From the NCBI RefSeq assembly GCF_036365525.1, contig NC_090371.1, positions 267,874,837-267,938,836 on the forward strand: a DNA stretch of 64,000 nucleotides. Reading direction: 5' to 3'. Of the stretch, positions 1 to 64,000 are shown piece by piece (positions within the stretch are counted from its first letter, which is position 1; each line of letters begins with the position of its first letter). This DNA comes from Heterodontus francisci. Lineage: Eukaryota. Below the pieces are notes generated by a model. That model was not told where the DNA came from, did no database searches, and saw only the letters and a program-made list of their open reading frames with translations. The position numbers and the translations under genes are program-made.

Positions 1-334
1 AGATGACTGGAATCATGATAAGCATTCATACTAATTGTGGATTAATTCATGTTCACAGGACTATTGATTGTATGGATGCATCTAGATAACCTCCTTTTCA
101 GGCAAGTGCAGGGACTTTTACTTGGGGTGGATGAAGAGATTTTTTTTCCTCAACATAATTTCAGCAGTAAAGTAGCCATTCCCCTTAACAATCACACTGG
201 TAGTGAAAAAGCTCAATTTAGGATCAAAAAATAAAAACTTGTTAAGCCTTAGTTTTTTTTAAAGCATATAAATCTTGTTCATTAAAATATACTAGACATC
301 TTTTGTATAATTGGGTACCAGTTTGTGTTTGTGT

Positions 335-651
335 GTCCCTTAGCGGAGGGATCAATAACCAGGGAGCATAGATTTAAAGGTAAGGGGCAGGAGATTTAGA
401 GGGGATTTGAGGAAAAAAAATTTCACCCAGGGGCTGTTTGGAATCTGGAACACACTGCCTGAAGGGATGGTAGAGGCAGGAACCCTCACAACATTAAAGA
501 ATTATTTAGATGAGCACTTGAAACGCCATAGCATACAAGGCTATGGGCCAAGTGCTGGAAAATGGGATTAGAAATAGATAGGTGCTTGATGGCTGGCACA
601 GGCACGATGGGCTGAAGGGCCTGTTTCTGTGCTGTATAACTCTATGACTCT
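335..651 (+). mobile_element. CR1-type LINE 3' end
   Basis: Encodes a TRGHRFKVRG-like C-terminal motif (ataaccagggagcatagatttaaagg) and ends in the CR1 tail 'tataactctatgactct'. Confidence 0.8.
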
Positions 652-3314
652 TTGACTGTGAAATTTGCAAATTTGACAGAAATGGAGAAAAGTAGCTGCT
701 GTTGATGCATGGATATGATAGAAATAATAAAGCTGAACTGATCAGCAATATTGTTTTTATTTGGTATGGCACCAACCATTACAAAATCAAAAAATTATAA
801 ATGAGGAAGGCCATTTAGCCCACTTTTGTTCCACCATCTTGAAAAATTCTACAGTCCCTACCCTCTTCCCACCATTGTAGCATCTAATTGGTTCTTCATT
901 GCCTCCAGGGATACTATCTGGTGTTTTGTTATATAAATTGAATTTTATGTTTATACAAGTGCAAAAATAAAAAATTGTTTTAAATTGAAAACCATAGCAC
1001 CATGTGGGTTTAGGGAGCAGAATGTTCTCTTGTCTGTATTGGCTCTTTGTGATAGCAATGTAGACCTAATGCCACTATAGCCCTATAACTGTACACTACA
1101 ACACACACACACACGCCAAACAACAGGAATTTGCCCAAAGGGTCTGTCTTGTCCTAAGGGAGGCAAAAGGTTCAACAGGCAAGTGGCTCATTTATTTCTA
1201 TACATCTCCCCACCCCAGGAAGACGGGAGGCACTCGGAGTCTTCTGCAGCTGCTCTCAAGTAACATCCGGAGGCTTAGAACACAGCCACATGTATGAGAA
1301 AACAGTGAGACCCATTGTTTATGTAAACAGCCCGGCAAAGGGTTGCCCTGGAGCATGCAAATATCCAGAGAAAGAAAAACTGGGACACCTATCTTCCCAA
1401 AGAAACAGTGCACTTCAGCTGAGATGCACCCATCAGGTGCACATGGTGGGAAAGACTGAGTTGGAGAGTCAATCTATTGCAGTTGCTTGAGTTAAGAAAA
1501 TAAAGGATGCAAAGTGAACTTGAAAGTGCCAAATGATAAATGTTAGAACATTTGCAGATAAGAGACACTGCGTGCAAAATTAGTTAAGAATTTCTTTTTT
1601 AATAAATTATTTACTTTACACCAAAATAATTAAATTCTGCTCATAAATAACTACTGAACATAAAGAGTTTATGTAAATAAGTAACAAAAAATAAATCAAC
1701 AATACCTTGTTTAAAACTTTGCTAAATGTATGTCGTTCATTGTCACTAAGATTTATTGGAGTAAATTGGATATAAAACTGCAAACAGTAAGGAATTACTT
1801 CTTTGCTACTGCATTTTTTAAAATGAAAAATGCAGAATGCATATAATGGTGTCACATTTACTTGCTAGCTGATGACATTTGGACATGGTTCTTAATCGGG
1901 AAACATATCGAAATGAAAATTGTAAAGGTCATGACAATGCAGACATATCATTAAGGATTAAAAATATTACAATAAAAGTGGTACAGTAAAGGTCACAGAT
2001 GACAGCACATTTCCTGGATATGATTAAAGACTTTAGAAATAGTGACTAAGGGTTATGACTTCCTCCATTACTAGGTGCTCTCTACCCCCTCGTACAAATA
2101 CAAGTTCCTGCCCAATTTGTTCAATGAGACATAACATTCTTCTCTTTTAGATATTAATATTGCAATCTCTTAAACTGCACTGTGATGTTGGATATATTGT
2201 TGTAGCAGAGTTATATTTGTCATTGGCAAATCGTTCATTGATACATTTGAACCTTAGTCCTGAACTTTGACTTAAGTCTTTGATTGCAGCAGCAGCAGTA
2301 CAAAAATGCCATTGGCGTACTCAAACATATGTGCCTCCACACTTTTCTATTTGTTAAAATGCAACCATGTTATAAGTAGCTGGCCTATTTGGGTCCCATT
2401 AACAACCAACTCATCAGCTGCTAAAACATAGAGTCCGAACCAGTTGCTGAAGTGAGCATTTAACACTTACTGTCTTTTGCAAGTTTTGTTTCTGTAAATC
2501 CAGAAAAACTGGAGCAAATCAAATTTATGGAATATGTGTTAAATGGAAGTCATGCCACAAATAGAAAAACAAATTAATAATGGAAGAAAACAAGAAACAC
2601 AAAAAAGAGAGAGATCATTTGTATATCTCTGATACAGTGATGCTTTGATGTCCTTTGCACATTTTAAGATCATTTAATTACAACTAACTGTAGGGGAGGT
2701 CTTCAGTTCAGGCCTAAGGTAACAGCGGTGTGCCGATCAGCAAGTGTTCAAGGCCACAGTCAGGATGCCTGAATCATTTTTAGGTTGGAGCCTCATTCTA
2801 AATTTTACAGTGGACACCAAAAGGTCGCTCAGCTGCAAGAAACCATCCAACTTCTGCATGGAGTTGCCAGCAGGTAGGGTGAGGATGGCCCGGCATTGGG
2901 CAAGAAGGTTTTTGTGGGGCAAGACAAAGCTTGAATGCTGTTCCTGGTTTCATAAGAGTCTTTAAAAAAAAGATTATCCTTTTGGAGCTGCCTCCAGCAG
3001 TCCCTTTAAGCACCATTGGGTAAGCCTGGAGAAAGTGGAACAAGTGCGCACTTCACATGCTCCTCCTATTTTTCCAAGAAAATCACAATTGCTTTCCTAC
3101 AAATACCGTTGGATAGTGTTTTGCATATTTTTTTTTAAATGATTCGTTTGCTGTGCCTCAGAAGTTGTTACGAGCTCACAGGACACCAATAAGGTGTTGA
3201 CTTTGTCTTTAATGAAACTGACTGTAATGGCTGCCCCCAGTCAGAGTGCCTAATGGTAGAGGTCACATGACTATGGTAAGCCAGGAGGCACATTGATACA
3301 GTATTGCATTTCTA

Positions 3315-3545
3315 TCCTCTTGCCTAGGAGTCAGACAGTTTTTGCTTCAAGTCCCACTCCTGAAACTTCAGCACAAAGATCTAGTCTGATACTTCAGCGC
3401 AGCACTAAGGGGATGCTGCAGTGTCAGAGGTGCTGTCTTTCTACTGAGATGTTAAACCGATGACTTCTCTGCCCTCTCAAATGATCCCATGGCAACATTT
3501 TGAAGTGGAGCAGGGGTGTTCTCCCTACCATCTTGGCCAATATTT
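3315..3545 (+). mobile_element. Deu-domain (SacSINE/AmnSINE-like) SINE, 5' half, split by an RTE insertion; 3' half at ~7255-7420
   Basis: tRNA-like head (ttcaagtcccactcc) followed by the Deu core (gatgctgcagtgtcagaggtgctgtctttc). It is collinear with the full copy at 22760-23215 and resumes at 7255 (gatatttatccatcaaccaacatcac). Confidence 0.7.
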
Positions 3546-6500
3546 CCATAGGCAGTCCCTCGAGATCAAGGATGACTTGCTTCCACTCTGGTTCTGTGCA
3601 TTTTAAGATGACAAATGAATCCGATGCGCAGTCTGCAGACTCAACCACAAGTGGTGTTTGAAGGATTGAGTAGTTAAGTTGCTTGAGGGGCTGTGCGCTC
3701 CTTCTGCTGCCTGGAGTTGGCCTCTGTGTGCTCCTGAAGTCTCTCGAGGTCCTTGGTGCCTTCCCAAATGCTCAGTATCTATTCAGGATAGTTGTGGGCC
3801 AGGGATCCCCATTAATTAGCATGGAAATTGGATCTCTTCAGGTATGCTTTGAGAACATCCCTAAAGCGCATACTTTGTCATCCTGGGAGTCTCTTGCCAG
3901 AGCAGGGCAATTGTTTCGGGAGCCTGGTGTCAGGCATGCGAATGGCATGACCCATCCAGTGAAGCTGGTTTTGGGTGATTAGCACATCGATGCTGGGAAT
4001 GTTGGCTTGGGAGAGGATGCTGACATTAGACCACCTATTCTGCCAACAAATGTGAAAGGACTTTGCGGAGACAGCATTGGTGCTATTATTCGAAAGCCTT
4101 GAGTGGTCTACTATAGATTGTCCAAGTCTCCGAAGCATATAAGAGTGTAGAAACACTTCTACCTGGTATACCATGACTTTAGTCTTGGGTTTGAGGTCCT
4201 AGTTATTAATACACCTTTCCTCAGTCGGCTGAAGGCTAAGCCGGTGTCTTTGGTGGCATGACGGGTTTCATCGTCCATGTTCGCCTTCGTTGAAAGGAGA
4301 CTCTCAAGGTATGGAAAGCGGTCCACTTTTTCCAGGGTTTCACCATGGATCTTGATTGTCGGGGTGAAGGGGGTGAAGTTGTGCTGCAGGAGCAGGTTGA
4401 AAGAGGATGTTAGTTTTCTGGATGTTTAAAGTAAAGCCCATCCTCTCATGCTTTCGTGAAGGAGTCAACGATGTCTTGGAGCTCAGTCTCCAGGTAAACT
4501 TATACACAACTGTCATCTGCTCACTGAAGCTAGATAACTAACGATGGAGTGCCCTTGGTTTTGCAGTGGAGGTTGAATAATTTCCCGCCCATCTTGTAGG
4601 TTATCTCCACTCCTGTGGGGAGCCGACTGGAGCTGAGGTGTAGAATTGTGGTGAGGAAGATGGGGCAGAGAAAGTTGGTGTGATGACGCAGCCTTGTTTG
4701 ATGTCAGTCTTCACTGAGATAGGGTCTGTTGGTAAGGATCACAGGTCATCATGGAGTAGGAGGAAGGATGGTGACAAATTTCTGAGGGCAGCCAAATTTG
4801 AGCAGGACTCTCCATAACTGATGGAGTCAAAGGCTTTTATGAGGTCAAAAAAGGCCATGTACAGCAGTTAGTGCTGCTCCTTGCATTCATCCTGTATTTT
4901 CCATGCAGTGAAGATCACACCTGTAGTGACTCCCAATGGGTGAAATCCACATTGGTGACTCTGGAAGGAGCTCTTTGACCACTGGGAGGTGGCACTTGAG
5001 GTAGATCCTTGCAATGATCTTCCCTGAGACAGACAACAGGAAGATTCTCCTTTAATTACTACAGTTGGACTTGTCTCCTTTCTTGAAGATGGTCATGATT
5101 ACAGAGTCCGGAGATATCCTGGCATGTGCTCCTCTTCCCAGACAAGGGATACGAGGTTGTGCAATCGCACCAGGAATGCATCTCCAAAACATTTTAGCAT
5201 TTTGACAGGGATTCAGTCTGGTCCAGAGGCCTTGTTGTTTTTCAGCTAATGAATGGCTTTTTCAACTTCATTGCAAGCTGGGGTAGCACCAAAACTGAGC
5301 TTGGTAGTGTAACTGAGCGATAGAGTCGAGGACACTCAGGTCAAAGACTAAATCCCTGTTGAGGAGCTCTTTGAAATGTTCCCTCCAGTGGGCACTGACT
5401 ACCTGTCTGTACTTGATGAGCTCGCCTTCAATCTTGGCTTTCAGCGGGGTAGACCTGAGAGTGTTTGAGCCATGGACAGTTTCAACAGCACTGAAAAACC
5501 CACGCATGTCATGGTTGTCTGTAGGCTGTCAGATCTCTCATGTTCTTTCCACCCACTATTTGTTATTTATGTCATGGGTTTTTTGTTGTACCATTGCCTT
5601 CAGATGCCTATAGGTCTGCTGCTTTTCTCTTGAAGTGTGGTGATATTTCCAGTCTATAAACACTTTGCACATTGTTACGACCAGGTGAAAAAGGTGTCTG
5701 GGGTCTCTTTCAACCTTTACCTGGTCTTATTGTAACAGGATTTAATTTTTAAACACACTGTATTTTGAGCTCCCCCTTGGTGAATCCTTGTTCACCGCTT
5801 TCCAGTTATAAGGCAAAGAAGTGAGCAGAAACAGGCTTTCTTAGGTTTAAAGAAGAAAAGTGAGATTTATTAAAACTTAAGCTCTAATTCGGTTAACGCC
5901 TACGGATACATGCCGCGCACCACGCTAGCATGCATATGCGACACGCACATGCAAATAGAGACAGAAAAGAGCAGAAGAAAAATAGACAGGTTGGAGGCAA
6001 TATCAGAAGAGTTTCTTGTTACTGTGCTTCGAGCTCACTGTAGTCGTTTTGTAGGTAGTTCTTGCTTGTAAGTAATTCTTGCTTTTCGTTGGGGCCTAGT
6101 ATTCTTCTTAAACCTTGTTCACGGTAGGAGACTTTTCCCTCTTGAGGTTCATGTGTCTTCAATGGTTTCCAAAGCTGGTGAGATTGAGATGAGAACAGAC
6201 AGGAGAGAGTCTTTTCAGTCCAGGAGCAAACAGCTTTCTGAATTCAGATTCTCTGTGGCAAGTTCAAATTCAAAAACTCCAACAGCCAGTTAGTCATGTG
6301 ACTAAACTGGTCTGACCACATCGGTTTGTGTATTCAGCCATCTTAGCAATTAACCTGGAATGCTAGTCTCTCCACCTTCAACGTCTGGTAATCAAATGTC
6401 CATTGTGGATTAAATTGGAGCAGGGAGAGGCCTCATTGTCCTTTCCAAGTACAGTCTGTTACTATGCAAATGTCCATTGTGGATTAAATTGGAGCAGGGA

Positions 6501-7254
6501 ATAGCCCTTTTATCCTTTCCAAGTACTGTCTGTTACTATGCAAATGTATTTCCAGTCAAGGGTCTGGTGTTTTTTAAAAAAAAAACAAGTTCTTTCTTTA
6601 CTTCAGTAACAGTTTAAAAATCAATGTTCATGTGGTGGAATTTGTGTGCCTCATTCTTGGTAGATGGGGGCCTGCAATGACAACATGCTCTATTAGCTCC
6701 TGTATCTCTTGGTCATTCTTGTCAACCAGTCTCTGTGTTTCCTGGTTGAGAAACCAAGAACCACTTCGCTGGTGCTGATCATGGTAGACCAGGTACTGTG
6801 GACACATGGTGGCTCCTGTTGGCTGTGAGTTAAGAGGTTGCCTGTGAGACACTGGCTAAAGATTGCTGCCTTTGTGGGATCCTTGAGACCTTCAATGTTA
6901 ATTTTCTTGCAGCAGTGTATCTATTGCCATCTCTGTTTAGGGGACAGGGTGATGGAGATGGTAGACTGAATTAGGCAGAAATCAATCCAACAATTGTTGC
7001 ACCTGTGGACATCCCTGCAATCTCTCACTCGGACAATGAAGTAGTCAAGCAGGTGCCAGTGCTTGAATCGTGGATATTGCCACGAGGTCTTGTGCTTGTC
7101 CCTCTAACAAAACATGGTGTTAGTTATGACGAAATCATGTTCTAAGCATTTCGTTAGGAGAAGGACTCCATTGGAGTTTGCTTTCCCTACTCCTTCCTTG
7201 CCAATCACACCCTTCCAGAGGTTTGTGTCATTCCCAACTCTGGCACTGGTTGCC
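3546..7254 (-). mobile_element. Decayed RTE-clade LINE (endonuclease-RT remnants), interrupted by a solo LTR
   Basis: Minus-strand ORF pieces such as LHWMGHAIRMPDTRLPKQL and HWREHFKELLNR, an RTE 3' end near 3546-3590, and many stops and frameshifts. Confidence 0.85.
5673..6682 (-). mobile_element. Solo LTR (~1.0 kb)
   Basis: TG...CA termini (tgttacgacc...tgaca), 4-bp flanking duplication ACAT, and AATAAA on the minus strand. Homologous to 57251-58143 in the opposite orientation. Confidence 0.8.
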
Positions 7255-8899
7255 GATATTTATCCATCAACCAACATCACTAAAACAGATTATCTGGTCA
7301 TTATCACTTTGCTGTTTCTGGGATCTTGCTGTGTGTAAATCAGCTGCCGTGGTTCCCTATTACAACAGGGTCAATGCTTCTCAAAAGGTCTTCATTGGCA
7401 GTAAAGCACTTGGCTACATTTGGTAGCACCGCAACTCCAGACGGCACACTTCCCGCATATGGGGAGTTGCAGTGCCTGTGACATCAAAGCCAGCATCAAA
7501 GCTGGTGCGGATCTTCAGAGAGTCCTCCCAGGCCAACGCAAAGGAACTCAGAGGACTGAAAGGAGAGGGAACCTCTTGACAGTGTGTCTTCGTTGACATC
7601 ATGGCTGCCAGGAGTTGGACACAGCAAAGCAGGAAGCCCAGATATCAGTCATTCTTTATTGTGTGGATCATTCTGCAGATTCTTGTTTGCATTTGTTGCT
7701 GATAGACCAAAGATAAAGTTGGTATTTGGGGACATCTAGTGAGGCACGACATTAAAATCTTGACAACAAAATCGGTGGGTGAAAGCTGAAAATGGTGGCA
7801 GTGGGGGAGAAGCGGTGACACAGTGGTTAGTGTGGTGGCTTTGACCTGCTTTGAAGGTCAGGCCTCCACTTTAACAGCAGCAATGGAATTCAAATGGTTG
7901 CATTTACTTCAAGAGGTGCTTTACCCCTAGTCCACTCAAGGCAGCGGGCCCACCGGTAGGGAATGTCTCCTGTCTCCTGGTTGGGGGATGGGTGCGTAAA
8001 TGGTTCATAGCTAACAAGGTAACTGGAGCAGCTGAATGGAATCTTGTCATATACAACAGGTTGGAATGCATCATCCCCTGAGGAATAAACAGAAACCCCA
8101 AAATCCCTGAGTTGGAAAGGGGCTAAGGTGGGATTTGCAGCTCTGCAAGGCCAGGAATTTCCAATGCTGCATATTCACGCTGGGATTTTCCTGGTGCAGC
8201 AACCCATTTGAGTTTAGAGGTGGCTGAAGCAGCATGCAACTGAGAGTTAGGACAGGACTTCAGCTGCCCCTGGCAAACTGCACCATTGTTTCGAGGCACG
8301 GGTTGCCAGGAACGATTCATCATGGAAGAAGTACTTTGTTAAAGGGACACTGCTCACTGAGATTAATTGGGAGATGTTTGGCCATATCTACTATACGGAG
8401 AGATCTCTCTACAGTCTGAATTACCAATCGAGAGCATTCTATTTGAAAAGAACTACTGAGCTAGACACTAAGGGCTGCTTAATGGAACCTAGGAACAGGA
8501 TTGGGCTATCGGCACCTCAAATCTGTTCCAACATTCATTTGAATCATGGCTGATCTGTAGCTCAACTCCAATATCTTGGTTCTGTAATCTTGTCCATCAA
8601 AAATTTACCAATCTCAGTTTTGAAATTTTCCAGCATGCAGTGTTTTGGGGAAGAGAGTTCCAGAATTCCATTACCTTTCATGTAAAAAGTAATTCCTGAA
8701 CAGCCTAGTTCTAAATTTCAAGGATATGCTTCCTTGTTCTGGACTCACTTGCTAGAGGAAAAGGTTTTTTCTCTATCTACACTATCATATCCTTTAATTA
8801 TCTTAAACACCTCAATTAGATCACTGTTTACTCTTCAAGGAATGCAACTTCATAATGCAACCCTCCAAGGTCCAGTATAATTATGGTGGATCTGCACTG

Positions 8900-9440
8900 T
8901 CAATGAGAATCCCACCTAACATGATATGCGTGCTGGAGGAGGAAAATTTGGAGATGGAGGAGACTGTATGGTTGATCAGATTATGAGGCAGCACGACAGA
9001 AAAGCCAAATCATCCCGGCGTTACCTATCCAGCAGGATCTACAGTCCCAGGTGTACTTTCCCAGAAGCTCCATTTTAATAAACCGTGCTTCCTTCAGGAA
9101 GCTTTGGAGGAGTTCTGTTTGCTGCCCTAGTTCTGCAACCAAGGTCTTCACCGTGGATAGCTCTCACTAGGGAATAGAGAGTCACTACAGCTTTCAAAAT
9201 TTGTGCCATGGCTGATTCCAGGAAACCATATGGTCATTCGTCCATTCAGCCAATTTGCTGTGCACTCTCTATAAGGAAAGTCAACTATGCCTTCATTTCC
9301 AGGGCAGTTTAATTAAGATGATTTGATAGTATTCCCATGCAGATGACTGAGAGGGTCATCAAAGTTTTCAGGATTGCTGGTTTCTCAGGACAATTGATTG
9401 TGCCCATATTGCACCCTGTGCCCCAAATGTAAAACCTCAC
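8900..9440 (+). mobile_element. PIF/Harbinger (HARBI1-like) transposase remnant
   Basis: Degenerate motifs in the expected order: RRY..RIY.PR (~9017), VTTA..F.A..FQ-like (~9181), and IAGF..G.IDC.HI (ggattgctggtttctcaggacaattgattgtgcccatatt, ~9371-9410). Confidence 0.6.
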
Positions 9441-9479
9441 AGTTATACAAAGGGAAGGAAATCTGCCATCCTTATCTGG

Positions 9480-12060
9480 TCTGGCCTCCATGTGACTCCC
9501 GACCCACAGCAATGTGGTTGACTTTTAAAATGCTATCTGAAATGGCCTAGCAAGCCACTCAATTGTATCAAACCACTACAAAGTCTAAGAAAAGGAATGA
9601 AACTGGACGGACCACCTGGCATTGACCTAGGTGCCGGAAACAATAGCAAACCTAGCCCTGTCAACCCTGCAACGTCCTCCTTACTAACATCTGGCAGCTT
9701 GTGCCAAACTTGGGAGAGCTGTCCCACAGATTAGTCAAGCAACAGCCTGACATAGTCATACTCACAGAATCACATCTTACAGACAATGTCCCAGTCACCA
9801 TCATCCTCCCCGGGTATGTCCTGTCCCACCGGCAGGACAGATCCACCAGAGGTGGCGGCACAATGATATACAGCTGGGAGGGAGTTGCCTTCCGGACCTC
9901 ATGAAGTCTCAAGGCAGCAGGTCAAACATGGGCAAGGAAACCTCCTGCTGATTACCATCTACCGCCACCACTACACCACCCTCCCCCACAGCTGATGAAT
10001 TGGTGCTTCTCCATGTGGAACACCAATTGGAAGAAGCACTGAAGGTAGCAAGGGCACAGAATGTACTCTGGGTGGGGGACTTCAATGTCCATCACCAAGA
10101 GTGGCTCAGTGGCACCACTACTAACTGAGGCAGAGTCCTAAAGGACATAGCTACTAGACTCTGTCTGCTGCAAGTGCTGAAGGAACCAATAAAAGGGAAA
10201 AACCTACTTGACCTCATCCTCACCAATGCACCTGTCGCAGATGCAACTATCCCTGACAGTATTGGTAGGAGTGACGACTGCACAGTCCATGTGGAGACGA
10301 AGTCCTGTCTTCACATTGAGGATATCCACCATCGTGTTGTGTGGCACTACCACCATGCTAACTGGGATAGATTTTGAACAGATCTAGCAACTCAAAACTG
10401 GGCATCCATGAGGCGCTGTGGGCCAGCAGCAGAATTGTACTCAACCACAATCTGTAACCTCATGGCCCGGCATATCCCCACTCTGCCATTACCATCAAGC
10501 CAGGAGACCAACCCTGGTTCAATGAAGAGTGTAGGAGGGCATGCCAGAAGCTGCATCAGGCATACCTAAAAATGAGGTGTCGGCCTGCTGAAGCTACAAC
10601 TCAGGACTACTTGCGTGCCAAACAACGGAAGTAGCATGTGATAGGGCTAAGCAATTCCACAAGCAACAGATCAGATCTGAGCTCAGCAATCCTGCCACAT
10701 TCAGTCATGAATAGTGGTGGACAATTAAACAACTAACAGGAGGAGCAGGCTCCACAAACATTCCCATCGATGAGGGAACCTAGCACGTCAATGCAAAAGA
10801 CAAGGCTGAAACATTTGCATCCATCTTCAGCTAGAAGTGCCAAGTGAATGATCCATTTTCGTCTCCTTCTGAAGTCCCCAGCATCACAGATGCCAATCTT
10901 CAGCCAATCCGATTCACTCCATGTGATATCAAGAAACAGCTGAAGGCACTGGATATTGCAAAGGCTACGGGCCCTGACAAGATTCTGGCAATACTTCTGT
11001 AGACTTGTGCTCCAGAACTATCCGCGCCCCTAGCCAAGCTGTTCCAGTACAGCTACAACACTGGCATCTACCCAGCAATGTGGAAAATTGCCCAGGTGTG
11101 TCCTGTACACAAAAAGCAGGACAAATCCAACCAGCCAATTATCGCCCAATCAGTCTACTCTTGATCATCAGCAAAGTGATGGAAGTGGTCGTCAACAGCG
11201 CTATCAAGCGGCACTTGCTCAGCAATAACCAGCTCATTGATGCTCAGTTTGGGTTCTGCCAGGGCCACTCAGCTCCTGACCACATTACAGCCTTGGTCCA
11301 AACATGGACAGAAGAGCGGAACTTCAGAGGTGAGGTGAGAGTGACCACTTTTGATATCAAGGCAGCATTTAAGCTTGGGCTGATAAGTGGTAAGTAACAT
11401 TTGCACCATGCACGTGCAAGGCAATGACATCTCCAACAAGAGAGAATCTAATCATCTCCCCTTGACATTCAACAGCATTACCTCACTGTTGAATCCCCAA
11501 CTATCAACATCCTGGAGTTACCATTGACCAGAAACTGAACTGGACCAGCCACATAAATGCTCTGTGGCTACAAGAGGTCAGAGGCTGGGATCTCTGCTGT
11601 GAATAACCCACCTCCTGACTCCCCAAAGCTTGTCCACCATCTACAAGGCACAAATCAGGAATGTGATGGAATAGTCTCCACTTATCTGGATGAGTGCAGC
11701 TCCAACAACATTCAAATGCACCCCATTCACAACCTTCAACATTCACACTCTCCACCACTGGTGCACAGTGGCTAAAGATGGACAGCAGCAACTCGATAAG
11801 GCTTCTTTGAGAGCACCTTCCAAAACCAATAAACCTCTACCACCAGAAGAACAAGGGCATCCGGTACATGGGAACACCACAATCTGCAAGTTCCCCTCCA
11901 AGTCACACAAAATCCTGTCTCGGATATTTATCACTGTTCCTTGATTGTTGCTGGGTCAAAATCCTGGAACTCCCTCCCTAACAACACTGTGAAAGTACCG
12001 ACACCACATGGCAACAACGGTTCAAGAAGGGATGGGCAATAAATGCTGGCTTTGCCAACA
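9480..12060 (+). mobile_element. CR1/L2-superfamily LINE (family distinct from the HER1/CR1 copies), decayed ORF2
   Basis: APE motifs (ELSHRLVKQQPDIVILTESHL, WVGDFNVH, NLLDLILTN) and RT motifs (NYRPISLL, QFGF, FDIKAAF), with an internal deletion and the 3' end 'gggcaataaatgctggc'. Confidence 0.85.
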
Positions 12061-12169
12061 GCAATAACAGCAACTTGCACCTATGTAGTGGCTATAACAT
12101 AAGAAAGAGCCTGCATGAGAGAAGGCATTAAGAAAATGTACCAGATGGGTTTAACAGATGCATTATAAA

Positions 12170-13460
12170 ATAAAATGCAACACCGAGCCACATAAGGAGA
12201 TATTCATGTAGATGTCAAAGAATTAGGTTTAAAAGGAGGAGAGAGAGGTAGAGAGATGCCAAAGTTTAGGGAGGGAATTCCAGAGCTTAGGGCCTAGGCA
12301 GCTAAAGACACAGCCACCAATGTTGGAGTGATTAAATCCTGGGTTGCTCAAGAGGCTGGAATTGGAGGAAAGCAGATATCACAGAAGGTTGTAGGGCTGG
12401 AGGAGATTACCGAGATAGGGAGGGTCCAGACCATGGAGGGATTTGAAAACAAGGATAAGAATTTTTAAAATTAGGTGTTGTTTAATCGGGAGTCAATGTA
12501 GGTCAGTGAGCACAGGGATGTTGAATGAACCGTATTTGGCGTGAGTTAGGACTCTGGTAGCAGTATTTTGGATGACCTCAAGTTTTAGGCGTGTAAAATG
12601 TGGGAGGCCAGCCTGAAGTGCATTACAATAGTCAAGTCTGGAGGTAACAAAGGCATGGATGAGGGTTTCAGCAGCAGATGAGCTAAGGCAGACATGGAGA
12701 AGGGTGATGTTGTGGAGCTGGAAATAGACAATCTTAGTGATAGCATGAATATGTGGTTGAAAGCTCATCTCGGGGTCAAATATGACACAGATTGCAAACA
12801 GTCTGTTTCAGCCTCAGACAGCTGCAGGGAGAGGTAAAGCCTGGCTCGGGTATAAAATTAAAACCCGACCCAGGGCTGACCCGACCACAGCCAACCCAAA
12901 CCCGACCCAAGCCCGAGCCCTTTAATTTTTTCCCCTCACATGACCTGACTCGACCCAACACGAATCTCCTTCATCTGTTCCGGCAGCAGGCTATTCCTAC
13001 AGCTGGAATTGTGGGGATTCATGGATAAGCCTGATCCCATGACTTCCCAGAAGCAGTGTCCAGCCCGACCCGACCCAAGCCCGAATGCTGGACTCGGAAT
13101 TTCGACCTGACCCAAACCCAATACATGTAGTCGGATTCGGGTCGAGCAGCCAGGCTTTAGGAAGAGGGATGGAGTCAGTGGCGAGCAAGTGAAATTTGTG
13201 ATGAGTTTTGAGGACAATGGCTTCAAGTCTTCCCAATATTTAATTGGAGGAAATTTCTGCTTATCCAGTACTGGATGGCAGATAAGCAATCTGACAATTT
13301 AGAGACAGTGGAGGTATTGAGAGAGTTGGGGGTGAGGTAAAGCTGGGTATAGTCAGTGTACATGTGGAAATTGACCTGTTTTCAGATGATGTCGCCGAGG
13401 GGCAGCATGTAGATGAGCAATAGGAGAGGGCCCAGAACAGATCCTTGGGGACACCAGAGG
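12170..13460 (-). mobile_element. L2 LINE fragment (continues at ~16055-16265)
   Basis: Typical L2 ORF2 peptides AETLIHAFVTSRLDYCNALL-like (ORF 12493-12768) and LLILLDLSAAF (ORF 15974-16258). Confidence 0.85.
12835..13159. mobile_element. hAT-type MITE inserted in L2
   Basis: 12-bp TIRs taaagcctggct / agccaggcttta, 8-bp flanks gggagagg / ggaagagg (7 of 8 match), and subterminal CCCGA(C) repeats. Confidence 0.75.
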
Positions 13461-13464
13461 TAAT

Positions 13465-16050
13465 GGTGTGTGAATAGAGGATTGGTTAACAGACAGGAAG
13501 CAGAGAGTGGGCGGGCATAAATGGGGCATTTTCATGTTGGCAGACAGTGAACAATGGGGTGCCGCAAGGATCAGTGCTGGGGCCTCAGCTATTTACACAC
13601 TATATTAATGAATTGGATGAAGAGACAGAGAGTAATGTATGTAAGTTTGCTGATGATACAAAGCTCGGTGGAAAGATAAGCTGTGGGGAGGACATAGGGA
13701 GGCTGCAAAGAGATATAGACAGGTTAAGTGAGTGGGCAACAGGATGGTAAATGGAGTATCATGTAGGGAAGTGTGAAGTTGTTCACTTTGGTCGTAAAAA
13801 TAGAAAAGCAGATTTTTTTTTTTAAAAAGGTGTGAAACTGGTAAGTGTTGATGCTCAGAGAGACTTGGGGGTACTTGTACACGGAACGCACAAAGTTAGC
13901 ATGCAGGTGCAGCAGGCTATTAGGAAGGGAAATGGCATGTTGGCCTAAATTGTAAGGGGATTGGAGTACAGAAATAAAGAAGTCTTACTAAAATTGTACA
14001 GGGCTTTGGTGAGACCACACCTGGAATACTGTGTGCAGTTTTGATCTCCACATTTAAGAAAGGATATACTGGCACCTGAGGCAGTGCAGTGAAGATTTAC
14101 TAAATTGGTCCCTGGGATGAGAGGGTTCTCCTATGATGAGAGGCTGAGTAAATTGGGCCTATATTCTCTGGAGTTTAGAAGAATGAGAAGCAATCTAATT
14201 GAGACATACAAGGTTTTGAAAGGGCTTGTATGGGTAGAAGTTGAGAGATAGAAATATAAAAATAGATAGTAAGAGTCTCTTTAGATATTTTAAGAAGAAA
14301 AGCATTAACAAAGTGAGCGTTGCTCCTGTAGAAAGTAAGTCTGTGGAATTAATAATGGATAATAAGGAGATGGCAGATGAACTGAAAAATATTTTGCATT
14401 GTTCTTCACTATTGAGGATACAAGTAACATCACAGTATTAGTTGTAAGTCAGGAAATGGAAGGGAGGGAGGAAGAAAATTACAATCACCAGGGAAGTGGT
14501 ACTGAACAAATTGTTGGAGCTGCAGGTTGACAAGTCCCCGGGGCCTGATGGACTCATCCTAGGGTGTTGAAAGTGGCTAGTGAGATAGTTGATGCATTGG
14601 TTTTAATTTAAATTCAGGGAAGGTTCTGTTAGATTGGAAAATAGCGAATGTATTCAAAAAGGGAGACAGAAAGCAGGAAACTATAGGCCAGTTAGCTTAA
14701 CATCTGTCTTAGGGAAAATGTTAGAAGCTATTACTAAAGACATTATAGCAGGGCATTTAGAAAAGTTCAAGGTAATCAGGCAGAGTCAACATGGTTTTGT
14801 GAAAGGGAAATCCTGTTTAACCAATTTATTGGAGTTCTTTGAGGGAGGTACATGTGCTGTGGATAAAGGGGAAATCGGTGGATGTATTGCATTTAGATTT
14901 CCAGAAGGCATTTGATAAGGTGCCACATCAAAGGTTATTGCAGAAAATAAAAGCTTATGGTGTTGGGTGTAACATATTAGCATGGATGGAAGACTGGCTA
15001 GCTAACAGGAAACAGAGAGTAGGCATAAATGGGTCATTTTCTGGTTGGCAAGATGTAACGAGTGGTGTGCCAAAGGGATCTGTGCTGAGGCCTCAACTTT
15101 TTACAATTTATATAAATGACTTCGATGAAGGGAACAAAGGTATGGTTGCTAAATTTGCTGATGACACAAAGATAGGTAGGAAAGTAACTTGTGAAGAGGA
15201 CACATGGGGGCAACAAAGAGATATAGATAGGTTAAGTGAGCAGGCAAAGTCCTGGCAAATGGAGTATAATGTGGGAAAGTGGGAAATTGTCCACTTTGGC
15301 AGGAAGAATAAAAAATCATATTATCTTAAAGGTGAGAGATTGCAGAGCTCTGAGATGCAGAGGGAATCTGGGTGTCCTAGTGCATGAATTGCAAAAGGTT
15401 AGTATACAGGTGCAGCATATAATTAGGAAAGCTAATAGAATGTTATAGTTTATCGCGAGGGGAATTGAATATAAAAGTAGGGAGGTTATACTTCAGCCAA
15501 ACAGGGCATTGGTGAGACCACATCTGTGGTCTCCTTATTTAAGGAAGGATGTAAATGTGTTGGAGGCAGTACTGAGAAGGTTCACTAGACTAATACCTGG
15601 AATGGGCGGGCTGTTGTAAGAGGTAAGATTGACAGGTTAACCTTGTATTCGCTGGAATTTAGAAGAGTAAGAGGTAACTTGATTGAAACATACAAGATCC
15701 TGAAAGGACTTGACAGGGTGGATGTGGAAAGGATGTTCCCCCTTGTGGGAGAATCTAGAACTAGGGGTCACCGTTTAAAAATAAGGGGTCACCCATTTAA
15801 GACAGATGAAGAAAAAAATTTTTTTTTTTTTTTAGGGTGTTGAGTCTTTGGAATTATCTTCCTCAAAAGGTGGTAGAAGCAGAGTCTTTGAATATTTTTA
15901 AGGCAGAGGTAGATAGATTCTCAATAAGCAAGGGGGTGGAAGGTTATCATGCTTAGGTGGAAATATGGAGTAATTAGTTCAGCCATGAACCTACTGAATG
16001 GCGGAATGGGCTCGAGAGGCCGAGTGGCCTACTCCTGCTCCTAATTCGTA
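13465..16050 (+). mobile_element. Two adjacent CR1 LINE ORF2 fragments (~13465-14240 and ~14241-16050) nested in L2
   Basis: RT motifs GVPQGSVLGP, KFADDTK, NYRPVSLTS, QHGFVKGKSCLTNLLEFFE and LDFQKAFDKVPH, with a CR1 3' UTR and tail at ~15950-16050. Confidence 0.9.
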
Positions 16051-17099
16051 TGCTCGTATGAGCAGGAAGAGAAGCCATTACAGGTGGCTCTCTAGCTACA
16101 ATTAGATAAGAATGGTAGGTGAGTGTAGTTCTACCCAGCTGGATGATGGTGGAGAGGCACTGGAGGAGGATGGTGTGGTTAACTATGACAAAGGCTGCAG
16201 ACAAGTCGAGAAGGATGAGAAGGGATAACTTGCTTTTGTCAGTCACATAGGATGCCATTTGTGACTTCCCATGAGCAAATAAAAAAACTCTTCATTTCTT
16301 TCTTTGTTTCCCACCTGTTTTGCCTGAGAGTGCAGGCTGCCAATTTAAAGACCTGCCTGAAAATCAAATCAGGACGTTAATGGGGATGCAAAGTCTTGAC
16401 CAAATTTCCCTTTGTTGGCTACCCATTTTTCAAGTGAGAAACAGGTGGTTGACAATTGAACCCCCCCCCCCCACCCCGGCTTCACCAACAAACCCCACCC
16501 CCTGCATGTATCTAATTACTTTATATGCACCACTGTCTAAAAAGGCATCTCTCTGCAGTGCTCTATTGTTACATCTTTGTTAATTTCAGTGCTTTGTCTG
16601 TTTAAAGTATAAATGAGTTTGCCCATATTAGACTAAAAAATAAGCCTGCAAATTGACTTTGTACTCCAATAGAGACAAAATTATTTCTTCATTAATCGTG
16701 ATTAGTGGTTATGCCAAAAGCATTGTTCAACTAAATTTGTTTCCCTTATGAATTCATAGGTGCAGAGTCATTTGAAAGAAATTTCTTGCATCGTTATTCA
16801 TATTAAAGACCACTTGGATTCTTGTATTAAAAGGATTCATGAATTTAATGAGCAGTATGATAAGGAAATTAAATCCCATGCTGGCAGTGTTTGTTACTAC
16901 TCTCTAGCCCAAGACATGCAATAAACATTAAATACCCCAAATAGTCACCCTACTGCAACACTTTGAATGAAAAAAATGTCACTGCTGGTAATTTTTGATA
17001 ATAAAGATTGTACTACAGCCATTGATCTATACTAACTTTTTCTTCTGGATTAGGACACAAACTTAAGATCTACTTGATCACAACTAAGTATAGCTAATG

Positions 17100-17240
17100 G
17101 TTCTGACGAAAGGTCACTGACCTGAAACGTTAACTCTGCTTCTCTCTCCACAGATGCTGCCGGACCTGCCGAGTATTACCAGCAATTTTTTTTTGTTTTA
17201 TTTCAGATTTCCAGCATATGCAGTATTTTGCTTTTATTAA
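17100..17240 (+). mobile_element. Penelope-type terminal fragment carrying a minimal hammerhead ribozyme motif
   Basis: gttCTGACGAaaggtcactgacctGAAAcgttaact core, flanked by an 11-bp near-duplication tatagctaatg / tatagctgatg. Confidence 0.7.
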
Positions 17241-18434
17241 TATAGCTGATGCTTCACCTGCCTATTAAAGACTAGATCAGTACACTATAATAGAGTATTA
17301 ACACACTCAGCACAAAGTATTATGTTTTATTAAGTATCACGATCAGATAAACAGTACTTTTGAATTAAATGCCATTGTTATTTGTAAATGTTTGGTCAGC
17401 ACGCAACTCGGTTTGATAAAGTTAAAATACTAAAACAACAAAGTAAATGATTAAGGAATTACTTGGTAAAAATAAAGAGTAATAAATTGCATTTAAATTA
17501 ACATCCACAAACAACTGCGCACATAATGATATTAAATCATTTGTCACATTAGCAAAAGCTGCCCGAGGTACTCAAAAGAGCAACAATTGTTTAAACAGAC
17601 CGGTAAGGCGTCCGTGTCAAATGGCTTCAGTAAATAGTTCCATATGGCACTGACATTTTACACGTTTTGTCTTAAATACATAGGAGTTTTGAGCACTTAC
17701 TTGGGAGCGCAATTTACTGTATTGCATACATCTATTGGATAGTTCCATGAACAGAGTAGATCAAATTTATACTGAAATCCTATGTTTTAGCATCCTAATT
17801 AGACTATTGTGATTATTGTCCACACTCGCGATAATAGCTCTGGTTTTCCAGAGGTGCAGCAGAACTAAAGTGCCCCTATGAATTATTTGTATATCAAACA
17901 TCCCTGTTTTAAAAAATCTTCTGAACTAGTTTAGCTGCTTTAACTCAAGTTAACGTCAGCTTTGAAGAAGAAAGGGAACTCGGTACCTGGCCACTTGTGG
18001 ATTTAAGGATTCGTTGAATAACATTCCATTGAAGCAGCTTCTGAACATTACATTAATGGCCAACATATTTTTTTTAAAGTTGCGTTAAAATATATTTCAG
18101 AATCAGAATTTATTCTCCAAAAAGTTAGTATGTTAAGATTTTATTCAAAAGTTTAATATTTAGGATCTTCAGGCAGTGAGTGGTACTGAGGACAGTTTAA
18201 AGTTATTTTTTTATGACAACGCTGTCAATAGTATAAAAAGTAAACTACTAGACACAAATAAATTGTTCTATTTCCAGTGCAGCCTTCCAAGAAGTTGGTA
18301 CCTCAAAACAGTGCAATGAAAAAGATAGAAGTTGTCCAAACATCAGGGGAAGGGACATAGTTTCCACTGCAATATAAGCTGTAATGTTAAAGAATTGACA
18401 AACACTTTAACAAGTAAATGTGATGAGATCTTAC

Positions 18435-18486
18435 CATCTTCATTTTCGTCAAACACCGGTGTTTTATGGGAGTGGTTGGCGCCCAT
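18435..18486 (-). CDS. STK32C: STK32 (YANK) family Ser/Thr kinase, first coding exon; probably STK32C by synteny with LRRC27, though the sequence resembles STK32A/B
   Basis: Translates as MGANHSHKTPVFDENED plus G|gtaag (52 nt, phase 1). This matches the recalled N-termini of STK32A (MGANTSRKPPVFDENED) and STK32B (MGGNHSHKPPVFDENEE). No downstream exon was found in 1-18434, implying a long intron 1. Family call is strong; paralogue call is moderate. Confidence 0.85.
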
Positions 18487-20000
18487 ATTCCTGCTCTTCC
18501 GCATAGCCTGTGAACTTGGACAAGATGTGAACCACAAGCATCCCACGAAAGCAAGACCAGTCAGCAGATTATCTTCAAAGCTGTTCCGAGAGGAGGGTGC
18601 AATCGCTTCGTTGCCGGGCTGCTGCTGTTAAACACAAGGGCCCGCGCATTGCTTCTGTCCATCGCTTTCGCGTAAATGTGTTTAAATGACAACTACTTGT
18701 AAACGGTAGGTTTACATCATCTCGTCGCCAGCCAGACATGGAAAGCGATCTATCTACACCTGACCATTTCTAGGTTGCAGATAGGCTTTTTTTGTTTGTT
18801 TTTATATATGAGATGCTTTTAATTTTATTTTGACATCAATATGACTAGGCTAGAAGTGCCTATTGTGATAAATCCGCCTTACCAATAACAGGGCAGTTGT
18901 ACTCCTTCAACAGCCAGACCTTCTGCAGATGCTAATACGAACTGTACTGAGCCCGGGGGCGAAAGAGACACACTAACAAATCTCAAACCCCACTCTCTCA
19001 GTTGCTGCACATTGCAAACCCCGAGACGGTCAGCTTCAGGTGAATTTTGTGTATTATAAAGGCCTAACAAAACATAAAAGCTTTGAGATTTCTCATTTGC
19101 TTATGAACACGGTTTGTAGGAACGGTGACATTCAGCACACGATACCGTCGGATGTACATGATCTACTGTGTTTCTTGGCAATATTCTTCGCCACCTGACG
19201 TGGAGAGCACTTGCACTATTTTATTTTGAACTATTAAAGATCGCATGCTCAATTGGGAGAGGGCGCGTAAAAGGTTAAGATTGCTTTCAACAGAGCACAT
19301 TTGTTAATTGCACTGGTGGTTGCGTGGTTACGGGAAGTAACTATTACATCCAGCATCCTCGGAAACTGCTTCAATGGCAATCACACGTTAACTGGGAACC
19401 AATGTTGGGTATATATTGTAATAATTAACATATTAGATAGGCGCACACCTAGATCTATCAAGGCATCCCAGCAGCAGTGAAATAACACACAGCCCTTTTA
19501 CAAATAAACTCGACATTGTTTGGTCTCCTGTGCTCCTCTAAATCTACATCCAAAGTCATGTAATATTTGATGGTCAGACGGTAGGGTTGCCATGGAGTTC
19601 AGTTGATTAAATCACGAGGATTGTTCTAATCTCACGATTGTTGGTCCACAGTAAGCATTATTTTTCTTGTCCGTTCCATCAACAATATATGGAGATGGGC
19701 GTTGGGAAATAAATGATCGAGTGACGGGGAGGCTTAAGCGCTCAACGTATGCAAATGAATTAAGTCCCGCTGCTTCATTACTCTCCATAACTCAATATCA
19801 TTGCCCCAATTTGCATTTTAATTATACAACACATAAGGTCTTTGTTAAATAAAAGGCTGTTCTTTGTCTGCTTGTGCTTTATAATTTCATGGTGTTCGAG
19901 GTCGGACAGTTAGTGGGTATTGTTGGAGAATTGGGGGCCGGGGTGTGGCTCCAGGTCGCTTGATTTGCGAAATGCAGGGTAGCGGACAGGGCAGTTTAGG
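18487..20000 (-). promoter_or_regulatory. Putative STK32 5'UTR/promoter region
   Basis: Relatively CpG-enriched, TE-free DNA directly upstream of the start codon. Contains X-box-like GTTGCCATGGAG at 19586 and octamer ATGCAAAT at 19749. TSS not determinable. Confidence 0.45.
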
Positions 20001-20614
20001 AATCCCTGGATACCAGGAATATTCGGGGTCCCTTCACAACTAGCCCCCCTCTTCCCCCAATCTATTCATGAAAACAGTTTCTTCTAACTGTGTTTTTAAA
20101 TACTAGAATGTTTTATAATAAGAAGCAAGGGGCTGGAAGGTTATCGGGGCTAGGCAGAAATGTGGAGTCGAGGTTACAATCAGATGAGCCATGATCTTTA
20201 TTGAATGGCGGAGCAGGCTTGAGGGGCCGAGTGGCCTACTCCTGCTCCTAATTCTATGTTCTCCTTTTGCAAATGTACTGTCTTTGTGACAAAAACTACT
20301 TGGCAGAACTCTTTACATTTGATTGATAGCTGCCACATGAGCATTGATGCAACTTGTTTCCAAGTGAGTCATGATGTCAAGAGTGTGATATAGTAAAGAC
20401 AAGTAATGCATGGTTGTAAACCAATCCTTCAGAAACCCTCATGATATCTTACAATTTTGCTCAGGAGATCAAAACTAAAGCATTTAGGTACTCTGTGCTG
20501 AAGAACCCTCTCTGCGTTTCTCTTGTGAATCTGTCTTGACCATACTGTGCACAGCTTTGAGCCCCAGTGCTCTCTCAATTCTTTGTATTTTGACTGGGAA
20601 CCTGGATTAAGTTC

Positions 20615-20905
20615 GACCAGGGTTCAATTCTGGGTACTGCCTGTGTGGAGTTTGCAAGTTCTCCCTGTGACCGTGTGGGTTTTCGCTGGGTGCTCCAGTT
20701 TCCTCCCACAGCCAAAGACTTGCAGGTTGATAGGTAAATTGGCCATTATAAATTGCCCCCAGTATAGGTAGGTGGTAGGGGAATTGAGGGAAGGTGGGGA
20801 TGTGAGAAGGTAATGGGATAATGTAGGATTAGTATAAATGGGTGGTTGACGGTTGGCACAGACTCGGTGGGCAAAAGGGCCTGTTTCAGTGCTGTATCTT
20901 AAAAT
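20615..20905 (+). mobile_element. HE1-type V-SINE, 5'-truncated, followed by a CR1 3' fragment (~20920-21200)
   Basis: Near-identical to the body of 37034-37385 (gggttcaattctgggtactgcctgtgtggagtttgcaagttctccc). Confidence 0.85.
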
Positions 20906-22378
20906 AAATTTTTTTAAAAAGAGAAACTTTTTGTGCTGGTGGGGGAGTCTAAGACAAGGGGACATAACCTTAAAAATCAGACCCAGGTCATTCAGGAGAG
21001 AAGTTAGGAAAGACATCTTCACACTAAGGGTGGTAAAATTGTGGCACTTTCTCCCACAAAAAGTAGATGCTAGCACAAGGGCATGGAGCTGGAGTGGGGT
21101 TGAGGGGGTGGTATGTGTGGGTAGATGGTTTCAGAATAGAGATTAGCCATGATCTCATTGAATGGTGGGACTGGCTCATCGGGCTGAATGGCCTACACCA
21201 GCTAAGAAGGCAAAGTACAAGGCTGGGGGAGGGGAAATCAACCAAATGAAAAGATACTCCTATATTGGCCACACACCAGGGCTTGGGTGATGGATGGACA
21301 TTCATTAATATAAGGCATTCTATTGGGAGCTAGTTAGCATAAACAAGATACTGATTGGAGGTAGTTGCACAGTGTAAGATCACACTCCAACCTTTGCTCT
21401 GTAGCAATGCCAGCGTTGAAATTCAAACCCAGAGTTTAACCCCAGTGTGGGTTTGATGCATGCCCACTGGATCTCAAATTCCATTTGGGAACTTACCTTT
21501 AAAACCTTCCTGGAGTTAATTTGAAGGCTTAGAAACTTTGCAAGCTCCAGCCTTCCCATCAGTAAACATTTAAGTGTGCAGCTGCAGAGGAAGTTCTGCA
21601 CATGTGCAGAAACCCTGCCAACCCATTGCTTCCTCCTCTTGGACACGAGCACTGGCCTCTCAGTCAGGGTCAGAAGCTATACTGCAGCCTGCTGCTACTG
21701 TAGTGAATAAAAACACCGTGAGCCATTGTACTGACTGCACTTTGGGGGTGGGGACAAAAAGGTTAATCTGGATTGGAGATTGTCCACTCCCCTAAATCCA
21801 AAACTTCAAATGCACAATTTATTTTACCTGCAGTGTTGTGTGTGTTTCACTCACTCAAATTATTTTTTACTTTTGAACTGGCTTTTTGAATATGTAAACT
21901 TTTATGCTGGTTCCATTTTTTTATTCGGAGAAACTTTATTTCAGTAAAAATACGCTTTGTTCGTATTTTTAAATACTTTTATCAAAACCAAAATGAACAT
22001 TTGACGATCGTAATTTTAAAAAGTGTGTGAAAGATGAGAGGTATATACTGCGTGCATATATAGCTTATTCTTGTCTCTCCTGTCCTCGAGAAGTTCTCAC
22101 ATTGTCTCTCCCCACCTCTGGACTTTGCTTTCTTATGTCCCCCCCGGTCTCAGTAAATTATAACACGTTGTCTGAACTAACTGAGCACTGAAACTGCAAC
22201 ACTATTCAATGGAATTGGTCATTTGGACAGACACCTTTTGTGGAGCCGGTGTTGCCCTGTGCAGAGTCAGTGCGGGCTGCTATTGCTGTGGTCTCATCTC
22301 TCCGCATCAGGTCAAAAGCCGGTCTCTCTCGCCCTCGCGCGGATTCACTCAGCAATGCAACACAGCAGCAGCCACTAC

Positions 22379-22514
22379 AATAAAAGCAAAATACTGCAGA
22401 TGCTGGAAATCTGAAATAAAAACAGAAAGTGCTGGAAACGCTCAGCAGGTCAGGCAGCATCTGTGGAGAGAGAAACAGAGTTAACGTTTCAGCTCTGTGA
22501 CCTTTCATCAGAAC
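22379..22514 (-). mobile_element. Penelope-type terminal fragment with a hammerhead-like motif
   Basis: Reverse-complement homologue of 17100-17240: gttCTGATGAaaggtcacagagctGAAAcgttaact, with one stem II mismatch. Confidence 0.7.
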
Positions 22515-22759
22515 ATCTTTCAGCAGCTACTGCCAGTAATGCACGCTCTTTATTCAGTCAAACACAAGAATGGTTGCATTTTATGAATAACATTTTTTTT
22601 TCCCAGAAATCTGCTGGAAAATTATTACAACTAGAAGAGTTACTAAAAAATGTTCTATCGACCTGAAACATTAACTCTAAGTTTGCTCGATCATGTGTCT
22701 CTAAGCTCTATGGGCTCAACCTTAGCGATGTATAAAACATGTCTTTGTGTCATTTAAAA

Positions 22760-23215
22760 AAACTTGCATTTATATAGCGCCTTTCCCGATCTGAGGCCAT
22801 CCCAAAGTGCTTTACAGCCAATGAAGTACTTTATTCTATTTGACTGTAGTCACTGTTGTAATGTAGGAAACACAGCAGCCAATTTGCACACAGCAAACAG
22901 CAATGTGATAATGATTAGATGATTTGTTTTTTGTGATGTTGATTTAAGAGATAAATATTGACCAGGACACTGTGCATAACTCCCCTGCTCTTCTTCAAAA
23001 TGGTGTCATGCAATCTTTTATGCCCACCTTAAAAGGGCAGACAGGGTCTTGGTATAACATCTAATCTGAAAGATGACACCTCAAACAGTGCAGCACTCCC
23101 TCACTACTGCACTAGAGTATCAGCCTACATTTTTGTGCTCACTTCATGGATAGGGACATGAACGCATAACTTTCTGGCTCAAATGCAAAAGTGATCCACT
23201 GAGCCGTGGCTGACA
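22760..23215 (-). mobile_element. Deu-domain SINE, near full length
   Basis: Tail aacttgcatttatatagcgcc, Deu core, and a tRNA-derived head ending ccactgagcc on the plus strand. Confidence 0.75.
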
Positions 23216-24012
23216 ACTAACGCAATAGCCGACTACATTAACACAAAGTAAAAAGCCAAGTTATTGAACTTAAGCCGCCAATTCAACTGGTCCAACATTT
23301 TCGTTCCATGCATCTAGGTGTGGATCATCTGACCAGCTTCTAGATGGATAGTATATGCAGAAAGAAGGTAGGAAAAAAAGCACTTTTTCAAGACTGTTTG
23401 ATGTCTGTGATGTTGCTTATAGGCAAAAATATTAAAGTATCATAAAGTTATCTGTTAATTATTTGCATTTTCTTTATCAGACTTTTTAAAAAAATCTTTC
23501 ATCTGCAGTATTATACTTGCTATCAGTTTACTTCGTATTTAATGGATGGAGATGGTAGACCAGTTATTATAATTCATCTGTTCATACATTTTAATGTCAT
23601 AGTTTTGTCCTTTATACTGCTCCCAGAATCAAGGAATTAATATGCAAATGAAGAGAACCAAAGTGATATGTTCTGGAAAAAAGTGGTGCTATTATTGCCA
23701 CAGTATCTTCGGGTAAATTTAAGACATTGAGCACAAGTATGATCTGAAGAAAATAGAATACTATTGATTTATTTTATACATGGAATTTTCTGCTCTGCAC
23801 AGAAGTCAGAAAGACCAATAGGCCACTTATAGATTTTCAGTGGCTGTGTTCATCAAGGATGAGCTCATTTAAATTAAATATGCTGTTCTTTCTGTTATGA
23901 ATCCAAGTGCAAGCTGTGCGATGGTGGAGCTTAGAAAAACTATCTGAAAAGGAGTGGACAACAATGCGGAATAGAATGCATGCTATCTCCAGAAGCTGAG
24001 TAGGCTGAACAG

Positions 24013-24160
24013 TGTTACGACTGGGTGACGAAAGGGTCTCAGGCTCCCCTCTGGCCCCTTTCCTGGTTTGGCCATAACAGGGCTTAACTTTTAAAGCACA
24101 GTGTTTTTAGCTTCACCTCAGTGAGTCCTTGCTCACTGCTCTCGAATTGTAATTGTAACA
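24013..24160 (-). mobile_element. Truncated LTR fragment related to 5673-6682
   Basis: Begins tgttacgac and is collinear with the first ~140 bp of the 5673 copy (…gtgtttttagct…gtgagtccttgctcactgct). Confidence 0.65.
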
Positions 24161-24417
24161 AAGTGATTCCTGACAACGCAGCTGGCCACTGACGTCATCA
24201 GCCTGCGCCAAGGTGTGCACATGCGCAGATGGTCTCCTGCTCTCTGCAATTGCGCTGCGTTCCGACTTTCCAGGACTGGTTAGCGCATACGCCAATGACG
24301 TCACTGCGTGACGTGTGCATCTTCGGGCAACGCGCCTGGTCGGCCTCTGTGCATGCACTTTACGCGTACAGCAATGCAACGTCAACAGGTATTCACCCAT
24401 GCGTCAAGCTCCACTGC

Positions 24418-25130
24418 CCCCCCCCCCCCCCCCCGCCACTTCCCCCTCGTTGCTCTCTCCGGCCGCTCCGCTCCCCCCACCCCTCGCTACTGTCTCCGGC
24501 CGCTCCGCTCCCCACCCCCCTCGCTGCTCTCTCCGGCCGCTCCGCTCCGCTCCCCCCCTCGCTGCTCTCTCCGGCCGCTCCGCTCCGCTCCCCCCCTCGC
24601 TGCTCTCTCCAGCCGCTCCCCCCCTCGCTGCTCTCTCCAGCCGCTCCCCCCCTCGCTGCTCTCTCCGGCCGCTCCGCTTCCCCCCCACCTCCCCCCCCCG
24701 CCCCCCCTCGCTGCTCTCTCTGGTCATTCCACTCCTCCCCCTCACTGCTGTCTCCGGCCGCTCCGCTCCCCCCCCCCTCGCTGCTTTCTCCGGCCGCTCC
24801 GCTCCCCCGCCCCCCCTTGCTGCTCTCTCCGGCCACTCCACTCTTTCCGGTCGCTCCGCACCCCCCGCACCCCTGGCCCGCTCGCTTGCTTGCCCCCATC
24901 CCGCTCCGCCTCCCCCCACCCCATCCCTGTCCCGCTCCGCTCCCTCCCCACCCCCCTGTCCCCCCCCCCCCATCCCCCACCCCCACCTCCACCTCCCATT
25001 CCGTCCCCACCCCCATCGTCCCCGGCCCGCTCCGCTCCTCCCTGTCCCCAGCCCACTCCACTCTCCCGTCCCCGTCCCTGGCCCGCTCCATCCCATCCCC
25101 GTCCCACTCGCTCACTCTCTCCCTCCCGCC
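24418..25130. repeat. C-rich GC minisatellite (unit ~25-38 bp, ccccctcgctgctctctccggccgctccgct) decaying into low-complexity C tracts
   Basis: More than 10 imperfect tandem units visible at 24440-24860; strong C/G strand asymmetry. Confidence 0.9.
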
Positions 25131-25949
25131 ATTGTGTGCTGCCATGTGTTTAGGTTAGACTGCCTTCGTGTGATTATTTGAGCAGCGCCATCTTTAGTCC
25201 TGGCAGCTGCCTGAAGTTGCAGACTGTGATGTTTTAGTGGCACATGCTGCTTTTGCGCATGTCACTGCAGCACCACCTAGTGGTAGCGTTGTTAGCAAAC
25301 GCAGCCGCAGTTAAAAGTGTGATGCTTGCCTGTCGCACATGAAGTGCACCCAAAGTGCCCAGACTAGCAGTCACATTTAGCGAAATTGTGAATGTGCACC
25401 CTTTTTTGGGGAAGCCTGATGGTGCTTGTCGCATACCCCATTTCATATGCCACAGGACAAACACATTGTGAAATAAATGGCAGACGGACACAGCTTGATT
25501 ACCACTGCCACCTTTTCCACCATGAAGAACAGGAGGGGACAAAGAACAGTCTCACACAGGACTAAAGTTGGTCCTGTAAACAGGAAAAGCACCATGTTCC
25601 CTGCAATTGTGAAGGGATTAAGCAATGCTATAAAAGCTTTTTCCATCAATAATTTCTGACCAAATTAACCTTAGCTGGACTGGTTCTCATTCTTGAACTT
25701 TCAAGTTGGCAAGCTGGATCTGCAGCATACAGTCAGAGAATCCACATTGTCATGTGTCAAGCAATAGTTAGCACAGGATTGTTTAGATTATTCCCAGTCC
25801 TGGCCATGATGAGTGACTGACTTAGCAACCATAAAGCTCTTGCTATAGATAGCTTGTATGAAAACTGGTTACTTGTTAATAATAATATATGATCTCAACA
25901 GTTTTTTTTTGTCTAGTACAATTTTGAGGGTTACATTAAATTAATTTGG

Positions 25950-27610
25950 AAAGGAAGGGGGACAATTCTGTTATCGTGGTCCGTAATGTGACCAATGACA
26001 TGAGGAAGAAAAAGAAAGAGGTCCTGCTAAAGGAATCAGAAGTTAGGAACTAAATTTTTAAAAAATGATCATGCAGGTATAACTGCGGGATTACTACCTG
26101 AGCCACGTGCTAATGGGCATAGGGATTGGTAGTTCAGGAAGGTGAGTGTGTGGCTGAAAGACTGGTGTGGGAAGGAGGGGTTGCATTTCATGGAGAACTG
26201 GCACCATTATATGATTTTTTTTTTTTGATTTAGAGATACAGCACTGAAACAGGCCTTTCGGCCAACCGAGTCTGTGCCAACCATTAACCACCCATTTATA
26301 TTAATCCTACACTAATCCCATATTCTTACCACATCCTCACCTGTCCCTATATTCCCCTACCACCTACCTATACTAAGGGCAATTTATAATGGCCAATTTA
26401 CCTATCTACTGCAAGTCTTTTGGCTGTGGGAGGAAACCGGAGCACCCGGAGGAAACCCACGCAGACACAGGGAGAACTTGCAAACTCCACACAGGCAGTA
26501 CCCAGAATTGAACCCGGGTCGCTGGAGCTGTGAGGCTGTGGTGCTAACCACTACGCCACTGTGCCGCCCATCAGGTGGATGAGCTCCACCTGAACCAGAG
26601 TGGGACCAGTGTCCTAGCCGAAAGGATAATAGGGCTATCGATAGGACTTTAAGCTAGTAAGGAGAATGGGCTGTGGTAAAATGATCAAAGTCTGAAGACA
26701 AAAGAATTAGGAGATGAGAGTAAAGGTCAGACCAAGGTAAAGAACAAGGGTAACATAAATGGTCAGGGAACAAATACTGTTATCAAACAGAAATAGAAAA
26801 GTACAGTTAAAAATAAAGTAAAAGGGATAACTGTTAAAAATGTTTTAAACTGCCTAATGTACACAAAATTGAAAATAAAACAGGGGAACTGGAGAAAATG
26901 ATCCGTAATGAAGAACAAGATGTAGTAGAAATGACTGAAACATGGCTATATAAAGAACAGGACTGCCAACTAAACATTGCAGGTTATGACATAATCAGAA
27001 AAGATAGGGAAGAAGTGGGTGGGGTAGCTGTACTAATTGGAGATAACATAATAGCAGTAGCAAAAAGGGACATAACCACCAGCAGGTTAGAAACAGAATC
27101 CACATAGGTTGAAATAAAAGACAAGAAGGAATCAATCACAATAATAGTCGTATACTTCGGATCACCAAATAGTGGAAAGGAGATGGAGTAAGAAATGTGT
27201 ATGTGAAATGAGTAAAGGACATAGAATAATAATCATGGGAGATTTTAACTATTCCAAATTAAGTGGCAAGTAAAGAGAGCAAAAGGGGTACAGGGAATTG
27301 AAATTTTACAATGTGTACAAGCCTGCTTTCTTACTTAATATGTAAAAAGCCTTACAACAGAGGGAGCAGATAGAGAAGTAAGTGAGGGAAACATCTAGGA
27401 AATAGTGATCACAAAATAATAAGGTTTAGATAAAAATTGGGAAGGCCTAAGTAAGACAAAGACCAAGTAATAAATTGGAACTAAAGAAAATAAACTGGAA
27501 ACATTTACTGACAAACAAAGAAAAAGAACAGCAATGGGAAGCATTTAAAAGAGTGACCAAGAGAATCCCGCAGAAATATATGCCATTTAAAAACCAAGAA
27601 CAAGCTCGCA
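25950..27610 (+). mobile_element. Decayed CR1 LINE: ORF1 esterase (SGNH) region plus ORF2 endonuclease
   Basis: GLLPEPRA..WLKDWCGKEG and LHLNQSGTSVLA-like ORF1 remnants; ETWL, GGVAVLI and IMGDFNY endonuclease motifs. Interrupted by the SINE at 26220-26569. Confidence 0.75.
26220..26569 (-). mobile_element. HE1-type V-SINE, full length
   Basis: Reverse complement of 37034-37385, with a tRNA-like head carrying A and B boxes and a CR1-derived tail. Confidence 0.9.
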
Positions 27611-27712
27611 AGTAAGGGTTATTGACCTGAAATGTTAATTCTGATTCTCTCTCCACAGATGCTACCAAACCTGCTAAGTATTTCCAATATTTTCTGTTTT
27701 TATTTCAGATTT

Positions 27713-28052
27713 CAGCAACACACCAAGGCTCCTTAGACAGCACCTTCCAAACCCATGACCTCTACCACCTCGAAGGACAAGAACAGCAGATGCATGGGAA
27801 CATCACCACCTGCAAGTTCCTGTCCAAGTCACACACCATCCTGACTTGAAACTATATCACCGATCCTTCACTGTCGCTGGGTCAAAATCCTGGAACTCCC
27901 CTCCTAACAGCACTGTGGGTGTACCTACCTCACATGGACTGCAGCGGTTCAAGAGGTAGCTCACCACCACCTTCTCAAGGGCAATTAGGGATGGGCAATA
28001 AATGCTGGCATAGCCAGTGACGCTCACTTCCCATGAATGAATTTAAAAAAAA
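27713..28052 (+). mobile_element. LINE 3' fragment (same family as 9480-12060) inserted into a Penelope-type fragment (27614-27712 / 28053-28080)
   Basis: Host sequence ...tatttcagattt | insert ending in poly-A | tccaacatctgcagtattttgctt. Confidence 0.75.
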
Positions 28053-31000
28053 TCCAACATCTGCAGTATTTTGCTTCAGTATTAGTGTTCTAGATAAGTT
28101 GGTATTTATATATTTAGGAGCTTAGAAGACTAATGAGGAAGATATTGCATGAGTCTGGGGTAGGTTAAGGGCAGAGATAGGTAATGGTTTGAAGCTAGAA
28201 ATGGCCATATTGGTGACTAACTATGGGATTTGAAGTTCAACTCAGGATTCAACAGGATGTTGAGCTTGCATACTGTTGGGTTGTGCTTGAATGGCAAAAT
28301 TGGGAATGGGAATGAAATAAGGAGCAAGCTACAGAATGCCTGGTGGGGTTCTATGTTCAGATGCAAGAAGCTCTTGTTTTATTCACAGATTAATGTCAGA
28401 CAGGTAGTTTAATGGGAAAAATTGTTATTTGGTAAATCTACGACCACAGGGAACAGAGGACACAACCTGTTCTTGAAGCTGTGTAAATCTAAAACTAATC
28501 TGTGGAAACAATATTTTAGTGAGTAAATGGTCAATCTATGGAGCAGTTTTGCTGAGGTTATGCCTTGTGGCATTTTTCTATGTTAAAGGCGCTATATAAA
28601 TCAAGTTGTTCTAAGTATGGTGGAAGCATTGATTCATTCAAATGCAAATTAAATTTCTTTCAGAAAATAAAATTTTGGTATACCGTATATGATTAATTTG
28701 AGACATGACATGTGGTAAGTGTCGCATGCTTGGGAGAAACAGGTAACTTTGGACTTGTGGTTCCCAAAGCTGTCCACCACTCTTTCAGCACGTCATGTCT
28801 GGGTCTGTTGTAGACTATTTGATTGCTATAATTAGTCAACAATTCCATAATCGTTGTATCACGTGACCCACAGGATGGTAAAAGGTGAATTAGTTGATTG
28901 GTTGTTTATCGTTTAACAGCTCTTATGTTTATGGGATTTTGCTGTGCTCAAATTGTTGTCACATTTCCCTACAATATGAAAGTGACTGCACTTTGAAGAC
29001 TACTTAATTAGCTGTGAAGTGCTTTGACATCTACTGAGGTTATAAAGTATGCTATTCGCTACGTAAATGCAAGTTTGTTCTTTTTCTTTCTAGTGAAGTA
29101 CTGTCAGTTGAAACTTGTTAAGAGCAGTGTATGTCCATCATTCCTTAATCTGTAAAGATCACCATTACAATTTGACACAGCTCCTGCTATTTCACTTTCT
29201 CAAAATTATATTTTCTGTTTCTTATTAACTGTAACCACAAAAGGATTTTTATTTTAAATAGCATGAAATATATTTATAAATGCCAGGATGTGGCAATTTA
29301 AGAGGAATTTGATGAATAGATGGAATGTTAATTTGCTAAACTTTGCTCTTTTTTGCAATGAAATCGTACTAAAAATGCACAATGGATCTTTTCTCCCAGT
29401 TAAAAATGAACAGAAGATAAATTGTACTTAAGGATTAACTGCAACTGGCTAGTTATGTCAGAAATATTTAAGTAAACATTAAATGTTGTTTGAAATATGT
29501 ATGTACCCTGTGGTAAACCACAAAGATAGAAGACAGCTGAGGTTTAAGTTAGAGAGCATTTGAACTCATGCAAAATAAAACCATTAAAGCTAGCTAGAGA
29601 AAATGGCTGAGGGAGCTCAGATAATTAAAATCAATATTGTTGGGATTGGGGAAGGGAAAATGGTAACATTAACATGTTCAGGAAACTTTGAGGACAAAGA
29701 ACACATAGTTGTCCAACGTATTATCTGGGTTTACATATATTTCAACAACAAAAAAATTAAAATATAAATACAGTTCATACCAATTATACAGCTTACAGTT
29801 ATTATGGTCAACCATCTATACAAGACAATTAAAGCTCATCATTTGCCATTTCCATAGATGTCAAAACAAATTAAGTGCTTTGTCTATTTTAGGCAGGCCC
29901 AGCTGTTCAATTAGCAATTCACTCCTCACTAAAATGCAATTAGCTTGGCTATTTAATCCCCTGCCATTAGTGTTTGGTTACATGTGATGCATCCCTCCCA
30001 AACAGCAGTACCTGCTTTAGCACTCAGGGGAGTTTGGATAGTGAATTGAAGAGACCTGCACCTGATGAAGCACATGACACAAGTGACCAGTAGCAGTGTA
30101 AGAGATGGAGAAGGAAGCTATGCACTGGTCTTTCCTGATCTAGCGATATAACTGAAGTCTTGCAGAACTGTTTCTAGGTCCTCAGGTTGATGCTCGTGCT
30201 GCTAACTTCATCTGCCACCTCCAACCAGGTTTTGTTTGTGACGTTTTTAGACATTCTCTGCCATTTTGCCACTCTCCTGCCACCTAAATTCTGGAAGCAG
30301 ACAAACAATTTTGGAGGCTAAAGGTATTGTTTACATTGAGTGAATGCAACTGACCTTTTAGGAGGTCAATTTACCCATGAAATAGTGGTCCTGGCGTCCC
30401 AGTGGAAATTGTGCAGTTTTGTTGATCAGCCACCCACTTATCAATCATGTGTAAATGAGGCCTGGCAGTTAAAATTGTCCAGGCCTTGCCAACTTCTGCA
30501 GTTTCATTGAGTTGCCCATTTGGTCCTGCCATGATATCCTGCCCGAGTTAAATCAAGGCCATATTGTTAGTTAATTTCCACATTATTGCTTTTAGATTTA
30601 TCCATTGTAAAGATTAATGAAGAGGTCCCAATCAGTCAATCTGGTTCCCCTAACCAAATATAGGGGATTTAAATGCAACTTGGCCTTGTTATTCCTGTAC
30701 TGCTCCATTAGTCAGCCTGTTAAGTGGAAAAATGTAGCACACAATTCAGCGGGAGAAAGCAGTGAGAACTAATGAGCAGATGGTAATTCTTCTGGAACAT
30801 TTTCAACCGCCAAAGAGTGCAATAATAACAAATTGCTGTATTACTGTAAAACATACATACAGACGTTTAATTCTTAGTCTGTCACATGGTATAACATTTT
30901 ACAAACATTAAGTTATTTCAGCAATCATAACCTATAAATATTCTATTGAATTTTGTTAATATTTCTAGCTGTGCAAATATTTATAGAAGTTATAAAATAC

Positions 31001-32534
31001 ATTATTTACACATTTTTACAGATTATCCTCCTTTCTTGTTATTGGAATAAAGTATTCAAGCTGTGCATTAATAAAATCTTGCCCCATAGAGACAGAAACT
31101 TCAGAAAACCAGAAAATAGTTTAAACTTGATCTTCAAATTTCAAGCATATTTTGTCAAATCCAAAGCAACCACAGGCAGCTTGGAGCTCCTAAAAAAAAT
31201 ATTATTTTCCCCAATAAATAAAACAGAGCATTTCAAGTATGAGGATAGCTTGGGAGATAAAATACAAGTGCCCCTCTTGGAATAACAGAAAGCACAACCA
31301 ACAGAACAAACCCTGTGTCTTTTGAAATAAATGTAATCATTTCAAGGATGGAGGTTTAACACATGACACAGTCATCAAAAACATTAACTTGTGAAGTCAC
31401 AAATTAGTACAATCTATGGGACTAATAAGTAGGCACTTCAGGGAAATTCCTTTCCTCAAATTGACTCTTTACAACTTTTTACTTAAGCTACTGAGTCCTC
31501 CATGCAACAAGCAGAAGATAGCTGCCAAATCTCCTAGCCTACACTGCACAGTTGCAAGATCAGTGATGTTTTGTTTACCTGGCCAGTCAGTTAATCAATT
31601 TTCCCGACTGAAAACATAGTGCAATCTGAGTCATATCTTTTTACCATCTGGCTGCATTCCTTAAGGTTTACAGGATTATTGATGGTTGCACGTGTGGCCA
31701 TACAGATCACAGCCCCAAATATCACCCCTTTCATAAACAGGGAGGATTTCACTCTATAACGTGGAGCTGGCCTGTGACTCTCTGTACTCACTTACATCTA
31801 GGTACAGAATCTTGCATACAATTGCCCACTATTCTGACTGTTCCCATGTTTCATTCGCTTTATCTCCAAAACAATACCTCAGAATGTTGTTCTGCCTCTG
31901 CACATTGCTTTTGCCATTTTGTAAATATGAAAATGAGTTCCTTTTAAGCAGGTCTTTAAGGGAATGCTACCAGGATGTAAAGCACTATGCTTTTGAAGTG
32001 TTGCAAGTTTATTTAAAGGAGAATTTTTGTTTAAGAAGTGGCTTTTATTTGGCTTCCTTAACCTACTGTGGTACCTAAAACACTAGAAACCAGCTTTATT
32101 CACAGAAATCATGTGGTGCAGCAATTAGTCATTTTACAGTTTGTCTGAGGCAAATTCCAAGAGCTGGACCAAGCTTTTCAATTCATATGAAAGAAACTTT
32201 GGGGATTTTTCCGAATATGTGCTTGATTATCAGTTCTTTTCCTACACTGAGCAAACAGTTATTTAAATTTTCTTAGACCCAGTCACTTTTTAAAAATATA
32301 TTTATCAGCATGTCTTTTTCAAATCAAAGAATCAGTCTGTTAACTTCTTAGAGAAATAATGAGGCAAGAAAGCTTCTACAGGTGATAACAAAAGGAAAAT
32401 ATGGCTATGTGAAGGCATTGCTTATATAAAAGTTTAGAACAGCAGTTGTAAAATATGAATTATTTTCTTCTGCATGTGGAGCTAGGAATTATTGGGGAAA
32501 TAAGTGTCCTGTCACTGTTACCAGGCTCCTAATT

Positions 32535-33545
32535 CTTTTTATTGATTCATGGGATGTGACAAGGCCAGAATTTATTGCCCATCCCTAACTGTCCTTGAGA
32601 AGGTGGTGGTGAGCCACCTCCTTGAACCGCTGCAGTCCATCTGGTGTAGGTACACCCGCAGTGATGTTAGGAAGGGAGTTCCAGGGTTTTGACCCAGCGA
32701 CATTGAAGGAACGGTGATATAGTTCCACGTCAGGATGGTGCGTGACTTGGAGGGAAACTTGCAGATGTTGGCGTTCCCATGTGTCTGCTGCCCTGCTAGA
32801 TGGTAGAGATTGTGGGTTTGGAAGATGCTGGCGAAGAAGCTTTGGCGAGTTGCTCCAGTGCATATTGTAGATAGTACACATTGTTGCCACTGTGAGCTGG
32901 TGGTGGAGGAAATGAATGTTTAAGGTGGTGCATTGGGTGCCAATCAAGCAAGCTGCTTTGTCCTGGATGGTTTGAACTTCTTGAGTGTTGTGGGGGCTGC
33001 ACTCATCCAGGCAAGTGGGGAGTATTCCATCACACTCATTTTGTGCCTTTATATATGGCAATCAGGCTTTGGGGAGTCAGGAGCTGAGTTACTTGCTGCA
33101 GATTTTCTAACCTTTGACCTGTTCTTGTAGCCGCAGTATTTAACTGGCTGATTCAGTTAAGTTTCTGGTCAATGGTGACCACCCCCACCCAGGATGCTGA
33201 TGATGGGGGTTTCAGTGATGGTAATGCTGTTGAATGTCAAGGAGAGATTGTTAGTTCTTACTTGTTGGAGATGATCATTGCCTAGCACTTGTGTGGCATG
33301 AATGTTACTTGCAACTTAACAGCCCAAGACAGAATGCTGTCCATGTCTTGCTGTATGCGGGCATGGACTGCTTCAGTATCTGAGGAGTTGCAAATGTATT
33401 GAACACTATGCAATCATCAGCGAATATCCCCACTTCTGACCTTATGATGGAGGGGAGGTCATTGATGAAACAGCTGAAGATGGCTGAGCCGAGGACACAA
33501 CCCTAAGGAGCTCCTGCCATGATATTCTAGAGCTAAGATGATTGA
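32535..33545 (-). mobile_element. LINE 3' portion (same family as 9480-12060)
   Basis: ORF 32585-33061 (IQDKAACLIG…GLQRFK…HHHLLK) and the shared 3' end. Confidence 0.85.
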
Positions 33546-34041
33546 ATCTTGACCTTTTACTGTTCAATAAATTTGTTTGGCAGTTAAAGCCTAAGTCACA
33601 GTCTAATGCAGTATTGCTGAGATTTTTGATTATTTAACTAGGAGGAATTTTTGGATTAATTTATGTTAAAGTGCTGCTAGTAAGTTAGATTCAGATTCCA
33701 AGGGATAAAATCCATACAAAGCACAAATTTCTGGGAATGAAAGTTAGATCCAGATATTACGCCTGTCCAGATTAATGTACCAGTTCAAAAAATGAAGTTA
33801 ATTAAAATGTTCTTGCAGCATACACACCTAACATGTTGGAAAGGCATCCTTCATTTCAACCCATCAGGGGTCAGGCATGGAAGGGTAAACTGGCAGGGGT
33901 TGTACACCTACTGGACTATGGTATACACCCAATATACACAGCTGAGGTCATGTGCTGGGTCCTCACGGTGTTATTAATTGATTAGTGAGAGCTTTCGTGT
34001 AAATTTAAAACAACATAGAGCTGCTTATTCAAACAGTTACT
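33497..34041 (+). repeat. Direct repeat copy 1 (~545 bp); copy 2 is at 37385-37922
   Basis: Near-identical sequence from acaaccct(a/g)aggagctcc to caaacagttact, with scattered substitutions and one ~9-bp indel. Confidence 0.95.
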
Positions 34042-34384
34042 TGGCTCAGACTCTTGATTCTAAAGTTATTCATCATTGCCATAGGTGAATGGCATAAACA
34101 GCAATCAAGCCAAGAATCATTATAGATGTTTTAATAAGGGGCTGTTAGTGGGGAAGTAGCAGATTTTATTGGAAGCTCCTTGGCCAATCTCCAAGAAACA
34201 AAACCAGGAGATAGTCAGAGGTCAACTCTTTAGCTTCCTGTTTAGGTTGAACAGCTGAGACTACAGAAATTTGAAGTAGAAGTAGTCACAAAGGGAAAGA
34301 CCTCTTTTCCTGACCAGTTTTTGAGATTTGCTACTCTGTAGAGCAAATTTACCTCATTAGCAAAGGTAGAATTCCAGATTTGGT

Positions 34385-34845
34385 ATAATGATTCCGAGGA
34401 TGAGGGATTACAGTGATGTGGATAGACTGAAGATGTCGCGGTTATTTACCTCAGAGCTGAGAAGGCGAAAAGGAGATTCAATAGACGTGTTTAAAATCAT
34501 GAAGGGTTTAGGTAGGGTGAATAAAGAGAAACTGTTTCCAGTGGCTGAAGGATTGATGACCAAAGGGCACAGATTTAAGACGATTGACAAAAGAACATTA
34601 GAGGTGACATGAGCAAAAGTGTTATTACACAATGAGTGGTTAGGATTTGGAATGCAGTACCTGAATGAATGGTGGATATAGATTAAATAGTAGCCTTCAA
34701 AAGGGATTGGATAAGTCATTGAAGGAGAAAAGATTGCAGGGATATGGGTGAAGAGGGGGGAGGTGGGACTAACTGGATTGCGCCCTGAAAGAGCCAATGC
34801 AAACTCGATGAGCCGATGGGCCTCGTTCTCTGCTGTACTATTTTC
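34385..34845 (+). mobile_element. CR1 LINE 3' fragment
   Basis: ORF 34388-34612 (RRRKGD.IDVFKIMKG…TKGHRFK) followed by a CR1 3' UTR. Confidence 0.85.
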
Positions 34846-35344
34846 AATGTATGTATGAAATAGAGTAAAATCTATAGAAAACTGTATTCTGTTGGTTTAT
34901 ATTTTATATGCAAAACAGTTCATGTTGTTGCTTTAAATTTTAGAATTAGAATCAGCCCCGACAGTGTGTAGTAGTCCACCTCTCCAAAGATGGTTTATGT
35001 CATGTGCACATGCAGAGATGTGAGATTACAGTATCTAGATCACAAACAGTTGGATATCATTGTAAAGACCCCCATGGCCGGACTAAGTATTAGTAAAGAT
35101 TGTAAGGGGCCTTGCTCATGGCTGAGACTGTTGCCACTGCACCTTAAGGAATGTATAAGTCCCAAATATGATACCACTCTCCTTGTAAACAGAAACGTTG
35201 CTGTTCGTGTTAACCTTTTCTAAAATTATTCAACAAACGGCTCCGTGTTGAGGTTTCGTTGGGAACAGAGGAACTATATTCCTAGGTTTGGTTTAACTCA
35301 ATCTGATTCGCATTTGTGTCTCTTCGGACGGAGTACACCCAGAC

Positions 35345-35440
35345 TGACGTCAGCAAGAGTCGTTCTCGACTCTGAAAAGCAGGGGGTAATAAGTGGGTTT
35401 TATAATTTGGAGCATGTCTGGTACTGGGCGCACTTTAAAT
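35345..35440 (+). promoter_or_regulatory. Candidate CYTL1-like proximal promoter: full CRE plus TATA-like boxes
   Basis: Palindromic TGACGTCA at 35345-35352, TTTTATAA near 35398-35405 and TTTAAAT at 35434-35440, all 80-175 bp upstream of the ATG. Confidence 0.45.
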
Positions 35441-35518
35441 CCCCGCAAATAAAAGTGAGGCGCCAGTAGGGGCACCTCGCTTTAACGCAGGCTGTGTATT
35501 GTGAAGACGAGAAGAGTT

Positions 35519-35662
35519 ATGGATTTGTTAAGAAAAATCGTTCTCCTGTCCACGCTCCTTATAATTGCTGATTCTGCCCCACCAACTTGCTACTCGGCGG
35601 TTTTGAGATTAAGTAAAGGAATTATGGAATCTATGGAAAGATTAGAGACTTTCCCGATCACG
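35519..35662 (+). CDS. CYTL1: Cytokine-like protein 1 family, exon 1 of join(35519..35662,35741..35785,35894..36040,36251..36334), 139 aa
   Basis: MDLLRKIVLLSTLLIIADS signal peptide, then APPTCYSAVLRLSKGI (human PPTCYSRMRALSQEI). Ends ACG|gtaaat, phase 0. Confidence 0.93.
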
Positions 35663-35740
35663 GTAAATCATAACCCAATCTGCGGGCTTGATTCCTCATT
35701 GTGCTTGTACAGTAGCTAAATGAATTTGTTTCTTCCACAG

Positions 35741-35785
35741 AAACGCTGTCTTGCTTATCTACCAAAGCTCTACATTAATGTGCAT
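35741..35785 (+). CDS. CYTL1: CYTL1-family exon 2
   Basis: ttccacag|KRCLAYLPKLYINVH|gtaagt, 45 nt; compare human EPCVRYLPRLYLDIH. Confidence 0.93.
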
Positions 35786-35893
35786 GTAAGTACTTGTGGT
35801 TTGAAGAGAAAAAATGTAGTTTGGGTGTAATTATTGTTTGTAGTGATTTATCCTTGATGAAAGTATTGAAGAAGAAATACATTGGCGTTTCAG

Positions 35894-36040
35894 AACTCTT
35901 GTGTGATGATCAAACTCCGCGATCATCTCTATGCTTTGGAAAACCTCATCACTCCCCAGTGCAAGGAGCTGAAAAGAATTGCGTTCCTGAAAGTGCGCAT
36001 CAGGCGCTTGGACAAGATGATCAACCAACTCTGCTACCGG
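35894..36040 (+). CDS. CYTL1: CYTL1-family exon 3
   Basis: tttcag|NSCVMIKLRDHLYALENLITPQCKELKRIAFLKVRIRRLDKMINQLCYR|gtaacg; compare human NYCVLDKLRDF…C…FCRR. Confidence 0.93.
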
Positions 36041-36250
36041 GTAACGTGTACACTGTCGTTGTCTCCTTTGCTTTATTCATGGGTGGTGTTTGCACTTTCG
36101 TACCTCCATATAAGCAAGCCGACACCTGATATACTAATGCGCGTTTTTAGTTCGTTTCTAATAGGGTAGTGCTGGGCGTACCGAGAGTATATTTACTTCA
36201 ATACCACTGTATTCACATCAGTGTCATTAATGACCCTTGTCATTTCACAG

Positions 36251-36334
36251 GAGCTGGTATTCTTCATTGATGATTGCGCGGCACTGGAACACCCACCTCC
36301 TCCACCGGATCCGCAAGAAGAACTCTGGAAATGA
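36251..36334 (+). CDS. CYTL1: CYTL1-family exon 4 (stop)
   Basis: tttcacag|ELVFFIDDCAALEHPPPPPDPQEELWK*; compare human DLVFLLDDCNALEYP. Confidence 0.93.
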   Translation, partial: ELVFFIDDCAALEHPPPPPDPQEELWK

Positions 36335-36620
36335 AAAGTTCAAAGATGGAGTGTATTTAAGTTGAGCCACAATAGTTAAAACCATATGTAACCGCCTAAG
36401 AATATGGAATCACAATCTACTGTATTATTTTAACCTTAAGGCATGTTTATAAGTATATATATATATGCATGGTCGGTACGGCAATGTCTACTGCAAAATG
36501 ATTTGCTACCTTGTATGCAACAGGCAAATCAGTTGAAGTGCATTACTTTATAGAGGAGGGGCAATGGGGGGGGGGGGTACTGAAGCGTATTCTGTGCTAA
36601 AATTGGCTGATTGGTGCTAT

Positions 36621-36634
36621 AATAAACAAATAAA
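36621..36634 (+). terminator. Candidate polyadenylation signals of the CYTL1-like gene
   Basis: Two AATAAA hexamers (36621 and 36629), ~290 nt after the stop and followed by a GT/T-rich tract. Confidence 0.6.
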
Positions 36635-37033
36635 CAAGGTAAACAAAATAATAGTATTTCCATTTACATTGTGTTCTTGTCTTGATTATAAAGTGAGGGT
36701 GGGAGCTCTTGTACGATGTTATATCAACATTATTATGAAATTTTAACAGTAGTTTACAGTAGGCTGTTGGATATCGTGCCTGTAGCTGCTCATTCCAGAG
36801 CTGTCAAATTAGTTCCACTTCCCTGCTTTTTCCACATAGCAGTACATTTTATCCCCTTTTTCAAGTATCTATCCAATTCCATTTTGAAAACTACTGTTAA
36901 ATCTGCTTCCACTACCCTTTCACGTAGCGCATTCCAGATTTCTTCTGCAGGCACAGTTTCAAAATGTATTCTCAGGTTTGGTTGTGAATTCATGTAACCA
37001 TGTTTTTTAGAGCTACAGAATTAGGAGACAATT

Positions 37034-37385
37034 GGACGGCACAGTGGCGCAGTGGTTAGCACCGCAGCCTCACAGCTCCAGTGACCTGGGTTCAATTCTG
37101 GGTACTGCCTGTGTGGAGTTTGCAAGTTCTCCCTGTGTTTGTGTGGGTTTCCTCCGGGTGCTCCGGTTTCCTCCCACATGCCAAAGACTTGCAGGTTGAT
37201 AGGTAAATTGGCCATTAGCAATTGCCCCTAGTGTAGGTAGGTGGTAGGGAAATATAGGGACAGGTGGGGATGTGGTAGGTATATGGGATTAGTGTAGTAT
37301 TAGTATAAATGGGTGGTTGATGGTCGGCAATGACTTGGTGGGCCGAAGGGCCTGTTTCAGTGCTGTATCTTTAAACTAAACTAAA
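37034..37385 (+). mobile_element. HE1-type V-SINE, full length
   Basis: A box tggcgcagtgg, B box ggttcaattc, V-domain (gtgggtttcctccgggtgctccggtttcctccca) and tail (taaac)n. Confidence 0.9.
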
Positions 37386-37922
37386 CAACCCTGAGGAGCT
37401 CCTGCAATGATAGTCTGGAGCTAAGATGATTGAATCTTGACCTTTTACTGTTCAATAAATTTGTTTGGCAGCTAAAGCCTAAGTCACAGTCTAATGCAGT
37501 ATTGCTGAGATTTTTGATTATTTAACCTAGGAGGAATTTTTGGATTCATTGACGTTAAAGTGCTGCTAGTAAGTTAGATTCAGATTCCAAGGGATAAAAT
37601 CCATACAAAGCACAAATTTCTGGGAATGAAATTTAGATCCAGATATTACGCCTGTCCAAATTAATGTACCAGTTCAAAACAATGAAGTTAATTAAAATGT
37701 TCCTGTAGCATACACACCTAACATGTTGGAAAGGCATCCTTCATTTCAACCCATCAGGGGTCAGGCATGGAAGGGTAAACTGCAGGGGTTGTACACCTAC
37801 TGGACTATGGTATACACCCAATATACACAGCTGATGGTCATGTGCTGGGTGCTATTAATTGACCAGTGAGAGCTTTTGTGTAAATTTAAAACAACATAGA
37901 GCTGCTTATTCAAACAGTTACT
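37385..37922 (+). repeat. Direct repeat copy 2 of 33497-34041
   Basis: Direct visual alignment with copy 1. Confidence 0.95.
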
Positions 37923-38328
37923 GTTTGCAGTCAATTTTCTTCCAGCACTGACACCACCCACCTCCCCCACACCCCAAAAAAAGAAAAATCTCTCTTCATG
38001 GAAAGCTCTTAAATATCCAGCACTCCAAACATTTTCCAGCACGTACATAGTGTGAATGTATTTGTCTTTCCCATTTCAATGTCAATGCTTTTATGTTGTA
38101 GGTGCAGGTAGGTAGAACATATTGGCTCCATATTCAGAGACCAATTCCTATTACTTATATACTGTATGTTATCAACTATACCCTGTAATGCTAATCTTAT
38201 TGCATTTTAGTTTCTGATATTAAAGCTTATCAAGTGCAATATCCCCATATCTCATTGTATTTACATTGTCCATGATACAAAAGTTGTTTGTTTTTTTAAA
38301 TTTAATATCTCTGAACGTATGACCAAAT

Positions 38329-39448
38329 GGGCTGGATTTTGCAGTCAGCAATGAAGCAATGGTGGACCTTGCTGACCTGTGAGAACACTGCCCACAAAGA
38401 TATAGCAATCTCTGGGGCAAAGATTTCCCCTTTCCAATGTCAGTTTATTCCTGGCCAATTCAAGGAGATCTCTCCAGGCATCCAGCAACAGTGATGTCAT
38501 CAAGCAGGGTATGCAACCAATCATATTGAAGTATTCTCACAGACAGCATACCAAGAAGGGTTATTGACTGAATCTGGTGACTTTTAATTTTTAGATTTTA
38601 CAGATAGTGAAATAAATGATTTGGACATGCACATGGGGTTAAGGTAGAAGATTAAGTATAAAAAAATTTAAAATATTTTAAAATTTGTGGGGCTCCTCTG
38701 TGGGCCAATGAGTGCCCAAAAAAGGCGCGCTTTCCCCAGAGCCCACAGGGAGAGGTCTCCCATGGGGCGGAGGACCCCCTAGTGTTTTTAAAATGCTAGC
38801 AGAGGCAGGAAAAGGCCATTAATTGGCCACTTAAGTGGCTTAATTGGGCTTGGGGCTGACAGGCCATATGCCACCTTGCCCACCGTTGACAAAACAGCAT
38901 GGTAGGATGACATCAAGCAATCCACTTGCCACCTTCCGCCACCATTTTGCCAGCCTTCCGCCTCCAGCCGGTCCCAACACAGCTGGCAAAATCCAGCCCT
39001 AAGAGTGGAAGTTCTCATCAGTTCAATGATTTCCAAATGATTGCAGTCGGGGTGGGTGCTGGGTGGGGGGCGGCTCAACAGGAGGTGTGGTGTCACAGAG
39101 CAACTTCTGCATTTCCGCATCTAAGTGCGCATGTGCGGACTCCAGAAGTTCCTAAAAGCAAAATACTGCGGATGCTGGAAATCTGAAATAAAAACAAGAA
39201 ATGCTGGAACCACTCAGCAGGTCTGGCAGCATCTGTGGAAAGAGAAGCAGAGTTAACGTTTCGGGTCAGCGACGATGAAGGGTCGCTGACCCGAAACGTT
39301 AACTCTGCTTCTCTTTCCACAGATGCTGCCAGACCTGCTGAGCGGTTCCAGCATTTCTTGTTTTTATTTCAGAAGCTACTGTCAGTTTCAGAGTAATGAC
39401 CACCAATGCGGTCAGTTTTGCCGTCATTACTACTGCAAAATCCAGACC
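38329..39448. mobile_element. Harbinger-type MITE containing nested insertions
   Basis: TIRs gggctggattttgcagt / actgcaaaatccagacc with a 3-bp duplication AAT on both sides. Contains a related MITE end (…aaaatccagccc, 38999) and the Penelope palindrome. Confidence 0.65.
39153..39373. repeat. Penelope-derived inverted repeat (92-bp arms, 8-nt loop)
   Basis: 39182-39273 is the reverse complement of 39282-39373, with one mismatch. Confidence 0.9.
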
Positions 39449-39724
39449 AATATTATGGTCAAAAAGGGATGGATTTATTTGAGCCAAAGCCCTTTCCCCA
39501 TTCTTGTCGAACCTGCAGTGAGTGTAACTTTTTATGTATTCTAGTTTAAAATTTAAATGCATGCTTTAAAAATGTATAAAAACTACAGAAGACAATTCTA
39601 TACCCCTTTCTGAACGTAGCCTTCTATTTTTGATCAAGCTTTTGGCCACTTTTCGTAATATCTCCTTATGTAGCTCAGGAGTCAAATTTTGTTTGGCAAG
39701 CGCTTTACAGAAGGCGCTATATAA

Positions 39725-40540
39725 GTGGTTCAAGAGTTCACCTACCTAGGCTCAACTATCACCAGTAACCTGTCTCTAGATGCAGAAATCAACAAGCGCA
39801 TGGGTAAGGCTTCCACTGCTATGTTCAGACTGGCCAAGAGAGTGTGGGAAAATGGCGCACTGACACGGAACACAAAAGTCCGAGTGTATCAGGCCTGTGT
39901 CCTCAGCACCTTGCTCTACGGCAGCGAGGCCTGGACAACGTATGCCAGCCAAGAGCGACGTCTCAATTCATTCCATCTTCGCTGCCTTCGGAGAATACTT
40001 GGCATCAGGTGGCAGGACTATATCTCCAACACAGAAGTCCTTGAAGCGGCCAACATCCCCAGCTTATACACACTACTGAGTCAGCGGCGCTTGAGATGGC
40101 TTGGCCATGTGAGCCGCATGGAAGATGGCAGGATCCCCAAAGACACATTGTACAGCGAGCTCGCCACTGGTATCAGACCCACCGGCCGTCCATGTCTCCG
40201 TTATAAAGACGTCTGCAAACGCGACATGAAATCGTGTGACATTGATCACAAGTCGTGGGAGTCAGTTGCCAGCATTCGCCAGAGCTGGCGGGCAGCCATA
40301 AAGACAGGGCTAAATTGTGGCGAGTCGAAGAGACTTAGTAGTTGGCAGGAAAAAAGACAGAGGCGCAAGGGGAGAGCCAACTGTGCAACAGCCCCAACAA
40401 ACAAATTTCTCTGCAGCACCTGTGGAAGAGCCTGTTACTCCAGAATTGGCCTTTATAGCCACTCCAGGCGCTGCTTCACAAACCACTGACCACCTCCAGG
40501 CGCGTATCCATTGTCTCTCGAGATAAGGAGGCCCAAAAGA
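39725..40540 (+). mobile_element. Young 5'-truncated RTE-clade LINE
   Basis: Uninterrupted 254-aa frame (QEFTYLGS…LLYGSEAW…RLRWLGHVSRM…C2H2-like CSTCGRACYSRIGLYSH) and TSD ATATAA (39719-39724 / 40541-40546). Confidence 0.92.
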
Positions 40541-40739
40541 ATATAAATGCAAGTAGTTGTTGCTTTTGGAGGATTCTCGATGTGTTAATGTTGGTTCCAT
40601 ACACGCGATTGTGAAGTTATAAGGGGTGGAGACGAGTTGAGGCCTTTGGCTGGAGGCGACAGTAAGAGAGATCACCCCTTTGGTTCGTCTCCCTTGCATT
40701 CTTTTGCAAAGTTAGTAACTTTTTTTTTACAAACGGGCT

Positions 40740-40835
40740 CACTGGCCATGCGCGCCTATCATAGAAAGAGGTTTGACAACAACACAAACGTTACAAGAAT
40801 CTCCATGGTTACCGGGGCGTTGCTGCAACGTTGAA
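40740..40835 (+). promoter_or_regulatory. Candidate LRRC27 promoter with RFX X-box-like sites
   Basis: CpG-containing segment with ATCTCCATGGTTAC (40799-40812) and the palindrome CGTTGCTGCAACG (40818-40830), ~330 bp upstream of the ATG. Confidence 0.45.
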
Positions 40836-41147
40836 GTGAACTGGGGGGCACTGTGTGCATTGCTTTTGGAAAGATTAAACACGAGAGCGTTTGCTTTTTT
40901 TTCTCCACCTTTTTTGTTGCTTTTTCAAAATTGACCAGTAAAATATCATGTAGCATTTTCTGCAGTAACTGTATTTATCTTGACTCAGTTCAGCTCAGGA
41001 CTGGGAATGGCCTTCTGTTTCTTCCCCTTGTTTTGCTTGTGCTTTTTTGTGTGAAGTGTACCGAGTCAATGACATGCACTGAAACCCCATATGGCACGAC
41101 GTTCCGATTGTTTTAGTCTCACTGCTGGGCAGTAGCTTTAATTTCTC

Positions 41148-41342
41148 ATGGAGATTGATGTGGAGCAGGCTGAGCCCTGTTCCTGCAGAGAACCTGAAGT
41201 TCCACATTTCTGCACCCCGACTTCGGATCAGGGAGAAACTCCAAGTGAAAGACGATGTGATGTCTGGTGCAGTGACAAGTCACTTGATCTCTGTAGGAAG
41301 GACCTAACCTGCCTGAAGTGTGACATGCCGAGATGTATCGAG
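41148..41342 (+). CDS. LRRC27: LRRC27 first coding exon
   Basis: MEIDVEQAEP…KSLDLCRKDLTCL…PRCIE|gtaaat, phase 0, joining in frame to the next exon. LDL..L motif as in human ILDLSESGLCRL. Possible acceptor ttttag at 41116. Confidence 0.75.
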
Positions 41343-42656
41343 GTAAATTGGTTTTACCTGTCACTAAGTTTTCGATCTGTCTACATGTTGTTCCTCTGCT
41401 CTTTTTGTTCTAATACTATCGCTAAACAAGTTTACTAATTCAGCTCGAATTCTTTTTTTTTTAAATGTCTCGGTTCTTAAATTGACCACATTTCCCAATT
41501 TAGGACTGCATTAATTTATCCTCTGGCCACACCAGGTAGCTCTTCCAACCCGAACATCGCTTGTTCACTTGTTATTGTAATTCTACAATCTACAGGCCAT
41601 TTTAAGCATAGCACGGAAGTGGTTTCTGCTAAAGATGGTTGTGTGTTAACGGTGGCGGTGTCGGCTTGCATTGACCCGCAGACCAATAAAGTTAACCAGC
41701 ACCCTGATGTTTGGAGATTGGAAGGTGGCAAACTGCAGTGTAAACTCAAAGGCGGACTAGAGCACGGTAACTCTGCCCATCATGAAAAAAAATAACCTGA
41801 ACTTCGATGAAAGATCCACGCTGTTGTCCTTCCCGGAGATAATAGTTGTAAAAACACATTTTGAATCTCCTAAATTTACCAAACCGTCTTCTGGATCTGT
41901 GATGTGACGAATCATGTCAGCTGTCTCCACATGCATTTAAACCCACTAACTTGGATTTGCTAATATGACTCGCCTGCTTGTGAATACCCTTTTATAGCTA
42001 AAATTTGTTCATTTATCAACCTATATCTCTCTAACGTTATCCCTGCAATGTTCAATTTCACTACAACATTTGATCTTGCCCTGCAACCTTTGACTCGCCC
42101 TTTAAAATATGTTGTCACTCACTGATATGACCAACAGGAATATTGTTGTCTAATGTACAGAAAAAATGTCTGGTCGTAATCTCCTACTCTGACAGTTCTA
42201 CCATGTGAGTTAACAAATATTTTTCCTTTCTTTTTCACTTGATTCATAATTCTTACTTGACTAAATGAGACACACTGAGGTGATAAAGAGCAGTAAACTT
42301 ACCCTTCAACACTTCAGTTCCAGGACTGGTCATGGCTGTCACAGTTTGGTACAATAATTGCTTCGGTTACCATAGATGGCGATGCAATCTTCACCCTGCA
42401 ATTTCATTTCACATTGAACACAGTTCAGTGCAACTATCCAAATCTCAGTAGTGAATAGTGGAGAGTCCAGGCCGTCAAAACTCAACAGGGAGGAAAAGGG
42501 AGCTTGGAATTAAGGCTGCCAAGAGAAGCCAACAAGAAAAAAACAGATAGGGTGGGGTGGGGAGCGTGAGGACATTGACTCAAGGCAATGGAGGATGTCA
42601 GCCAGAAAATGCAGAGGTGAAGCCACTGAGAGTATCAGGGAGAAACAGAAACACCT

Positions 42657-43140
42657 GTCTATCCCCCTCCTCTGACTATGGAATCTCCTAAAGCAATTGC
42701 ATTTCTACACTTTGTTGCTCCCTCCTGTACAGTTCCTTGCCCATTGGTGTCAAGATTTGGACTGCACTCTTTCAGGGTATGGTCACTCCCAGCAGTCTCC
42801 AATGCTGCGTACCTGTTTGAGAGTAGCACACACTCTGAAGGCTCCTGCACCTCCTCCTCTTTCTCGTCTTCCAGATGGCCACCCACCTACTATCCTGAAC
42901 TCTTACTGCCTGTGGAGCGACCAGGTCCTGGAAAGTACAATCCAGGAAAATCTCCTGCTCCGCAGTGACTCCAGCTGCCCCTGAAGCTCGGAAATCCTGA
43001 GCTCAAGCTGAAGCAGCTGGAGACACTTCCTGCACACGTGGTTCCCCCAAGACATGAAAATGTCCTAAAGTTCCCACATGGCACAGGAATTGCAAGCAAC
43101 AGGTCACAACTGCCCATGCATGATCTAGAAAAAAACTCTA
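42657..43140 (-). mobile_element. CR1 ORF1 fragment
   Basis: CRKCLQLQLRISEL zinc/coiled-coil region, LSNRYAALE, and ALGDSIVRG (esterase GDS motif). Confidence 0.75.
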
Positions 43141-43204
43141 TTTCCTCTTTTAGAATCTAATTGGTACCTTGATTGAACTATTAATTTTAATTAATGCCTC
43201 TAGA

Positions 43205-45445
43205 GCTGCGCAGTGACAGACTCTTCCACAGGTGCTGCAGATAAAATTGGTTGTTGGGGTTGTTACACAGTTGGCTCTCTCCTTGCGCTTCTGTCTTTTT
43301 TCCTGCCAACTGTGAAGTCTCTTCGACTCGCCACTCTTTAGCCCCGCCTTTATGGCTGCCCGCCAGCTCTGGCGATCACTGACAACTGACTCCCACGACT
43401 TGTGATCAATGTCACAGGACTTCATGTCGCATTTGCAGATGTCTTTGAAGTGGAGACATGGACAGCCAGTGGGTCTGATACCAGTGACGAGCTTGCTGTT
43501 TAATACGTCCTTGGGGATCCTGCCATCTTCCATGCGGCTCACATGGCCAAGCCATCTCAAGTGCCACTGGCTCAGTAGGGTGTACATGCTGGGGATCTTG
43601 GCTGCCTCGAGGACTTCTGCGTTGGAGATACGGTCCTGCCACCTGATGCGAAGGATTCTTCGGAGACAGCGAAGATGGAATGCATTGAGACGTCACTCTT
43701 GGCTGACATATGTTGTCCAGGCCTCGCTACCATAGAGCAAGGTACTGAGGACACAGGCTTGAAACATTCGGACTTTTGTGTTCTGTGTCAGTGTGCCATT
43801 TTCCCAGACCCTCTTGGCCAGTCTGGACATAGCAGCAGATGCCTTTCCCATGCGCTTGTTGATTTCTGTATCAAGAGACAGGTTACTGCTGATGGTTGAG
43901 CCTAGGTAGGTGAACTCTTGAACCACTTCCAGAGCGTGGTCGCCAATATTGATGGATGGAGCATTTCTGACATCCTGTCCCATGACGTTCGTTTTCTTGA
44001 AACTGATGGTTAGGCCAAATTCGTTGCAGGCAGCCGCAAACCTGTCGATGAGTCTCTGCAGACACTCTTCCGTGTGGGATGTTAATGTAGCATCGTCAGC
44101 AAAGCGGAGTTCCCTGAAGAGGACCTTCCATACTTTGGTCTTCACTCTAAGACGGGCAAGGTTGAACAATCTGCCATCTGATCTTGTGTGGAGGAAAATT
44201 CCTTCTTCTGAAAACTTAAACGCATGTGAGAGCAGCAGTGAGAAGAAGATCCCAAACAGTGTAGGTGCGAGAACACAGCCCTGTTTCACACCACTCAGGA
44301 TAGGAAAGGGGTCTGATGAGGCGCCGCTATGCTGAATTGTGCCTTTCATATTCTCATGGAACGAGGTGATGATACTTAGTAGCTTTGGTGAACATCCGAT
44401 CTTTTCTAGTAGTCTGAAGAGACCACGTCTGCTGACAAGGTCAAAGGCTTTGGTGAGATGTATAAAAGCAACGTAGAGGGGCATCCGTTGTTTGAGGCAT
44501 TTCTCCTGTAGATGGCGAAGGGAGAACAGCATATCAATAGTGGTCGAAAGCCGCACTGTGCCTCAGGGTAGACATGCTCAGCCAGCTTCTGGAGCCTGTT
44601 TAAAGTGACTCGAGCGAAGACTTTCCCCACTATGCTGAGCAGGGAAATTCCACGGTAGTTGTTGCAGTCACCGCGGTCACCCTTGTTCTTATAGAGGGTG
44701 ATGATATTGGCATCGTGCATGTCCTGTGGTACTGCTCCCTCATCCCAGCACAGGCAAAGCAGTTCATGGAGTGCTGAAAGTATAACAGGCTTGGCACACT
44801 TGATTATTTCAGGGGTAATGCCGTCCTTTCCAGGGCTTTTCCGCTGGCTAGAGAATCGATGGCATTACTGAGCTCCGATTTGGTTGACTGTTCGTCCAGC
44901 TCATCCATGACTGGCAGAGACTGGGCTGCGTTGAGGGCGGTATCAGTGACATCATTTTCCCTGGAGTACAGTTCGAGGTGGTGTTGAAACCTCGCGGTCC
45001 ATTTGCTTTCGTTGGTCATTGATCGTTTCCCCTGATTTGGACTTGAGGGGGACGATCTTATTGATGGTTGGCCCAAAAGCTCTCTTAATGCGGTCATACA
45101 TTCCTCTGATGTTTCTGGTGTCAGAGGCCAGCTGTATACGACTGCATAGGTGTTGCCAGTAGTCGTTTGCACAGCGCCTGGCTGTTCTTTGCGCGGTGCT
45201 TCTGGTGGCTTTATATGCTAAGGATGTTAACTCGCTGGGGGCTTTCTTGTAGTTCAGCAGTGCTGTGTGCTTAGCGGCTATGACTGGTTCCATCTCTTCA
45301 AAGTGAGATTGAAACCAGTCTGCATTCTGCTTCTCACGTTTGCCAAAGGTGGTCATTGCTGAGTCATAGATGGCTTCTCTGATGTGGGCCCACATGGTCT
45401 CTGCATCCCCTGCAGGCATGTTTTGAAGGGCTTTTTCAAGTGAAC
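43205..45445 (-). mobile_element. RTE-clade LINE (same family as 39725-40540), several frameshifts, extreme 3' end missing
   Basis: NYRGISLLSIVGKVFAR, LTKAFD, GVKQGCVLAPTLF, FADD and QEFTYLGS motifs in ORFs 43150-45419. Confidence 0.92.
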
Positions 45446-47700
45446 TATAGAGTGGTGATGTTGGGGGACTTTACCCAAATATCGATTGGGACAATTCTAG
45501 AGTAAAGGGTAAGGAGGTGGAGGAATTTCTGTGTTGTGTTCAGGAGAACTTCCTTGATCAATATGTTTTCAACCCAATGAGAAAGGAGGCATTGCTGGAT
45601 CTGGTGGTAAGAAATGAGGTGGGCCAAGTGGACCAAGTGTCTGTGGGGGTGCACTTGGGTAAGAGTGATCATTGTATCATAAGGTTTAGACAAGTAACGC
45701 AGAAAAGCAAGGAGCAAAATAAGGTAGAATGTCTAGATTGGAAGAGTGTTAATTTCAATGAGATGAGAAGGGATCTAGCCAGGATAAAATGGAACAAAGA
45801 CTGACAGAAAAACTGTAATGGAACAATGGGTTATCTTTAAGGAAGAGGTGCTTCAGGTATAGGCTAAGTATATTCCAACAAGGGTAAAAGGCAGGAGAAC
45901 CAAAAACAGGGCTCATTGGATGATGAGGGAGATATAGACAAAGATGAAACAAAAAAAGGTGTATGATGCATGTCAGGTGAATTCTTCAAATGAGAACCAG
46001 GCCAAATACAATAGAGGGGTGGCGAAGAGGAAAATAAGGCTGGCAAAGAGAGAATATGAGAATAGAATGGCAGTCAACGTAAAAGGGAACCCAAAAATCT
46101 ACTACTTGAATGTAAATAGTAAGCAGGTAGTAAGAAGCGGAGTGGATTCTATTAGGGTGATATATGCTTAGAGGCACAGGGCAAGGCTAGAATACTTAAT
46201 GAGTACTTTGTATCGGTGTCCACTAATGAAGAGGAATCTGACAAAATATTGATAGAAGTGGTAGAGGCAATGGATAAGGTAAAAATTGAGAGGGAGAAGG
46301 TACTGGAAAGCCTGCTGTGCTTAGGGTAGATTAGTCACCTGGTCTGGATGGCTTGCACCCAGGTTGCTAAAGGAGGTGGGAGTGGAGATAGTGGAAGGGC
46401 TTGTCATAACCTTCCAATTTTCCCCAGATACAGGGGAGGAGTCAAAGGATTGGAGAGTGGCAAACAAGCCAGTTAGTTTGACATCAGTGGTTGGTAAGGT
46501 TTTAGAAGCAATAATCAGGGGAAAAAATCAACTGGCACTTGGAGAGGTTTGAGTTAATTAAGAATAGCCAGCATGGATTTGTAAAAGACGGATCATGCTT
46601 GACTAATCTGATTGAATTTTTTGATGAAGTAACGGAGAAGTTTGAAGAAGGGAATGTGGTGGATGTTGTCCATATGGATTTTAAGAAAGCATTTGATAAA
46701 GTACCACATAAAAGGCTGGTGAACAAAATTGAGGCTCATGGAATAGGAGGGTCAGTGTCCAATTAGATTTTTAAAATTGCCTTAAGGACAGAAAACAGTG
46801 AGTCATGGTAAATGGTTGTTTTTCAGACTGGAGGATGGTAGACAGTGGTGTTCCCAAGGGTCAGTGTGAGGACCACTGGATTTTTTATTATATATAAATG
46901 ACATGGATCTTAGAATACAGAGCAGAATTTCAAAATTTGCCATGAGACAATATAGACTTAAAGGTGCCGTTCTAAAGAGTGTGCAAGAACAGAGGGTCCT
47001 GTATGTGCATATTTCTTTGAAGGTGGCAGGATGTATTGAGAGAGTGGTTAGCAAAGCATTTGGGATCTTGGGCTTCATAAATAGAGGCATAGAGTATAAA
47101 AGCAGGGAAGTTATGCTGAACTGTTATAAAGCTCTGGTTCGGCCCCTACTAGAGTGTTGCATCCAGTTCTGGTCACCATACTTTAGGAAAAATGTGAGGG
47201 TCCTTGAGAGGGTGCAGAGGAGATTTACCAGAATGGTTCCAGCGATGGAGGATTTTAGTTATAAGGTTAGGTTGGAAAAGCTGGCTTTGTTCTCCTTAAA
47301 ACAAAAGAGATTGAGGGGAGATTTAATAGAGGTGTACAAGATTATGACAGGCTTTTTGGATATATTAAACAAGGAAAAACTGTTCCCATTAACTGATGGT
47401 ACAAGGACTAGGGGACACAGATTGAAGGTTTTGGGCAAGAGATGCAGGGGGAATATGAGAAAGAACTTGTTTTACGCAGTGGGTGGTAATGACCTAGAAT
47501 TTGCTCCCCATGAGGGTGGTGGAAGCAGAGACAATCAGTGATTTCAAAAAGGAAATTGGATGGGCACGAAGGAAATAAACTTGCAGGACTACAGGGATCA
47601 AGTGGGGGAGTGGAAGTGACTGAATTGTTCCGTGGAGAGCTGGCATGCACTTGATGGACCAAATGGCCTCCTTCTGTGCTGTAAATAACTCTATGACTCT
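45446..47700 (+). mobile_element. CR1 LINE ORF2 (endonuclease C-half to 3' tail), decayed
   Basis: VMLGDF, EALLDLVV, QHGFVK..SCLTNLIEFF and DFKKAFDKVPH motifs, ORF 46903-47541, tail taactctatgactct. Confidence 0.9.
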
Positions 47701-50700
47701 AAGAAGAGAGACAGAGGAACAGAATAGAGACATAGTGGTCGATTTTAACCCCCCCCCCCCCCCTTGCCCAGCAAGAATTATGCATGAGTGGGGTTAAAAT
47801 CATCCAAGTCCATTTACTGACTTGAGGCTGCAATTTTCCCACCCAGTGATATTTTATCTTAACTGATAAATACAACAGCCGAGGCCCCCACTGCAGGCAG
47901 GTGGAGGCCGAATTAAAATCTTAAAGTCATGGCCCAATGATATCACTAACATTGCGCTAGTATTTTAATTTCCATATTTGGAAGAACTGCACAGATCGAA
48001 CCCCAACATCTCAACTACAGCAGAAGATCATGGAGTGGTCAGAAGAAGTTTGGGGAAAAAATTTGACATGGAATCCTTGTGGGTCAGGAGGAGCAGGAGG
48101 GCTCTGCTGGGCTCTGCATGCACACCATGGACCTTTCCTGCCCCAGGCTTCTCCCCACCACCCACCACCCAACCCCCCTGCCCTACCCCCCACCACCACC
48201 AGACCCCAACTATGATCATTCCTAATCACCCTCCTTCCTCACACATCTTGTGGTGGCTGTTTCTGTGGGTCCCTGGCAGCAGCCTGACCCCTTGTGACTT
48301 TCCACTCTTGCCAACTGGCATTGATGTCATTCTCGATGGCTTAAGGCAGGAGTCAGTTACGGGCTATTGAAATGAAGCCCCAGAGTTAAAATGTTCCATG
48401 CCTGTCACACCGCGTGGTCAAATGTATCGCTGGCCTCTTTGGTTCTGCACTCCCAATTCCCACTCCCAACTTCAAATTGACCTCATAATAACAAAACTTT
48501 GCAGGAATTTAAGGCCCAGTGTTTAACCCCACCCCTCCCCTGCTCAGGTGAACATTCCAGGAAGGAGGGCATGAGTGTGAGGGGTGAGGGTTGTGCCACA
48601 TTCTTGAACATTCCTGCTCCCTGACCATGTTTATTTGCCTGTCTTCGGAGGAGCGAGTTCCTAATTAAATGGCAGTTTCACTTCCCGATGATACAATCTG
48701 GATGTGCATGCCATTTTAACCACAACCCAATTACAACCCACACAGTCTCTGGCCCAGCAGCAAGGATCCAGGCCCATATAAGTCTGTTTTTAAATGATTG
48801 GTTCTTCGTAGAGCAGGAGGCATACAAGCATTCCTTGGACCTCCTATGCACATCTTCCTCACCGCTCCCGATCAAAGCCCCCATACCCGCTTACCTTGCC
48901 AGGGACCATTTCTGCGGGTGGACACCAACTTTGACGCCCACCTGCCAGCGTTGACGTCCCCTATTCTGGGTGGGTAGGTCATGGACGGGATGTGAAACTG
49001 AGGTTCAGGAGTAAAAATTTTCCAAGTCTCCTGCTGTGAGGTCCAGATGGTTCGATATTCACTTTAGCCTCCACACTCCCTATTCACACCAGATTTAAAA
49101 TCAACCCTACAGCATCTGGTGTAGCGCTGGACAATTGGCATCTCACAAGCCACATGGGGCTCTTCTGTCGCTGAAATGTGGCCCTGTGTATGTTTTCTGT
49201 AACTATCCTGTCCAAGCACTAAGCCCTGACATCAGGGTACAGAATAACAAAGAAAAGATCCGAAGCTCAGGTTCCAGCTTTTGGAAAAATAAAATAGTTC
49301 CTTTTTATGATTATTTAGGAAATTGATGTGTGCTTCTTTACTTATGTATGTTGAAACAAAGCAAGTAAGTCACAGATAATGACCCCTAAATGAGAGGAAC
49401 CCATGCACACAAATTGCAAACATTTCATACTAAAAAACTCCGCTGCAATGTTGCTAACGAAAAACATGTGTAGCAGGGCTGATCATGGAAAGGCAAGATA
49501 TAAGAATGAAACTCTGGGTTAAAAGCCTTCACATAGTTGCTAAAAGTCCATGACTAGATTCAAGATGATATTCTGTCATTGTCTTGTGTAGAAGTAATTT
49601 TGTATTGTGATTCATACCAATTCAGGATAATTGAGACTGTTCAAAATTGTAACAAGTATCTTAACATAAATGTTTTGAAAGCTAGGATATAACATCCCAG
49701 CACAGCAGACTATTCATGTGCTGGTAATATAAGTGTATAAAAATCGGTGTTTGATTTCTCTTTTTAAGAAACGAATGTACTAACATACCTTGTGGACATT
49801 CTTACTGACAAATACAATATAATTTTTCATGTTTATTTCAAAAACTTGCTGGAATTTTGTGACTTAAAATTATACTATTCAAATATTGCAGCCAAATTCT
49901 GATTGGATATCTTTATTTTTCACCAACAGAATAAAGATTTGCACACAGAAAACCCAGTCATGATAAACTATTTGGCATAGGTTGATTTTTTTTTTTACCC
50001 AATTGTTGATCTGAAGCACATCAAACATGCTATGCCATCCATCACAAGAAGACTATTTCCTAGATATTTATCACACCATTTCATTTCCATTTCTTCTGAA
50101 TGGAGACCTTTTACTAATTCACACACATAAGCATCAGAATGCATTTCGGTTAGCTTTAGGATTTAATTCCATTCCATATTTTTCTGTTCTTTTACACTAC
50201 AGGAGCCATTAGAGTTTGGGCTATGGTCGAGAGAATGGCAATACAACATGATTGGGTCAGCATCTCCAAGATAGTAATTCCAGTTGATATTTATATATGT
50301 ACTGCAATATGTGCTCTCCAGGATGGTTGTATTCCTTAATTGTATAGAACTATACCACTGGATATATCACCAGGAGCATAAAGAAGCAACCAGATTAAGA
50401 GATTGATCTAGTATATATGATTTTGTACCACGGTTCCACAAACCACACTGTGACAACAAGAGCTATAAGGCAAGTAGGAACATCAGAACAGGAATAGGCC
50501 ATTTACTTCCCTGAAGCCTGTTTCGCCATTCGATGAGATCATGGCTGATCTGTGATCTAACTCCATATACCTGCCTTTGCCCCATATCCTGTAATACCTC
50601 TGGTTAAGAAAACTGTAGCAAGTACTGTAGCATTTTTTCTATAGTTGAGAACACTTATCATTTTAGAACTTAACTAAACAGGGAACAAGATCACCTAGCA

Positions 50701-51694
50701 AATATTATTTACAAGTTTTACTGTCTGGTATGAGCAAATATTATCCTGGGACAACATGTCCAAATCAAAGTCTAAGACAGACGTAATGGGTAGGATTTTC
50801 ACTCCGATGTGGGGGCAGGAACAGACATGAGCAGACATGTAATTTCACACTGCCGGCCGGCGTGCCGGTTTGCTGGCAGCATCCTGCCCTGCCGAGCCAT
50901 CTTCCAGCAGGATGGATCAGGGTTGGAACGGCTACCCACCAGTAAGTGGCGGGCAGCTTAATAAGATAGTTAAAAGGCCAATTAAGGCCAATGGTCAGAG
51001 GCCAACTGGAATTTTCCATTTGGGCCAGGCAGTTTCAGCCCTCTTCCCTGTAGAATGGGCCAACCCAAACTCATTTTTCCTATGATCTTAAAATTGGGGC
51101 TAATTTTTTTTTAACAACAGTACTTTCTTTTAACTAATTTTGTTCCCTCCCCATCCTTACTGAAGACACTGATGCCTTGCTGGGATAGATTTATATGGTT
51201 GTCAGTTGCTCTCCACTAACTTGCCAAGAGACCATTATTCATCAATGAGTATTGACCATAAATGTGCATAGGCTATTCTACTAGAAGGAGCATTGCAGCT
51301 CATTATGATCCTATCCTCACCGACTGTCCACTTTCAGAAGTGGTCACTGAATAGCAGTCAGGAAAAGGACACGTGGAGAATATTTCCCTGCCTAAGATAG
51401 GGTTGCTGAGTCCAACTGTAGTGCCCTACTTCTACTCAACTGTGCTGAGCTGTCTTGGTACAGATCAAGGATGCAACTTTTTCTGTATAACTCAGTAACT
51501 CCATGGATAAACTTGCTGAGCAGTCAAGGGAACCCAAAAACTGTATTTTCCACTATGAATATAAGCTGTGTGGAATATATTTGGTCTGAATTTAGATCGT
51601 AACTAAAATATTGCATTGTACTGATATGGGGAGGTTCTTGTACCTTACAACTTTAAAAAAATGTATTTGTTTATTTGTATGTAATTCTACTGTA

Positions 51695-52088
51695 TCAGTG
51701 AGCTCGTCACTGGTATCAGACCCACCGGCCGTCCATGTCTCCACTTTAAAGACGTCTGCAAAAGCGACATGAAGTCCTGTGACATTGATCACAAGTCGTG
51801 GGAGTCAGTTGCCAGTGATCGCCAGAGCTGGCGGGCAACCATAAAGGCGGGGCTGAAGTGTGGCGAGTCAAAGAGACTTAGCAGTTGGCAGGAAAAAAGA
51901 CAGAAGCGCAAGGGGAGAGCCAACTGTGTAACAGCCCTGACAACCAATTTTATCTGCAGCACCTGTGGAAGAGTCTGTCACTCTAGAATTGGCCTTTATA
52001 GCCACTCGAGGTGCTGCTTCACAAACCACTGACCACCTCCAGGCACTTACCCATTGTCTCTCGAGACAAGGAGGCCAAAGAAAGAAAT
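51695..52088 (+). mobile_element. RTE 3' fragment
   Basis: Highly similar to 40153-40540; ORF 51769-52032 ends CFTNH*. Confidence 0.9.
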
Positions 52089-52405
52089 AAAGTGTATCTC
52101 TAGCTCCATCTGTCTGTGCTCTGTGTCTGTTTTTCTATAGGGAGGGTAATTTCCATTGAAGTTGAAGAAATGTACAAAGGGAGGCTGAATCAACATCACC
52201 CATGTTACACTATCAGACAAAGTCAAAGTTACTTTGTATTTGTTTATTTTCTTTTTGTATTTTTCTGTCTGCATTTATGTTGCCAATCCTGGTAAGACCT
52301 AAATTGTCAAACACAATATAAGTCTATTTTGAACAAATCTGTATGCATGTATACTAAAGTTTATAAAATGGTCAACATTCTTATTTGTTTTAACAACTCC
52401 TACAG

Positions 52406-52536
52406 CATCTGTATCTGGAGGGGAACTTGCTTCAGGAGTTGCCGGATGAACTGTTTGATCATTTGCCAAAGCTAGTGTGGTTGGACTTGAGAAAGAACAG
52501 ACTGCAGAAACTACCTGCTCGAATTGGAAATCACAG
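52406..52536 (+). CDS. LRRC27: LRRC27 coding exon 2 (leucine-rich repeats)
   Basis: cctacag|HLYLEGNLLQELPDELFDHLPKLVWLDLRKNRLQKLPARIGNH-AG|gtatgg, 131 nt; compare human [24 protein letters not shown]. Confidence 0.93.
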
Positions 52537-53129
52537 GTATGGGTTTAGGATCCTAACTCTGATTGATCCTAGATATCTTGAGGGAATATTTGCCCCCAAA
52601 TTCCTGGGGGTCCACTTTGCTTGCGTAAGTGCAGTGGAGAGGAACCCATACTCTCACAGCTGCCAGTCCTTTCTCAAAATCCAGTAAAGGGATAATTTGC
52701 AAGGCTGGAGAATGCGCATCAGCAGTCCTTGCCCCAAATTGCCAGCAGGAATGTCAAAGTGGTGCAATGCTGCCTTGATGGTAGGGGTGCACCCAGATAG
52801 ACCCCAAAGAAACTAGTCTCCTTCAGATCTTTTGCTTCTAGTTGAGCTCTTTCCTGCAATTATTTGTGTCCAGCATAGACCAGAATCCAATATATCACAT
52901 TGTGCTTCCCTTGCTGATAATACTTTGCAGAACTCAGAACTCCTTTAGCAATACACTATGGATAGGACATTGATGATCTTAAGTACCTTTGTAAGTTCCC
53001 CTTCCACAACATTTAGGCATTAACACTAGGTTATTGCCTCTTTCCACTCTCTAAGCATTTAATGGGGTTATATTTTTCAGATTCTTAAAACATTATTGTT
53101 TTGGAAATATGGATCAGAGAAATCACCAT

Positions 53130-54120
53130 AGAATATTACACCATAGGAGGAGTTCATTCGGTCCATCATTCCTTTGCCAACTCTTGTAAGAGCTAAAAAT
53201 TAGTCCCAATCCCTTACTCTTTCCCCATAGCCCTGCAGATTTTTCCATTTTAAGTATATATCCAACTCCCTTTTGAAAATTACAACTGAATTTGCATCCA
53301 CCATTTTTTCAGGAATGCATTCCAGATCATAATAACAATGAATAATAACATTGGCATTTTTAGTTAATTGAAAGCATAGGATCCATCATGGGCTCTGATT
53401 TTAAATGACAAAAAAAAACTATTGCATGCTTCAATTGAACCTGCCTCCACCACGTTCTCAGGCAGCACATTCCAGACCCTAACTGCGTGAAAAAGTTTTC
53501 CCTCATGTCACTTTTGCTTCTCTTACCAAATACTTTAAATCTGGGTCTTCTCATTCTCGATCCCTTCATGAGTGGGAACAATTTCTCTCTATCTACTCTG
53601 TCCAGACCGCTCATGATTTTGAATACCTCTATCAAATCACCGCTCAGCCTTCTCCAAGGAAAAGAGTCCTAACTTCTCCATCTATCTTCACAACTGAAAT
53701 TCCTCATCCCTCGAACCATTCTCGTGAATCTTTTCTGTACTCTCTCCAGTGCCCTCATGTCTTTCCTAAAGTGCGGTGCCCAGAACTGGACTCAATACTC
53801 CAGCTGAGGTCAAACTAGTGTCTTACACAAGTTCAACATAACTTCCTTGCTCTTGTACTCTATGCCCCTATTACTAAAGCCCAGGATACTGTATGCTTTA
53901 TTAACTGCTCTCTCAACCTGTCCTGCCACCTTCAATGACTTATGCACGTATACACCTAGGTCCCTCTGCTCCTGCACCCCCTTTAAAATTGCACCCTTTA
54001 TTCTATATTGTCTCTCCATGTTCTTCCTACCAAAATGAATCACTTCACATTTTTCTGCATTGAACTTCATCTGCCACCTGTCTGCCCATTCCACCAACTT
54101 GTCTATGTCCTTTTGAAGTT
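53130..54120 (-). mobile_element. CR1 LINE 3' portion
   Basis: WADRWQMKFNAEKCEVIHFG and IEVFKIM…REKLFPL motifs. Confidence 0.9.
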
Positions 54121-54370
54121 CTAAACTCTTCTAAACTCTAGCTGGGTGGTACTGCTGCCACAGATGGTGCTCTTTAACCTCGTGCTCCATTCAGGAGATT
54201 TTTAAACTGACAGCCAAAGAACTGTTTGGGGAAGGGGTGATAAAAGTCAAAGTAGTCATAATGCTATTTTTGTAGTTAGCTGTAATATTTTCTTACAATA
54301 TAGACTTAAAAGTGGTTAACGAGTTTAATTTCTAAAATGAGTAAAGACATAAAGGGATTTTATTTTTCAG

Positions 54371-54429
54371 ATGTCTTAGAACACTTTTGTTGGAGACAAA
54401 CCCACTCAGAGAGTTACCAGTTGAACTAG
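54371..54429 (+). CDS. LRRC27: LRRC27 coding exon 3
   Basis: tttttcag|A-CLRTLLLETNPLRELPVEL-G|gtaggg, 59 nt, phases 2/1 consistent; compare human [20 protein letters not shown]. Confidence 0.93.
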
Positions 54430-54613
54430 GTAGGGATTATATAATTATTGGGAGTAAAACAGTAATTTTAATATCCATTACTTCCATTTAGTGGAAAAAT
54501 ATGTACCTTTTGCTAAAAGATTCCAGTTCATTTGAGTTACTTTATAAACAAGCAAATATTATGTATTTTGTGCACAGAATTTGCAGTATTAAATTCAGGT
54601 TACTTTTTTTCAG

Positions 54614-54766
54614 GAAATGTACCATCTCTTAAAGCACTTAATCTGAGGAATTGTCCACTTCAGTTTCCACCTTTGGATATTGTACATTTAGGCACCCAAA
54701 TCATTCTTTCATTTCTTAGGCAGCAGGCCACTAAATTTGTTTCTGGAGCTGAAAATCACGAAACAG
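54614..54766 (+). CDS. LRRC27: LRRC27 coding exon 4
   Basis: ttttcag|GA-NVPSLKALNLRNCPLQFPPLDIVHLGTQIILSFLRQQ…HET-G|gtaaga, 153 nt; compare human TLKALNLRHCPLEFPP. Confidence 0.93.
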
Positions 54767-56394
54767 GTAAGAACCTGAAAATGTATTTATTATTTTGCAT
54801 TGTTATAACTTAAGTAGCCATTCCTTGTATCTTGCAGCAGCAAAGCTTATGTATGTAGGATAACGTCCCATTGTATCACATGCTATTATGGCAGGAATCT
54901 CAATGAAATCAGGACTTAATTTATTGCATATTACATAGGAACATGAAAACATATCCAATCATCCCTTTTTCAGACATCGATCTGACCCACCTACTCACTA
55001 AATTCTTCAATCCTTTTTCATTTTGGAGCCAAGACCTGCGAAATTTGAAGTCATAAGATTCCCTTACTGAATAGGTTTGACACTTGTATGTGATAGAAGA
55101 AAGCCTAAACAATGCTTATAAAATAAAAGCTTGCAATGATTCAATGCCAAAATACATCAGTAGAGGACTGACTATTATTTATATGTATATATGACATTAA
55201 AAATACCTGGAACGGAATTAAAATCCCCAATTCACCTCCGGTTGAATTTGTTGTTAAATAGCATTTGGCATTTCCTGAACCCGCTAATGAAACAAGTACC
55301 TTGCAACTGATTTCCAGGATACACTATTCTGTGTATGTTAAAGAATGTTCATTGCTTCTATTAGGTTCCACTCCCATCTAAATTGCTTTCACAGTACACT
55401 GTCATAATAAATGCATTTCTAATCTCGTAAGGCTTTGAGGAAACATATGCAGTTAATGTCAATTTATGTAATAACATTTCTTTCTCTTGTATCAATTACT
55501 TTTGTATCAATTACAATCACCACTAAGGAAAAGGGTACATTCACAATGAAAAGTTTCAGATAAACTTGAGCAAGTTCCAATGACCTCTACCATATTTTCT
55601 CTCAGCATACCAAGAGCAATAAAATCGCAGCCAATACCTGTGCATGATTTATTTTATATCTAATTAGCTGCTAATTTTAAATGGGAAGTGTGGTGTTCTA
55701 AATTTTTCCATAATCTGTAAGTCCATATGCTAAAAAGGAATGATCTTTACACTTATCTGTGTTTTCCAATAGAATGCGAGAGGAAGTAGATATTTTATAT
55801 CATCATGATGAGGAATACTGCCCATAGTTCGTTGTTCCCATTCATGAGGTCACTGGACTGGAACTGCTCCTGAACTGCTTTCCAGTCAATATGTTTTTAA
55901 TTTTTAAATCTCTTCCTCACTGAATGATACTCAAGAGACTTACTGCTGCATGGGTCTAAGGCATTATGCACACCAGCTAAATCAGAAATTTAATTGAAAC
56001 AAGGGAGGAGAAGAGAGGGGATCTTCAAAAAATAAATTTTAAAAAATGAAGTTGCTTTTTGAAAGATCCCTGAGAAAAGCCCTCAAGTAAGTTATTGTTT
56101 GGGATTAAGGCAAAAGGTTAGTGTACCTGTTCTAGAGTATAAAACTAGATAACAAAGTAATTGGGAGATGCTGGCAAGTTTATACATATCTTTTTAGCAA
56201 TTACAATTCAGAATATTGTATTTGCACTTTAAGAAAGGTTTCAATGTTTAAATGCCCAGAACCTCAAGAGGGTAGATGTTTTCCCCCATTTCGGATTTTG
56301 GGCATTTAGCTGGTGGAATGCGCCCGCTGGTTATCATTATGGACTGTGGGAGGAAAACAAGCATCCCGAGGCAGTCCGCTGGCTCGGGGCCACA

Positions 56395-56800
56395 GTTATT
56401 AACATCCTGAGAGTTACTTTTGACCAGAAACTCAACTGCGCCAGCCACATACTACAAGACCAGATTAGAGGCTGAGTATTGTGCAGTGAGTAACTTACCT
56501 CATGACTTCCCAAAACCTATCCACGATCCACAAGGCACATGTCACTTCCCTGGATATAACTCCATCAATACTCAAGAAGCACAACACCATCCAAGAGAAA
56601 GCACTCCACTTCATCTGCATCCCATCCACCAGTTTAAACATCCACTCCCTCCACCATCGACGCACCATGTCTGCAGTGTGCATTATCTGTAAGATGCCCT
56701 GCAGCAACTTGCTAAGGCTTCTTCAACAGCACCTCCAAAGCTGGAACCTCCACTATCTAGAAGGACATGGGCAGCTGGTGCATGGGAACACCATTTGCAT
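56395..56800 (+). mobile_element. LINE 3' fragment (9480-12060 family), decayed
   Basis: ORF 56502-56870 (IQEKA…SLNIHSLHHRRT…CKMPCSN). Confidence 0.75.
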
Positions 56801-56869
56801 CTATAGTGGTAGACAACAAAATAATGGCAGAGTATTTTGTATCAATTTCACAATGGAGGAATACCAGTG

Positions 56870-59520
56870 ATAGAATGGAAACAAAAAATAAATCAATGGG
56901 TTGGGGCAGGGAGTGGAACTTATTGGATTCAATCTAAGTAAAGGCAAATGGTAATGGAGAAAATAATGGGACTTAGGACAGATATTTCTTGACCTGAAAG
57001 AAGTAGGCGAGGAAATTGCAGAAGTGTTAATCATAATCTTTCAAAGCTCTCTTGATTTGGGAACTGTGTCGTTAGATTAGATATTTGTTAATGTTACTCC
57101 ATTATTTAAGAATAATGGAAGAGAGAAGCCAGATAAGTGCAGACCTGGCTGTTGTGGAAAAGCAACTAAAGTATTATTAAGTAGAAAGAGACTGAACATT
57201 TGAACAAATTTGAGGTAATCAGCAAGAGCGAGCATAGTTTTTTTTATGGGTGTCATGCAGATCCCCACCTGCCAAGAATGAGGTGTATTAATTTTGTCAT
57301 ATGAACATTGATTTTAAACTGTTGCTGGAGTGAAGAAATGACTTTTTTGAAGATCACCCGACACTGGGCTGGAAGGACATTTGCATACTAGAGATGCTGC
57401 TTGTGGAGACAAAGGACTATTCCCATATGGATTTTGATCACCAGCCATTGAAGGTGTAAGGAAGCACATTCCAGGGCCTGCTAAGATGATACAATCCACA
57501 AAGCCAGGACTAGTTAAACCAGCTGGTCACATGACTAACTGGCTGGTCCAGGTTTTTTGAACTAGCCACGGGGCAGTTTGAATTCAGAAGGCAGTTTTGC
57601 AATTGAAGCTGGAACAAGCAAGTCTCTCACCTGCCTGTCTCTCTTTCTTACTTTCTCCCAAGACACTAGACCCACGGAAGACACGTAAACCTCAAGAGAG
57701 AAAAGACTCCGACATCGAAACAAGTTGAAGCGTGAACTGGGCCCTAATGAACAGCGGGATTTACCGGCAACCAAAGACTGCACATTGAACTTAAAGGACA
57801 GTAAATAACTAACAGATATTGCCTCACATTTTTCCCCTTTATTCTTTTCTATTTTTTCTGTCTCTATCTGCGGTGTGTTCATCGCATATACATGCTAGCG
57901 TGGTCACGTTGCATATTCATAGTCGTTAACCAGATTAAAGTTTAAGATTAATAAACTTCCACCTTTCTTGTTTAAATCTAAGGAAACCTGTCTGATTTCT
58001 TTGCCTTACAATTGGAAAGCAGTGAACAAGGATTCACTGAGGGGGAGCTAAAAGCACGGTGTTTCTAAAATTAAAGCCTGTTACAGGTAAACCAGGCAAA
58101 GGCTGAGAGGGAACCCCTAGATCCTTCTCACCTGGTCGTAACAATGGGTAAGTCACGTGCCATTAATGTAGTTGAATTTTTTGAGGAAGTCAGGTAGATA
58201 AGTGAGTGTCTATGGCTGTTACACACATGGATTTCAAGGAGGTATTCACCGAGGTTCTGCTTCTTGAGTGTTGTTGCAGCTGCACCCATCTACACAAATG
58301 GAGAGTGTTCCATGACACTACTGATTTGTGCCTTGTAGGTGGTGGAGAGGCTTTGGGGAGGCAAAGGATGATCTATTCACAGAATACCCATTCTCTGACC
58401 TGCTCTAGTAGCCACAGCATTTATGTGGCTTGTCCAGTTGGATTTCTGGTCAAAGGTTATTAAATGAGAGTGGATGGAATTAGAGGTCACCTTTTGACTT
58501 GAGTTGGATATGGATTAGAAGGTAAGCAACAGAGTCAGGATAAAGAGTACATATTATGATTGGTGGGATCTGTCATGGTGTCCTCCAGGGATCTGTACAG
58601 GGTTCTCAACTTTTCACCATATTTATTAATGACTTGGATGAAGGAATAGAGAGTTGGATATCCAAGTTTACTGATAACAATAAGTTAGAAGAGACAGTAA
58701 ATAATGCAGATGGGATTTGGAAGTTTCAAAGGGACATGAATGGAATATGAATGGGCATAACTATAGCAAATGGAATTCGATGTGGGAAATGTGAAGTCAT
58801 CCAATTTTGATCCAAGAACAATAAATCAGAGAACTTTCTAAATGGTCAGAAATTAGTTTTGGGAGTACAAGTGCACAAATTATTAAAAGTTATTAGACAG
58901 GTACAAGAAGGAATCAAATAGACTAATAGAATGTTGGCCTTTGCTTGAAGGGAGCTGGAATACAAAGAGGAGGAAGTTATGCTTCAATTGTACAGGTCAT
59001 TATCAGACCCCACTTGGTTTTGGGTATCGCACATTAAGAAGAATATATTAACCTTGGAAAAGATGCAGCACAGACTTACTGGAGTTTTGATGGGGTAAGG
59101 GTTAAATAAAGACAGGTTAGCTTCAGTTCTCTTCATTATTGAATATTGAGGGGTGATCTGATTGAGATATTTAAAATATTAAAAGGATTTGATACAGTAG
59201 ATATGGAAAAGCTATTTCCTGTAGTGATAGAAATAAAAAACAGTGGAACTTAATGTTAAAATTAGCCCTTGGACATTCAGGAGCAAAATCAGGAAGCAAT
59301 TTTCACACAAAAGATTTGGAAATCTTGAATTCTCTCCCCTAAAAGGATGTGAATACTGGGACAATTGGAACTTTTCAAAGTGATATAGATAAATTTTTGT
59401 TAGTCAAGGATATGAAAGGATCTGGATCAAAGGTTGGTAAATGGAGTTGAGGTAGATATCAGCCATAATCTAATTGATGGAACCTGCTGAAAGAGCTGAA
59501 TGTCCTATTGCTGTTCTATG
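56870..59520 (+). mobile_element. Old CR1 LINE interrupted by a solo LTR and a LINE fragment (~58257-58478, minus)
   Basis: GVLQGSVQGSQLFTIFINDLDEG…KFTDNNK and a degenerate CR1 3' end. Confidence 0.75.
57251..58143 (+). mobile_element. Solo LTR (~0.9 kb), same family as 5673-6682
   Basis: tgtcatgcag…cctggtcgtaaca termini, 5-bp flanking duplication ATGGG, and AATAAA at ~57950. Confidence 0.8.
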
Positions 59521-60169
59521 GAACATACCCTCGCTTAGCCTTTGTTTTCATTGGCAAGAAAAGGATTGAGACATTTCACAATTTCAAAAAAAAAATGAAG
59601 AGAAGTGAAAGATTGGGTAAGAGGGTCTGGGGTTGGGTCCAGGATGAGGTTGCATCAGAGCAACAGGTCAGAGTCAGGGCCAGCCGTGTAACGGGAGTGG
59701 GGGAAGGTGGTGTGGTTGTTATTGGGATTGGAGCTGGGTGTTGGGGATGGAGGTTTGATCAGGAGCTCGGCTAGGGGTCCAATTGGCAGTTGGGGTAAGG
59801 GTGGTGGAAGGATTGCGCGTTGGAAACAGTGGTGGTCAGGATAGGGAAGGGGGCGGTGCTGATCAAGAGTGGCAGTGATTGGGAGGGTTGGGATTAGAAG
59901 GTGGGTGGGGGGGTTGTGGGGGTCAGGAATGGCGGCGATCACAGTGAAGGGTCCGGAGTGGGGGGGTGAGCTTCCATTAAATGCAGTGTTGGGAGGAGCT
60001 GTCCTGCTTCTCTGGGCTCCACAAATAGGTGAGTAAATGTTAAAAATAAAAACAGAACATTCTGAAAATACTCAGCAGATGAGACTGTGCTGTATTAGGA
60101 GTAAATGTTAGAGCTTGTTAATGCATCTGCCAATATTTGGTTTGAAATTCTAATTATTTTTCTGACATT

Positions 60170-61080
60170 GTCTGGAATCTTACATCAAGGGGGAAGCCCC
60201 ACCCACCGGCTTAAAAATCAGGGTCGAGCCCGCCTCTGCCGGACCTGGGAGCCACACAGAGATTTTACATGGCCTAGGCCCTTAATTGGCCTTGGGCGGG
60301 ACTTCTGCCCTCCTGAGGCAGGGTGTCCCACCTCCAGGAGCTGCTGACCAGTCAGCGGGCTGGCAGCTCCTCAGTCCCAGCAGTTCCACCAGAAGCGGGG
60401 GCCATTGCTGGGACTGCACCCAGCTTCAGGAGGATTGTGGACGCCGATGCTGAAAATGGTAAGTGGGGTTTCGGGCCTCACTGGGCCCTGGCAAGGGGGT
60501 TGGGGGTTGATCAGGGCGTGAGGAGGTGCACCAGTGGGGGTGGCAGGAGTTCCTGAGGGGGCCCGCTGTGAGGCACAGGGTGCCTGGTCAGGAGGGCCCC
60601 CTCCAGGCCTGCAAGAAGGATGCCGGGTATTACTGAGTGGCCTCTACAGCTTACAAAGTGCCCCTCTGCCACTGGTAATATACCAGGGGAGGCAAGAGGA
60701 GGCCGAATGCCGGCCCGAGAAGCCGGACATGATCCGGCCCAAACCCAACACGTCATCGGATCCTGTTGGGGTCGGCTCGGGTAGCAGGCCTTCACATCAG
60801 TATATGGATAAAGGCCTGCTACTCGGCCCGACCCCGATGGGTCCCGTCGACTTGTCGGGTTCGGGCTGGGCCGGGTTGGACTTCCGGGTCTGGCATTTGG
60901 GCTCGGTCAGGTTTCCTTTGCACACCTTTAGCAGGCAAGCCTGCTGCTCATAAAGTTGCAGCCTGGGCGGGAAGGTGACAGGAATGGCGACCCCCACCTC
61001 CCACACAAGTCTACGCCCCTCTCCCTCCCTCCAGCCAGCTTCCGCCGGGGGGGGGGTGGGGGCGGTGTAAAATTCAGGCT
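60170..61080. mobile_element. GC-rich composite of Harbinger-like MITE and hAT-MITE ends
   Basis: Degenerate ctggaat(c/t)ttac…gtaaaattcagg ends, with internal CCCGA/TCGGG-rich hAT subterminal arrays. Confidence 0.5.
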
Positions 61081-61304
61081 GCTGTCTTTTATGGAGGAGG
61101 GGGAGGGACACACCTTGCAAAACTTCTGCAGGCCATTACTACAAGGCAGAAAAGTTGTATCTTTTTTCATTTACGTTTTGTAGCTGTAAAGAACCAACTC
61201 CTCGTTCATTGGTTCAAATTGCAGGTGTGCAAGACTTCGGGAGCAATGTAAAGCATTCTACTTATTTTATTTGTTTGTGTTTGTTTCTTTCATTTATTCT
61301 ACAG

Positions 61305-61521
61305 ATCCAAGTCATCCCATTAAAATAGTAAATCGGCCCCTTAAAATAATAAAGATACAAGATTCACTGGAGAATTGCTCTGAGAACCAGGGTGAAAATA
61401 AGTTCCAAAGAGCAATAGAACCTCTAATATCAGTACAGGGACGTACACTTCATTTCAAGCCACTACACAAACCTGTGCTCTGCAGCAACATAAGTAACAT
61501 CAGAAATAATTTTTTACAAAG
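61305..61521 (+). CDS. LRRC27: Probable LRRC27 coding exon 5 (divergent linker)
   Basis: Long polypyrimidine tract plus ctacag acceptor; an open phase-1 frame continuing exon 4 (D-PSHPIKIVNRP…NNFLQ); donor AG|gtatgg. No recognisable homology. Confidence 0.6.
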
Positions 61522-64000
61522 GTATGGAATTGTTTGACTGCTGTAAACATGATTGAAATTCTGAAAGTGAAATAACAAGAAACGGCAGATTGAAGAGCAA
61601 TTTTTATAACTTGTCAAATGTAAAACATTGTTAAACTAATACGCTGAGGTGTAGCAACACTATGGTTTACAATTACGTAACAAATTCACATGTAGTACAA
61701 TCTCACAAGTAGTGTGTAACTTCAACCTTTCTCTATTGTTATGTTGAATAGTTCCCCATTGTTACTCGTTTGTTGTACCTGATATTTTTAGCACAAGATG
61801 ACCTTTCTTTGACCCACCATACGACGACAAATTACACTGGGGAAATATCATGCATTATTTAATCAATTTTACTAATTGGATAGATTTTGTGCCCAGTAAG
61901 TCATAATACGTAAGGTAAAGCAAACTGGTGAAAGCTGGAAAATTGAAACAAAACTAGATAACGCTGGAAAGCCTCAGAAGATCAATTAGCATCTGACCGA
62001 AAAGAAAGGCCACTTTCTGTTCTTCGCAGGAACAAGCCACCAGATCATTTTTGGGGTGAAAGTGAGATCCATCAATATCTTCAGGCTGGGGTTGTAGCCT
62101 GGAAGACTATGGAATTGGTGCCTAGCAGTTTTCAGACTGGCCCTCTTGTAAAGCTGGCCTGTAGCTGGAAAGCTATCTTATGAAGGGAGCCTGCTAGTCC
62201 CGACCATTGGCAACTGATCAGATGCCCAACCTTCTTCCATTCACCCCCTCCCCTCCATTCACCCCCTCCCCTCCATCAGCTGCACCCATATTTGTGTGAT
62301 TGTCTATCCAAGATATGCTAAACAGCAGATACTCCAGCATTAAGGAATAAATGTTACATTTATGTGGGTGGGGAGGGGTTGTGGATAAGGGGAGGGTAAA
62401 ACTGGTCCATCTAGCTTGCACCCTACAGTTATGATGCCTTATGCATCACGTCAAGAGACTTCTTATCCTCTGGATGGCATGCCTTGTGAAGCCTTAAACC
62501 AGATTAAATGCTAAAATCCAAGGCAGCTTTTTTACCAAATGTTGCCTCATGTATTGCTACATATTAAAACTCAGTGTCTGGGTTATTTTTAGTATGGTAG
62601 CAAAATGATTCCGAGTACTTGTCCCTAGAGAAGATTTGCCTGGAAACCTCAAAAACACGAGGATTTTTGCTCAAATTCCTTCTCTGCTGATGATATAATG
62701 TTTGGTTTAAAAGTATAATCCCCTGTTTTGATAGGTATCAGTAGAATGCAGGTTGATTTCTATTTAAAGACTTATAGAAAATAGAAACAACTGCTTGTGG
62801 GGCTTGAAATTGGTCTTGGCAATACTTAAGCAGCCCATTTTACACTTGTCTGACTTTATTTTCCAACGGGCTATCAGTTCACTACCACCTGTTTTGCACT
62901 ATCACCGCAGATCAATTTCACCCCAAAGTCTTCAAAACCTTATCTGATTCACTTTGTTCAACTTGATGCATTGAATATTTTTTTCGTAAAGAAATTAAAT
63001 GTTATATTTACAGTGGTGACAAGCAAGACTTTGAAATAAAGGCAGACACCAAGGGTCAGATTGGCATTTTACATCAGAGGAGAAAAGTCAAGGGAAGAAT
63101 GTTTCCTGCCTTACCTGAATTGGTGGAAAAGCAAAATTATACAGAGCAAATGCAAAGGTAAATGGATTTTAGATGTGGCTTTTCCTCATGTAATCTATCG
63201 AAATAAGGCGAGAAGAATTGGCCCCTTGTGCAGAACCTTAAAATAATATTTTTTGCACGTGTCATGTATATGAATTCTACATTGAGATTCGCTGAGCTTG
63301 GCTTCTACCTTGGGTTCAGTTTCTTCTTTGTGGTTATGTTGAAGTCTCTGACCTATAACTTCATTGGTCCCTGGGGAGTGGGGGGGTGGCAATGGGAAAT
63401 GCCAAGTGAATGAATTTCTCAACGTTCTCTTGCCCGTCCACTGTATTCCAGGAAACCCTGGAGAAATTACATAAACAATGTTCATACTGTTTATGGTTTC
63501 CATGACTCTTACGCAGAAGTAACAGTAGACGATCAGAAGAACCCCTGTGGAAAATCACCATCGAAGTCTACACCCAGAATAAGAGTAGCTAAGATTTTTC
63601 ATTGAGGCCTGGGGCAGATAGAGCTTCCATCTAAAGCATACATGGACCCTTTTTTAAGAAATAATTGTTTCAGGATGTGAGTTATGCTGCTTTGGATGTA
63701 TTTATTATCTTTTCCTAGTTGCTCTGAACTACAGTCATTGCTGTGACAATGGTGTCAGGTAACAAATACCAGAATATTGACACAGTGATGATGAAGGAAC
63801 AGCAATAAATGTCTAAGTTAGGCTACTGTGTGACTTGAAGCAGATGTTAAAAATAGGAGGGTGATCAGTGGGATAGTATTTTTCTCCAGAATTCTCAGTG
63901 TCCCTGCCTCTTTTCTGATCACCAATCCTTGTGAGACGACACTGGTAACCATTCTCCAGCCAGATCCACAGCCGTTGATAACAAGTTTCAATCCAGTGTT

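Follow-up and report, generated by a model that had tools for sequence, protein, structure and literature searches.

In mammals CYTL1 (C17, Pfam family PF15153), according to a review (PMC6697716), works in cartilage and in CD34+ cells, via Sox9 and IGF1, with CCR2 as its likely receptor beside a second, unknown one. For the human 4p16 region the deletion tables of one report (PMC4804413) list MSX1, CYTL1, STK32B, C4orf6, EVC2, EVC, CRMP1 and JAKMIP1, and the order at human 10q26 is given in a passage of another report (PMC4411697) as JAKMIP3, DPYSL4, STK32C and LRRC27. We analyzed a 64,000-nucleotide stretch of DNA from the horn shark Heterodontus francisci (the window, C1:267874837-267938836) that carries a CYTL gene. 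We are confident that the horn shark gene is orthologous to CYTL1, located in the human gene order and likely encoding a secreted helical ligand, with the block history given below. It shares with CYTL1 the family, the six cysteines, the neighbors STK32, EVC2 and MSX, and the tree clade. Unlike the human locus, the shark locus has an LRRC27-like gene between CYTL1 and MSX, and a 545-bp repeat flanks the shark gene.

The sequence-only reading had described an intact gene for a 139-residue protein with six cysteines, divergent from an STK32 gene and upstream of an LRRC27-type gene. This description was borne out by the exons, the splice sites, spliced contigs and an identical NCBI protein. The gene has four coding exons (Table 1) separated by three GT..AG introns of 78, 108 and 210 nt, all in phase 0, and the cysteines of its 139-aa product are at positions 24, 51, 66, 86, 110 and 121. 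Exons 1, 3 and 4 were scanned with PF15153; exons 1 and 3 passed the cut-off of 27 bits with 41.9 and 53.5 bits (E 1.2e-10 and 3.1e-14), and exon 4 stayed below it (E 0.0057). In contigs from three out of four sequencing runs, 95-99% alike to the window, all three introns were skipped at the predicted sites; two of these runs came from one sample and one from another study, with no RNA record or tissue label. The contigs of the fourth run spanned unspliced intron 3 and exon 4 alone. One contig pushed the 5' end to ~35382, and on the 3' side spliced contigs reached 36456, with AATAAA at 36621 and 36629. The gene is thus confirmed as real and is already annotated under the name of CYTL1: the NCBI entry 'cytokine-like protein 1 [Heterodontus francisci]' (139 aa) is identical to the window product, and eight further shark and ray relatives were found in NCBI among 11 candidates. 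The N-terminus is hydrophobic (9-residue Kyte-Doolittle mean up to 3.0), from which secretion via a cleaved signal peptide is predicted.

Table 1. Coordinates of the features found in the window.
Feature	Position	Strand	Remark
CYTL1 coding exon 1	35519..35662	+	predicted signal peptide (~residues 1-19) and helix A
CYTL1 exon 2	35741..35785	+	45 nt (15 aa), phase 0
CYTL1 exon 3	35894..36040	+	147 nt
CYTL1 exon 4 including stop codon	36251..36334	+	below-cut-off Pfam match, spliced contigs
STK32 coding exon 1 (STK32B by position)	18435..18486	-	17 kb upstream of CYTL1, divergent
Direct repeat, left copy, flanking CYTL1	33497..34041	.	545 bp, 94.7% identical to right copy
Direct repeat, right copy	37385..37922	.	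same 545-bp repeat
LRRC27-like coding exon 1	41148..41342	+	second LRRC27
LRRC27-like exon 2	52406..52536	+	leucine-rich repeats; paralogous exon C20:44787143-44787271
LRRC27-like exon 3	54371..54429	+	
LRRC27-like exon 4	54614..54766	+	
LRRC27-like exon 5	61305..61521	+	
LRRC27-like exon 6	63014..63157	+	

We then compared the neighborhood of the window with the two human regions. On C1 the order was JAKMIP (266.95-266.98 Mb, +), DPYSL (267.27 Mb, +), EVC2 (267.36-267.39 Mb, +), STK32 (267.69-267.89 Mb, -), CYTL (267.91 Mb, +), LRRC27-like (267.92-267.96 Mb, +) and MSX (268.08 Mb, -), which is the human 4p16 order with one extra gene, the LRRC27-like gene. The strands of the C1 genes presumably also match those of the human CYTL1 locus. 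Only the first coding exon of STK32 falls inside the window; the gene continues beyond its left edge, with exon 4 at 267.69 Mb, and EVC2 is next in line. All four EVC2 matches in the genome fell in one place on C1, in a stricter first look that could miss weak copies. The window gene thus occupies the position of a CYTL1 orthologue, between STK32B/EVC2/CRMP1/JAKMIP1 and MSX1. An LRRC27-like exon of the window had one paralogue among the 85 candidates scored, at 44.787 Mb on C20, where LRRC27 (44.745-44.787 Mb, -), STK32 (44.813-45.13 Mb, +), DPYSL (45.25 Mb, -) and JAKMIP (45.44 Mb, -) follow each other, as they do at human 10q26, and three LRRC27 exons face STK32 exon 1 at a distance of 26 kb. 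A profile scan of 340 kb of C20 (44.62-44.96 Mb) for CYTL gave a best match of E 0.13. Because EVC2 and MSX are syntenic on C1 and the C20 pair showed no CYTL in the 340 kb scanned, C20 is the STK32C/LRRC27 locus and the window is the 4p16-type CYTL1 locus.

The window had been proposed to be the STK32C (10q26-type) locus, with its CYTL gene a sister of CYTL1 that mammals have lost. An LRRC27-family gene does follow the window CYTL gene, as would be expected from human LRRC27 adjoining STK32C. On the other hand, EVC2, which adjoins the window STK32, and MSX flank the window in the human 4p16 order, the window gene falls inside the CYTL1 clade with the tetrapod proteins in both trees described below, and a separate STK32/LRRC27 pair with DPYSL and JAKMIP, and with no CYTL match better than that weak one, is present on C20. 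A 10q26-type paralogue would show DPYSL4/JAKMIP3 flanks, no EVC2 and a place outside the CYTL1 clade, and the window gene did not fit this pattern. The proposal is already refuted by the C20 pair and the EVC2 synteny, barring swapped chromosome ends in the assembly, and we regard it as extremely improbable. The same reading had offered, as its alternative, an STK32B/CYTL1 locus with reciprocal retention of LRRC27; gene order upheld the position, and the reciprocal retention fell because LRRC27 is present both on C1 (4p16-type) and on C20 (the copy in the human position). It had also taken the residues NHSHK in exon 1 of the kinase as a mark of STK32B. They are no such mark, since exon 1 of the STK32A-like kinase on C12 carries NHSHK as well.

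The kinase names STK32B and STK32C rest on position, with human STK32A as the sole sequence reference. The genome contained three STK32 genes (five pattern matches, two of them by chance), and exon 4 scored 101.7 bits (C12), 97.7 bits (C1) and 92.9 bits (C20) against human STK32A. A fourth STK32 on the unplaced scaffold C1129 was rejected, as both pattern matches there lay in closed frames and were due to chance; two 3-kb stretches of this scaffold, at 2.23 and 3.97 Mb, were 99.9% identical, either because they were duplicated recently or through an artefact of the assembly. When single DPYSL exons were compared with the PDB, DPYSL2 came out on top for C1 and C20. In the C1 exon CRMP1 was ahead of DPYSL3 by 0.5 bit and in the C12 exon DPYSL3 was ahead of DPYSL2 by 0.2 bit; the leanings (CRMP1 for C1, DPYSL4 for C20, DPYSL3 for C12) hold by fractions of a bit or with DPYSL2 excluded and therefore add little. 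An MSX-pattern match on C10 had no homeodomain and was discarded. A third MSX homeobox gene, probably Msx3, was located at C42:16310565, away from the 10q26-type genes on C20.

The extra gene of the window encodes a 441-aa product with the NCBI name LRRC27-like. Four more matching exons were found within 22 kb to the right of the window, and the gene extends to ~C1:267961000. Its nearest chordate Atlas clusters were LRRC27 (0.98), and it shared with the C20 LRRC27 three exons with common boundaries and 56-76% identity. A word-limited search yielded 11 matches among 18 candidates, ten close ones from cartilaginous fish and one a chance dinoflagellate protein. The most plausible reading is that of an LRRC27 duplicate that was retained, seen so far, in this word-limited search, in cartilaginous fish alone. 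As judged from database records, CYTL1 and the LRRC27-like gene lie on one chromosome in Heptranchias, Stegostoma and Hemitrygon, three out of five other species, the other two being not comparable. Near 40805, close to the start of the LRRC27-like gene, we noted an RFX-like palindrome, which would fit a cilia-related promoter.

A family search of the genome identified a second, intact CYTL gene at C12:21398199-21400418. This gene has four phase-0 exons of 144, 45, 141 and 63 nt, encodes 130 aa with six cysteines and is 42% identical to the window CYTL over 103 columns. It is head-to-head with STK32 exon 1, located 10 kb upstream and divergent. We call the C12 kinase STK32A-like, since it is the closest of the three exons to human STK32A. 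The same family search, with 50 candidates scored, gave matches over the cut-off on C1 and C12 alone, and with a second-clade protein as the query the C12 gene was the sole match at E < 0.05; a third CYTL gene was therefore not accepted. The wider idea of the sequence-only reading, a second CYTL that sharks have and mammals lack, is thus supported, although that reading had placed the gene in the window and considered it a cartilaginous-fish gene; it is located beside an STK32A-like kinase on C12, and its distribution, given below, is wider.

To place the two genes we searched 1.84 billion representatives with a family profile and obtained 44 matches, 20 of which were looked up by name. Trees were built from 105 mature-domain columns with LG+G4 on 25 rows, leaving out 12 of 37 (three partial or mis-modelled, nine near-redundant), and with LG+C20 on 37 rows, three further rows being left out. 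Non-homologous ends were masked or trimmed in three rows, one of which is labelled mammal by resemblance. In both unrooted trees, drawn with no outgroup, the family split in two with 99/98 support. One side comprised the window gene with its orthologues in other sharks, the cytl1 proteins of teleosts, and those of lungfish and tetrapods. The other comprised the C12 gene with its orthologues in sharks and skates, the coelacanth protein and zmp:0000001268 of teleosts. Judged by these trees the window gene appears to group with tetrapod CYTL1, contrary to what a sister of CYTL1 would do. Since sharks as well as bony fish are represented in each clade, the duplication is older than the split between them. 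In the AU test a shark-only duplication was rejected (p 0.046, marginal), as was a group of the window gene with the coelacanth and teleost second clade (p 0.044, marginal). With profiles built without tetrapods, clade 1 was preferred by 22 out of 22 named tetrapod proteins, with margins of 0.8-20.3 bits, and one bird-like row was tied between the two profiles.

Several of these results would also fit a hidden paralogy, in which tetrapod CYTL1 goes back in sequence to a gene of the C12 type, through conversion or a move into the 4p16 site, and the window gene is an orthologue by position only. Tetrapods and the shark C12 genes as one group were unrejected by the AU test (p 0.079); inside clade 1 of both trees tetrapods fell outside shark, teleost and lungfish, contrary to the species tree; the LG+C20 tree carried a long-branch warning; and for one bird protein the two profiles gave nearly the same score (106.1 and 105.3). 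Identities were near-equal too: a vole and three birds shared 45-46% of residues with the window gene and 41-44% with the C12 gene. The protein is short, and the clades are not separated by identity alone. Against a hidden paralogy stand the strong support for the split in two models, the preference of the frog Ascaphus for clade 1 by 20 bits and a gene position concordant with the tree. We consider it very improbable. For the orthology of the window gene, gene order outweighs the tree, and both agree on CYTL1. Exon 3 of the window gene holds six residues that are absent from the tetrapod rows and mostly present in the fish rows of both clades, so that in this stretch the protein differs from tetrapod CYTL1.

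The C12 gene grouped with Latimeria XP_006010141.1, Rhincodon XP_020367148.1 and teleost zmp:0000001268, the shark C12 genes being nearer to the coelacanth than to the teleosts with weak support (43/23). Most second-clade entries are labelled plain 'cytokine-like protein 1', others zmp:0000001268 or 'CYTL1 domain-containing protein'. A word-limited search with eight second-clade proteins gave 145 matches among 1380 candidates. The 120 matches listed comprised 118 fish, including many teleosts and six cartilaginous species, and two birds ranked last. Both birds belonged to clade 1 in the trees, and no tetrapod second-clade member was seen among the 120 matches listed of the 145 in this word-limited protein search. 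Both kinds of CYTL were found in seven further fish (Scyliorhinus torazame, Cetorhinus, Mustelus, Garra, Labeo, Scleropages and Mugil); in the protein searches the coelacanth yielded a second-clade protein alone and the lungfish a first-clade protein alone. These matches support a second CYTL common to sharks, rays, teleosts and coelacanth, not confined to cartilaginous fish, and this gene was likely lost in land vertebrates.

We looked at C12 for further genes of the C1 set. Both CYTL genes are head-to-head with STK32, and JAKMIP, DPYSL and MSX occur on both chromosomes, on C12 at 28.8, 28.2 and 47.3 Mb and thus 7-26 Mb off, as paralogous neighborhoods would have it. The STK32/CYTL pair (STK32 at 21.23-21.39 Mb) lies ~7 Mb from DPYSL/JAKMIP (28.2-28.9 Mb) and points away from them. 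Because of this distance a rearrangement on C12 has to be assumed, and distance and orientation of the STK32A-like gene suggest an inversion in the horn shark lineage. The same arrangement would suit a segmental duplication that preceded the shark/bony-fish split, by which the C12 pair would have arisen apart from any genome doubling, the window gene still being CYTL1. No LRRC27 remnant was found within 21.304-21.704 Mb, and a repeat-masked ORF list gave no clear neighbor gene for ~300 kb downstream of the C12 CYTL, with a ~15-kb gap included in both cases, which would also suit such an origin. Against it, paralogues of the C1 genes JAKMIP, DPYSL and MSX are present on C12, as is the kinase exon that resembles human STK32A most. 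As a further counterpoint, human STK32A adjoins DPYSL3. We hold a segmental duplication to be very improbable and prefer genome doubling, so that the second CYTL likely dates from the early vertebrate doubling.

In an ancestral block, STK32 would have stood head-to-head with LRRC27, and CYTL would already have been in between when the genome of jawed vertebrates doubled. Three copies of this block would persist in the shark: STK32B, CYTL1 and LRRC27-like on C1 (4p16-type), STK32A-like and the second CYTL on C12 (5q-type), and STK32C-like and LRRC27 on C20 (10q26-type). Over four shared exons, 151 out of 167 residues were identical between C1 and C12, 143 between C1 and C20 and 138 between C12 and C20, a small margin that is nil for JAKMIP. 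Because the two most similar copies (C1 and C12) are those with CYTL, the gene most likely came into being or into place between the two doublings, the second of which copied it, and C20 may therefore never have had a CYTL gene; it may alternatively have lost one. A 64-species survey regards CYTL as new in jawed vertebrates (PMC10792014), and in a passage that does not name these chromosomes the second of the genome doublings is described as specific to jawed vertebrates (PMC7269912). On balance we lean towards a fuller account, in which a 'CYTL2' (zebrafish zmp:0000001268) was born beside STK32A at the jawed-vertebrate doubling, has persisted in sharks, rays, teleosts and coelacanth for >400 million years and was lost toward land vertebrates; CYTL would have joined the STK32/LRRC27 pair between the doublings, and the complete block of three genes, including a second LRRC27, would survive in sharks alone.

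The six cysteines were invariant in 79 out of 79 aligned rows. A first model of the window protein from nine rows was poor (pLDDT 60), and a model from the 79-row alignment reached a pLDDT of 86.9, with helices at 24-42, 46-52, 67-79, 84-88 and 90-109; strands as long as three residues or longer were absent. Since this confident model is helical and lacks a three-stranded sheet, the protein does not have the chemokine (IL8-like) fold; the survey likewise reports no homology of CYTL to chemokines (PMC10792014). All ten Atlas look-alikes listed were clusters of the interleukin/GM-CSF type with scores of 0.84-0.89, below 0.9. The top rows of a Foldseek search were mostly helical cytokines, not significant (best E 0.16 for IL-11, TM ~0.4), VIA returned generic bundles, with the best Z of 8.4 on an unrelated bundle, and a PDB sequence search with the family profile gave serum albumin alone (E 0.05). 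Short-chain interleukin genes have a four-exon, phase-0 layout. Like the short-chain four-helix cytokines (IL-2, IL-3, IL-5, GM-CSF and IL-13), the window protein has a predicted helical bundle and a signal-like N-terminus, with four phase-0 exons, exon 2 being short; unlike them, it has no PDB sequence match and no significant fold match, and helix C of the CYTL1 model is short.

The signal peptide would be cleaved and the six invariant cysteines would form up to three disulfides. The helical bundle would then bind a receptor on the surface of cells of cartilage or of the marrow type and signal to them, as the model and the mammalian papers suggest. In this reading the protein is likely to be a cytokine-like ligand that is secreted, stabilised by disulfides and folded as a helical bundle. 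A receptor of the cytokine-receptor kind would be more likely than a chemokine receptor; the report of CCR2 as a mammalian receptor counts against this (PMC6697716).

The CYTL1 gene of the window is an ordinary one and was annotated before, and the second clade is known as database labels. A literature search with thin coverage of subscription journals found no paper on the second CYTL. The 64-species survey describes CYTL trees that mainly follow the species tree and very simple complement dynamics (PMC10792014), whereas in seven other fish each side of a deep split is represented, almost always under the label 'cytokine-like protein 1'; the CYTL trees of the survey (Figs S7, S8 and S20) may already show the duplication. 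Because the labels are nearly uniform across the two clades, expression or knockout work on fish 'cytl1' can be confounded, either by redundancy or because the wrong gene is studied. The legend of a shark fin preprint speaks of 'cytl1-positive cells' and leaves unstated which CYTL gene is meant (10.64898/2026.02.08.704681). A ligand pair in fish and apparently one ligand in land vertebrates would give a comparative handle on the disputed receptor of CYTL1 and on its cartilage signalling.

Two features of the window DNA itself were also noted. A G+C-rich, pyrimidine-rich low-complexity tandem array at 24400-25150 gives rise to long spurious open frames. The entire CYTL1 gene is bracketed by copies of the 545-bp direct repeat 3.9 kb apart; the genome has two full copies of this repeat, the remaining matches being fragments of at most 130 bp. 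The pair is a recent local duplication, and recombination between the copies could delete the gene.
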